Shown: positions 1 through 28,448 of the stretch, one piece after another
Layout of the letters: the number at the start of each line of letters is the position of its first letter
How positions within the stretch are numbered: the first letter of the stretch is position 1
Source of the DNA: a virus
Taxonomy: Duplodnaviria > Caudoviricetes
Reading direction: 5' to 3' (one strand)
Length of the DNA stretch: 28,448 nucleotides
IMG/VR virus record: IMGVR_UViG_3300038317_000064
Coordinates: 1-28,448 of that record
Program-made: the position numbers and the translations under genes
The notes under the pieces: generated by a model
The model's input: only the letters and a program-made list of their open reading frames with translations
What the model was told of the DNA's origin: nothing
Databases searched by the model: none

Positions 1-280
1 TTGATGCCGCCAACAATGCACTCGCCGCATCAGCTATAACTGCATGATCATGAGCCGATGGAGGCATAGTTGACGGGAAGTCGGTGATGTCTGCAACTGT
101 AAGATCCTGTTTTGCTCCAATGGTCGCAAGTGCGGCATATGCTTTCGCACCGTCACCCTTTTTGATTATACCTGTATCAGATTCAATCATAAGGGTATTT
201 GCCGGGTAAATCTTAGTGTCGGCTGCCCATTGTGCCGCTGTAGCCTCGTATGCAATTACGTTATAAAGTATTTTTGCCAT
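1..280 (-). CDS. Partial head fibre/decoration protein with Mtd_N/hyaluronidase-N-like domain (runs off window)
   Basis: Not in the ORF track. Manual translation from ATG 280: MAKILYNVIAYEATAAQWAADTKIYPANTLMIESDTGIIKKGDGAKAYAAL...DITDFPSTMPPSAHDH. Has the TAAxW...ExDTGxxKxGDG pattern and a fibre-type repeat; lies directly downstream of the capsid gene. Confidence 0.75.
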   Translation of the reverse strand, partial: MAKILYNVIAYEATAAQWAADTKIYPANTLMIESDTGIIKKGDGAKAYAALATIGAKQDLTVADITDFPSTMPPSAHDHAVIADAASALLAAS

Positions 281-289
281 TTTGTTAAA

Positions 290-321
290 GTTTTAAAGTA
301 GGGAGGAGTAACCCTCCCTAC
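290..321 (-). terminator. Hairpin/terminator after major capsid gene
   Basis: Minus strand GTAGGGAGG-GTTACT-CCTCCCTAC (9-bp perfect stem, 298-321) followed by TTTAAAACTTT. The weak U-tract suggests partial read-through. Confidence 0.65.
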
Positions 322-327
322 AAGTTA

Positions 328-1503
328 TCAAAGAGTGATCTTAATCATTGCATTCAGGTCTTTAGCTACAAAACCGATCATTTCTTCCACACGGAACGTA
401 ACCTTGTTATAGGCAAAGTTTTCGTCGTGTTCTTCAGAAACTTTCAGTTCGGGTGCAAGACGGTTTATGAACTCAAATTCCGGTGCGGAAACAACATATG
501 CAACTCCGGCGGTCAACGAAGGAACGGGAACGATCTGAACGTTGGCCTCCAGTCCGCTTCCGGCAAATCCCCTCAACATGTCGTTAGGAAGATCATACTC
601 ACCACTTCCAACGGCCTTGTTGAATTTAACATAAGTCAGGTAATCTGCCTGATTCATCAATACGTGAGTAGGATTGAAGTAATTCCCCAAAAGCTGGTTG
701 AATGCTGCATCGATAATCTTTTCGGCCGCTATGGTTTTTGCCCCAGAATAGGCAACTGCACTTCCTGCCAGATAATCGGTTATATACTTGTTTTCTGCAG
801 CGAACAAACCTTTATTCGAGTATAAAAGAGTATTCGTGATGCTGCCCTGCAAGTACTTCACATTCAAAAGAAGCTCCCGGTTAACGGTTGTCATACCTGC
901 CAGCCATTTGATAGGCACATTTACATCCTTGTAAGCGGGTGATACGTCCGGCTTCGGCTCGTCTGCTCCTTCCGTTCCTGTTCCTCTCGCCCATTCTGCG
1001 GCTGCTCCGGTGATTACTCCTCTCTGCGGAATAACGATGGCTGCGCTGTCGGTAGATACGTTCGGGAAAATGTTTCTCAAATACAAGGGAGAATAAGGAC
1101 TATTATATAGGCTTCTTCTTACCTCGTCTGTCTGTAACGACAATGTGGCTGCGTCCGTCCAGCTTGCGGCTGTTACGGCTTTCATGGTTAGACTCTGCTT
1201 TCCGCTCAAATTCTTGAGTATCTCCGCTCCGTCCAAAAGTGCTTCGGAAATGGAGTCGGCAATGCTTTTGTGTGTTTTTTCTTGCATGGTTGTCTGGTTG
1301 ATAGATTTAACTCTCGCCTGAAGTTCTGACACTTCCTTTTTCATGTCTGCCTTCAGTTTTTCGGCGTCCTCTTTTGAGAATACCCCATCAAATTTCTTTT
1401 CAATTTCGCCGACCGCTTCATCTACGGTGCTCTTGGCTGTTTCCGAGGCTGTCTTTTTGATGTTTTCCAACGCCTCAAGTTTTGCTTTTTCTAATTCGTC
1501 CAT
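328..1503 (-). CDS. HK97-fold major capsid protein
   Basis: 391 aa with an N-terminal charged coiled-coil (delta-domain-like), A-x-W...E...KP motif and C-terminal FAYNKVTFRVEEMIG; directly after the protease. Confidence 0.92.
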   Translation of the reverse strand: MDELEKAKLEALENIKKTASETAKSTVDEAVGEIEKKFDGVFSKEDAEKLKADMKKEVSELQARVKSINQTTMQEKTHKSIADSISEALLDGAEILKNLSGKQSLTMKAVTAASWTDAATLSLQTDEVRRSLYNSPYSPLYLRNIFPNVSTDSAAIVIPQRGVITGAAAEWARGTGTEGADEPKPDVSPAYKDVNVPIKWLAGMTTVNRELLLNVKYLQGSITNTLLYSNKGLFAAENKYITDYLAGSAVAYSGAKTIAAEKIIDAAFNQLLGNYFNPTHVLMNQADYLTYVKFNKAVGSGEYDLPNDMLRGFAGSGLEANVQIVPVPSLTAGVAYVVSAPEFEFINRLAPELKVSEEHDENFAYNKVTFRVEEMIGFVAKDLNAMIKITL

Positions 1504-1510
1504 TTTGTTT

Positions 1511-2164
1511 TTAGTTAAAAAGTTTATAAAAATCTAAAATCAACTTGGGCGGCTCATTAACGGGAGTGGAAGCGTCCGGCTCCTGTCCGAGTGTCAAAAA
1601 TTGTTCTAATGATTTAAGTATGTTGTCTGAAAATCTTTCGTTATATGCTTTTTCTATCAGTCTCCAGAATTCCTCCTGGTTGGGCTCTGACAGGTCTTTC
1701 ACGGCCTTTACCGTGTCAATTAGTGAATATTCGTTGGCGGGATCGTCGGTGGTTAATACTGAAATCTCCTTTAACTTGTACTCGGCTACCTCTGATTTAT
1801 TCTTTGTGCCTCTTTTAACTATCCACCCCCCTATTGACAGCCCGCTTTCAAATCCGTTCTCTTTTAAAAACTTAGTCTCCAACCATGCGTTTCTACCGGC
1901 CTCTGTCTCCATAGCCATCTGCGCTACCATCTTCAATCCGTATGTATCTGCTATATCAAGCTCGGTTGGTACTCCAACCAATCCCGGTTGGTGGTTCTTG
2001 AATATCTTTATCTTGTTCTTTCGCTCGGTAACGGTCTTTGCGAATGATCCAGGCAGGGATATATCCCCGTCTGAATCTTTTACATTGTAAACGTTTGCAT
2101 ATCCAACTATAATCCCGTCCGATATGTCCTGTATTTCACTTAAGGTCTTGATTATTGCTTCCAT
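1511..2164 (-). CDS. HK97-family prohead protease (probable start 2164; ORF track start 2200)
   Basis: GYANVYNVKDSDGD..PGSF, NH, GLSIG and LKEISV motifs of Caudovirus prohead serine proteases. Confidence 0.92.
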   Translation of the reverse strand: MEAIIKTLSEIQDISDGIIVGYANVYNVKDSDGDISLPGSFAKTVTERKNKIKIFKNHQPGLVGVPTELDIADTYGLKMVAQMAMETEAGRNAWLETKFLKENGFESGLSIGGWIVKRGTKNKSEVAEYKLKEISVLTTDDPANEYSLIDTVKAVKDLSEPNQEEFWRLIEKAYNERFSDNILKSLEQFLTLGQEPDASTPVNEPPKLILDFYKLFN

Positions 2165-2165
2165 A

Positions 2166-2897
2166 TTATTTCCATCTTTTATATAAAACTTGACAGCCAC
2201 AGTTTATCACGTTTCCTGCGCTTGCGTTAAGGTCGTGCGGGTGTTTCATGTGGTCTGTTTTTCCTGTGTTCGGGTCAGTTACAGACCATGTCTCTTCTTT
2301 TCGTATCATCGTTCCGTTATCTAAAGACAAGTGCCAGTCTCGAGGGTCTTTCGCTCCACGGTGAATCCATATCTTGCCTATCTCTCTCCCCGAATCTCTC
2401 TCCCAGTCATCCGCACTTTTGGTTTTAGAAATATTTACGGCGTTAGCTGTTTCCGTGCGAGCAATCATTAAGGCCCTTTTTGCGGATGCAATTCCTCCAT
2501 TTTTTATTCTTTGTGCAATAACCTCAAATTCCAACCCCTCGGCGGTGGCTCTCTCTGATATGTGTCTTAGCCTTTCTCTTGTGGTGTCGTCTATGTCTGT
2601 TACTTTTTTGGCTAAATTCGCTTCCTTGAATACCTGAATCCATATTAACCATTCGCTTAAAAAGAATCCAGCCTTTACGGTCTCTCCCTCAAGTTGCTTC
2701 CATTGCCTTGGGAGAAAGAATGTCATCACCTCGTCGTATAGCTCGCTGATTACCGGGTATAGTGCGTTATTGATATCTCCGTGCTTCAAAAAGTGTTCGG
2801 ATTGCTCAATTAGAGCTCTGCGGATGGCTTTGGCGTGCCTCTTTTCGTAAGAAGCAATTATCCTGTCCTCAATCTGTGCCATCCTCCTGAAATTCAT
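2166..2897 (-). CDS. Head morphogenesis/minor head protein (Mu gpF / SPP1 gp7-like)
   Basis: RALMIARTET, KIW....D.R.WH..LD and C-terminal HPHD...A.NVINCGC motifs. Confidence 0.88.
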   Translation of the reverse strand: MNFRRMAQIEDRIIASYEKRHAKAIRRALIEQSEHFLKHGDINNALYPVISELYDEVMTFFLPRQWKQLEGETVKAGFFLSEWLIWIQVFKEANLAKKVTDIDDTTRERLRHISERATAEGLEFEVIAQRIKNGGIASAKRALMIARTETANAVNISKTKSADDWERDSGREIGKIWIHRGAKDPRDWHLSLDNGTMIRKEETWSVTDPNTGKTDHMKHPHDLNASAGNVINCGCQVLYKRWK

Positions 2898-3106
2898 AAC
2901 TTGTCCTTTATAACTATGAAAAAATCATCCCCGGAATACCCTATAATTCTATCGATGAATAGTGCTATATCAAGCATCATATCCCAGAACTTGTTAACTC
3001 CTGTCACGTGAGCACCGTCTATCAGTTGGCTCACGAACACAGGAATGAATCCGTACATTATTCCTCTATGTGTATATCCTAATTTTTCCGCCTCTTTCTC
3101 CGTCAT
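2894..3106 (-). CDS. Hypothetical protein between portal and gpF-like genes
   Basis: 70 aa ORF with 4-nt ATGA overlaps to both neighbours. Confidence 0.7.
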   Translation of the reverse strand: MTEKEAEKLGYTHRGIMYGFIPVFVSQLIDGAHVTGVNKFWDMMLDIALFIDRIIGYSGDDFFIVIKDKL

Positions 3107-4386
3107 ACGTTATAGTCGCTTAGTGGTACTAAACCCTGCTGAATGAATATCTCGTTTGCATATGGTTCTTCGCTCTCGTCAGATCCCTGCATTACTCTTA
3201 CCTCGTTGATCGAATGTGTTTTTAGAAACGCTTCTACCTGCGTGTCTGAAATCCTTAGTTCTTCATAAGAGGAAAGGTCGTAGTCGATTATATATGTTTT
3301 GTTGTCTCTATTCGAAAAAGGTTCTACCAGCCATTTGTTCAGCTTGTCCTCCTCCAATGAAAGGTAAGGCAGCACAACATCCATAACAAGTCTCAATCTT
3401 CCCTCTCTTGCGTTCTGGTAGGTAGGATTAGGATCGAACAAGACCGCAGGAACGTTCCACAGGTCGCACAATTTAACCCCTGCGTGCTCTAATCCCTTTA
3501 CGATGTTTAGTGCGTCTGGTGACAGCCCTATGTGAGTGTATTGAAGTGGCATTCCAGAAACGACAATCTTGTTCTTGTTGTCCGCTCCGTGTATCTTCGT
3601 TTCTACCGTTGTTTGTGTGCTCTCTACCTGATCAGGTGTCAACCATAAATTTGGATCTGCATGGTTTGGTGAAATTAGTCCCTTTGCCCCCTCGTTCTCT
3701 ACAGACTTAATCCAGCTTTGAATTGCGGAATCGTCAAGCTGAAGATATTTAAGCCCGGCTAAAAGAGGGCTCATTCCCCTTAGTTGTGTTCCCGAAGCGT
3801 CGAATACGGGGTTTGGCATCTTCAAATGAAAAACATCACCTGCCGGGATCTCCCTCGTAAGTCCGTTAAACAGATTGAGCTTCCACGCTACCAGCCCCTC
3901 CGAGCTCACCACTTGTGTCATTAAATGAGCAGGAACTACGTGCAAACTTAACGCACAATCGTCATCCCCTGCCTCCCTGTAAATGAATGTTTCGCCCTGA
4001 ACGAAATAAAATATCCTCGCAAGAGTGATGAACTCCCTCCATGTCTGTAACGTGTTCGGGTTTTTGAGTAGTTTTACAAGATCGTTATCCTCCGGGGCGT
4101 ACTTTAATTCCTTATGCACGTAAAGCCTATGTTTGGCTACCGATATGTCGCTGTCCTTTCTCGATTTTGACTTAACTCCTTTTGAATCGATATAAACGTA
4201 TGGTGTTGATGCCGCACACTTGTCCGTAATCTTCTTGATGATTGAATATATCTCCCCGTTAGACGTGTACCCCTTTGAAATGTAGTCCTCGGCGTTGTAG
4301 TTGTACAATACAACAGGTGAATTGCCTATAAATGTGGAGTACAGGAACGACTTCGATACTTTATTTTTTCTTCTGAATAATCTCAT
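3103..4386 (-). CDS. Phage portal protein (HK97 family)
   Basis: 427 aa; LLKNPN..QT..EF, G..FIY, DVFHLK, RGMSPL and SINEVR motifs; follows TerL. Confidence 0.93.
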   Translation of the reverse strand: MRLFRRKNKVSKSFLYSTFIGNSPVVLYNYNAEDYISKGYTSNGEIYSIIKKITDKCAASTPYVYIDSKGVKSKSRKDSDISVAKHRLYVHKELKYAPEDNDLVKLLKNPNTLQTWREFITLARIFYFVQGETFIYREAGDDDCALSLHVVPAHLMTQVVSSEGLVAWKLNLFNGLTREIPAGDVFHLKMPNPVFDASGTQLRGMSPLLAGLKYLQLDDSAIQSWIKSVENEGAKGLISPNHADPNLWLTPDQVESTQTTVETKIHGADNKNKIVVSGMPLQYTHIGLSPDALNIVKGLEHAGVKLCDLWNVPAVLFDPNPTYQNAREGRLRLVMDVVLPYLSLEEDKLNKWLVEPFSNRDNKTYIIDYDLSSYEELRISDTQVEAFLKTHSINEVRVMQGSDESEEPYANEIFIQQGLVPLSDYNV

Positions 4387-6050
4387 CTTATTGCAAATGA
4401 AAATTTGTGTTTCGGATTTAATGAATAGCGCAAAGCATCTATACCGTGATTATACATGTCGATAGGCTTGTTCGTCGGGTTGCCGTCCTTATCCAAGGCC
4501 CAACTGTACGACCTTAGCTCTTTTATCAGGTTGGTGCTTCTCTGTGTTACGTAAATAGGTCTGCTCTGAAGTCTGTCAATACCCGTCCTGACGCTGTCAG
4601 CACCCTTTACGGCGGGTTTTATGTTAAATCCAGCATTGTGTATCTCCTGAATACTTTTAGGCTCTGCGCTGTCTGCAATGATCTCGTCGTAGCTTTTCCT
4701 TATTCCTAATGATTCAAGTCTATTGATGATATGAGAGTTTAGCATACCTGTTTGATATATTAGCTCGTCTACGTAGTACGCTTCATCTGTTTCGATTGTC
4801 GCTACTAAAGAGGTGGGGTCGCAATTATGAACTAAAATCCCGTTAGCAAAGTATTCATGAGCATCTTCAATTTCTAAATCGTAAACGTCGCAATAAAAAC
4901 TACGAACGTTTTTTACGTTTATTAATCCCTGATAATTTATGTGCGTGTTCATTTGAACAGCATTTTGGCTTAAGGTATTTATTCCCTTGAAAAACCTCTC
5001 CACAATACTGGCTAAAATAATAGTTTGCATGCTTTCCTGATGGGTATCGGTTGTACTTTTCTCCTTTAAACTCGATTGTACACACAATACGTCCCTCTCT
5101 GTTAATTCTCCGTACTTCTTCCATTTTCCGTTAGCATAAAAATGATGTTCATGTGTTGCACAAATATTTGTGCTCAAAGCATCTGTTATTAATTTTTTCT
5201 CAATTACTTTTTTATATCCGTTATAGATGGTTCTTTTTACGAGCCTATATCCTTTACGTGTTAAAACTAAATCACCCTTTTTTACGTCTTTGATTTGAAT
5301 TAATCCTTTAGATGTAGTAATCAATGTTTCTCCACTAAAACAGCTAAACCCGAAATCTAACCCGTATATCTTATCACCTTCAGGCATCCTATCCACCTGC
5401 ATCCAGTTTGAAAAAATGATCCCCTCGGTTACGCCGTATTCGCAGTCAATGTGAATCCGCCTGAAGTTTTCGTCCCTGGATGCTCTTTTGGCGATCCTGT
5501 TTTTTTCGGTCTCAGGAAGAAAGGGATTATCTAAGTAGTTAGATTTAATGGTTAAAACTTTATCGTAGTTTGCTGCCCAGTCCTCAACCCAGAATTGAGC
5601 GGTCGGGTTGAAGTCGGCTATCACGTTTTCCGTCCGTCTCGCAAGCTCATCCCAAACATCTTTTTTCAATGAGTTGATCTCGTTTCCGTATAACCAGTCT
5701 CTACGTGCTCCAAGTGCCTTGTCGATACGGTCAGCGGAAAAGAACTCGATTATCGTTCCGGTTGGTGAAGTCCATGTCGATTTTGATATGTTCCAGTTCT
5801 CTTTCCCCCAAAGATTTAAAGGTTTGCATATTCCGGAAAGTATTCTTATAGCTCCTATTTCCAGGTGCGGCCTACTCTCCGAAACAACGGTAATGATCAG
5901 ATCGGGATGGGTTACCGCTACTGAAAAAAGATATAACATGTTGTCATATGTCTTTCCCGATCCCGTTCCTCCACGGTGGATGCAAATCTTAAAACCGTCG
6001 TCAAAGGCCTGACGGGTCTTATTGTATATCGTCCCCGTCTTTATTTCCAT
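4383..6050 (-). CDS. terL: Terminase large subunit (PBSX-like) interrupted by an intein
   Basis: Walker A GGTGSGKT, NE, DFNP, NYLDNPFL, nuclease GLDFG, ADSAEPKSI, NHGIDALRY. Predicted 382 aa after removing the 173-aa intein. Confidence 0.95.
   Translation of the reverse strand: MEIKTGTIYNKTRQAFDDGFKICIHRGGTGSGKTYDNMLYLFSVAVTHPDLIITVVSESRPHLEIGAIRILSGICKPLNLWGKENWNISKSTWTSPTGTIIEFFSADRIDKALGARRDWLYGNEINSLKKDVWDELARRTENVIADFNPTAQFWVEDWAANYDKVLTIKSNYLDNPFLPETEKNRIAKRASRDENFRRIHIDCEYGVTEGIIFSNWMQVDRMPEGDKIYGLDFGFSCFSGETLITTSKGLIQIKDVKKGDLVLTRKGYRLVKRTIYNGYKKVIEKKLITDALSTNICATHEHHFYANGKWKKYGELTERDVLCVQSSLKEKSTTDTHQESMQTIILASIVERFFKGINTLSQNAVQMNTHINYQGLINVKNVRSFYCDVYDLEIEDAHEYFANGILVHNCDPTSLVATIETDEAYYVDELIYQTGMLNSHIINRLESLGIRKSYDEIIADSAEPKSIQEIHNAGFNIKPAVKGADSVRTGIDRLQSRPIYVTQRSTNLIKELRSYSWALDKDGNPTNKPIDMYNHGIDALRYSLNPKHKFSFAIR
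4824..5342 (-). mobile_element. Intein (173 aa, no in-frame homing endonuclease) in the TerL nuclease domain
   Basis: Starts CFSGETLITT (block A), has ATHEH (block B TxxH) and DVYDLEIEDAHEYFANGILVHN (blocks F/G); +1 residue is Cys. Junction GLDFGFS|CDPT. Confidence 0.95.
4900..5124 (-). CDS. Alternate-frame ORF nested in the intein; probable remnant of an out-of-frame homing endonuclease
   Basis: 74 aa, same strand as TerL but a different frame, lying between intein blocks B and F. Contains EFKGEKYNRYP..YY, a degenerate Zn-finger (SQYCGEVF...KCCSNEH) and a basic tail. Confidence 0.55.
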   Translation of the reverse strand: MEEVRRINREGRIVCTIEFKGEKYNRYPSGKHANYYFSQYCGEVFQGNKYLKPKCCSNEHAHKLSGINKRKKRS

Positions 6051-6438
6051 AATTTATGAATTTGATGTTTAGGCCTGAAATCTCCTGCTTGATCGGATCT
6101 TTGCCGAAAATCCTGTCTATGAGCTTTTCCGTGTTTGTAAGGTTTTTGTTGTCAATGTCTCCTGCTATCGATGATGCTATGATGATGACAGCTATGGGTG
6201 TTTTATTGTCGCTCGCTATCGATTTTAATTCTTCTGGAGTTAACGATAAAAGGTGAGCGATGATGTTGTTGTAATCCTCCCTCGTTAGTGGCTCCTCGTT
6301 GGCTGTTCTTAGCTGGCTTATAATCTGCTTGAAACGTGACGGCTTCCTGCCTCTTGATTCTGGCTGATAGTCGGATGTGAATTGGGTGTCCTTCCCAAAT
6401 TCATTACCAATATCGAATGTTCCATCATCTCTTCTCAT
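6019..6438 (-). CDS. terS: Terminase small subunit (putative)
   Basis: Immediately upstream of TerL; N-terminal DGTF..GN.FG..TQF....QP..RGR and C-terminal L.DR.FGK..KQEISG patterns typical of TerS. Confidence 0.8.
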   Translation of the reverse strand: MRRDDGTFDIGNEFGKDTQFTSDYQPESRGRKPSRFKQIISQLRTANEEPLTREDYNNIIAHLLSLTPEELKSIASDNKTPIAVIIIASSIAGDIDNKNLTNTEKLIDRIFGKDPIKQEISGLNIKFINYGNKDGDDIQ

Positions 6439-6441
6439 TGC

Positions 6442-6463
6442 TCCGCCGTTTATCCGCCGTTTA
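6442..6463. repeat. Tandem 11-bp direct repeat just upstream of terS
   Basis: TCCGCCGTTTA at 6442-6452 and 6453-6463. Confidence 0.8.
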
Positions 6464-6571
6464 GAATATTACGCCCTGATTCGGATTGTATGCAAGCCTT
6501 GCTCTCCGTCGGCTTGCTGCCGTATTCCCTCTTATATTGCTCCCGCTTCTTCCTGTTGATCGTGTTGCCAT
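6461..6571 (-). CDS. 36-aa arginine-rich micro-protein
   Basis: Manual translation MATRSTGRSGSNIRGNTAASRRRARLAYNPNQGVIF*. ATG lies 2 nt after the upstream stop and the ORF fills the gap before terS. Confidence 0.65.
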   Translation of the reverse strand: MATRSTGRSGSNIRGNTAASRRRARLAYNPNQGVIF

Positions 6572-6573
6572 TT

Positions 6574-7275
6574 CTATAATTTTTTAATCAAATCCCAAAG
6601 CTGTTTTCCCCTTAGGGATTTGTTCCGTTTAAATTCCTTGTTTATTGTCTTGTATTTTTCAATTATCTCTTTGTGATAACATAAATGAAAGTCGTACAGA
6701 CCTGGGTTTTCTTCAATTGTGAATTGCTCTATGTTGCTCGAGCTTCTTAAATTCGCCGAACCGTGAATTACTATCTTCTTTTTCCCGGCTGTTTCAAAAA
6801 GTACTATTTTTGTATGCGATCCTGCTGAGGCCAATTGGAACCTGTCGTCTATGTCTAATTTGTCGTATATGTATGGTATCAGTGATTTTCTTTCATGTGC
6901 GAAAAAGTAATCCGATACTATCATGTTAAGGTTATCTACAAACTTTCCATCCATCAAATTAACAAGGCTATCTACGTTATTTTGATCTAACGAAAGCGTT
7001 GATATTGTCATTTCTGTACACTTTGCGTTGTTGTGAGTTATAAACGCCTCTATAAAATCACCAAAAATAAAATTACCTGCAACGATAGCATCATACCTTA
7101 TCCCTGTGTCAAGCTTGATGTCTCTTGCAAGCTTTTGAGCGTTTGAGTATTTTATTTTATGCGCTGGCAAGTCTCTTGCTATCTTTGATTTTTTATAACG
7201 GTTTTTAAATCCGTTATCCATCATCGGTATATCTAAATCAAAATCGTTTATTTCAATGTTAAAATCAAACTCCAT
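6574..7275 (-). CDS. Phospholipase D-superfamily (single HKD-like motif) protein, putative nuclease
   Basis: HTKIVLFET...IHGSANL..S.NIE matches HxK(x4)D/E...GSxN...N.E. Confidence 0.75.
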   Translation of the reverse strand: MEFDFNIEINDFDLDIPMMDNGFKNRYKKSKIARDLPAHKIKYSNAQKLARDIKLDTGIRYDAIVAGNFIFGDFIEAFITHNNAKCTEMTISTLSLDQNNVDSLVNLMDGKFVDNLNMIVSDYFFAHERKSLIPYIYDKLDIDDRFQLASAGSHTKIVLFETAGKKKIVIHGSANLRSSSNIEQFTIEENPGLYDFHLCYHKEIIEKYKTINKEFKRNKSLRGKQLWDLIKKL

Positions 7276-7372
7276 ACCTCACCCTTTAATGGATTACTCC
7301 TATATACTTCACAAATTTTTGTTTACAATTTCTGTAACCGTTTATTAAGGCTGTTTTCAGACGTTCGGATAC

Positions 7373-7400
7373 AAAAAAACCGACACTACTTGTGTCGGCT
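7373..7400 (-). terminator. Rho-independent terminator separating middle genes from late genes
   Basis: Minus strand GCCGACAC-AAGTA-GTGTCGGT with the closing T starting a run of 7 T; overlaps the TAG stop of the upstream gene. Confidence 0.85.
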
Positions 7401-7673
7401 TCCGAATAATATCTTGTACTTTTGCTTTTCCGTCTTTATAAAACGGTGTCTCATTCGCCTGTGCTCATCCATAAATTCTTTTATAATTACATCGTCAATA
7501 GCTGTCTTCAGATTATCCCTCCTTATTATGTACTCGAATGTCTCAAGCATTATATCTTCACAGTTATACCCGTTATGAATTTTTCCGTTATCTCTCAATA
7601 GCTTTTTGCGCAGATAGCCCCAGTTGGAAGCCAAAACATTCATTATTTTTTTATGTGGCTTCCTGGCTATCAT
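7386..7673 (-). CDS. Sigma70/ECF region-2-like protein, candidate late activator (probable start 7673; track start 7718)
   Basis: NWGYLRKKL...NCEDIMLETFEYII resembles the ECF region-2 xAEDxxQETF motif. Last gene before the terminator and packaging operon. Confidence 0.5.
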   Translation of the reverse strand: MIARKPHKKIMNVLASNWGYLRKKLLRDNGKIHNGYNCEDIMLETFEYIIRRDNLKTAIDDVIIKEFMDEHRRMRHRFIKTEKQKYKILFGSRHK

Positions 7674-7857
7674 TTTCAAGTTTACTGATTTTATCGGATA
7701 ATAAAAATCCTTCCTCATCCTGTAATTTGTTAAGTGAATGTTTAATTAATACCCTTATAACAACCGATTGACGTACCCTCATCATTTCGGCAAGCTCCCT
7801 TATCAGCATGTCTGTTTCTGAATCAACTCTACAACCTTTAACGTGCTCTTTCTTCAT
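7651..7857 (-). CDS. Ribbon-helix-helix-like DNA-binding protein
   Basis: VKGCRVDSETDMLIRELAEMMRVRQSVVIRVLI fits the CopG/Arc strand-helix-helix pattern. Confidence 0.65.
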   Translation of the reverse strand: MKKEHVKGCRVDSETDMLIRELAEMMRVRQSVVIRVLIKHSLNKLQDEEGFLLSDKISKLENDSQEAT

Positions 7858-7864
7858 TTTGTTA

Positions 7865-8131
7865 CTAATTGCTTACTTTTTTTCGTCTCCGCTCGGTGTT
7901 GTGATTTCTTTTTGCTACCTTTTCATTTATCATTATATCCAACATCTCATCCGTGCTAATCTCAATTTCACCGATTATCATCCCTATTACCTTGCAAGTC
8001 CTGTCAAATCTGCCAGATAAGATACCAATCATAAGTTCCAAATCCGCTTCGTCCCGACTTTCCGCTTCTATATAGTCCTCGTCTTTCAGGAATCTAACTC
8101 CGTCAATTGTGCGTTCAACTGCGAATGTCAT
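7865..8131 (-). CDS. Hypothetical protein
   Basis: 88 aa ORF tiling with neighbours. Confidence 0.65.
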   Translation of the reverse strand: MTFAVERTIDGVRFLKDEDYIEAESRDEADLELMIGILSGRFDRTCKVIGMIIGEIEISTDEMLDIMINEKVAKRNHNTERRRKKVSN

Positions 8132-8280
8132 TTTATCAGGGCTTCAAGTTTATTATCAACCCACGTATTATCCATAACATTTCTACCAGTCCACAGCCAT
8201 CCGAACAGAATCCCTATACCCCACATAACGAGCAATACTGCTACGCAAATTAAAATACCTAATCTTTTTATTACTTTCAT
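8128..8280 (-). CDS. Small membrane protein (probable start 8280)
   Basis: One hydrophobic segment LGILICVAVLLVMWGIGILFGWLW; ATGA overlap with the upstream ORF. Confidence 0.6.
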   Translation of the reverse strand: MKVIKRLGILICVAVLLVMWGIGILFGWLWTGRNVMDNTWVDNKLEALIK

Positions 8281-8456
8281 ACCTTTTTTATTGAATCCCG
8301 TTCTTTTCTCCATGCGCTACAAACCATTTTTACGTTATGAATAACCGCAATGTCATCTTTCGCCCATCGTTCAATAGTTACCAAGAACTCTTCGAGCAAA
8401 TCTCTTTCCTCAGCTACCTGCTCTACTCCCCACTTTTTCGCCTTGTGTTGTATCAT
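8277..8456 (-). CDS. Hypothetical 59-aa protein (below ORF-track cutoff)
   Basis: MIQHKAKKWGVEQVAEERDLLEEFLVTIERWAKDDIAVIHNVKMVCSAWRKERDSIKKV*; TGA overlaps the next ATG. Confidence 0.6.
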   Translation of the reverse strand: MIQHKAKKWGVEQVAEERDLLEEFLVTIERWAKDDIAVIHNVKMVCSAWRKERDSIKKV

Positions 8457-8468
8457 AATAAATCATTT

Positions 8469-8660
8469 TTATTTTCCACGACCATCACCGTCGATATATA
8501 TCAAACTAACCTTTTCCCCGTCACCGTGAATAGTAAAGGTAGGGTATGAGCCGTCATCATTTCTTTTGTTTATCTTGTCAGTCGGCCATATCTGATAACC
8601 GTACTCCCAGCAAAGACTGTCAACTTTTTCTATAAACTCATCCATCTTTTTGCTAATCAT
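8469..8660 (-). CDS. Hypothetical protein
   Basis: 63 aa ORF overlapping the upstream stop. Confidence 0.6.
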   Translation of the reverse strand: MISKKMDEFIEKVDSLCWEYGYQIWPTDKINKRNDDGSYPTFTIHGDGEKVSLIYIDGDGRGK

Positions 8661-8841
8661 ATCTCTTAGTGTTAATATTATGCCTGATCAGCACAGGGTC
8701 TGTTTTTAACGCTACCTCCATAATGGCGATTGCTACATCTATAGCCTCCCCGATTGTTTTCGGGTCTTGAGGATGGGAATACCCTCCACGTCTCCAGTTG
8801 TTGTGCTTTTTCAGCACGCTTATTGCCTGTTTTACTGTCAT
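8653..8841 (-). CDS. Hypothetical phage protein
   Basis: 62 aa; AI.VL..HN.WRRG...P..IGEAID.AI is a pattern I recognise from small phage proteins (from memory). Confidence 0.7.
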   Translation of the reverse strand: MTVKQAISVLKKHNNWRRGGYSHPQDPKTIGEAIDVAIAIMEVALKTDPVLIRHNINTKRYD

Positions 8842-8851
8842 GACTGTTATA

Positions 8852-8883
8852 TTTTAAACATTCGTAAATGCCACGTTATGTGC
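8852..8883 (+). repeat. attC-like half site / junction repeat, copy 1
   Basis: TTTTAAACATTCGTAAATGCCAC-GTTATGTGC. Near-identical to 11582-11608 and similar to 12501-12526. Core GTTATGTG (8875-8882) is the exact complement of CACATAAC (9201-9208). Confidence 0.7.
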
Positions 8884-8887
8884 CATT

Positions 8888-9172
8888 TTAAAAAGACCCT
8901 GCACTATCTTCAAACCCTCTTTGGAAATAGTTTACAAGCATAAAAATATCTTTTTCCGACACATCTTTAAAGCAGGGGATTACAGGGTAGTCGTGACCAC
9001 TATGTCCAGAATTTACAGAAACATAGCTTTTAATCACCTGAATCCCACACAAAGTATCTTCATCCCATTCCCAATCATTAAACCTTTCCGCAATAATTAG
9101 TAAATAATCTGGGGTATAATTCATTTTTCTCAAACCTGAAGCAACCGCTTCAATAAATTCTCTTTTTGTCAT
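8888..9172 (-). CDS. Hypothetical protein carried in an attC-bounded cassette (start 9172 or 9205)
   Basis: ORF lies between the complementary cores at 8875 and 9201. Confidence 0.7.
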   Translation of the reverse strand: MTKREFIEAVASGLRKMNYTPDYLLIIAERFNDWEWDEDTLCGIQVIKSYVSVNSGHSGHDYPVIPCFKDVSEKDIFMLVNYFQRGFEDSAGSF

Positions 9173-9173
9173 T

Positions 9174-9269
9174 TTAGTTAAAATTTGTGAAGAAAAACGA
9201 CACATAACAGCACCTAACCAAAATTGGCGGTTCAGTGGTTATATGGGCGTTTCTGCTTCGATTATACAT
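9174..9269 (-). CDS. Putative 31-aa leader peptide encoded across the attC-like site
   Basis: MYNRSRNAHITTEPPILVRCCYVSFFFTNFN*; A-rich upstream context; TAA ends 1 nt before ATG 9172. Confidence 0.45.
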   Translation of the reverse strand: MYNRSRNAHITTEPPILVRCCYVSFFFTNFN

Positions 9270-9334
9270 TTTTTTTAAGTTTTAAAGTTTGTCCTTCGTA
9301 ATCGCCAACTTCGGTTAGCTGCAAAACGTTATCC
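9201..9334 (+). mobile_element. Complete attC-like recombination site (about 134 bp)
   Basis: CACATAAC-A-GCACCTAACCAAAATTGGCG...CGCCAACTTCGGTTAGCTGC-AAAAC-GTTATCC: imperfect inverted arms, AAC/GTT cores and a T-rich loop. Confidence 0.75.
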
Positions 9335-9520
9335 GTTCGGGTGAATTTTACAACCATTAGGATACCATTTGTCACTCCCAGTAAATCTTATGCACTTACA
9401 CTCGTCATCCGTCAACTCATCATCAACAAGATTCGATAACAGTTCTTTTGCTTCTGACGGCTCCATTTTTTTATTGTAAAGCAATTCTAAAATTTGGTCT
9501 ATGCTCATTTTATCGCTCAT
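9329..9520 (-). CDS. Hypothetical protein (probable start 9520)
   Basis: C-terminal CKC...C.IH; its TAA stop is the TTA of the attC GTTA core. Confidence 0.6.
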   Translation of the reverse strand: MSDKMSIDQILELLYNKKMEPSEAKELLSNLVDDELTDDECKCIRFTGSDKWYPNGCKIHPNG

Positions 9521-9794
9521 ATCCGTGATTTTTTGGGTTATCGTCATATAACCCGATTTGTTCATCGCCCCGCATCGTGTTGATCAGTGCTTGCTTTTGT
9601 TTGTATTTATCTTTTTTTAGTTCGTTTTTAATAAAAAATCCACAATCCGCCTCGTTAAAATCAGCATAGCTGTATGTATCCCAAGGCAGGCAATCCAGAT
9701 ACCTCTTACATTTCAGTTTCTTCTCGCACCGCTCATTTGCGCAGCGGGATATGTCGTTGGGGAGAAAACTACTTGTTTCTATAGATTGCGCCAT
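9510..9794 (-). CDS. Hypothetical Cys-motif protein
   Basis: DISRC....C.....C.RY motif plus a C-terminal KQALI..M..DE.IGLY segment. Confidence 0.65.
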   Translation of the reverse strand: MAQSIETSSFLPNDISRCANERCEKKLKCKRYLDCLPWDTYSYADFNEADCGFFIKNELKKDKYKQKQALINTMRGDEQIGLYDDNPKNHGYER

Positions 9795-9796
9795 AG

Positions 9797-10978
9797 TCAG
9801 TTTGCTTTAAAATTATAAATAGGTGTTATTATTTCAACAATTTCAACTGTATCGAAAATAGCGCCAATAATTTCATCCATAGATTTATATGCTTGCGGAG
9901 CCTCATCAATAGTAGATTCATTTACCGAAGTTGAGAATACATTGCCCATCGATTCAGAATATTCATCCATTGATATCATTTCTTTTGCCTTTGAACGGCT
10001 CATTAACCGGCCGGCACCGTGCGGAGCGGAATAGTTCCAGTCCTCATTCCCTTTTCCCCTACAAATCAATGATCCATCACGCATATTGATAGGGATAAGC
10101 AATATTTCCCCGGCTTCGGCGCTTACAGCACCCTTCCGAAGGATCATGTTCCGGATATCGATATAATTGTGAATAGTTTCGAACTGATCAGCAACATTCA
10201 ATCCCGTTTCTTTGAGTATGACTTCAGCCATCATTTTACGGTTCAGGGAGGCGAAATTTTGAACGATCTTCATATCGTTGATATAATCCTCAAAATCCTG
10301 CTTTTCGACGAAAGCAAGGTCTTTATTTGCTTTCGGCTTTTGAAGCTTCTTCAATTCTGTATCGATATCTTTTTCCCGGCCTTGCCGCTTCAGGTACTCA
10401 ATGAGTTTGCATTTGATAGTGCTCATCTCATTGACATTTTTCCATGCCAGATCCTGATAATACTTGCAGACATTTACGCCTAAATTCCTGCTCCCGGAGT
10501 GGATGACAAGGTATAAATTCCCGTTATCATCCCGGTCAACTTCTATGAAGTGGTTCCCGCCCCCAAGTGTACCAATCGACAACATTGCACGCTCCAGATC
10601 CGCATGTTTCGCACATCGCAATTCGGAGAAATCAAATTTCGCAATAGATCTATCCCTGATAGAAAATCCGGAAGGGACATGACCCCTGATAATCTGGTCG
10701 AGTTTATGCAAGTCGATATCTTTTTCTTTCAGTTTAGTTGTAAGCATCCCGCAACCGATATCAACTCCGACCAAATTTGGGGTAACCTTATCTGTTATTG
10801 TCATAGTAGTGCCAACCGTACAACCCTTACCCGCATGAGCATCCGGCATAATTCGTATTTTTGAATTCAAATACGGCTCGAAATTTGCCAGCGATTTTAT
10901 TTGATCGTAAGCCTCATATTCAAATGTTTCTGCATAAATCTTTACCTCATTTCCAATGCTGTTCTTAATCTTTTTCAT
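9797..10978 (-). CDS. rtcB: RtcB-family RNA ligase
   Basis: MPDAHAG.G..VG, GVDIGCG, GTLGGGNHF.E, HSGSR, HN, RKGA, SAPHGAGR and DEAP.AYK motifs are all present. Confidence 0.97.
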   Translation of the reverse strand: MKKIKNSIGNEVKIYAETFEYEAYDQIKSLANFEPYLNSKIRIMPDAHAGKGCTVGTTMTITDKVTPNLVGVDIGCGMLTTKLKEKDIDLHKLDQIIRGHVPSGFSIRDRSIAKFDFSELRCAKHADLERAMLSIGTLGGGNHFIEVDRDDNGNLYLVIHSGSRNLGVNVCKYYQDLAWKNVNEMSTIKCKLIEYLKRQGREKDIDTELKKLQKPKANKDLAFVEKQDFEDYINDMKIVQNFASLNRKMMAEVILKETGLNVADQFETIHNYIDIRNMILRKGAVSAEAGEILLIPINMRDGSLICRGKGNEDWNYSAPHGAGRLMSRSKAKEMISMDEYSESMGNVFSTSVNESTIDEAPQAYKSMDEIIGAIFDTVEIVEIITPIYNFKAN

Positions 10979-10992
10979 AACTTCAAAATTGT

Positions 10993-11187
10993 TTACAAAT
11001 GATCTTCTTCGATTTCACTCCATTTCTCCCCATCAGTCGTGTAAACGCCTTTTGCAAGGTCATATACAACCATCCCGACCTCTGCGTTGAAATGATTTTC
11101 TGCGTCAAATCGGTCAGAAAGAAATGGCGGTTGGATGTTTGTTGTTATTAAGTATCTCATAGCTTCAATAGTTTTTCGTATTTCCAT
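10993..11187 (-). CDS. Hypothetical protein
   Basis: 64 aa ORF tiling with neighbours. Confidence 0.65.
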   Translation of the reverse strand: MEIRKTIEAMRYLITTNIQPPFLSDRFDAENHFNAEVGMVVYDLAKGVYTTDGEKWSEIEEDHL

Positions 11188-11202
11188 ATTTTATAAACTG
11201 TT

Positions 11203-11418
11203 TCATTCCAAACACTCTTTTACACGTTTTTCAAAATCACGCTGCGCTGCAGATGGGTACTCTAATGGCATCCAGTGTGTAATTTCATTCCAATCTGCAA
11301 ACCTTTCATCTTCATCTGACCAAACAGTTGAATAAATTTGTTTGCTTTCAATATCTCGGTAAACTAAAACAAGTTGTCCGATTTCAGGTTTTTGTTTGTT
11401 GTATTCAATCCAATCCAT
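11203..11418 (-). CDS. DUF551-like phage protein
   Basis: WI....KPE.GQ.VLV...ITHWMPL. Confidence 0.8.
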   Translation of the reverse strand: MDWIEYNKQKPEIGQLVLVYRDIESKQIYSTVWSDEDERFADWNEITHWMPLEYPSAAQRDFEKRVKECLE

Positions 11419-11426
11419 CGTTCAAA

Positions 11427-11573
11427 TCATTCCTCCAATATTTTCACGCCAGCCTCAACCATTAACCGCAAGTACTCACGAAAAGAATATATGTCGTCAT
11501 ACCCTTTTTTCAGGTAGTGCTCCATCAGTTCGGCTTCGGTGGCTTCAATTATTTTGTTACGTTTTATTTTCAT
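11427..11573 (-). CDS. Hypothetical 48-aa protein (below ORF-track cutoff)
   Basis: MKIKRNKIIEATEAELMEHYLKKGYDDIYSFREYLRLMVEAGVKILEE*. Confidence 0.6.
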   Translation of the reverse strand: MKIKRNKIIEATEAELMEHYLKKGYDDIYSFREYLRLMVEAGVKILEE

Positions 11574-11581
11574 ATCCTTTG

Positions 11582-11611
11582 TTTTAAACATTCGTAAATA
11601 CCGTGTTAACT
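11582..11611 (+). repeat. attC-like half site / junction repeat, copy 2
   Basis: TTTTAAACATTCGTAAATACCGT-GTTAACT; the TTA in the core is the stop of ORF 11606. Confidence 0.65.
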
Positions 11612-11899
11612 GGAGAACCCATCACAATTACCACCTTCGTCATAAACATACCTACTCTGCAATATAATCCTTTCTGCTTCTTCTCTATTATATTGCTCTT
11701 GAATATGCTCCATTTCAATGTCATACCACGTGTTCACTATCTCCAGCATGGCTTCTGCTCCGGCGAGAAAGTCATTATATGATCCAATTTGTTCTTCAGA
11801 CGCATAAGTATCAATATTGACATCTATAGGTATTAATGCATACTCTCTTGCTTTCTGCTCTATTTGTTCTTTTATCGCTTCTGTCGGTTCTATTTTCAT
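11606..11899 (-). CDS. Hypothetical protein (probable start 11899)
   Basis: IEQKAREYA...FLAGAE pattern typical of small phage proteins. Confidence 0.65.
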   Translation of the reverse strand: MKIEPTEAIKEQIEQKAREYALIPIDVNIDTYASEEQIGSYNDFLAGAEAMLEIVNTWYDIEMEHIQEQYNREEAERIILQSRYVYDEGGNCDGFSS

Positions 11900-11900
11900 A

Positions 11901-12269
11901 TCAATACTTTTTGCCGTGCATCCTTTCACGGGTTGCGTTATACTTCATTTTCAACTCGATGTGCTTTTCGATATCGATACCTTTTGCTCCGCATAGGTCG
12001 AGGATTCGGATAATTGTGTCGGCAAGTTCATCCTCGAACGTGTCTTTAATCGAATTTTCAAAAGACCATTTAAAATCAATGAAATTTTCTTTGTCTTTTT
12101 CAATTAATTCCAAGTCGGCATACAACACATTCCTATCAGCTTCCATCGCCTCCGCCAATTCTGATACGCAAAGCATCAATAGTGTTCCGGTCTCTCTTTT
12201 GTTATCCCAAAATCCTTTGTTGATTGCATATTCGTGAATTTCATCACGTAGTTTGTTTAATGTTTTCAT
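11901..12269 (-). CDS. MazG-like NTP pyrophosphohydrolase
   Basis: L...SELAEAMEA.R...EDELAD..IRILD and KM.YN..R...HGKKY. Confidence 0.85.
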   Translation of the reverse strand: MKTLNKLRDEIHEYAINKGFWDNKRETGTLLMLCVSELAEAMEADRNVLYADLELIEKDKENFIDFKWSFENSIKDTFEDELADTIIRILDLCGAKGIDIEKHIELKMKYNATRERMHGKKY

Positions 12270-12278
12270 ACCCTTTGT

Positions 12279-12476
12279 TTAAATAAAATGAAAATGTTCT
12301 GCTTTTTCAATATAACCTATACCACCGTTTGACAATTTCACTGTGTGCCTAACCCCGTAGGGTGTATTTTTTGCATTCCAGCCGGTTGCAATTATTTCAC
12401 CCGTCAACCCCTGATAATTGCCGGAATGAAATTCAACCATGTCTCCAATTTCGATTCGTGATTTGTTTGTTTTCAT
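12279..12476 (-). CDS. Small KOW/SH3-like protein
   Basis: IGDMVEF.SG.Y.G..GEI is KOW-like. Confidence 0.55.
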   Translation of the reverse strand: MKTNKSRIEIGDMVEFHSGNYQGLTGEIIATGWNAKNTPYGVRHTVKLSNGGIGYIEKAEHFHFI

Positions 12477-12500
12477 TTCCTTAGTTTAATTATTATCCAT

Positions 12501-12532
12501 TTCAAGTATTCGCAAACGCCACGTTATAGGTA
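12501..12532 (+). repeat. attC-like half site / junction repeat, copy 3
   Basis: TTCAAGTATTCGCAAACGCCAC-GTTATAGGTA; core 12523-12532 is the exact complement of TACCTATAAC (12799-12808). Confidence 0.7.
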
Positions 12533-12871
12533 AGCATATCGACCGTAATTAGCCGACATTTTAAACTCCCTATCTGTTTGAATTGGGTTTAAGTCCATAT
12601 CAATTTCGTAGCAATGCAAAAAGAACGGAATATCGTTCACAAAATATGTTCGTTGTTTAATATCGGTTCTATCTTCACATCTACAATTTGATTTAATAAA
12701 GTTTTCAAGTTCAATTCTATTCTCAAACTCAAATCCTTTTCTTTTAAGTCCTTCAATCATATAATCTTCTAACTGCTTATTGAGTTGGGAAGAAAGCCTA
12801 CCTATAACACTCGCTGTAAGTAATGGCGGGTCTTGTGGCTCATAATCAAGTTTTCGGCGCTCTATTTTCAT
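12524..12871 (-). CDS. Hypothetical cassette protein whose N-terminus is encoded by an attC arm
   Basis: Stop lies in the GTTA core at 12523; residues DPPLLTASVIGR read through the attC arm at 12799-12830. Confidence 0.7.
   Translation of the reverse strand: MKIERRKLDYEPQDPPLLTASVIGRLSSQLNKQLEDYMIEGLKRKGFEFENRIELENFIKSNCRCEDRTDIKQRTYFVNDIPFFLHCYEIDMDLNPIQTDREFKMSANYGRYAYL
12799..12870 (+). mobile_element. Truncated attC-like site (left arm and loop only)
   Basis: TACCTATAAC-ACTCGCTGTAAGTAATGGCGGG resembles the left arms at 9201 and 13590. No right arm was found. Confidence 0.6.
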
Positions 12872-13104
12872 TTCTTCAGTTTCAAAATTGATTGTTTGTC
12901 AATTTCACCCGTTAAATAATCATTTTTATACTCACAAGCTGCATTTTCTGCCGCATCCTCCAATGCCTGATTATAAGCTTCTTTTTGAGCTTGTTCAATA
13001 TAATTTTTTATACCATTTTTAAACTGAATAAAACTAATTTCATCCCAATCAAACTTACTCCACAATTTCACTACATCATCTGAATATTCTTCTGCTGTTT
13101 TCAT
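12868..13104 (-). CDS. Hypothetical protein (MKTAEE paralog A)
   Basis: 78 aa; shares MKTAEE and IEQAQKExY with the neighbouring gene. Confidence 0.7.
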   Translation of the reverse strand: MKTAEEYSDDVVKLWSKFDWDEISFIQFKNGIKNYIEQAQKEAYNQALEDAAENAACEYKNDYLTGEIDKQSILKLKK

Positions 13105-13120
13105 ATTTTTAGTTTCAGAA

Positions 13121-13381
13121 TTAAAAGGACTTGTGTTCTTCTATCCATTCTTGCGGAGTAACATATTTGTTTGATAGGCAATACTCCATGTAGTACTGCA
13201 TATTTAAAAACATCTCCCTCTTTGCCTCATCGTAAACTTCTTTTTGGGCCTGTTCAATTGCATTAACACAAGCCTCCCACTCTGGAACTTGTTTCATTTC
13301 ATCTATAGTTACATAACTATCCTTTGTCCTTGATAACATAGAAGTTAAATGACTTTCTAATATTTCTTCTGCTGTTTTCAT
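13121..13381 (-). CDS. Hypothetical protein (MKTAEE paralog B)
   Basis: 86 aa; shares MKTAEE and IEQAQKExY with the neighbouring gene. Confidence 0.7.
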   Translation of the reverse strand: MKTAEEILESHLTSMLSRTKDSYVTIDEMKQVPEWEACVNAIEQAQKEVYDEAKREMFLNMQYYMEYCLSNKYVTPQEWIEEHKSF

Positions 13382-13413
13382 TTCTTTGTTTTAATTATTG
13401 CGTATATATTTTG

Positions 13414-13641
13414 TTAGTAGCCATTTTGAAGAACAGCCACAGCCTTACGCAAATCTTCTATCATTGGCTTTAGTGTTTCAATTTCATTATCTGTGTATTG
13501 ATTTGGATTGTGAGCCATCATCAGATTTGCTTCCTTTAATTGTAATTCAAGCGTCAGTAGCCTTGATGTTAGCATTAAAAAAGAAAAACGGCCACCAATA
13601 TCAGGTAGCTGCAATGGCTTGCTGTGTGCTTCATTTAACAT
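13414..13641 (-). CDS. Hypothetical cassette protein starting inside an attC-like loop
   Basis: Stop lies in the GTTA core at 13413; ATG is inside the site 13590-13727; KPLQLPDIGGR is encoded by the attC arm. Confidence 0.65.
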   Translation of the reverse strand: MLNEAHSKPLQLPDIGGRFSFLMLTSRLLTLELQLKEANLMMAHNPNQYTDNEIETLKPMIEDLRKAVAVLQNGY

Positions 13642-13727
13642 GTTATTGGTATTTAAAAAAATTTATAATTCTATTTAAGTTTATCGGTTATGGTCGCCGC
13701 TCGCAGCTACCTGTATCCGTTATAGGT
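13590..13727 (+). mobile_element. Complete attC-like site with a degenerate left core
   Basis: GGCCACCAAT-AT-CAGGTAGCTGC...GCAGCTACCTG-TATCC-GTTATAGGT: an 11-bp perfect inverted repeat. The left core matches the complement of GTTAGTAGCC (13413) at 7/10, and all mismatches are transitions. Confidence 0.7.
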
Positions 13728-13729
13728 AA

Positions 13730-13954
13730 TTAAATTACTACCTTCAGCTCCTTTACCCAGCTTTTGCCTTCGAGATACATCCCCAAATTGAAAAAACGAT
13801 TTTGCTTTTTATCAATGATAATTTCCGTTCCATCATTTGGGGTTACTTTTACAATTTGAGCCTTTACGGGTTCGTTTTTTAATGTGTCACCAGTCACAAT
13901 AAGCGTATCTCCTTGCTTAATGTCGGTAATCGTTTTTACTTCCTTCAATTCCAT
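13730..13954 (-). CDS. Hypothetical protein
   Basis: 74 aa ORF ending just past the attC core. Confidence 0.65.
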   Translation of the reverse strand: MELKEVKTITDIKQGDTLIVTGDTLKNEPVKAQIVKVTPNDGTEIIIDKKQNRFFNLGMYLEGKSWVKELKVVI

Positions 13955-13997
13955 AATTCGTTTTTCATAATAATTTACTGTGTTTATTTGTCATCCG

Positions 13998-14279
13998 TTA
14001 TTCTATCGGTCTCCAGCCGATAACATTGTCAACAGGGGTGTCCCAATAAACAAAATCTCCTTTTTCAACCCAATATGTTACGAGCAGGATTTCATCTTTA
14101 TCCGTTTTTACAAGAACCTGTTCATCTTTCGGTAATTCCTCTTTCGGGTCTCTCCATCGCATGGCCTCTGAGTAGCCATCTATAAAACCTTGAAATGATG
14201 CCGTTTTTGGGTGCATATCAAAACCAAAATCAGCTTCTGTTTTTGCTGCATACATGCCTGCTTTTTCTTCTACTGTCAT
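13998..14279 (-). CDS. DUF551-like protein (probable start 14279)
   Basis: RWRDPKEELP....VLVK...VIGWRPIE. Confidence 0.7.
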   Translation of the reverse strand: MTVEEKAGMYAAKTEADFGFDMHPKTASFQGFIDGYSEAMRWRDPKEELPKDEQVLVKTDKDEILLVTYWVEKGDFVYWDTPVDNVIGWRPIE

Positions 14280-14310
14280 AATCCACCCTCCTGTCTTAAT
14301 TTTTCTTCTT

Positions 14311-14445
14311 TCATTTTTTCTTCGGTTTAAACTTTGCAATCAATTCGTTCTTGCTCCAAATCTCCTTATCTTTCGTTATCCTGATGTCGTATTCGACGCT
14401 TTGGATGAACCGCCAATACTCAAGTCTCTCCGTGAATATCCTCAT
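14311..14445 (-). CDS. Hypothetical 44-aa protein (below ORF-track cutoff)
   Basis: MRIFTERLEYWRFIQSVEYDIRITKDKEIWSKNELIAKFKPKKK*; ATGA overlaps at both ends. Confidence 0.55.
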   Translation of the reverse strand: MRIFTERLEYWRFIQSVEYDIRITKDKEIWSKNELIAKFKPKKK

Positions 14446-14747
14446 ATCGCTATTCCGTTAATCGTTGTCACCACCTTGTATTCATCGTCTTTTATCATAT
14501 TGTAATAATCGACTGCCAGCTTATCGCCGTATGAGAGCTTGTCTCTCATCTGGTTTATTCCGTTACATATCGAACTGTGGCTTTTATAGCCGAAGTAGTC
14601 CGTTATCTTTTTCAGCCCCCATCCTTTTTCCCTCAAATAATAGTACACGGCAAATCTCGCATACGTGTACTCCTGTTTCCTTGTTTTTCTTGTCAAGTCA
14701 ATTCCTAAAATCTCCGAATATTTATTTACACTAAAATGGCGTTTCAT
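14442..14747 (-). CDS. DnaA C-terminal (domain IV)-like HTH protein (probable start 14747)
   Basis: RKTRKQEYTYAR....YYLR..G.....I...FG.K.HSSI..G resembles the DnaA_C pattern. Confidence 0.7.
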   Translation of the reverse strand: MKRHFSVNKYSEILGIDLTRKTRKQEYTYARFAVYYYLREKGWGLKKITDYFGYKSHSSICNGINQMRDKLSYGDKLAVDYYNMIKDDEYKVVTTINGIAI

Positions 14748-16056
14748 TGATTGGTGCATAATTATCTGTTGTTTCGTAAAATCTCGTTGTCTTTGCATCA
14801 AATCCGCAAATAAACTTCAATAACCCTATGTTCCTTCCCTTTGCAATGTCTATCATTGCCGTTCCACTTGTCGAAGCATTGGCGAACGGCTCAGGGTAGA
14901 ACTTTCCGTAAACTTCTGGCCTGTAAACGAACATAACTACGTCTGCGGCCTCCGCTATCTGTCCTGAATCCCTTAGTCTGTTCAAGTTGGGTATAGGATT
15001 TTGGCTATCCCTGTTAAGTTGTGAAATAGCAATAACCCATATATCCAACTCTTTTGCAAGGTTTTTTAATCGTCTCGCAACGTCTCCCATAGCCTGCTCC
15101 TTGTTTTGAGACTTCTGGTTTACGTTAAGAATCTGCAAATAGTCTATAACCGCACCGGATATGTCGTACTTCTGCTTCATGCTCCTTATTGAAGCTATTA
15201 TCTTATCAATGTTTGATGTGGAGCTGTCGTCAAAGTAAATAGGCATTCCGTTTATCCGGTTCACCCCTTCATCAAGAATCCTTAAATAGTCCGAGTCAAG
15301 ACGTGAATAAAGTATCTGGTTTGATGGAACTCCGGTATTCATTGACAAAAGTCTTGCGGCTAACTGCCGTGATGTCATCTCCATTGAATAGATGGCCACC
15401 GCCTCGCCTGATTTTGCAGCACTATCCGTTATGGCCAAACTTAAACTCGTCTTTCCTGATGATGTTTCGCCGGCTACTATTATCAGGTCACTTTTCTGCA
15501 ATCCTCCCGAAGCCTTGTTTATCTCTGAAAATCCGGTATCCGTTCCTGTTAGCGAATCACCTTTAAGGTTACATTCTATCTGCTTGTAAACGTCGTTAAT
15601 CGCATCGCTTAGTCTCAATACTTCCGATTTGGAAACGTCATGTGTAACCCCCGACAATTCGCCCTGTAAGCTGTAAAGTATATCCCCTGTATCCTTTGAG
15701 CCGAATATGTCCGCGGATACCTGTTGACCTAACAACCACAACATTCTTCTTACAAACTTGTCTTGAATGTTTAAGGCGTGATCGTAATAATCGATTGAAA
15801 AATGGCTTGATATGTCTGCTATCTTCATAATAGCATCCGATGAGCCTACGTACTTTTCGCTCAACATCACTATATCGGGTGCTTTTCCTCTTTTGCTCAA
15901 CGAAGTGATGGTTTCGTATAAATCCTTGTGAAACGGATCGTAAAACATCTCCGGTGTGAGTATCGGTGAAACTTCCGAATAGGCATTTGTATCTGAAAGT
16001 ATCGAACCGATCACTATCTTTTCGCTGTCTAAATTGTGAGGTAGTATTTTATCCAT
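14731..16056 (-). CDS. dnaB: Replicative DNA helicase
   Basis: PHNLDSE, TGF..., LIIVAGETSSGKT, SMEM, IDYLQ, LKNLAKEL, SQLNR, LRDSGQI...AD, IAKGRN. Confidence 0.96.
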   Translation of the reverse strand: MDKILPHNLDSEKIVIGSILSDTNAYSEVSPILTPEMFYDPFHKDLYETITSLSKRGKAPDIVMLSEKYVGSSDAIMKIADISSHFSIDYYDHALNIQDKFVRRMLWLLGQQVSADIFGSKDTGDILYSLQGELSGVTHDVSKSEVLRLSDAINDVYKQIECNLKGDSLTGTDTGFSEINKASGGLQKSDLIIVAGETSSGKTSLSLAITDSAAKSGEAVAIYSMEMTSRQLAARLLSMNTGVPSNQILYSRLDSDYLRILDEGVNRINGMPIYFDDSSTSNIDKIIASIRSMKQKYDISGAVIDYLQILNVNQKSQNKEQAMGDVARRLKNLAKELDIWVIAISQLNRDSQNPIPNLNRLRDSGQIAEAADVVMFVYRPEVYGKFYPEPFANASTSGTAMIDIAKGRNIGLLKFICGFDAKTTRFYETTDNYAPINETPF

Positions 16057-16726
16057 ATTCTTTTTTTGCCCAGTTTTGGAATGTAAGGTTTACGGACACA
16101 TACCTTTTTGGTGAATCCTTATAATTTGACATATCAGTTAATATTTTGCGAATTTGCTCCCCGTTGTATTTTTCGGTTAATCTTTTATATTCGTCAAGAG
16201 TTATCTGATCTCTTATTTTTCTCAGGTATGGAATGTTTTTATCTATCCATTCGTTGAATCGGTCGAACTCTTTTTCTTTTTCAGATTTTTCGCTTATATA
16301 TGTATTCTTCTTTTCATTATTATCATTATTATCATTATTGTTTGGGTCGGCTTGCGTTTGCGTTGCGTTCGGCTTGCGTTTGCGTTGCGTTTGCGTTGCG
16401 TGCGGCAAAGTCTGGTAATCATCATAATTTAAGATAGTTATCCGTGTGGTAACCGTGATGTTTTCCGTGCGTAACATTGAGTCATTTTTGAGCAGGTCGA
16501 AAAAACTTCTTACCGTGCTTTTTGATACTCCCCACCGCTTCGACCACCCCTGTAAACTTCTTATACTTTGTCCTCTTTTACACTCAATCAATTGCATCCC
16601 GATATTGACTGTTCCATCGGCATGGTTGGCCTCCAAAATCATATCAATCCACCATCTTAACTTTACAGGGTCTTCCCAAATCCAATGGCTTCTTATTTTT
16701 CGGTGAAGCATTATCCATCCTTCCAT
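16049..16726 (-). CDS. Phage replication initiator (lambda O / replisome-organizer-like)
   Basis: GWI.LHRKI..HWIW, AN, RGQ..S...S.RW, ITILNY..YQ and a low-complexity linker carrying DNA repeats; adjacent to dnaB. Confidence 0.85.
   Translation of the reverse strand: MEGWIMLHRKIRSHWIWEDPVKLRWWIDMILEANHADGTVNIGMQLIECKRGQSIRSLQGWSKRWGVSKSTVRSFFDLLKNDSMLRTENITVTTRITILNYDDYQTLPHATQTQRKRKPNATQTQADPNNNDNNDNNEKKNTYISEKSEKEKEFDRFNEWIDKNIPYLRKIRDQITLDEYKRLTEKYNGEQIRKILTDMSNYKDSPKRYVSVNLTFQNWAKKEYG
16314..16401. repeat. Probable replication origin: iterons plus AT-rich repeats
   Basis: Five 11-bp units ending TTGCGT (16347-16401; the 22-mer TCGGCTTGCGTTTGCGTTGCGT occurs twice), next to TCATTATT(A) x3 (16314-16339). 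Confidence 0.75.
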
Positions 16727-16806
16727 GTTTTCCGTTTAGTTTGCTTAATACAATATCCATAACCTTGTATATGTGTTGAATCTTTCCAGATCGTACTTCA
16801 TTCATA

Positions 16807-17307
16807 TCAAAACCTCTTATACCCTATCAATCCATTTTTCAAAGCATGTGTCAGCGCAACCGCCAAAGCCGGGAACATGTGCGAGTTTATCCCGTAAAGC
16901 GGGCCGGGCTGTTTCTTCGTTCCGATACTCGGCTCTTTTCCGCCACCGGCTTTAGGGAACATGTCTAAAAGTGCCCTGCGTATCATTGCATCCTTTACAT
17001 TCGAGTTGAAACAGATTGCAGGATTTATGTCTGTCTTTTTGTAGTATCTGAAAGACGGTTTAAAAAATCCCTCCGACCTGCACACGAACCTACCTATCCA
17101 ATATACCGTTTCAAACGTCTCCTTTCCAACAGGCATTCCATAAGAAGCGACCATCTCGATTGACAACACGTCAAAATCAAAGACGGCTATTGCATCTAAA
17201 ACCTTTTCGTTATTCCATATCCCCTTGTCGATTATTGAGTGATTTTCCGTGTCGTATATCACCCATCCCGATTCAGTTGTGCCGGGATCAATTCCTAATA
17301 TCTTCAT
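16807..17307 (-). CDS. RuvC-like Holliday junction resolvase
   Basis: ILGIDPG...SGW, SIE and C-terminal ALAVA motifs of the RNase H-fold RuvC family. Confidence 0.75.
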   Translation of the reverse strand: MKILGIDPGTTESGWVIYDTENHSIIDKGIWNNEKVLDAIAVFDFDVLSIEMVASYGMPVGKETFETVYWIGRFVCRSEGFFKPSFRYYKKTDINPAICFNSNVKDAMIRRALLDMFPKAGGGKEPSIGTKKQPGPLYGINSHMFPALAVALTHALKNGLIGYKRF

Positions 17308-17684
17308 AGCCCCTTCTCCTTTTTCAACCGTTTAACTTCCCTTTTGTAATGCTTTGTCATTTCTTTAATTTCATACGGCGTAAACTTCGTTACAGTCGTT
17401 TTAAGCATCGTTAGTTTGTCGATGATGTTATCTCCATATTCACGAATCAAATGTGCCTCATAAGCCTCCAGATTGCCGTTCTGATACATGTTGCACGGCG
17501 GGCACCCTGCATTTACGTTTTCTTCGTTGAACCTCGTTCCCAAATGTCGCCTGTTCATGAAGTGCATCGCCTGTGCGTTAGTCCAATGTATAGGGTAATT
17601 GCAACAGTAACAATGAACATATCCGTTTGCATCTGCATCACGAAGTCTCACGTACTCGCTGAAAATTTTATCAAGTTTTTCCAT
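17304..17684 (-). CDS. ninG: NinG/Rap-like endonuclease
   Basis: LD..FS.YVRLRD...C..C...H...R.....RF.E.N....C..CN. Confidence 0.88.
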   Translation of the reverse strand: MEKLDKIFSEYVRLRDADANGYVHCYCCNYPIHWTNAQAMHFMNRRHLGTRFNEENVNAGCPPCNMYQNGNLEAYEAHLIREYGDNIIDKLTMLKTTVTKFTPYEIKEMTKHYKREVKRLKKEKGL

Positions 17685-17864
17685 TCCTGTTTATTTCATT
17701 CAACCTTTTCGTTACTGCCAAAAACGCTCTTTCGTACATCTCCGCTTTGTGCTTCCAATAGTTTACCAACCTTATAAGGTATTTTATCTTACCACAGAAA
17801 CGCCCCTTTCGTCCCGGTTCTTATAAACTCTTGTCGCTTGTTTGAATAAGTCCAATTGCATCAT
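17671..17864 (-). pseudogene. Small gene split by an apparent 1-nt frameshift near 17803-17809
   Basis: Frame 1 MMQLDLFKQATRVYKNRDER.. stops at 17784; the -1 frame continues GRFCGKIKY...EMYERAFLAVTKRLNEINRNGKT* to 17671. Confidence 0.45.
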
Positions 17865-17924
17865 TTCAAAAAGTCTTTAATGTTGTCAATTCGTTTATAT
17901 CCCACATCGTACCGAAGTGCTCTG

Positions 17925-18143
17925 TCAGTTTTCTCCATTGCATCTTATTATTGTAAATTTGTCGCTCATTTTGTTCAGGTCTGTGTAAACGGCATACTCA
18001 ATACCTCCTACTTTCGCTATAGTAGCATAGCAATACTGCTTACCGTTGTTACTTATCCTGCCCTCCGAAACAACCAGTTCGATTAATCTCAATGCGTCCA
18101 AGTCGTCCAGATCGCTTTGATTGTTAATGATTAGCTTGTTCAT
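17925..18143 (-). CDS. Hypothetical protein (probable start 18143)
   Basis: V..GRIS..GKQYCY.T pattern. Confidence 0.7.
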   Translation of the reverse strand: MNKLIINNQSDLDDLDALRLIELVVSEGRISNNGKQYCYATIAKVGGIEYAVYTDLNKMSDKFTIIRCNGEN

Positions 18144-18153
18144 TATTGGTGTT

Positions 18154-18588
18154 TTAATAATTCGCCAACCCCCTCTCAAACTCCTCTTCTGAAATATGAG
18201 TTAGGATTATATTGTTAATTACATACTTTACATCCCTGTATAAATCCTGAAATTCGGACTCATCCATCTTATCGAATGCAACGCTTTTTGGTATATCCAC
18301 AAATGTTTTCAACTTATGGTTATATATCACGTCACAATATCCAGCGGACACCTCAAGTGATTTCCTGAAATATTCCCTGTTGTTGTGGTAAAACTCCTGT
18401 TGAGCTTCCGTCAGGTACTCCCATGCGCAGCCAAGTAAAGAGAAGTATTTTCGATGAAACGAAACGTTTCTGAAAATAGAAATGGAGGCAACATAAACTT
18501 GCCCCCTTTTCAACTTTTTCTTTTCTTCGTAATCCTCATCATACATTGGCTTTAACCCACCATCAGTATTGAGTAGTTTTAATTTCAT
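18154..18588 (-). CDS. DUF1367 / NinB-like protein
   Basis: RN..FHRKYF.LL...AGY...PKS.AF..MD..EF..LY. Confidence 0.8.
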   Translation of the reverse strand: MKLKLLNTDGGLKPMYDEDYEEKKKLKRGQVYVASISIFRNVSFHRKYFSLLGCAWEYLTEAQQEFYHNNREYFRKSLEVSAGYCDVIYNHKLKTFVDIPKSVAFDKMDESEFQDLYRDVKYVINNIILTHISEEEFERGLANY

Positions 18589-18767
18589 AGCCAGATAACC
18601 GCTCCGATAAACATCGCAATAAATCCCAGAATGATAGTCCCGATACGCTTAATACGTTCGCCTTTCGTTGCGTAGGTATCTTCCTTTAAAAGAGTAAATC
18701 CAACCGAAACAATGATCGTCCCGGCTACAAGGAAAACAAGTGTTATGAATAGTTTGTATAGTATCAT
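18585..18767 (-). CDS. Small two-TM membrane protein
   Basis: Two hydrophobic stretches; ATGA overlaps. Confidence 0.65.
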   Translation of the reverse strand: MILYKLFITLVFLVAGTIIVSVGFTLLKEDTYATKGERIKRIGTIILGFIAMFIGAVIWL

Positions 18768-19624
18768 TGAAACATCGTTTTTTGTGTTTTTTCAACCTCC
18801 ATTATTTTTATATTTCTAACCGCTTCGTCGAAATAAGACTTCTTTAGCTCGAACCCAATACCGAACCTATCCATTTTGATTGATTGGTAAACCTCTGAAC
18901 CGATACCCATAAATGGGGTTAAGACGGTGTCTCCTTTATTGCTCCACAACGCAATCGCCCTTTCAATGGTATCAAGTTGTAATGGGCAAATATGCTTCTC
19001 GTCTTTTTCAGACCGTGCATTCATTTTATTAAGCGTGTTGGAGTAGTCAATATCATACCAAACCGGACTTGCCCATTTCTGCCATGTATCTACATTTATA
19101 TCGCAACTAACAGGGTTTTGATGATCTCCGTCCTTTCTGAAAACCAAAAGATAATCGGGTATCCCTACACGGCTCATCGCACTATCTTTTTTTAGCTGTT
19201 TGTGAAGTAATCCTAATGCTTTTGTCCTTTGCATTTCAGTTACAGGGTTTTTCCAGATTGTTACTCTCGAATGATAAATAAACCCTGCATCTTCAAACGA
19301 TTTTAAAATCATTCCCGAAAAATCCCTTAATCCTATATATCCCTCTTTTCCTTTTTGAATAGGTAAATCCATGCAGTGAACAGCAACGTTTCTTCCGCTC
19401 CACATCACCCTGTAAAGCTCTTTAACCAAGAAATTAAAAGCGGTGAAGAACTCGTCGTAATCCTTTGAATTGCCCATATCTTCCAGCTCGTCCGAATAAA
19501 CGTAAAGCTCTGAAAATGGAGGACTGAATATTGAAAATCCTATCGTTTCGTCGGGGATCTGCTTTATCAACCTTACGCAATCTCCGTGATAAATGGCCGC
19601 TTTCTCTGAAATGTATGTATCCAT
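18764..19624 (-). CDS. DNA N4-cytosine/N6-adenine methyltransferase (beta-class motif order)
   Basis: GDC, catalytic SPPF, HICPLQ and SAM-binding PFMGIGS...G.ELK. Confidence 0.9.
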   Translation of the reverse strand: MDTYISEKAAIYHGDCVRLIKQIPDETIGFSIFSPPFSELYVYSDELEDMGNSKDYDEFFTAFNFLVKELYRVMWSGRNVAVHCMDLPIQKGKEGYIGLRDFSGMILKSFEDAGFIYHSRVTIWKNPVTEMQRTKALGLLHKQLKKDSAMSRVGIPDYLLVFRKDGDHQNPVSCDINVDTWQKWASPVWYDIDYSNTLNKMNARSEKDEKHICPLQLDTIERAIALWSNKGDTVLTPFMGIGSEVYQSIKMDRFGIGFELKKSYFDEAVRNIKIMEVEKTQKTMFQ

Positions 19625-20967
19625 GATGGTAATTCTATTTTCTCTGTTTTAGTCGATAATTTTAATTTTTTCTCTGTTTTTATGTTCCTGTTTGTCGCCC
19701 GGCTCATTTCAAGCTGCATCGTTTTAAACTGTCTTTGTTTTTTCATTATACTTTGCCTTACGTTCTGCATAGTGTCGGTTACAATCAGATAGCAGTTTAC
19801 TTGGTGTTGTTGTCCAAATCTATATGACCGCCTCATGCCTTGATAAGTCTTTTCAAAAGAAAAATCCAGACTTGCGAATATTTGGTTGTGGCAGTTCTGA
19901 TAATTCAACCCCATTGCACCTATTTTTAATTTTGTGATTAATACTCTGAATTTACCGTCTGCAAAACCAAGTAGCATTTCCTTCTTGTACTCTCTTTTAT
20001 CAGAACCCTTAACCTCTACCGCTTCAGGAATATACTTTCTGAGATACGCACCCTCTTTGTCGTGCCCTATCCAGATAATAAAAGATTCATCCGAAGAATT
20101 GGCTATCTCGATTGCCTTATCCAGTCTATATTCAACCGTATTCCTTAATTCTTTGTGAAAATCCGTTGCGCTTATAGCCAAATCATTGAATAACTGATAC
20201 TCTCTTTGCGGCGTTTCAATGAAAACCTCCTCCACGTTTAGAGGTGGAAGAATATACCCATCATCTGAAAAACCAATATCGGACGGAGTTGTTATCATTA
20301 AAGCCCATGAACTGACAAAATCCCAGAACACTCTTTCCGAATGCCCTTTCAGCCTCCATTTGGTCGTTTCCCCTCCATCATGCACGAAGTACATCGCTAG
20401 CATCTCATTCCTGCTCATCACGTCTAAGAACTCTGCATGGTTGCACAATTCCATTACGTCATTTGGTGATGGTGTTGCAGTACAGGCTAGTTTATAAGGT
20501 GTGTTCACAAATACATCTATCAGCTTCTGCTTTGTCTTACCATCGAAGTTTTTCAGTATTGAGGATTCATCCAATACGATTCCGCAGAACTCAAAAGGAT
20601 TTAAGTTGTCCAGATTTTCGTAATTGGTTATATAAATGCCATTCCCGGATGTTTCCGCTTCAATTTCAGAAACATTGTATCCGAATTTCAACCCCTCGTT
20701 TATTGTTTGTCCTACAACGGCCAACGGAGCAAGTATCAAAACTGGCTTCTTTTCCTTTTCTAATACTTTTTGCGACCATTCAAGCTGCATAACTGTTTTA
20801 CCCAGTCCGGTGTCTGCGAATAGCGCATACTTTCCAGCTTTCAACGCCCTTTTTACACAAAACTTCTGAAACGGAAACAGCATTTTATTCATATCGTTTT
20901 CATCAATATCAAATCCGCTGTTTATGTGTTCGATTTGCTTTGTCATCAAAAATTCCTCGTATGTCAT
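19573..20967 (-). CDS. SNF2-like SF2 helicase
   Basis: DTGLGKT, LDESS, TATP, G.GLN.Q, Q...R..RFGQ. Confidence 0.9.
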   Translation of the reverse strand: MTYEEFLMTKQIEHINSGFDIDENDMNKMLFPFQKFCVKRALKAGKYALFADTGLGKTVMQLEWSQKVLEKEKKPVLILAPLAVVGQTINEGLKFGYNVSEIEAETSGNGIYITNYENLDNLNPFEFCGIVLDESSILKNFDGKTKQKLIDVFVNTPYKLACTATPSPNDVMELCNHAEFLDVMSRNEMLAMYFVHDGGETTKWRLKGHSERVFWDFVSSWALMITTPSDIGFSDDGYILPPLNVEEVFIETPQREYQLFNDLAISATDFHKELRNTVEYRLDKAIEIANSSDESFIIWIGHDKEGAYLRKYIPEAVEVKGSDKREYKKEMLLGFADGKFRVLITKLKIGAMGLNYQNCHNQIFASLDFSFEKTYQGMRRSYRFGQQHQVNCYLIVTDTMQNVRQSIMKKQRQFKTMQLEMSRATNRNIKTEKKLKLSTKTEKIELPSWIHTFQRKRPFITEIA

Positions 20968-21101
20968 TTCGATTTAATTAAATATACTGTCCTTTCATCC
21001 ACTCTTTTACGTGAATACAATTTCAAATACATTTCGCCAACCGGGGCAAACTTTTTAGCGTCCTCCCTTAGCTTGTCCTTGTACTCATCCCAGTCACTCA
21101 T
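20964..21101 (-). CDS. Hypothetical 45-aa protein (below ORF-track cutoff)
   Basis: MSDWDEYKDKLREDAKKFAPVGEMYLKLYSRKRVDERTVYLIKSK*; ATGA overlaps at both ends. Confidence 0.6.
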   Translation of the reverse strand: MSDWDEYKDKLREDAKKFAPVGEMYLKLYSRKRVDERTVYLIKSK

Positions 21102-21346
21102 TTCCTGAACACCTCCCCGGCTCTCAATTTTGCACGTTGTTTCACTTCGGGCAGCTTTATATCAACGAATTCTTCAAGCGTCTGTAGCGGGTTTAAAATG
21201 CCCACCAACGCCTTGCCCGTATTGTTGAAGTTCGGTTCTGGAACTCTCTCACCCTTTATCACCGCATCACGCTTCAAGTCGGTGAGGATATATGTTCTGT
21301 TTCCTTGAATAAAGGTGTAGTAACCTTTGTATTCCTGCTTTATCAT
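21098..21346 (-). CDS. Hypothetical protein (probable start 21346)
   Basis: ATGA overlap with the upstream stop. Confidence 0.6.
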   Translation of the reverse strand: MIKQEYKGYYTFIQGNRTYILTDLKRDAVIKGERVPEPNFNNTGKALVGILNPLQTLEEFVDIKLPEVKQRAKLRAGEVFRK

Positions 21347-21891
21347 CCTTTTCTTATTTTTTCGAGGTGTTCTTTTGTGCCGTCCCATTTGACAGCGTAC
21401 CTCCACCAATCTCCATCGTCAACTACATACTTATACCTTTCATCAGGCCTTATACAAGCCAATATTCCAACTTTTGCTGTTTGAATGCTATCCCAATAAA
21501 TCACCCAATCCCCAACTTTCGGCTCATCGATCCACGGTTCGAGCCAGTTTTCGACACACTTTTTTTCGGCATTCCAACGCTTACCAACTTCCGCCAAAGC
21601 ATCGATTAATTCTTTCTTTTCGGATTCTGTGGCTAAACGAAAATCTCCACCGTCAGGCCAAAACCCTTCTTTGTCAAAATCCAACCCAATACGGTTCGAT
21701 TTGCTTGCATGGTAATAAAGACGGATACAGTTTCTCTTTCTGTATATGATTGTAATATTTTCACCATTCCAATCTGAATGTAAAAAGTCACCATCATTGT
21801 ACTTCGACTCTTCCACCAGTTCCATCAAACTGTCAACTCCCGATTCAATCTCTTTTAATCGGTAAATCTTATCGTTAAATTTTATTCTCAT
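21343..21891 (-). CDS. Hypothetical phage protein
   Basis: 182 aa; RLAT..EK..L..AL...GKRWNAEKK..E pattern that I associate with Bacteroidota phage proteins. Confidence 0.75.
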   Translation of the reverse strand: MRIKFNDKIYRLKEIESGVDSLMELVEESKYNDGDFLHSDWNGENITIIYRKRNCIRLYYHASKSNRIGLDFDKEGFWPDGGDFRLATESEKKELIDALAEVGKRWNAEKKCVENWLEPWIDEPKVGDWVIYWDSIQTAKVGILACIRPDERYKYVVDDGDWWRYAVKWDGTKEHLEKIRKG

Positions 21892-21906
21892 GTCTTTTGT
21901 TTTTAA

Positions 21907-22134
21907 TCATTTCACACTTTCCTGATTTTCCCTAATCTCCTTAAGCATGTTGAAAATACCGGATATTGTCTCACGCTCGTTCTCCTCGAAGTTTAAATAC
22001 TCGCCTCCGTACTTTAGGAAGTGATATGTTCTCTGCAGCACAAAAAAATTATGCGCAATGAAAATCAATGCGAACACAAACGGGGCAACTATAAGCCTGT
22101 AGACAAACCGCCTTTTATTAAATTTCCTGTTCAT
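21907..22134 (-). CDS. Small membrane protein
   Basis: One hydrophobic segment after a basic N-terminus. Confidence 0.65.
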   Translation of the reverse strand: MNRKFNKRRFVYRLIVAPFVFALIFIAHNFFVLQRTYHFLKYGGEYLNFEENERETISGIFNMLKEIRENQESVK

Positions 22135-22136
22135 GG

Positions 22137-22424
22137 CTAAAATGGTAAATCCCCGTTATCGTTAATTCCGCCTCTTCCAACTTTTTCACCCATCGGAGGC
22201 TCTTCTTTATGGTCCGCCTGTTTGTCTTTCGGCTGCCACTTATCGGAAAGAGTTATGTTAAAACCTTTTATTTTATCGGATTTTGGTATCCATAAAGTAG
22301 CATCCCATTCATTCCCAGACGGATCGATAACTTTTCCTTTTGCGTAGGGTTGATTACCGCCTTTTATATACTTTTCATTCTTAAAAATCGTGCCCTGACC
22401 GGGCTTGTGTGTGTAGTTGCTCAT
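22137..22424 (-). CDS. Putative single-stranded DNA-binding protein
   Basis: Acidic DLPF C-terminus; follows the Sak4-like ATPase and nuclease genes. Confidence 0.65.
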   Translation of the reverse strand: MSNYTHKPGQGTIFKNEKYIKGGNQPYAKGKVIDPSGNEWDATLWIPKSDKIKGFNITLSDKWQPKDKQADHKEEPPMGEKVGRGGINDNGDLPF

Positions 22425-23152
22425 ATCTCTCCAAATATTTTTTTATCAGTTATCAATTCTCTGTTGCTCTCTAAAAACTCAATTAATCTTTCGCAATGCT
22501 CAACCAAAAGAGGGATATCCCTTTCTGGAACAAATGAATACTGCTCAATATAAATCTTCTTGAAATCGGTTACCACATATTCAAAATCGCTGATCAGATT
22601 CCCGTTTTCGATGAGACAATATGGGTAAACCTTGTGCTGCCAATTGTCCTTAAACTTAAAAGCGTTGTATTTGCCCGTTGTTTTCAAATCACAGACCTTG
22701 AATGGTAATAGCTCGTCTATGTATCCATAAAGCTCTATCGTGCCGTATTTCGTCTCTAAAGGTGCTGAAACGTGAAGCTGCGGGATTGATTCCTTGAAGT
22801 AGTCTCTGATCTTTAAAGTCAAGTCCAAAGGAAACTCCCAGATATAGGATTTATACGCAGCGGCTATAACGCCTAAATCCTTATGAGTTTTGAACTCCAT
22901 TTCCTTTTCTGGCTTCTTTTTTAAAATCAGACAGTCGATCAGTTCGTTATAACAAGTACCCTTATCGGCCGCCTCGCTTTCAAAGGGCACTCTGTTTATT
23001 CTGTCTATCAAACCTTGAAACTGTTCCTGCTCGAATTCCTCCTCCGTCTTTTTTGGATTTTCAGAACCGCCCCAGTAAAGATTCCAGATTTTAAAGCTGT
23101 CTATGTAACCCTGAAAAGAATCCAACAAAGTAGCGTAAAACCTATACTTCAT
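22421..23152 (-). CDS. PD-(D/E)XK exonuclease
   Basis: A.KGT.....D...LYGYIDEL....VCDLKTT...WQ...Y. Confidence 0.8.
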   Translation of the reverse strand: MKYRFYATLLDSFQGYIDSFKIWNLYWGGSENPKKTEEEFEQEQFQGLIDRINRVPFESEAADKGTCYNELIDCLILKKKPEKEMEFKTHKDLGVIAAAYKSYIWEFPLDLTLKIRDYFKESIPQLHVSAPLETKYGTIELYGYIDELLPFKVCDLKTTGKYNAFKFKDNWQHKVYPYCLIENGNLISDFEYVVTDFKKIYIEQYSFVPERDIPLLVEHCERLIEFLESNRELITDKKIFGEI

Positions 23153-24080
23153 AACCTTTTCCCTTTACCCATTTAAGGTTTAGTTCGTCCGTCTTGGCTT
23201 TTAAAAGTGATCTCGCCATTTCCTTTGAGCTTCCTATGTGGTCGTAATCGTCAATCCTCGCCACAAAATCGTTAGCTAAATCAGCATCGGTAATTGCCGA
23301 AATATCGCTCTTGATTAACTCTACCACCTCCTTATATTTTTCGCCGTCGACTATCCTGTCTTTTAATCTTCTTATGTATGGCTCGATAACCTGAACGGAA
23401 AGAAAATTATTATCTGCAACGGGGTTTCCGTGTTCGTCGGTTATTGTGGGGATATCCATCACGCTTGGAAGATTACAGGTGTTTTTCCCGTCGTTTCTCG
23501 AAGTGGGGTCAAAAGTGATTGTTCTTTTTCTTCCAACGGCTTCCATGTATCCAACCAAATCCAATTCCGTAACCAATGAATCGTAGTTCGATCCACCGAA
23601 TAAAGGCACATATCTCATATCGTCACCGTCCTGTCTTGTTTCCCTGTGAGCGACAAAGACCAGGTGTTTTCCCATTATGGATATTTTTTTGATCAATGCG
23701 GAAAACATTGCCTTTCTTTCCCCGTATCCCTGCAATGTGAGCATCCCGTTAGCCCTGCCCATCTTTGAGTTCTTTTTTGTGATATACTCGCCCATATAGT
23801 CCAGAAGTTTACCACCAGTGTCGATTACAAGTGTTTCGTAAGGCTTTAAATCTTCCTTATCCAGCACGTCGATGAAGTTCTGATAGTTTTCTATCTGGAC
23901 CGTATCCACTCCATTCAAATGAGCGTAGTTAATCCTGTGCACCCCTCCATCGAAGTCAAATAAAAGTGGTTTTGGTGCTGAAATTGCAAGTGTGCTTTTT
24001 CCCGTTCCCGCTTGTCCGTAAATCAACGCTTTAATTTTAGCGTCAATGTTCAATTCGTTCGCTTTCTTTATTAAACTCAT
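23142..24080 (-). CDS. Sak4-like (AAA_24) recombination ATPase
   Basis: LIYGQAGTGKST, FDFDGG, TLVIDT, GYG, FVAH, DLVGYM. Confidence 0.88.
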   Translation of the reverse strand: MSLIKKANELNIDAKIKALIYGQAGTGKSTLAISAPKPLLFDFDGGVHRINYAHLNGVDTVQIENYQNFIDVLDKEDLKPYETLVIDTGGKLLDYMGEYITKKNSKMGRANGMLTLQGYGERKAMFSALIKKISIMGKHLVFVAHRETRQDGDDMRYVPLFGGSNYDSLVTELDLVGYMEAVGRKRTITFDPTSRNDGKNTCNLPSVMDIPTITDEHGNPVADNNFLSVQVIEPYIRRLKDRIVDGEKYKEVVELIKSDISAITDADLANDFVARIDDYDHIGSSKEMARSLLKAKTDELNLKWVKGKGYEV

Positions 24081-24090
24081 ATCCTTTAAT

Positions 24091-24435
24091 TTATAAATAA
24101 TGTGCTGTTGTCGCCCCCGCTCTCCACGGGTCGTAATAATTCAATACTTCATCCTCTTCCCTTTTTTCAGCCTCCTCAATCTCTCTTTTCTTTATAAGCG
24201 AGAATCTTTTTATGAAGAAGATCAACTCCTCCATGTCGAAGCTATCCGGCACCGAATTAACCGTCCTCCAATTCCCAGATTTTCGCTTTTCAATACGATT
24301 GAAGATTACGTTCAGGTCGTGATCTACGGTTATGTCCATCTTATAATTGCCGTCCACAATCTCATAGTCTCCGCAGTAATATGCGTTTTCGTCGATTGCT
24401 ATTATCGCATCGGCGATCATTCGTGATGTTGTCAT
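24091..24435 (-). CDS. Hypothetical protein (probable start 24435)
   Basis: A-rich context before MTTSR; the upstream extension overlaps hairpins. Confidence 0.65.
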   Translation of the reverse strand: MTTSRMIADAIIAIDENAYYCGDYEIVDGNYKMDITVDHDLNVIFNRIEKRKSGNWRTVNSVPDSFDMEELIFFIKRFSLIKKREIEEAEKREEDEVLNYYDPWRAGATTAHYL

Positions 24436-24756
24436 GTTGTTTAAATTTGTTCCCGGCCGCTCACCAAAGAACTGCCGGGATACTGGTTGTTTCGGGCACA
24501 ACCAACAAAGCCTTGACTGCATCCCTGATTAGAGAGTGTCAGCGTTCCCGAAAACTCCGCAAAGAGTAGTCGGGTTGGCATTGAATTAATCGGTCTGTTT
24601 ATATTCTTTTGCCTTGATGCGTCTGCGGTGCATCACCCCGCTTTGGGCGGTCTTTATATCAAAACATCACTTTTTTTATACTACCGCCAAAGTAGCGCAA
24701 TATGGTTTTGTAACCTCCACCAAAAGGATTGCCTAAGCATTGCGCTGTATTGTGAA

Positions 24757-24942
24757 AGGATGGGGCAGGATTCGATACCTGCAATGATTAAAGATAGGCG
24801 TGTATTGGACGCCTCGTTTTACTGCTATGAGTAGACTACCGTATATCCCTTACTCTCATCTCTATTCAGCCAAAGATAATTACTTACCAACCCCAAATAG
24901 CTCTCTTTAATCTGATTAGCGTCTCTATTCCGCCACCCATCC
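24757..24942 (-). ncRNA. tRNA-like RNA with a large insertion in place of the anticodon arm
   Basis: Acceptor stem GGATGGG/CCCATCC; D-arm-like TGGCGGAATAGAGACGC; T-arm GCAGG-TATCGAAT-CCTGC; stem GATTAAAGA/TCTTTAATC enclosing further hairpins; no encoded CCA. Confidence 0.7.
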
Positions 24943-25144
24943 TAATTTATTCTTTCTGACTTATCTCGCTTTTCTTGACCTCCAGCGATAGGATAGGATA
25001 TTATTCCGATAAGTTCTTCTCCGCACATATCAGGGTCTTGTTTACCACCGCCCCCAAGGATTACATTGCTTTCTACAATGGATTGTGCTATCTTCCGGCT
25101 TCCTTTCGCCGTGTTATCGCTACCTTTTCCGTAGCTCCGTAAAA

Positions 25145-25192
25145 TGTCAAAGAACTTTTTTGTTCCCGAAACCGAAACAAATCAGCTTCGGG
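25145..25192 (-). promoter_or_regulatory. Hairpin plus boxA-like antitermination site
   Basis: Minus strand CCCGAAGCTGA-TTTGTT-TCGGTTTCGGG, then GTTCTTTGACA (25155-25145), resembling boxA GCTCTTTAACA. Confidence 0.5.
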
Positions 25193-25242
25193 TGTGCAGA
25201 CCGTATCACTACGACCTTTTCCGCAAATATGAAAACAAATCG

Positions 25243-25416
25243 TTATATTTTTTCGGTCGCTACCGTTGTACTAAATTCTTCATCGAGTATGTAATACCCT
25301 ACTATCTGTCTCTTTTCAATCTTCGGCTGAATGTGTGTTTTCCAGTTAAAACCGTATATCCTACACCATTTTAAAGCTCTTTCAAATGCTCTCACCTGTC
25401 TTTCTATACGTGTCAT
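25243..25416 (-). CDS. Hypothetical early protein (probable start 25416)
   Basis: MTRIERQ...; the ATG overlaps the TGA of the upstream micro-ORF. Confidence 0.55.
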   Translation of the reverse strand: MTRIERQVRAFERALKWCRIYGFNWKTHIQPKIEKRQIVGYYILDEEFSTTVATEKI

Positions 25417-25493
25417 AATATTGCTATTAATAACATCACTAAACTCCATACAAGGATTACCCGTAAAATGATGGTCATTGCTTTTGTTGTCAT
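25413..25493 (-). CDS. 26-aa hydrophobic micro-protein
   Basis: MTTKAMTIILRVILVWSLVMLLIAIL*; starts within the repeated leader. Confidence 0.55.
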   Translation of the reverse strand: MTTKAMTIILRVILVWSLVMLLIAIL

Positions 25494-25528
25494 AATATTA
25501 AGAACGATTCGCCTGTACATCGTGAGGT
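25483..25528 (-). repeat. 46-bp leader repeat, copy A
   Basis: 44/46 identical to 26094-26139. Confidence 0.9.
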
Positions 25529-25548
25529 ATTAAAAAATTAAACAATTA

Positions 25549-25845
25549 TCATATGCTGTTAATAAATTCCATCACCTCTGAAATTGTCAACGTTCTATAT
25601 TGCAGTCTTTCAATAGCCCTTGCGCAAACAAACTGCCTGGTTGAATATCTGCAATCAGTCATTACATCAAGGTTTCCGTCAGAACAGCAAATTGTCATTA
25701 TGTTGTCTACATAGTCACAATCTTTTGTTGTTTTGCGCAAATATATAGCCTCGCGATACCATTCCTCGTAAACATATCGAGGCACATGTTTTCCAATTTT
25801 TTCAAATATTACCGTCATCAATGAGTTTAATTTCCCGTTATTCAT
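25549..25845 (-). CDS. Hypothetical early protein
   Basis: 98 aa ORF tiling with neighbours. Confidence 0.6.
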   Translation of the reverse strand: MNNGKLNSLMTVIFEKIGKHVPRYVYEEWYREAIYLRKTTKDCDYVDNIMTICCSDGNLDVMTDCRYSTRQFVCARAIERLQYRTLTISEVMEFINSI

Positions 25846-25856
25846 AACATTAATGT

Positions 25857-26081
25857 TTACTTTTTTATGATTACTGCATAAGCATAGTTATGCTTACCTT
25901 TTCCATATCCCACCTGTATACGTGTCTCACCTTTCATTTCTTTAACCTGCAACACTCCTCCAGAACCCATTGCGCATTCTTTAACGGTGTGTCCCATTTC
26001 TATTAATTTTTCTACTCTATCAGAAACAAGACGATAGTCTTTTACTACATTTGAAATCGCTTTTAAGTCTGTTGTCTTCAT
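25857..26081 (-). CDS. Hypothetical early protein
   Basis: 74 aa; MGSGGV.Q...RIQVGYG....NYA.AV. Confidence 0.7.
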   Translation of the reverse strand: MKTTDLKAISNVVKDYRLVSDRVEKLIEMGHTVKECAMGSGGVLQVKEMKGETRIQVGYGKGKHNYAYAVIIKK

Positions 26082-26093
26082 AATGTTGTTTTC

Positions 26094-26139
26094 TTTGTTG
26101 TCATAATATTAAGAACGATTAGCCTATACATCGTGAGGT
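26094..26139 (-). repeat. 46-bp leader repeat, copy B
   Basis: 44/46 identical to 25483-25528; leads into the 8-aa ORF MTTKKTTL* (26078-26104). Confidence 0.9.
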
Positions 26140-26148
26140 TTTTAAAAT

Positions 26149-26331
26149 TTAAATTAATATTAAATCAATATATGAAGTCTGCCCCCATGAGTTGCTATGT
26201 ACCCACGCTACCTTGTATCTCACGTTATCCTCGTCGTACAAGTACCTATGATCATCGTCAAAGGTATAGCCATGATCTTTCAAGATTTCATCTACCGTTT
26301 TCTGTGTCAAAACTTCAATTCTTGTCTTCAT
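26149..26331 (-). CDS. Hypothetical protein, first gene after the early promoter
   Basis: 60 aa; A-rich start context. Confidence 0.6.
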   Translation of the reverse strand: MKTRIEVLTQKTVDEILKDHGYTFDDDHRYLYDEDNVRYKVAWVHSNSWGQTSYIDLILI

Positions 26332-26380
26332 GATGTTTACTTTTTTATTTGATTATTACTACTTGTTTAACTGAACAATA

Positions 26381-26412
26381 CAAAGATAACATCTATCTTG
26401 ATGTTGTGCAAA
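26381..26412 (-). promoter_or_regulatory. Bacteroidota housekeeping-sigma promoter with an inverted repeat in the spacer
   Basis: TTTG (26412-26409), 20 nt, TATCTTTG (26388-26381) matches the -33 TTTG / -7 TAnnTTTG consensus. AACATC-N6-GATGTT at 26388-26405. Confidence 0.8.
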
Positions 26413-26454
26413 TATAAAGTGTTAAATTTTTAGTATGATATGGTTAAATAAAAT

Positions 26455-26484
26455 TAAAAAAGCGACCGTTTCCCAACGCCCGCC
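26455..26484 (-). terminator. Terminator after the lysis/phosphoesterase operon
   Basis: Minus strand GGCGGGCGTT-GGGA-AACGGTCGCT followed by a T run. Confidence 0.65.
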
Positions 26485-26505
26485 TTTACCGTTATGAAAA
26501 GTACA

Positions 26506-27492
26506 CTAAAAAATCTTATTCCCGATGATCTGCTTGTTATCTACAATAAACTCTCCGTCCGGTTCTTTTTCGACTATCGCAAAGCCGTGGTTCCAGTTGT
26601 TTTGCGGATTGTACCTCGGTGAGAGTGAACACAAACATCCAGTAGTCCAGCTTCCGTAAAACTTCCCCGATATGCTCTTTTTTATGCTGTTCTGCGTTAC
26701 GTGGGAATGTCCGCTTATAACGTTATCCATCGCCTTGTTTAAACGATTGTAGGCCACGTGAACACCGCTGCCGTAATATTCGTGTCCGTGCATCACGTTG
26801 AGCTTTCCGAACTCGATAATGTTGTAATCTTCTATAACTTCTACGGTTGAGCCATCAAAGAAAACATAATCCCTTATGTCCGTCAGCCCGTCTATTTCCG
26901 GCACGTCGTTCAGCTTTCTTTGTATGTGTAATTCTCTTCTTATGTCGTGATTTCCCTTTTTGAATATCACCTTTCCGAAGTGCTTTTGAAGCAATTCCAA
27001 AAAGTCCGTTACCCATTCCCGTTCCGAATAGAAATATTTTAAAATGTTCGGGTTTTTGTCGAACTTTGAGAACTGGTAAAAATCCAGCAGATCACCGTTG
27101 ATAATCACCAAATCACAATCCCGTTTCAGTCCGTAATTGATAGCCGTCTCCAAAGCGTTCCTATCGTGGAATCTCGAATGAATGTCGCTCATCACGAGTG
27201 CCTTTTTATATTGCTTCGGTACGATAAAAGGTTTTAAGTCTAATTCCTGAACGGGTTGCTCCAATAGTGCGAAGTCCGCGGCAAGCTGTTTGTCCTGTGA
27301 TGCTAATTTTCTCCCCATCGAACCAGTTACAATTCTTACGTATTTTCTTGCGTCTTCCTTGTCGTTGAATTTATCCGGGTACAGATCGTGTATGTATGCT
27401 GCTATTTTGTGCTTTGAATAGCTCGTGTTGTTACTTATCGCTGTGTTTATGAATTCCTGTGTTACCTTTCTTGCTATATCCGTTTTAGTCAT
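26506..27492 (-). CDS. Calcineurin-like metallophosphoesterase (probable start 27492)
   Basis: SDIH, GD..D, GNHD, HGH and GHSH motifs; ATGA overlap with the upstream gene. Confidence 0.9.
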   Translation of the reverse strand: MTKTDIARKVTQEFINTAISNNTSYSKHKIAAYIHDLYPDKFNDKEDARKYVRIVTGSMGRKLASQDKQLAADFALLEQPVQELDLKPFIVPKQYKKALVMSDIHSRFHDRNALETAINYGLKRDCDLVIINGDLLDFYQFSKFDKNPNILKYFYSEREWVTDFLELLQKHFGKVIFKKGNHDIRRELHIQRKLNDVPEIDGLTDIRDYVFFDGSTVEVIEDYNIIEFGKLNVMHGHEYYGSGVHVAYNRLNKAMDNVISGHSHVTQNSIKKSISGKFYGSWTTGCLCSLSPRYNPQNNWNHGFAIVEKEPDGEFIVDNKQIIGNKIF

Positions 27493-27896
27493 GATAATTT
27501 GATTTTTATGAACAAATAAGCGGCAATAATCAAAACTAAAATGTTCAAAGTATTCAGTCTTAGTTTCTGCCACTTCGTTAACTTGTTGACTTCCTTTACT
27601 ACCTCTACCTTATAAGGTATAGAATCAACTTTTACGACGCTTACCGTGTCGATTTTAAACCGCTCTCTCCATCTTATCTTTTCATAATAGATCGTGTCGT
27701 TTTTCTTGTATATCTGAATAGTATCTCTGTTATATACGCTGTCAACCCTCAACCTGTCCCGGTACTCGGTTTTCGTTTCCTTGACCGGGACGAGGACCGT
27801 TTTTGTCTTGCACCCTGTAAGCAGGAATATAACGAGAATAGCAAGCAGGATCACCGTCCAAACAAGCCGTATTTTTTGATCACGTTTATTAGTCAT
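27489..27896 (-). CDS. Lipoprotein next to endolysin (spanin-like candidate)
   Basis: Hydrophobic signal ending in lipobox LLTGC, DSV/DTI repeats and a C-terminal TM segment. Confidence 0.7.
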   Translation of the reverse strand: MTNKRDQKIRLVWTVILLAILVIFLLTGCKTKTVLVPVKETKTEYRDRLRVDSVYNRDTIQIYKKNDTIYYEKIRWRERFKIDTVSVVKVDSIPYKVEVVKEVNKLTKWQKLRLNTLNILVLIIAAYLFIKIKLS

Positions 27897-27903
27897 GTTG
27901 GTT

Positions 27904-28329
27904 TTATTTGAAATACAATTTAGCTTCCTCCGCTCTTCTTTTAATCAGGCCGGGTAAAACTTTCCCCCCGGCATAAATCCACCTGTTGAATTGATTTTGG
28001 ATATCTGGATGGTTTGGGTTTTCCTTGATGCGTTTCAAAAGTGTCGAGCTCCTGAAATTCCCCGATCCGACGTTGAACGTGAAGGAAACAAGAGCGTCAA
28101 ACTGATTTTGATTGATGTTCAGCTTGTGCCTGTTGACCTCGTTCTCGGCCGTCCTTAGATCCTCTCTCAATTTTACTTCCGCTTGCGCCTCGGTTATCAC
28201 GTCTCCCTGGCGAACGCCTCCAGTGCTGCCGTAACCTATCGTCCAGACACCCGCGGGGCACTGGTACGCCTTTAATCGCAGCCCCTCGTGTCGTTTGATG
28301 AACTCTATCCCTTTGTCGCTTGTTTTCAT
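27904..28329 (-). CDS. Endolysin, GH24 phage lysozyme
   Basis: EGLRLKAYQCPAGVWTIGYG, QFDALVSF.FNVG, GL..RR..E. Confidence 0.96.
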   Translation of the reverse strand: MKTSDKGIEFIKRHEGLRLKAYQCPAGVWTIGYGSTGGVRQGDVITEAQAEVKLREDLRTAENEVNRHKLNINQNQFDALVSFTFNVGSGNFRSSTLLKRIKENPNHPDIQNQFNRWIYAGGKVLPGLIKRRAEEAKLYFK

Positions 28330-28448
28330 GATTCCTTTTTATAAGTTCCTAACTTTGGTCTCCTCGTCTCGCAATCGGAAACAAAACAGATGTTGCTCTC
28401 TGCAATCTTCCGCTCCTTAATTTCGTTGTCTATTGTCTTCTGCATTCC
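28326..28448 (-). CDS. C-terminus of an upstream lysis-module (holin-like) gene, partial
   Basis: ...GMQKTIDNEIKERKIAESNICFVSDCETRRPKLGTYKKES*; TGA overlaps the endolysin ATG. Confidence 0.5.
   Translation of the reverse strand, partial: GMQKTIDNEIKERKIAESNICFVSDCETRRPKLGTYKKES

Follow-up and report, generated by a model that had tools for sequence, protein, structure and literature searches.

In all likelihood, the terminase large-subunit gene (terL) analyzed here contains an intein whose homing nuclease is a separate HNH gene in frame +2, and the copy under study is a recent one that has lost 402 nt by deletion. The anatomy of the intein, a full allele in a related phage, the deletion, the open intein frame, and family-wide purifying selection on the nuclease frame are matters of direct observation. 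The window (the whole 28,448-nt stretch of DNA analyzed) is part of a tailed-phage genome with head, portal, terminase, replication, and lysis genes, and its named relatives are mostly Bacteroidota (3 of 4 genome records). terL lies on the minus strand at positions 4383 to 6050, between a putative terS gene on one side and the portal gene on the other, and encodes a 555-aa precursor, intein included, that matches Pfam Terminase_3 and Terminase_3C. Elsewhere in the window, an RtcB-like RNA ligase gene stands among the early genes (9797 to 10978) and may possibly counter a tRNA-cleaving defense. A 233-aa ORF upstream of the packaging genes (6574 to 7275) had no PHROG match and carries, by eye, what we take to be an HxK-like motif.

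The intein is 173 aa long (4824 to 5342, minus strand), running from a Cys at 5342 to His-Asn at 4824, followed by the Cys+1 codon of the C-extein (4821 to 4823, minus strand), and it matches the Pfam Intein_splicing family (1.7e-11). The insertion point, DFGFS|CDP (site a), is directly past the first catalytic-motif Asp in the RNase H-like domain of TerL. The predicted structure (pTM, 0.73; pLDDT above 90 for 120 of 173 residues) is a Hint fold with the Ssp DnaB and Mtu RecA inteins as its closest structures (E values of 2e-8 to 4e-8). Its N-terminal part (residues 1 to 91; 5070 to 5342, minus strand), with Cys1 and TxxH at 63 to 66, folds confidently in the model, and its C-terminal part (residues 131 to 173; 4824 to 4952, minus strand) holds the block F Asp155 and His172-Asn173. 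Both Cys1 and Cys+1 of a class 1 intein are present, and Cys1 is invariant in 25 of 25 inteins, as are T63, H66, D155, H172, and N173, which we take to be the block B TxxH, the block F Asp, and the terminal His-Asn, respectively. The intact motifs and the location in an essential gene suggest that the 173-aa intein still splices. A split intein or fractured gene was ruled out, since a single open frame encodes the intein both in the window and in all 29 complete relatives examined, and a ShiLan-type hidden HNH insertion, which has no self-splicing domain, was ruled out by the complete Hint domain. Between the two Hint parts, residues 92 to 130 of the intein frame (4953 to 5069, minus strand) form a linker that is predicted to be disordered (pLDDT below 50).

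A second ORF of 74 codons is nested in the intein (ATG at 5124, stop at 4900; 4900 to 5124, minus strand). It is on the same strand as terL, in frame +2 (equivalent to −1), and begins 218 nt into the intein. A sequence-only reading of this DNA had placed it just past block B and ending before block F, and the distance is indeed 7 codons from the block B His at the start and 7 codons ahead of the block F Asp at the stop; both ends overlap folded Hint strands. Taken alone, the ORF is only modestly beyond chance. When the intein protein was fixed and synonymous codons were redrawn, an ATG ORF of at least 74 codons in frame +2 had a P value of 0.013 and a stop-free run of that length a P value of 0.067. 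Stop-free runs of at least 74 codons in frame +2 were also found in 3 of the 11 long genes of the window, terL included. The ORF had no Pfam match and no PHROG match, and it contains no HNH catalytic core. The question is settled by its homologues. Five of the six longer candidates are HNH_3 proteins of the 206- to 216-aa class that match both ends of the ORF, and the undeleted allele is found in two loci, L001 and L053. Phage L001, 98.6% identical, has a 307-aa intein allele with a complete 208-aa HNH_3 gene in frame +2. The 74-aa ORF was accepted as a nuclease relic. The warning that an open frame of this size can arise by chance was apt for the lone ORF, but it does not hold once the HNH-containing alleles and their stop-free intein frames are considered.

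Comparison with L001 showed that the window allele is an exact 402-nt in-frame deletion, with the junction at 5011 to 5013 (minus strand) and a 2-nt microhomology. This bears out the suggestion of an internally deleted relic, and the HNH core predicted to lie between YYF and CGEVF is exactly there in the undeleted allele. The relic consists of residues 1 to 38 fused to residues 173 to 208 of the full protein. The missing residues, 39 to 172, include the HNH core, the first zinc-binding module, and Cys172, the first Cys of the last module. Only one further base change separates the relic from the full allele in 519 nt, and it is outside the nested ORF. The relic in the window thus appears to be a recent, functionless intermediate. 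Since its nuclease core is lost, the intein likely no longer spreads unaided, and it is predicted still to splice.

Four sequencing runs were compared with L001 at the contig level. In run X1, possibly the source sample of the window, one contig spans the 402-nt joint at a depth of 139.5, with zero depth across the missing part, and the deletion allele dominates the run. X1 also has a 496-nt contig that skips 1334 letters of L001 with 413 between. The difference, 921, is the full length of the intein, which means that an intein-free but divergent relative is present in X1, although the short side of this contig is 30 letters and it may be another phage. Run X7, from the same study as X1, has the full allele. 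Run X2 belongs to another study and shows an in-frame deletion of its own, 462 nt long, together with a low-depth piece of the full allele. In run X6 (a third study), a loose end is consistent with the 462-nt joint. The two losses are independent, both are multiples of three, and they leave remnants of 74 and 54 codons, respectively. This series of full, two deleted, and intein-free alleles is new here. It is extremely unlikely that the short allele is an assembly artifact or the ORF a product of chance. The modest P values of the lone frame and the possible identity of X1 with the source sample would allow such a reading, but the joint is covered at high depth with none over the missing part, other studies contain a different in-frame deletion, and the ORF is, base for base, part of an HNH_3 gene.

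It had been proposed that the two open frames hint at continued selection. They do not. Both frames are open because TerL forces them and because the relic is recent, with 0.03 stops expected. To spare TerL, a deletion needs a length divisible by three, which automatically keeps the nested frame in register. Selection could nevertheless keep the 74-aa remnant; it might, for instance, bind DNA without cutting it and thereby shield the site or compete with the full-length nuclease. In favor are the intact ATG, frame, and stop, the dominance of the allele in run X1, and seven remnants in other inteins (six detected by profile, a seventh by eye) that retain both an open frame and the last Cys-rich module. 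Yet the frame of a recent allele stays open without selection, the window copy is without Cys172, the first ligand of that module, and the 462-nt deletion takes out most of the module. Moreover, there was no 40- to 130-aa relative among three candidates, and the remnant-bearing hits were ranked by a query that contains the shadow of the last Cys-rich module. A selected remnant is therefore improbable, and a functionless intermediate remains the preferred reading.

Further analysis of the full-length alleles showed that the nuclease frame, not the linker, is under purifying selection. Nuclease-profile searches found 86 loci; with L001 and L004 added and one duplicate removed, there were 87 loci with 36 distinct sequences. 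Twenty-nine of these are complete TerL inteins with an open host frame, one is cut by a contig end, three have 1- to 2-nt deletions that resemble assembly errors, and three lie outside inteins. The 27 full alleles analyzed (L004 and its near duplicate L049 were left out) have no intein-frame stop across the nuclease gene, compared to 4.9 to 9.0 expected (6.9 for each allele), whereas three non-intein relatives have 7, 11, and 12 stops in the corresponding frame. Placement in the third frame would introduce about 18 stops, a possible reason for the use of frame +2 here and in both published same-strand cases. Conservation was higher in the nuclease frame than in the intein frame in all 351 pairs, with medians of 51% and 30%, and the median dN/dS was 0.31 for the HNH frame and 1.16 for the intein frame among 36 unsaturated pairs, which are not independent. 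The linker is thus an off-frame shadow of the nuclease gene, as the sequence-only reading had supposed; residues 92 to 130 are predicted to be disordered, with a dN/dS of about 1.2. That reading suggested dN/dS in both frames as a check; the full-length alleles give evidence of selection on both frames, and the relic itself shows none. Its term "overprinted" is loose: the nuclease does occupy an alternate frame, but its gene is old and has relatives that stand free of any intein, and it is the linker that arose as a by-product. The full protein of L001 matches HNH_3 with 61.2 bits against a curated cutoff of 24.8. Residues H67, H68, D70, N72, N75, N76, N80, H89, and H93 are kept in at least 26 of the 27 alleles. 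I-HmuI (PDB 1u3e) is the top structural match for residues 17 to 98, at 18 to 19% identity.

A second search used intein motifs and was blind to the nuclease. The best 80 of its 428 hits comprised 52 distinct sequences, of which 30 have HNH_3 in frame +2, 20 are short, and 2 belong to neither class. Longer alleles with an HNH core, as sought among homologues, do exist, and in this intein-selected sample all 30 long inteins have HNH_3. Neither EndoVII-like nor LAGLIDADG nucleases, the families of the published cases, matched in the 30 long inteins, and an in-frame domain was absent from all 28 linkers tested. Host pieces matched terminase families in 34 of 45 cases. The 20 short inteins are 121 to 194 aa long, and seven of them have frame +2 nuclease remnants, six by profile and one more by eye (L149, L150, L153, L159, L164, L166, and L206; inteins of 145 to 194 aa at about 1501 to 2080). 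All seven remnants retain the last Cys-rich module.

Several related arrangements were noted in passing. L047:1509-4835 and L050:654-3596 are terL genes with two inteins each, at site a and at a second site (site b); every one of these inteins contains an HNH-like gene in frame +2, and the two genes of a pair come from different subfamilies. The terL intein of Tetrasphaera phage TJE1, a cultured phage (HQ225832.1, L293:1994-2908), has an unannotated frame +2 ORF with, by eye, an HNH-like motif and Cys-rich modules. In L002, TGA interrupts several long frames at expected Gly positions, resembling a recoded (table 25-like) phage, and its terL intein likewise has a Cys-rich frame in another phase. 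Free-standing relatives of the nuclease are located immediately behind terL at L081:228-842 and, in Lactobacillus phage CL2, at L128:1967-2590; these may be donors, or else forms that have escaped.

The nested nuclease would most likely be expressed by internal initiation. In 25 of the 27 alleles, the nested ATG is formed by an A-ending codon and a conserved Trp codon, and in the remaining two, the gene starts 30 nt later. The residue that supplies the A varies (Lys, Arg, Glu, Gly, or Ile), and just 43% of the extein Lys codons are AAA. The start context is AU-rich and weakly folded, and its score is within the range of the 46 predicted starts of the phage (39% score no higher); 18% of other ATGs match it. 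Alternatively, a −1 ribosomal frameshift could produce the nuclease as a fusion of the TerL N-terminal part, the intein N-terminal part, and HNH. The same strand, the −1 frame, and the lack of a Shine-Dalgarno-like motif upstream of the nested ATG in all 27 alleles would suit such a fusion. However, the stretch between 38 nt upstream and 23 nt downstream of the ATG contains no slippery heptamer in any of the 27, 25 of 27 have an in-frame stop 0 to 7 codons upstream of the ATG (immediately adjoining it in L047), and the ATG is kept even though the intein residue supplying its A changes. Frameshifting is therefore unlikely, and internal initiation is preferred.

Evidence for mobility at site a came from closely related alleles. 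Between the window and L001, there is 1 change in 946 nt around the intein (4694 to 5639, minus strand), compared to 28 in 1232 nt outside it (P = 2e-6). This block is compatible with a recent shared transfer; the clustering could also stem from mosaic recombination. L092, the closest of the intein-free alleles, has 97% identity overall, but a patch extending from about 50 nt before to about 100 nt after the site is divergent. The +1 residue of L092 is Asn, so Cys+1 likely came in with the intein; intein-free alleles with Cys at +1 do occur elsewhere (4 loci). Carriage of the +1 residue with the intein has been described, in the accessible part of the report, for a haloarchaeal intein (PMC10643990). 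Around position 2490 of L092, Val-Asn-Asp-His replaces Ser-Asn-Asp-Pro in the patch, which is possibly a resistant allele. In L001, the putative terS (window 6019 to 6438) gives way to an unrelated sequence, despite 98.8% identity in both flanks, and L092 and runs X1, X2, and X6 have the form found in the window. The patchy spread and the flanking tracts point indirectly to the L001 nuclease as a candidate driver of homing. A role as a terminase packaging helper, like that of HK97 gp74, would account for an HNH that is always in or beside terL. It is very improbable given that core-less alleles are abundant, that intein-free alleles have no such gene in terL, and that the element is patchily distributed and moves with flanking tracts.

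Relatives inserted farther along terL, at site b (NH|CIDA; 363 nt downstream from site a), suggest that this homing may not be confined to the insertion site. Six of the 27 alleles, from gut phages and prophages, have their intein there (L006:1870-3212; L037, L038, L065, L039, and L088, at about 1900-3212). Their nucleases belong to the same subfamily as that of L001 (56 to 63% identical to it, compared to 27 to 33% for the other subfamily), and in the nuclease tree they nest among site a members, on a branch with L001 and L036 (support, 99/96). All six carry a foreign block of about 400 nt upstream, ending just past site a. For example, L037, L038, and L065 have inteins that are 99.7 to 99.9% identical, and this near-identity extends back to −381 and then drops to 70 to 85%. 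Similarly, L006 is 98% identical to the intein-free L280 upstream of −412 but about 72% identical from −412 to the intein; downstream, the sole difference up to +71 is the +1 codon. The six blocks form one group (local support, 89), whereas the segments upstream of them scatter among intein-free alleles (44 rows). Two controls differed. In the L278 group (8 loci), whose site b intein belongs to the other subfamily and lies in the same background, the foreign block is missing; L278 and L286 have inteins that are 92% identical and flanks that differ from −13 on. Such a break was found in 1 of 97 close pairs among 47 intein-free alleles. The L006 type is present in 42 loci, mostly from human-gut collections, with 0 to 1 intein changes among the 35 with placeable ends. 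At site b, the +1 residue is Gly, Ala, or Leu in 48 of 48 intein-free alleles (L213 to L292), and all carriers whose end was read have Cys.

The blocks and the free-standing L081 fit one target near site a, and the balance tips slightly toward the HNH subfamily of the six inteins homing by a distant cut. With about the same leaning, a single target, site a, may be served from three positions: an intein at site a, the free-standing L081, and an intein at site b. The site b intein would then drag along the block of about 400 nt with its resistant site a, replacing the whole nuclease domain of the host terL at each spread. Alternatively, the block could be held by purging of chimeras or by suppressed recombination in the divergent block; its boundaries coincide exactly with the nuclease domain, and the six loci share one origin. 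In addition, part of the motif conservation stems from the way in which the loci were retrieved.

Taken together, these data suggest the following homing cycle. TerL would be translated as a single chain that runs across the intein and the disordered shadow linker within it, and the intein would be removed by class 1 splicing. In full alleles, ribosomes would start internally at the nested ATG, yielding as a separate protein the 208-aa I-HmuI-like nuclease and its two Cys-rich modules. In a mixed infection, this nuclease would nick or cut an intein-free terL near site a, and repair would copy the intein along with short stretches of flank that include Cys+1. Deletions would remove the nuclease where targets are few or resistant. 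The surviving ones would be multiples of three that spare the folded Hint strands, and an open but functionless remnant would be a stage toward a mini-intein.

The two-frame layout of intein and nuclease is already in print for EndoVII-like and LAGLIDADG families. In the available text of one preprint (10.1101/2025.01.02.630785), EndoVII-like out-of-frame nucleases are described with, as here, a continuous intein and a nuclease in a separate same-strand frame at the same offset; terminase is among the hosts of noncanonical inteins, and decay to mini-inteins is predicted. That text lists HNH in frame only, whereas the nuclease here is HNH_3/I-HmuI-like with Cys-rich modules, both ends of the nested gene reach into folded Hint strands, and intermediates of the decay were observed. 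A cyanobacterial dnaX intein with a +2-frame LAGLIDADG nuclease (Phillips, DeSimone, and Gogarten; 10.64898/2026.09.14.751524) shares, in the part of that report available, the frame offset, the disordered in-frame linker, a dN/dS that depends on the frame, and a population in which full, mini, and empty alleles coexist. It concerns a cellular gene with Shine-Dalgarno-like motifs, in contrast to a phage terL and an HNH with none seen. The full alleles here likewise combine a continuous intein frame with purifying selection on the nuclease frame and not on the linker. In the accessible text of PMC11855218, an HNH is also concealed in another frame of a host gene whose frame stays open, but without a splicing domain; here, a complete Hint domain removes the shadow peptide. 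The HNH_3 core is shared with I-HmuI, the intron-encoded HNH of a Bacillus phage (PDB 1u3e), which differs from the out-of-frame, intein-borne nuclease and its two C-terminal Cys-rich modules. Fractured genes with split inteins (Dassa et al. 2009; PMC2677866), as far as the accessible text goes, similarly place a nuclease gene between Hint halves in phage genes, with the intein split into two genes rather than continuous. Free-standing phage homing endonucleases that act from a distance, such as MobE, and collaborative homing (PMC10448857), with a cut at one place and coconversion from another, are a likely model for the site b relatives and L081. Genes such as T4 segG and mobE are free-standing, whereas the present gene is carried by an intein, and an intein normally abolishes its own target on insertion. 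Searches of mainly open-access papers and of preprint main texts found no paper on an out-of-frame HNH inside an intein, and searches of mainly open-access papers found none on distant-cut intein homing. T4 SegG, a free-standing homing endonuclease, reportedly acts from a distance.

If true, distant-cut homing would break the rule that an intein nuclease cuts its own insertion site, would allow an intein to colonize a new site without retargeting, and would likely be new for inteins. More broadly, many phage inteins filed with a degenerate or unknown middle domain hold an intact nuclease overlooked by annotation. The window supplies decay caught in the act, which the available text of 10.1101/2025.01.02.630785 named as missing, and the full, two independently deleted, and intein-free alleles from the same kind of community form a natural test set for the homing cycle.

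Follow-up and report, generated by a model that had tools for sequence, protein, structure and literature searches.

The window, a 28,448-nt stretch of phage DNA, is a contig estimated to be 48% complete, and its accessory region contains gene cassettes. The left end of the first cassette (8875–8889, top strand) consists of a GTT core, GTTATGTG at 8875, and a 15-nt terminal repeat. The partner core, CACATAAC at 9201, lies in the right end with an intact hairpin (9194–9330, top strand), where AAC at 9206–9208 and GTT at 9328–9330 enclose 119 nt and the right arm is 4 nt longer. The cassette gene (8888–9172, bottom strand) is inverted relative to its own hairpin and encodes a 94-aa protein of unknown function with 36 homologous clusters. 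It is followed by a gene at 9329–9520 (bottom strand), which has its stop codon TAA inside the crossover core and no hairpin of its own. The second cassette (12523–12871, top strand) has its left end at 12523 (GTTATAGGTA), a partner core at 12799–12808 (TACCTATAAC at 12799) and only the left arm of a hairpin, which ends at the start codon of the gene in the loop; the 115-aa gene (12524–12871, bottom strand) runs from this start through the left arm to the stop TAA of the crossover core. The third cassette (13413–13721, top strand) comprises a left end at 13413 (GTTAGTAGCC), a partner core at 13590–13599 (GGCCACCAAT at 13590) that has decayed from AAC to AAT, and a hairpin with a right arm 3 nt longer and GTT at 13719. 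Its 75-aa gene (13414–13641, bottom strand) draws its leader from the hairpin and the C-terminal residues NGY from the left end; the 65 homologous clusters combine a conserved body with variable leaders, and their conserved motif SSRF reads GGRF here. All six cores named in the original prediction are present where it had placed them. A fourth, eroded cassette is probable at 13719–13954 (bottom strand), with a cassette-like left end at 13719 (core part 11.3 bits) and a gene at 13730–13954 that has no relatives among the compared loci; window scoring found for it neither a hairpin of its own nor a partner left arm. An additional crossover at 13997 was rejected, since relatives carry ATT at the same place, and a copy of CACATAAC at 8222 is intragenic and absent from the scoring left arms.

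Matrices trained on 64 host cassettes, a set found in part by BLAST with the hairpin at 9195–9340, place three left arms, those at 9206 (30.9 bits, partly circular because that search supplied training sites), 12806 (23.5 bits) and 13597 (16.6 bits), above every other site of the window on either strand. In 100 shuffled windows, the highest score per window had a median of 10.6, a 95th percentile of 18.0 and a maximum of 23.2 bits, so that the 13597 left arm taken alone is within chance. The right arm at 9328, partly circular for the same reason, reaches 28.7 bits against a shuffle maximum of 16.9, and that at 13719 (9.9 bits) is within the shuffle range. The hairpin of cassette 1 shares up to 76–77% identity with host sites. 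An Rfam scan of the window returned nothing relevant, hairpin BLAST against GenBank phages gave weak, chance-level matches only, and a canonical attC sought as a control in one locus, L150, was not found.

Three related motifs, at 8852, 11582 and 12500, form one repeat family (D4). Motif A (8852–8874, top strand) is by position a receptor site, with the G|TT crossover at 8875|8876, and a related locus (L016) contains the same upstream gene and motif A followed by a different cassette. Motif B (11582–11607, top strand) is apparently unoccupied: the sequence after its GTT has no cassette-end score (core part -0.2 bits), matrix scoring found no partner left arm, and the gene at 11606–11929 stops inside its core. 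The degenerate motif C (12500–12522, top strand) has its crossover at 12523. These motifs had been taken for right halves of eroded attC sites (8852, 11582, 12501), a reading that does not hold, as their scores under the host right-arm matrix are -33 to -45 bits (motif A, -37.6) and a pairing left arm was found for none of 25 motif hits. Instead, they constitute an array-head motif of phages, which can receive different cassettes. The matrices also rejected the head motif as a host attC arm or a host attI (-0.7 to 2.2 bits), and a pattern scan of bacterial genomes gave five chance-like hits in unrelated taxa and contexts. By eye, the motif may form a mini-hairpin with a stem of 3–4 bp. Separately, a degenerate host-type attI-like site, one base short, precedes cassette 3 at 13397–13412 (top strand); overlooked originally, it ranks first among the window's 1115 GTT sites under a matrix built from 13 host attI-like sites, with 10.4 bits when one deletion is allowed and -22.9 bits otherwise.

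Related phages break exactly at G|TT, as expected if the accessory genes move as cassettes, and the cassettes of this region are real. Locus L003 is 99% identical over 7270–9336 and changes cassette after GTT 9328, and L278 likewise diverges directly after GTT 9328–9330. The gene at 9329 begins at the same G|TT in the window, L021 and L016, each time behind a different hairpin. Cassette 2 occurs behind four other upstream sites (L144, L145, L146 and L148); in L145 and L146 it is complete, and the hairpin preceding it differs between the two. The viral loci were selected by one hairpin subtype and are mutually non-independent, and of 17 metagenome loci, two that matched only partially at contig edges were excluded from the count. 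Across 19 pairs that share the body but differ upstream, identity is about 1.0 from the G onward, 0.53 at position -1 and 0.11 at -2. These comparisons show the cassette order to be TT-core, gene, complementary core, hairpin and G, with the hairpin travelling with the gene to its left. The claim that each GTT core is complementary to its own AAC core extends well beyond the window: among adjacent sites, chosen independently of the core rule (at least 8/9 complementary), it is obeyed by 38 of 43 host and 77 of 107 viral pairs, against shuffled means of 4.7 and 9.4, respectively. The R'' (RYYYAAC) and R' (GTTRRRY) boxes of integron cassettes are thus present in this family too.

Folding of both strands of the linear sites was modest, with bottom-strand z-scores of -2.7 and -1.8 against -0.5 and -1.0 for the top strand and a non-significant left half. 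When the two ends of one cassette are joined, the bottom strand forms an outer stem of 15–16 bp, interrupted by a single 4-nt bulge; the three transitions between the cassette 3 cores then pair as G.T. Of 232 computed junctions, 225 fold more stably on the bottom strand; mismatches in the stem are more often G.T on the bottom strand (204 vs 111, or 204 vs 16 without position +6), and most stem positions show all four pair types. Position 11 of the left end is A in 98% of host and 99% of phage cassettes. Within the first 18 nt, an extra base on the left arm occurs in 5 of 214 hairpins and one on the opposite arm in 36, the other 173 having none. The sites thus lack left-arm extrahelical bases and carry a 4-nt bulge beside the crossover, so the identification as canonical attC fails.

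The cassette family is common to phages and Bacteroidota chromosomes, matching 47 of 301 sampled genomes, and the phage hosts are likely Bacteroidota. At the head of host chromosomal arrays lies a tyrosine recombinase that has no IntI domain, and a short form of it is encoded by some phages next to arrays of their own; in both settings the catalytic residues are intact and a head site and array adjoin. The candidate enzyme, with SAM_4 and Phage_integrase domains, occurs in 116 of the 301 genomes. A first cassette was linked to it at 14 of 40 loci picked by enzyme alone, the remaining 26 having no detectable cassette, which suggests that many family members may act otherwise. Among the best 38 viral hits, 15 head arrays, and 39 of the 40 cassette genes in these arrays are on the bottom strand. 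All 12 aligned host enzymes show a gap of about 43 aa relative to IntI1, and five enzymes score 134–212 bits with TIGR02249, below its cut-off of 265 (IntI1 control, 506). The IntI-specific additional domain is described as sitting around patch III (10.1101/2022.02.06.479319, in the part available).

The window itself is an example of a decayed array without an enzyme: the contig encodes no tyrosine recombinase, as noted originally. A complete 43-kb phage carrying cassette 2 also has no match to the enzyme, which makes supply in trans plausible, likely from the host or another phage. The IntI-like nature proposed for this recombinase fares worse, since the linked enzyme lacks the IntI domain and falls below the integron-integrase cut-off. 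We therefore consider it probable that the region comprises three short, partly decayed cassette arrays with G|TT boundaries, moved in trans by a Bacteroidota integron-like tyrosine recombinase without an IntI domain; recombination here is inferred from genomic comparison.

The same system could instead be served by a recombinase whose gene lies in the half of the phage genome that is still unsequenced, given the incomplete contig and the short enzymes of other phages. This appears unlikely, as phage enzymes sit in the 3-kb head-side flank, often about 50–100 nt from the head, where the window has none, and among ten related contigs there was no strong match and a single weak one (E 6.8e-7). 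It is quite unlikely that the hairpins are relics of host arrays and that shared motifs now serve as linkers for genes moving solely through homologous or microhomology recombination. In related populations, many joints do lie at gene starts, the head motifs of locus L281 are duplicated together with about 100 nt of flank, the contig has no enzyme of its own, and the phage encodes Sak4-like, NinB and NinG/Rap recombination proteins. Against such a scenario, identity falls within 1–2 bases of GTT between unrelated upstream sequences, identical cassette bodies are found at different positions, and the enzyme stands at the array head in 15 phage loci. Such recombination probably accounts for the erosion but not for where cassettes begin and end. 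It is highly improbable that these are canonical attC cassettes whose half sites are eroded attC arms and whose movement depends on a true IntI supplied in trans: the GTT/AAC cores, bottom-strand folding and G|TT crossover are as in integrons, and IntI1 recombined five of six phage sites, one from a Bacteroidota phage (PMC9892861, as far as available), but 209 of 214 hairpins have no left-arm extrahelical base, the arrays adjoin an enzyme without the IntI domain, the half sites have no right-arm score, and P12002L_attC1, the only complete site of the cassette family assayed there, failed with IntI1.

For the preferred system of an IntI-domain-less recombinase, the following steps can be proposed. 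The bottom strand of a circular cassette would fold into a long stem with the 4-nt bulge beside AAC, the bulge standing in for extrahelical bases as the recognition mark. After cleavage of the folded strand at AA|C, it would be joined either to another hairpin or to a site at an array head, and an occasional crossover at the other core would exchange hairpins, and thus N-terminal leaders, between genes. A gene might become fixed when its untranslated right arm is lost, or when a copy of the head motif replaces the hairpin by ordinary recombination near start codons; either event would explain the half sites. Erosion, as predicted, is evident in cassettes 2 and 3. Among the 15 of 37 joints listed (contigs only), none is an excised-circle joint and most are near gene starts, not GTT, indicating that other recombination also shapes the region. 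RNA sequencing runs contained 10% or fewer of the sequence words sought.

Phage and host cassettes carry their genes in opposite orientations: 145 of 155 phage genes are on the bottom strand and 64 of 76 host genes on the top strand, counts that include a few mirror double counts and allowed bottom-strand ORFs a longer reach. Many phage cassette genes, two in the window among them, start inside the hairpin loop; the original prediction overlooked both the inverted orientation and these starts. A simple flip of host cassettes between their cores was rejected because host and phage cassettes have ends of identical polarity. One and the same gene can occur naked or in a cassette, and in a tree of gene 1 the head-flanked copies form a clade within the hairpin-bearing copies (97/94); this tree, which has only a midpoint root and one long branch, does not order naked and cassette forms. 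Tentatively, and with the odds somewhat against it, Bacteroidota phages may make cassettes of their own, the IntI-domain-less recombinase reading single-stranded hairpins whose sole mark is the 4-nt bulge, with inverted capture of phage genes between the 15-nt ends and a swappable start codon and leader donated by the hairpin. The first creation of gene cassettes is, to our knowledge, an open question. Naked and cassette phage genes with site-supplied ends and leaders make cassette origin testable, and phage-made cassettes, if real, would offer an observable creation route and a phylum-wide integron-like system missed by current tools.

Similar to classical integrons (Bouvier et al. 2009, PMC2727003, in part), the system has a tyrosine recombinase at the head site, tandem cassettes, G|TT crossover, complementary cores and a bottom-strand folding bias. 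In the attC sites described there, the R''-L'' arm carries extrahelical bases, two or three in number. This family has none on that arm; its loop, 1x4 or 1x5, places the extra bases on the R' arm, the terminal repeats span about 15 nt and contain a fixed mismatch (A/C) at position 11, the enzyme is without the additional domain, and the phage genes are inverted and often started inside the hairpin. Host arrays keep the integron norm of a top-strand gene upstream of attC; phage arrays do not. Smyshlyaev et al. 2021 (PMC8138268) include among integron-like simple tyrosine recombinases members with an incompletely conserved IntI insertion, call the insertion essential for integron function and, in the sections available, give insertion-less members no cassette role; our enzymes resemble that subgroup by insertion loss and have SAM_4 plus Phage_integrase domains. 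If the enzyme works as proposed, single-strand cassette recombination needs neither the IntI domain nor extrahelical bases, both held central. The available part of the IntegronFinder 2.0 report names only one complete integron in Bacteroidetes proper, and our literature search found no published description of the cassette system.

Qi et al. 2023 (PMC9892861) reported attC clusters in virulent phages and, in the portion available, treated them as ordinary IntI attC, with no report of the inversion rule, bulge anatomy or cognate enzyme. The CALINs of their Polaribacter phage P12002L resemble the window in having integrase-less cassette sites and, like the wider system, carry DNA methyltransferase cargo. 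P12002L_attC1 belongs to the cassette family, with a right arm 3 nt longer, a 9/9 core partner 775 nt upstream and bottom-strand genes; by our own reading, attC2 is the sequence that precedes the cassette's G|TT, taken in reverse. With two full hairpins, one half and no enzyme, the layout of the window agrees with the CALIN definition of at least two neighbouring attC sites without intI nearby, but its sites fail the extrahelical-base test. It contributes a conserved head motif and snapshots of cassette fixation to a system that shuffles the accessory genes of phages. PHROG scans covered 72 of 142 viral and 59 of 64 host cassette proteins, and 12 of the 72 viral ones are DNA methyltransferases. 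The first cassette of one host array is the resistance gene lnu(H).

Whole-cassette breakpoints in relatives of the window coincide with the GTT cores, the point on which the original prediction of a decaying array of attC-like cassettes chiefly depended. For example, the phage locus L003 matches the window at 99% identity over 7270-9336 but carries a different cassette after the GTT at 9328, and this cassette sits behind another hairpin in L005. Three different hairpins precede gene 9329 across loci, while in L016 the gene and motif found at 8852 are followed by a different cassette after the GTT. Cassette 2 (12523-12871), which is whole in L145 and L146, was found behind four other upstream sites. 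A survey of 251 cassettes from 103 viral loci yielded 19 pairs with a common body and different upstream DNA, with identity of about 1.0 from the G onward, 0.53 at position -1 and 0.11 at -2. Near-identical pairs nearly always retain the hairpin on the right-hand side of a gene, and thus the hairpin travels with the gene on its left. Three near-identical phage records differing by whole cassettes at G|TT (L190, L199 and L227) are suited to watching shuffling. An insertion-sequence-like element, read by eye, lies within a cassette hairpin of L005 (~3750-5100, oriented), and in L280 the 5' region of gene 1 holds a short remnant similar to it.

Every predicted core was found in its place at the ends of cassettes 1 (8875-9330), 2 and 3 (13413-13721). 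The three left arms were the top-ranked sites of the window when scored with matrices trained on host cassettes; two scored above all of 100 shuffles and the third did not, the score of the first site being partly circular. As linear DNA, the hairpins (9194-9330 and 13590-13727) fold only modestly. At the circular junction of each cassette's own ends, the bottom strand forms, in the computed fold, a long stem interrupted by a single 4-nt bulge, and recombination may proceed by single-strand chemistry. The crossover cores at 12523 and 13719 share their first 10 bases, as also observed in L145 after its cassette 2 hairpin.

Matches to the hairpin were identified in 47 of 301 sampled Bacteroidota genomes, and from this distribution of related sequences the phage host is probably a member of the Bacteroidota. 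Host arrays have the same anatomy as those of phages; for example, L052 possesses eight sites with perfect core pairs in 7/7 cases. Among adjacent sites not chosen for their cores, a core match of at least 8/9 was observed in 38 of 43 host pairs and 77 of 107 viral pairs; after shuffling, the means were 4.7 and 9.4, respectively. The matching stretch is ~15 nt long, interrupted at position 11 by a fixed mismatch, and the right arm is longer by 3 or 4 nt beside the core. All four pair types occur at most stem positions, T:A at +7 is near-invariant, and a single subtype pattern matches ~200 viral stretches.

At the head of host arrays is a protein with SAM_4 and Phage_integrase domains, relatives of which are present in 116 of the 301 Bacteroidota genomes and are linked to a first cassette at 14 of 40 loci picked by the enzyme alone. 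Most array-linked enzymes face the array, with an attI-like site ~100 nt behind the enzyme. A short version in phages heads arrays in 15 of the best 38 viral matches, and the cassette genes of such arrays are on the bottom strand (39/40). No tyrosine recombinase was found within the window, which is the complete extent of a 28.4-kb virus contig (CheckV completeness, 48%), and ten contigs related to this phage, including one complete genome, gave no strong match to the enzyme, which would probably be supplied in trans. The same recombinase family occurs on Chryseobacterium and many Acinetobacter plasmids (plasmid matches H27-H51), and a 'XerD' has been reported beside tetX and catB11 in Chryseobacterium. 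In the host array L069, lnu(H), which scores above its NCBIfam cut-off, is the first cassette behind the attI-like site, and a later cassette encodes a Sul-like dihydropteroate synthase that stays below the Sul cut-offs.

The system is integron-like in its working, with the G|TT cassettes and core rule originally proposed, yet its sites and enzymes fall outside attC and IntI. A left-arm extra base is present in only 5 of 214 hairpins, whereas the canonical attC left arm is described as carrying two or three extrahelical bases (PMC2727003). About 43 residues of IntI1 are missing in all 12 aligned enzymes, which keep the catalytic residues; five tested enzymes scored below the integron-integrase cut-off, and the absent domain has been described as a defining feature of IntI (10.1101/2022.02.06.479319). 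We found no description of this cassette system in the largely open-access literature covered. The IntegronFinder 2.0 survey names one complete Bacteroidetes integron. Qi et al. (2023) reported 17 phage CALINs (PMC9892861). In P12002L, we identified several sites of the hairpin family with inverted genes. Its attC1, which failed with IntI1 in that report, is a hairpin-family site, while attC2, which recombined (PMC9892861), by our reading covers DNA ahead of a cassette's G|TT in the opposite direction.

The predicted erosion holds for the left half at 12799-12871, a truncated copy ending at the gene's start codon, and for cassette 3, which has lost its AAC core, but not for the supposed right halves (8852, 11582 and 12500), which did not score as right arms. 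These belong to a head motif present in viral contigs and not found in bacterial arrays, and none of 25 matches to this motif has a pairing left arm. Because it stands at the head of arrays and can be followed by varied cassettes, the motif appears to act like attI by position; it has no match to the host attI matrix. Cassette 3 is preceded, at 13397-13412, by a degenerate attI-like site of the host type. In L281, a head-motif variant lies on both sides of gene 1 (8888-9172, minus strand), replacing the hairpin; in L282, L283, L285 and L286 another motif does so, and these gene 1 copies nest within hairpin-bearing copies in a midpoint-rooted tree. The latter four loci and L288 contain a second, unrelated phage head motif, which has a GC-rich stem-loop, lies before G|TT and is repeated around cassettes. 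Naked forms of genes 1 and 2 were found in L289, L290 and L147. Many joints near gene starts were observed in contigs aligned to the window, and ordinary recombination presumably fixes genes and spreads head motifs. The RtcB gene (9797-10978) is missing in related populations, with joints from ~9750 to 10990 or 11201, away from GTT sites.

In host cassettes the gene is mostly on the top strand (64/76; median length 835 nt), and in viral cassettes on the bottom strand (145/155; median 301 nt), with a consistent base skew; a few of the cassettes counted are mirror double counts. That phage cassettes are host cassettes flipped at their cores is ruled out, since end polarity is identical in both. 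The origin of the cassettes is something we infer. The phage cargo is phage-like by PHROGs matches (25 of 72 scanned proteins, 12 methyltransferases; host cassettes, 14 of 59 and one). In 36 of 77 viral cassettes, the hairpin contains a predicted ATG start whose frame stays open across the left arm, and the genes of 18 of the 77 use the TAA within the crossover core as stop codon. The window's cassettes 2 and 3 (genes 12524-12871 and 13414-13641, minus strand) are predicted to follow this pattern. Among 34 homologs of the protein from cassette 3, one conserved body stands behind many different leaders, and gene 1 carries three different hairpins among loci, suggesting that, over time, hairpin exchange also takes place at the other core. 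When extrahelical bases are lost, some IntI1 recombination is reported to move to the top-strand R'' (PMC2727003), and by analogy a similar shift might underlie this exchange.

The window encodes head, terminase, DnaB, Sak4-like, NinB, NinG/Rap, RtcB and lysis genes, and every gene of the cassette region is on the minus strand. The terminase large subunit (4383-6050) contains an intein (Intein_splicing above cut-off). Two 72-nt copies in a small-gene region (25483-25554 and 26094-26165; 86% identical, 611 nt apart) may represent a repeated promoter or a linker between modules.

Follow-up and report, generated by a model that had tools for sequence, protein, structure and literature searches.

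The closest described systems are integrons, represented by those with IntI1 and by the chromosomal integrons of Vibrio. The elements analyzed here resemble them in the AAC...GTT cores, an imperfect hairpin with one better-folding strand, the G|TT junction and complementary cassette ends and, on the bacterial side, in a first cassette located at a fixed site beside a tyrosine recombinase. Unlike integron sites, the hairpins described below lack an extrahelical base and contain 4 extra nucleotides on the GTT arm, the associated recombinase lacks the IntI-specific domain (roughly 35 residues, according to the accessible part of PMC4889954) and is co-oriented, and the phage genes lie antisense to the top strand, with probable starts in the loop. 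The rAID-1 arrays of Bacteroidales begin at the 5' end with a XerD-like recombinase and also comprise short co-directional genes and intergenic repeats "reminiscent of integrons" (accessible text of bioRxiv 10.1101/471110 and PMC12247911). Our bacterial loci share the 5' XerD-like recombinase, co-directional downstream genes and repeated intergenic elements; the likeness is one of layout, which is what was compared here, and further rAID-1 criteria are a recombinase with >44% identity to BF9343_RS08045 and cargo of <=41% GC including orphan immunity genes. In contrast to our loci, rAID-1 is described in the accessible text of the same two sources as orphan-immunity arrays in gut bacteria, without hairpin geometry, crossover or phage copies, and the words "phage" and "attC" are absent from the accessible main text of PMC12247911.

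Cassette-like sites without an integrase (CALINs) have been reported in phage genomes (accessible part of PMC9892861). In contrast to our observations, the same part of that paper mentions just "divergent directions" in the cultured Polaribacter phage P12002L, regards the sites as substrates of IntI, and is silent on inversion, loop starts and N-terminal exchange. We found that P12002L has the same layout as our locus, i.e., AAC-first hairpins on the plus strand, genes on the minus strand and an ATG inside two loops. ORF-11 of attI1 and short ORFs in attC sites likewise end beside the start of the next gene (PMC8876359, accessible part); unlike these, the ORF studied here is on the opposite strand and starts in the loop. 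CTXphi and other elements that use host XerCD rely on an I2-less host recombinase and a folded site without extrahelical bases (PMC4792948, accessible part), but CTXphi integrates its genome, whereas here single accessory genes are exchanged within a phage genome.

The window, i.e., the whole stretch of 28,448 nucleotides of DNA that was analyzed, is a tailed-phage contig representing a partial genome; a close cultured relative was not found for its DnaB (best ~31%). Its variable region extends from the G|TT at 8875 to the GTTA at 13997-14000. From sequence comparisons, we consider it likely that this region holds mobile cassettes bounded by integron-like hairpins, with genes oriented opposite to their bacterial kin, which a host tyrosine recombinase devoid of the IntI insertion would probably shuffle. 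Like attC, the sites have RYYYAAC...GTTRRRY cores and an imperfect hairpin: site 1 is intact, site 3 has a mutated core, and site 2 is a half site. The initial annotation called them attC-like, which holds for the cores and the imperfect hairpin but not for the geometry and the associated recombinase, both of which differ from canonical integrons; the TAACA and CGTTA ends that it ascribed to the plus strand are both present in site 1 only. In shuffled phage DNA (168,448 nt), our hairpin detector found 0 sites; at its threshold, it found 1 site in the window, a partial contig, whereas a CALIN by the IntegronFinder model comprises at least two attC sites with no nearby integrase. A blastn search of site 1 against 50,697 phage records returned no match.

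Of the hairpin sites around the recombinase in 42 bacterial loci, 78 are located downstream (in 266,798 nt) and 1 upstream (in 390,115 nt). The first cassette lies 87-127 nt behind the recombinase in 13/20 bacterial loci, and its site, in 13/20 loci, has a fixed position and a TATA..AA|GTT look; this attI-like motif was not found at the array of the window. Compared to true IntI, the array-linked recombinases show a ~40-residue gap that corresponds to the absent IntI insertion, and they score 191 and 214 against the TIGR02249 cut-off of 265. An integrase ORF was not found among the scanned proteins of the window; because the window is a partial genome, the phage may have a recombinase of its own. 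A PF00589 recombinase was present in just 1 of 22 phage records (1 of 8 near-complete ones), and cultured phages yielded no match to the array-type recombinase over its full length (best 35% over 69%). The co-location of recombinase and hairpins in bacteria suggests that a host recombinase unlike integron integrases is the likely agent moving the phage cassettes.

Beside hairpins of the same type, bacterial cassette genes occupy the AAC-first strand at 69 of 76 sites, and phage cassette genes the other strand at 54 of 56 (two of the 78 bacterial sites have no gene call, and one phage site without asymmetry, in L028, was dropped before the counts of 56). The first base after AAC is A or G at 69/70 bacterial and 44/44 phage sites. 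Stem position 15 is never a Watson-Crick pair and always G.T on the minus strand; the two invariant G.T pairs fold solely on the phage coding strand, and the overall G.T bias favors bottom-strand folding in bacteria (148:58) and in phages (131:47). Thus, the claim that the cassette genes are inverted was borne out: by bacterial gene orientation, junction position and G.T pairs, the plus strand is the "top" strand, and the ordinary orientation, with the minus strand on top, was not what we found. The classical extrahelical base is missing from these hairpins, so that a strand test based on it is inapplicable. Instead, a gapped search revealed 4 extra nucleotides on the GTT arm in 57 of 91 bacterial sites; the AAC arm has at most 1, in 12 of 91, and most sites have none there.

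Site 1 (9206..9330, 125 nt, AAC...GTT) belongs to cassette 1 (8876..9328, plus strand), which consists of an inverted gene, a tail and the hairpin. The minus strand of the site folds with z = -3.14 (0/200 shuffles), compared to z = -0.71 for the plus strand, and its GTT arm has the 4 extra nucleotides. The minus-strand ATG at 9269 lies 61 nt from the left core and opens a 31-codon ORF (9174..9269) that runs from the loop through the left arm, with its TAA (9176-9174) located 1 nt ahead of the ATG at 9172, all as originally described. That ATG is the own start of the 94-aa cassette gene (8888..9172, minus strand), for which no Pfam or PHROG family was matched, and it has a 4/4 adenine context. 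The hairpin family of site 1 comprises 21 viral and 5 genome loci; the leader adjoins the next gene in 16/19 phage copies, and in the bacterial copies TAA directly follows the leader ATG (3/3). In L105, which is 97.3% identical to the window over exactly 8875-9209, the cassette 1 module is preceded by a hairpin without a loop ATG, and the leader is absent; gene 8888-9172 thus does not need the leader. Judged from these copies, the 31-aa leader is conserved in its hairpin family yet dispensable. The bases with which cassette 1 begins match, at 9 of 11 positions, the reverse complement of those just ahead of its own AAC core. L038 is 99% identical as far as the G|TT at 9328 and different thereafter; gene 9329..9565 (minus strand), whose stop is the TTA of the core at 9328, was also found in run X2 joined to a different right arm, with a loose end before 9326. 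We also considered site 1 as a gene-free mini-cassette with a GTT at 9177, and rejected this candidate because that GTT is not conserved in other copies.

The other two sites are damaged. Half site 2 (12806..12871, plus strand) retains the AAC core, the left arm and half of the loop; its right arm is not in the window, and from the ATG on, the upstream gene takes its place. The site does not fold (z = -0.26). The minus-strand ATG at 12871 is indeed 63 nt from the left core, but it is not in a loop in the window, where it forms an ATGA overlap with the stop of gene 12868-13104 and has 0/4 key adenines. In L027-L029, the alignment of which to the window ends at 12873, the same ATG sits within a complete hairpin. 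The 115-aa gene of cassette 2 (12524..12871, minus strand) probably takes its first ~22 residues from the loop and left arm and its stop from the core TTA; in L121-L124, cassette 2 keeps one hairpin and has 4 different neighbors. Site 3 (13597..13721) has CAAT in place of TAAC, i.e., a left core mutated to AAT where homologues have AAC; an 11-bp stem is visible, and the fold of the whole site is not significant (z = -1.45, 17/200). It has probably become fixed in place, with its core being mutated. The ATG at 13641, 42 nt from the left core as reported, is the probable start, in the site 3 loop, of the 75-aa gene of cassette 3 (13414..13641, minus strand), which also stops at the core TTA. Relatives of cassette 3 have other hairpin-derived N-termini, and its 14 loci with flanks, counted by eye, show ~10 GTT-side neighbors versus ~4 AAC-side hairpin families (L109, L119 and L135, with no usable anchor, were left out).

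Each cassette begins at G|TT and finishes with the G of the following GTT. The gene stops in the first TTA or close to it, and on the coding strand the hairpin comes ahead of the gene. The 8 nt after GTT match the AAC-side end of the same cassette better than the previous one (6.18 versus 2.98 in 45 bacterial pairs; 5.26 versus 3.74 in 34 phage pairs). Genes 9329, 11606, 12524 and 13414 use the TTA of GTTA as their stop, in agreement with the initial annotation, which overlooked a fifth case, gene 13998-14279, at the GTTA in 13997..14000 (plus strand); the reading of these GTTAs as hairpin core ends is only partly correct, as those at 11605, 12523 and 13413 do not end complete hairpins. TAAC stops occur in 5/16 genes at 8888-14279 versus 1/38 elsewhere in the window (Fisher p = 0.007 for all genes, and 0.06 when restricted to TAA-ending genes). 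Sequence change in relatives occurs mostly exactly at G|TT and sometimes at the AAC core: in addition to the junctions of L038 (9328) and L105 (8875, 9209), we located those of L034 (13413, 13598), L027-L029 (12521-12522) and L107 and L108 (12526/13413). The exact divergence at G|TT therefore indicates that the cassettes are mobile.

An arm-less motif (8860..8878, plus strand) ending in the G|TT at 8875 borders the variable region on the left. Its 16 viral matches are followed by 15 different sequences after GTT, with a partner arm in none of them (best 9-11 of 16 nt), and L147, L150 and L156 have a common left gene and three different first cassettes. A variant copy of the arm-less motif (repeat family D4; 11590..11608, plus strand) supplies the TTA stop of gene 11606-11899, and another copy (12508..12526, plus strand) has its G|TT at 12523, where a three-gene segment between two G|TT cores begins (12523..13412, plus strand); for the motifs at 8860, 11590 and 12508, a partner arm was not found. 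The copy at 12508-12526 receives cassette 2 in the window, other sequence in run X4 and cassette 3 in L107 and L108, in which nothing separates cassette 3 from the motif ahead of 12523. It should be noted that the L107/L108 match is a junction and not a clean single indel, as the genes left of the motif differ too. We infer an attI-like docking role for the motif at 8860-8878, which is unrelated to the TATA..AA|GTT motif of the bacterial loci. Among contigs from 6 different DNA runs, which drop rare forms, no joint excising a cassette cleanly core to core was found, which, given the loss of rare forms, says nothing against such joints. Just 5-11% of words were present in six RNA-like runs.

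Reading through the left arm gives the peptides DPPLLTASVIGR and KPLQLPDIGGR, as had been noticed. In genes 12524 and 13414, the residues before the first internal Met are conserved and that Met is not, and a translation start at the loop ATG is well supported for both by this comparison; the idea of the loop as a start site is thus supported for these two genes, whereas gene 8888-9172 can do without the leader. The loop ATG leads into or abuts a gene at 25/37 unselected phage sites versus 7/78 bacterial sites (p = 2e-10), a contrast that arises in part because phage genes sit on that strand; a productive loop ATG is lacking at 12/37 unselected phage sites, and at 20/37 the short loop ORF is the N-terminus of the gene itself. 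Start context was judged by four published adenine positions, a matrix built on 36 genes of the window having been rejected as noisy (ATG 9172 came out at the 38th percentile); at least 3 of the 4 key adenines are present at 18/31 phage versus 10/50 bacterial sites. A locked read-through frame of the GTT-side arm was also rejected, with an in-frame ATG within 45 nt at 24/56 phage and 31/78 bacterial sites and no phage-specific signal. The suggestion that recombination swaps N-termini is supported as to outcome, since near-identical genes bear different hairpins joined at the AAC core, but the usual exchange at G|TT leaves the start with its gene, and thus a swap requires a second junction at the AAC core. 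Moves of whole cassettes are commoner than N-terminal swaps. Arm families are shared by the two well-supported body clades (21/10, 11/4 and 1/1). Homologous recombination might also produce the AAC-side swaps, because these lie at the end of a 25-30 nt tail that unrelated cassettes have in common ahead of the AAC core.

In the mechanism that we propose, the folded strand would be the phage coding strand, with the main crossover at GTT. Many cassettes would start at an A-rich loop ATG, so that translation of the left arm supplies the first 15-25 residues, and exchange on the AAC side would replace the start site and the N-terminus together. Reversal would let promoterless cassettes be read in the one-way operon of the phage and may place the folding strand on the lagging-strand template, given the presumed replication direction. 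The enzyme would act in trans from a rAID-like platform (recombinase, attI-like site and co-oriented array) in the putative host. A broader version, which we put forward tentatively, is that Bacteroidota phages have their own mirror-image cassette pool and hijack a host I2-less recombinase of the rAID type that cuts both cores of a hairpin free of extrahelical bases, GTT-side cuts delivering whole genes to arm-less docking sites and AAC-side cuts swapping the start and N-terminus.

Could the hairpins be relics of a one-time site-specific entry, now reshuffled by a phage annealing protein via short shared sequences such as tails, cores and A-rich starts, with the loop ATG co-opted later? Of the three sites in the window, two are damaged, many of the junctions between close relatives coincide with gene starts and not with cores, as in ordinary phage mosaicism, and the tail before the AAC core is common to unrelated cassettes. 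In addition, the window encodes an AAA_24 protein (23142..24080, minus strand; PF13479, E 1.8e-45), presumably a Sak4-like annealing protein, which is a possible second route for exchange. We nevertheless find relics unlikely, given that breaks recur at G|TT although different neighbors have just ~4 nt in common there, and that the stems of 44 phage sites, like those of the bacterial sites, are ~100% paired at most positions.

A canonical integron integrase acting on ordinary attC sites (a CALIN), with the genes inverted by chance, is quite improbable: the single extrahelical base on the AAC arm is replaced by 4 extra nucleotides on the GTT arm, the recombinase ahead of the arrays has no IntI insertion, and P12002L_attC1, the sole site unverified for IntI1 in the accessible part of PMC9892861, has the window-type geometry with 3 extra nucleotides. 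This is so even though the AAC/GTT cores, the imperfect hairpin and the G.T strand bias match attC (PMC5027507, accessible part), IntI1 recombined five of six phage sites (PMC9892861, accessible part), and bin G003 contains the hairpin family of the window and a true IntI on another contig. The AAC-side exchanges in L105 and L034, and the TAAC and hairpin that follow each gene on the coding strand, would also fit an ordinary orientation, in which the unit is a gene plus the hairpin after its stop, crossover is on the AAC side and the loop ATG serves the next arrival. For cassettes 2 and 3, however, the hairpin before a gene travels with it far more often than the one after, and phages and bacteria do not differ in the strand-specific G.T pairs, leaving this orientation very improbable. 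Hardly any weight goes to the hairpins being mainly RNA elements (terminators, processing or translational coupling) with only secondary likeness to recombination sites: the strand that folds better is that of the phage mRNA, and short attC ORFs reportedly help coupling (PMC8876359, accessible part), but the same strand bias exists on the non-coding strand in bacteria, and the DNA junctions are located at the cores.

Phage mosaicism is usually put down to homologous or illegitimate recombination, and phage cassettes shuffled by a host recombinase would offer a site-specific mechanism. They would also explain recurrent N-terminal motifs of unrelated small phage proteins as translated hairpin arms, and the idea is directly testable because the cultured phage P12002L has the layout of the window. 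The accessible part of PMC4889954 states that the origin of new cassettes is unknown, and that of PMC4792948 terms the rise of the I2 domain and extrahelical bases a chicken-egg paradox; a cassette system that lacks both would supply the missing intermediate. If the mirror-image pool is real, it would represent an extant intermediate linking Xer recombination to integrons, and a route for phage genes to become cassettes.

The virus record coincides with the entire 28,448-nt window, encodes among other proteins a major head protein, terminase, DnaB helicase and endolysin, and carries almost all of its long ORFs on the minus strand. Re-checking of the sequence recovered the ATGs at 9269, 12871 and 13641, both peptides encoded in the arms, the leader of 31 codons and all four stop codons at cores exactly where the initial annotation had placed them; a fifth core stop codon lies at 13998. 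Of the three attC-like sites that had been proposed, site 1 (9206-9330) is intact, with significant folding of the minus strand (z -3.14, versus z -0.71 for the plus strand). The core of site 3 (13597-13721) is mutated, AAT replacing AAC, and the fold of the whole site is non-significant (z -1.45), while site 2 (12806-12871) consists of the left (AAC-side) arm only. In the homologous loci L027-L029, site 2 is complete and has the corresponding ATG inside its loop; their alignment to the window ends at the ATG, where the window shows an ATGA overlap with another gene.

In bacterial genomes, hairpins of this type follow a tyrosine recombinase of 350-390 aa. This system differs from canonical integrons: the hairpins of this family lack the single extrahelical base of attC sites and have 4 extra nt on the GTT arm (70 of 78 sites in the ungapped search, 57 of 91 in the gapped search), and the recombinase lacks ~40 residues of the true integron integrase, IntI, scoring under the cut-off of the TIGR02249 profile. 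Matches to the recombinase at E 1e-60 or better were found in 101 of the 201 genomes of the class searched. We followed up 40 of these matches, selected for their score and for the length of flanking sequence, together with two loci of genome G001, leaving out G116, one of the 101. At these 42 loci, 78 hairpins, all in the same orientation, were detected in 266,798 nt downstream of the recombinase, versus one in 390,115 nt upstream. Of the 20 loci whose first hairpin is near, 13 have a first cassette that begins 87-127 nt past the recombinase and follows a TATA..AA motif; this fixed position suggests an attI-like arrangement. The layout resembles that of rAID-1 of Bacteroidales (10.1101/471110); the likeness is one of layout. 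Many contigs end within a few hundred bases downstream of the recombinase gene, a pattern that assembly breaks at repeated hairpins would produce, and the arrays are therefore probably undercounted. A true IntI is encoded on a separate contig of one bin that has this hairpin family, and the Chryseobacterium plasmids H16 and H17 carry full-length relatives of the array recombinase (~52% identity). No integrase was found among the scanned proteins of the window, a partial genome. A PF00589 recombinase of any kind is present in only one of 22 phage records (one of the eight near-complete ones); therefore, the recombinase would act in trans.

The orientation of phage cassettes is opposite to that of bacterial ones. 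Phage loci were selected via site 1 and cassette homologues, and gene direction was no selection criterion. An orientation-neutral detector, which returned no sites in 168,448 nt of shuffled DNA, was applied to both sets. Among the bacterial sites with a gene call, 69 of 76 have the cassette gene on the AAC-first strand; among the phage sites, after one symmetric site was dropped, 54 of 56 have it on the opposite strand. A pattern search with site 1 yielded 21 viral loci and five genome loci: genes of the viral loci listed lie on the complement of the AAC-first strand, and those of L022, L025 and L026 on the AAC-first strand itself; L023 and L024, 2-kb contigs with phage-type cassettes, were taken as phage DNA in bins. 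The folding strand is identical in the two sets. In 69 of the 70 bacterial sites and all 44 phage sites, the first base that follows AAC is opposite a G. Stem position 15 shows no Watson-Crick pair at any site and is always G.T on the minus strand. An excess of G.T pairs marks the attC bottom strand (PMC5027507); therefore, the bottom-like strand is the one that codes for the phage genes, and the claim that the genes are inverted relative to the attC-like top strand stands, the minus strand not being the top strand. Inversion may reflect the need of promoterless cassettes to face the one-way transcription of the phage. Assuming that replication runs in the same direction as transcription, the folding strand would be on the lagging-strand template, a placement that favours attC recombination (PMC5371416). 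The open full-text literature on integrons, phages and rAID, searched mostly by listing, yielded no description of inverted phage cassettes or loop starts.

At 8875 (site 1), 12523 (site 2) and 13413 (site 3), the sequence past the left GTT and that ahead of the AAC core of the same cassette are reverse complements. Compared over adjacent sites, these 8-nt ends match on average at 6.18 positions within the same cassette and at 2.98 with the previous one (45 bacterial pairs); the phage values are 5.26 and 3.74 (34 pairs). Alignments of relatives to the window break at the same junctions: L038 is 99% identical through site 1 and diverges past G|TT at 9328, the 97.3% alignment of L105 spans exactly 8875-9209, that of L034 spans 13413-13598, and those of L027-L029 start at 12521-12522. 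These junctions and the complementary ends indicate that the genes beside these sites are on mobile cassettes. It should be noted that many other breakpoints among the relatives are at gene starts, which counts against purely site-specific exchange. The variable region also includes an RtcB RNA ligase gene (9797-10978, minus strand), missing from the corresponding part of the close relative L038.

The sequence ahead of G|TT at 8875 and 12523, with a variant at 11605, has 16 viral matches followed by 15 different sequences, and in three loci the same left gene is joined to a different first cassette. In L107 and L108, cassette 3 is attached directly to the motif that precedes 12523 in the window. 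This motif behaves like an attI site; it could instead be a fixed remnant of a right (GTT-side) arm, and no partner arm accompanies it in any of the 16 viral matches. A 10-codon ORF (8886-8854, minus strand) begins 1 nt past the stop of gene 8888 and crosses the core at 8875; such ATGs are equally frequent in bacterial arrays, and the ORF may be incidental.

In the cultured Polaribacter phage P12002L, hairpins that are AAC-first on the plus strand separate genes of the minus strand, two of the loops contain an ATG, and an arm-less sequence recurs at the left ends of two arrays. Its attC1 shares the hairpin geometry described above, with 3 extra nt, and of the six sites in PMC9892861 it is the only one whose recombination by IntI1 was not verified. 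This single negative fits a different enzyme. The site called attC2 in the same paper has copies at the left ends of two arrays (29176-29246 and 37200-37270 of NC_028924, locus L158); these copies lack a clear partner arm, are in opposite orientation, and resemble a docking (attI-like) site rather than attC.

The recombination site had also been proposed to serve as a translation start. At 25 of 37 phage sites (site-1 family excluded), versus 7 of 78 bacterial sites, the loop ATG opens a frame that enters a gene or stops next to one, a contrast that is partly a consequence of gene direction alone. Adenines at -3, -6, -12 and -13 favour initiation in Flavobacterium (PMC6847099), and at least three of these four precede the loop ATG at 18 of 31 phage versus 10 of 50 bacterial sites; in the window, the ATGs at 13641 and 9269 have all four, and that at 12871 has none. 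The first internal Met of cassettes 2 (12524-12871) and 3 (13414-13641) is substituted in close homologues while the preceding residues are conserved; therefore, translation must begin upstream of the core, and a loop start is probable for these two cassettes. For cassette 1 (8888-9172) the case differs. In 16 of 19 phage copies its leader ends directly beside the following gene, and in all three bacterial copies it meets a stop codon immediately, but the same gene follows a hairpin without a loop ATG in L105, and its own ATG at 9172 has all four adenines, so the leader is dispensable and would be at most a helper.

In 13 of 20 fused cases the GTT of the core is translated as Val, accounting for the V-x-G/S motif common to the N-termini. 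Cassette-2 relatives L030, L031 and P0183-P0185 lack any arm-derived N-terminus. A crossover at G|TT would keep start and gene together. The suggestion that recombination could swap N-termini is borne out, at the level of sequence comparison, by proteins P0011 and P0012, whose bodies are 93-95% identical to that of the window's cassette 3 and whose N-termini are unrelated. At the DNA level, the switch point is the AAC core. The 65 cassette-3 proteins form nine arm groups (single-linkage groups from a short alignment), three of which are present on both well-supported body clades (21/10, 11/4 and 1/1). In 14 cassette-3 loci we counted by eye ~4 AAC-side families versus ~10 GTT-side neighbours, so that AAC-side exchange is apparently the rarer. 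Low-frequency top-strand recombination at the AAC-side core is known for attC (PMC5027507). Alternatively, AAC-side swaps could result from homologous recombination in a tail common to unrelated cassettes, consistent with the AAA_24 protein encoded by the window. Elsewhere, several phage cassettes from different records (L055, sites at ~8538 and ~8877, reversed; L056, L058 and L059) have either a single N-terminus on different genes or different N-termini on a single methylase family.

Several other features of the window were observed. An insert at ~residues 235-410 of the terminase large subunit (4383-6050, minus strand) splits the PHROG terminase matches and matches stretches of helicases and a ribonucleotide reductase; it resembles an intein. 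Tandem 11-nt repeats at 16352-16406, within a 225-aa gene upstream of DnaB, are possibly origin iterons, and a 72-nt direct repeat (25483-25554 and 26094-26165, 86%) preceding two small genes is possibly a common early promoter or start region.

We infer a Bacteroidota host because the site-1 hairpin family is present in Bacteroidota genomes, a cassette-2 homologue carries the name of a Bacteroidales bin (a second one, that of a Tissierellia bin), and a Shine-Dalgarno-like word is found in none of 45 productive loop starts. The integron-like cassette exchange described here is real and a new variant, and the window is a partly decayed example of it, for which the junction evidence from its relatives is unusually clean.
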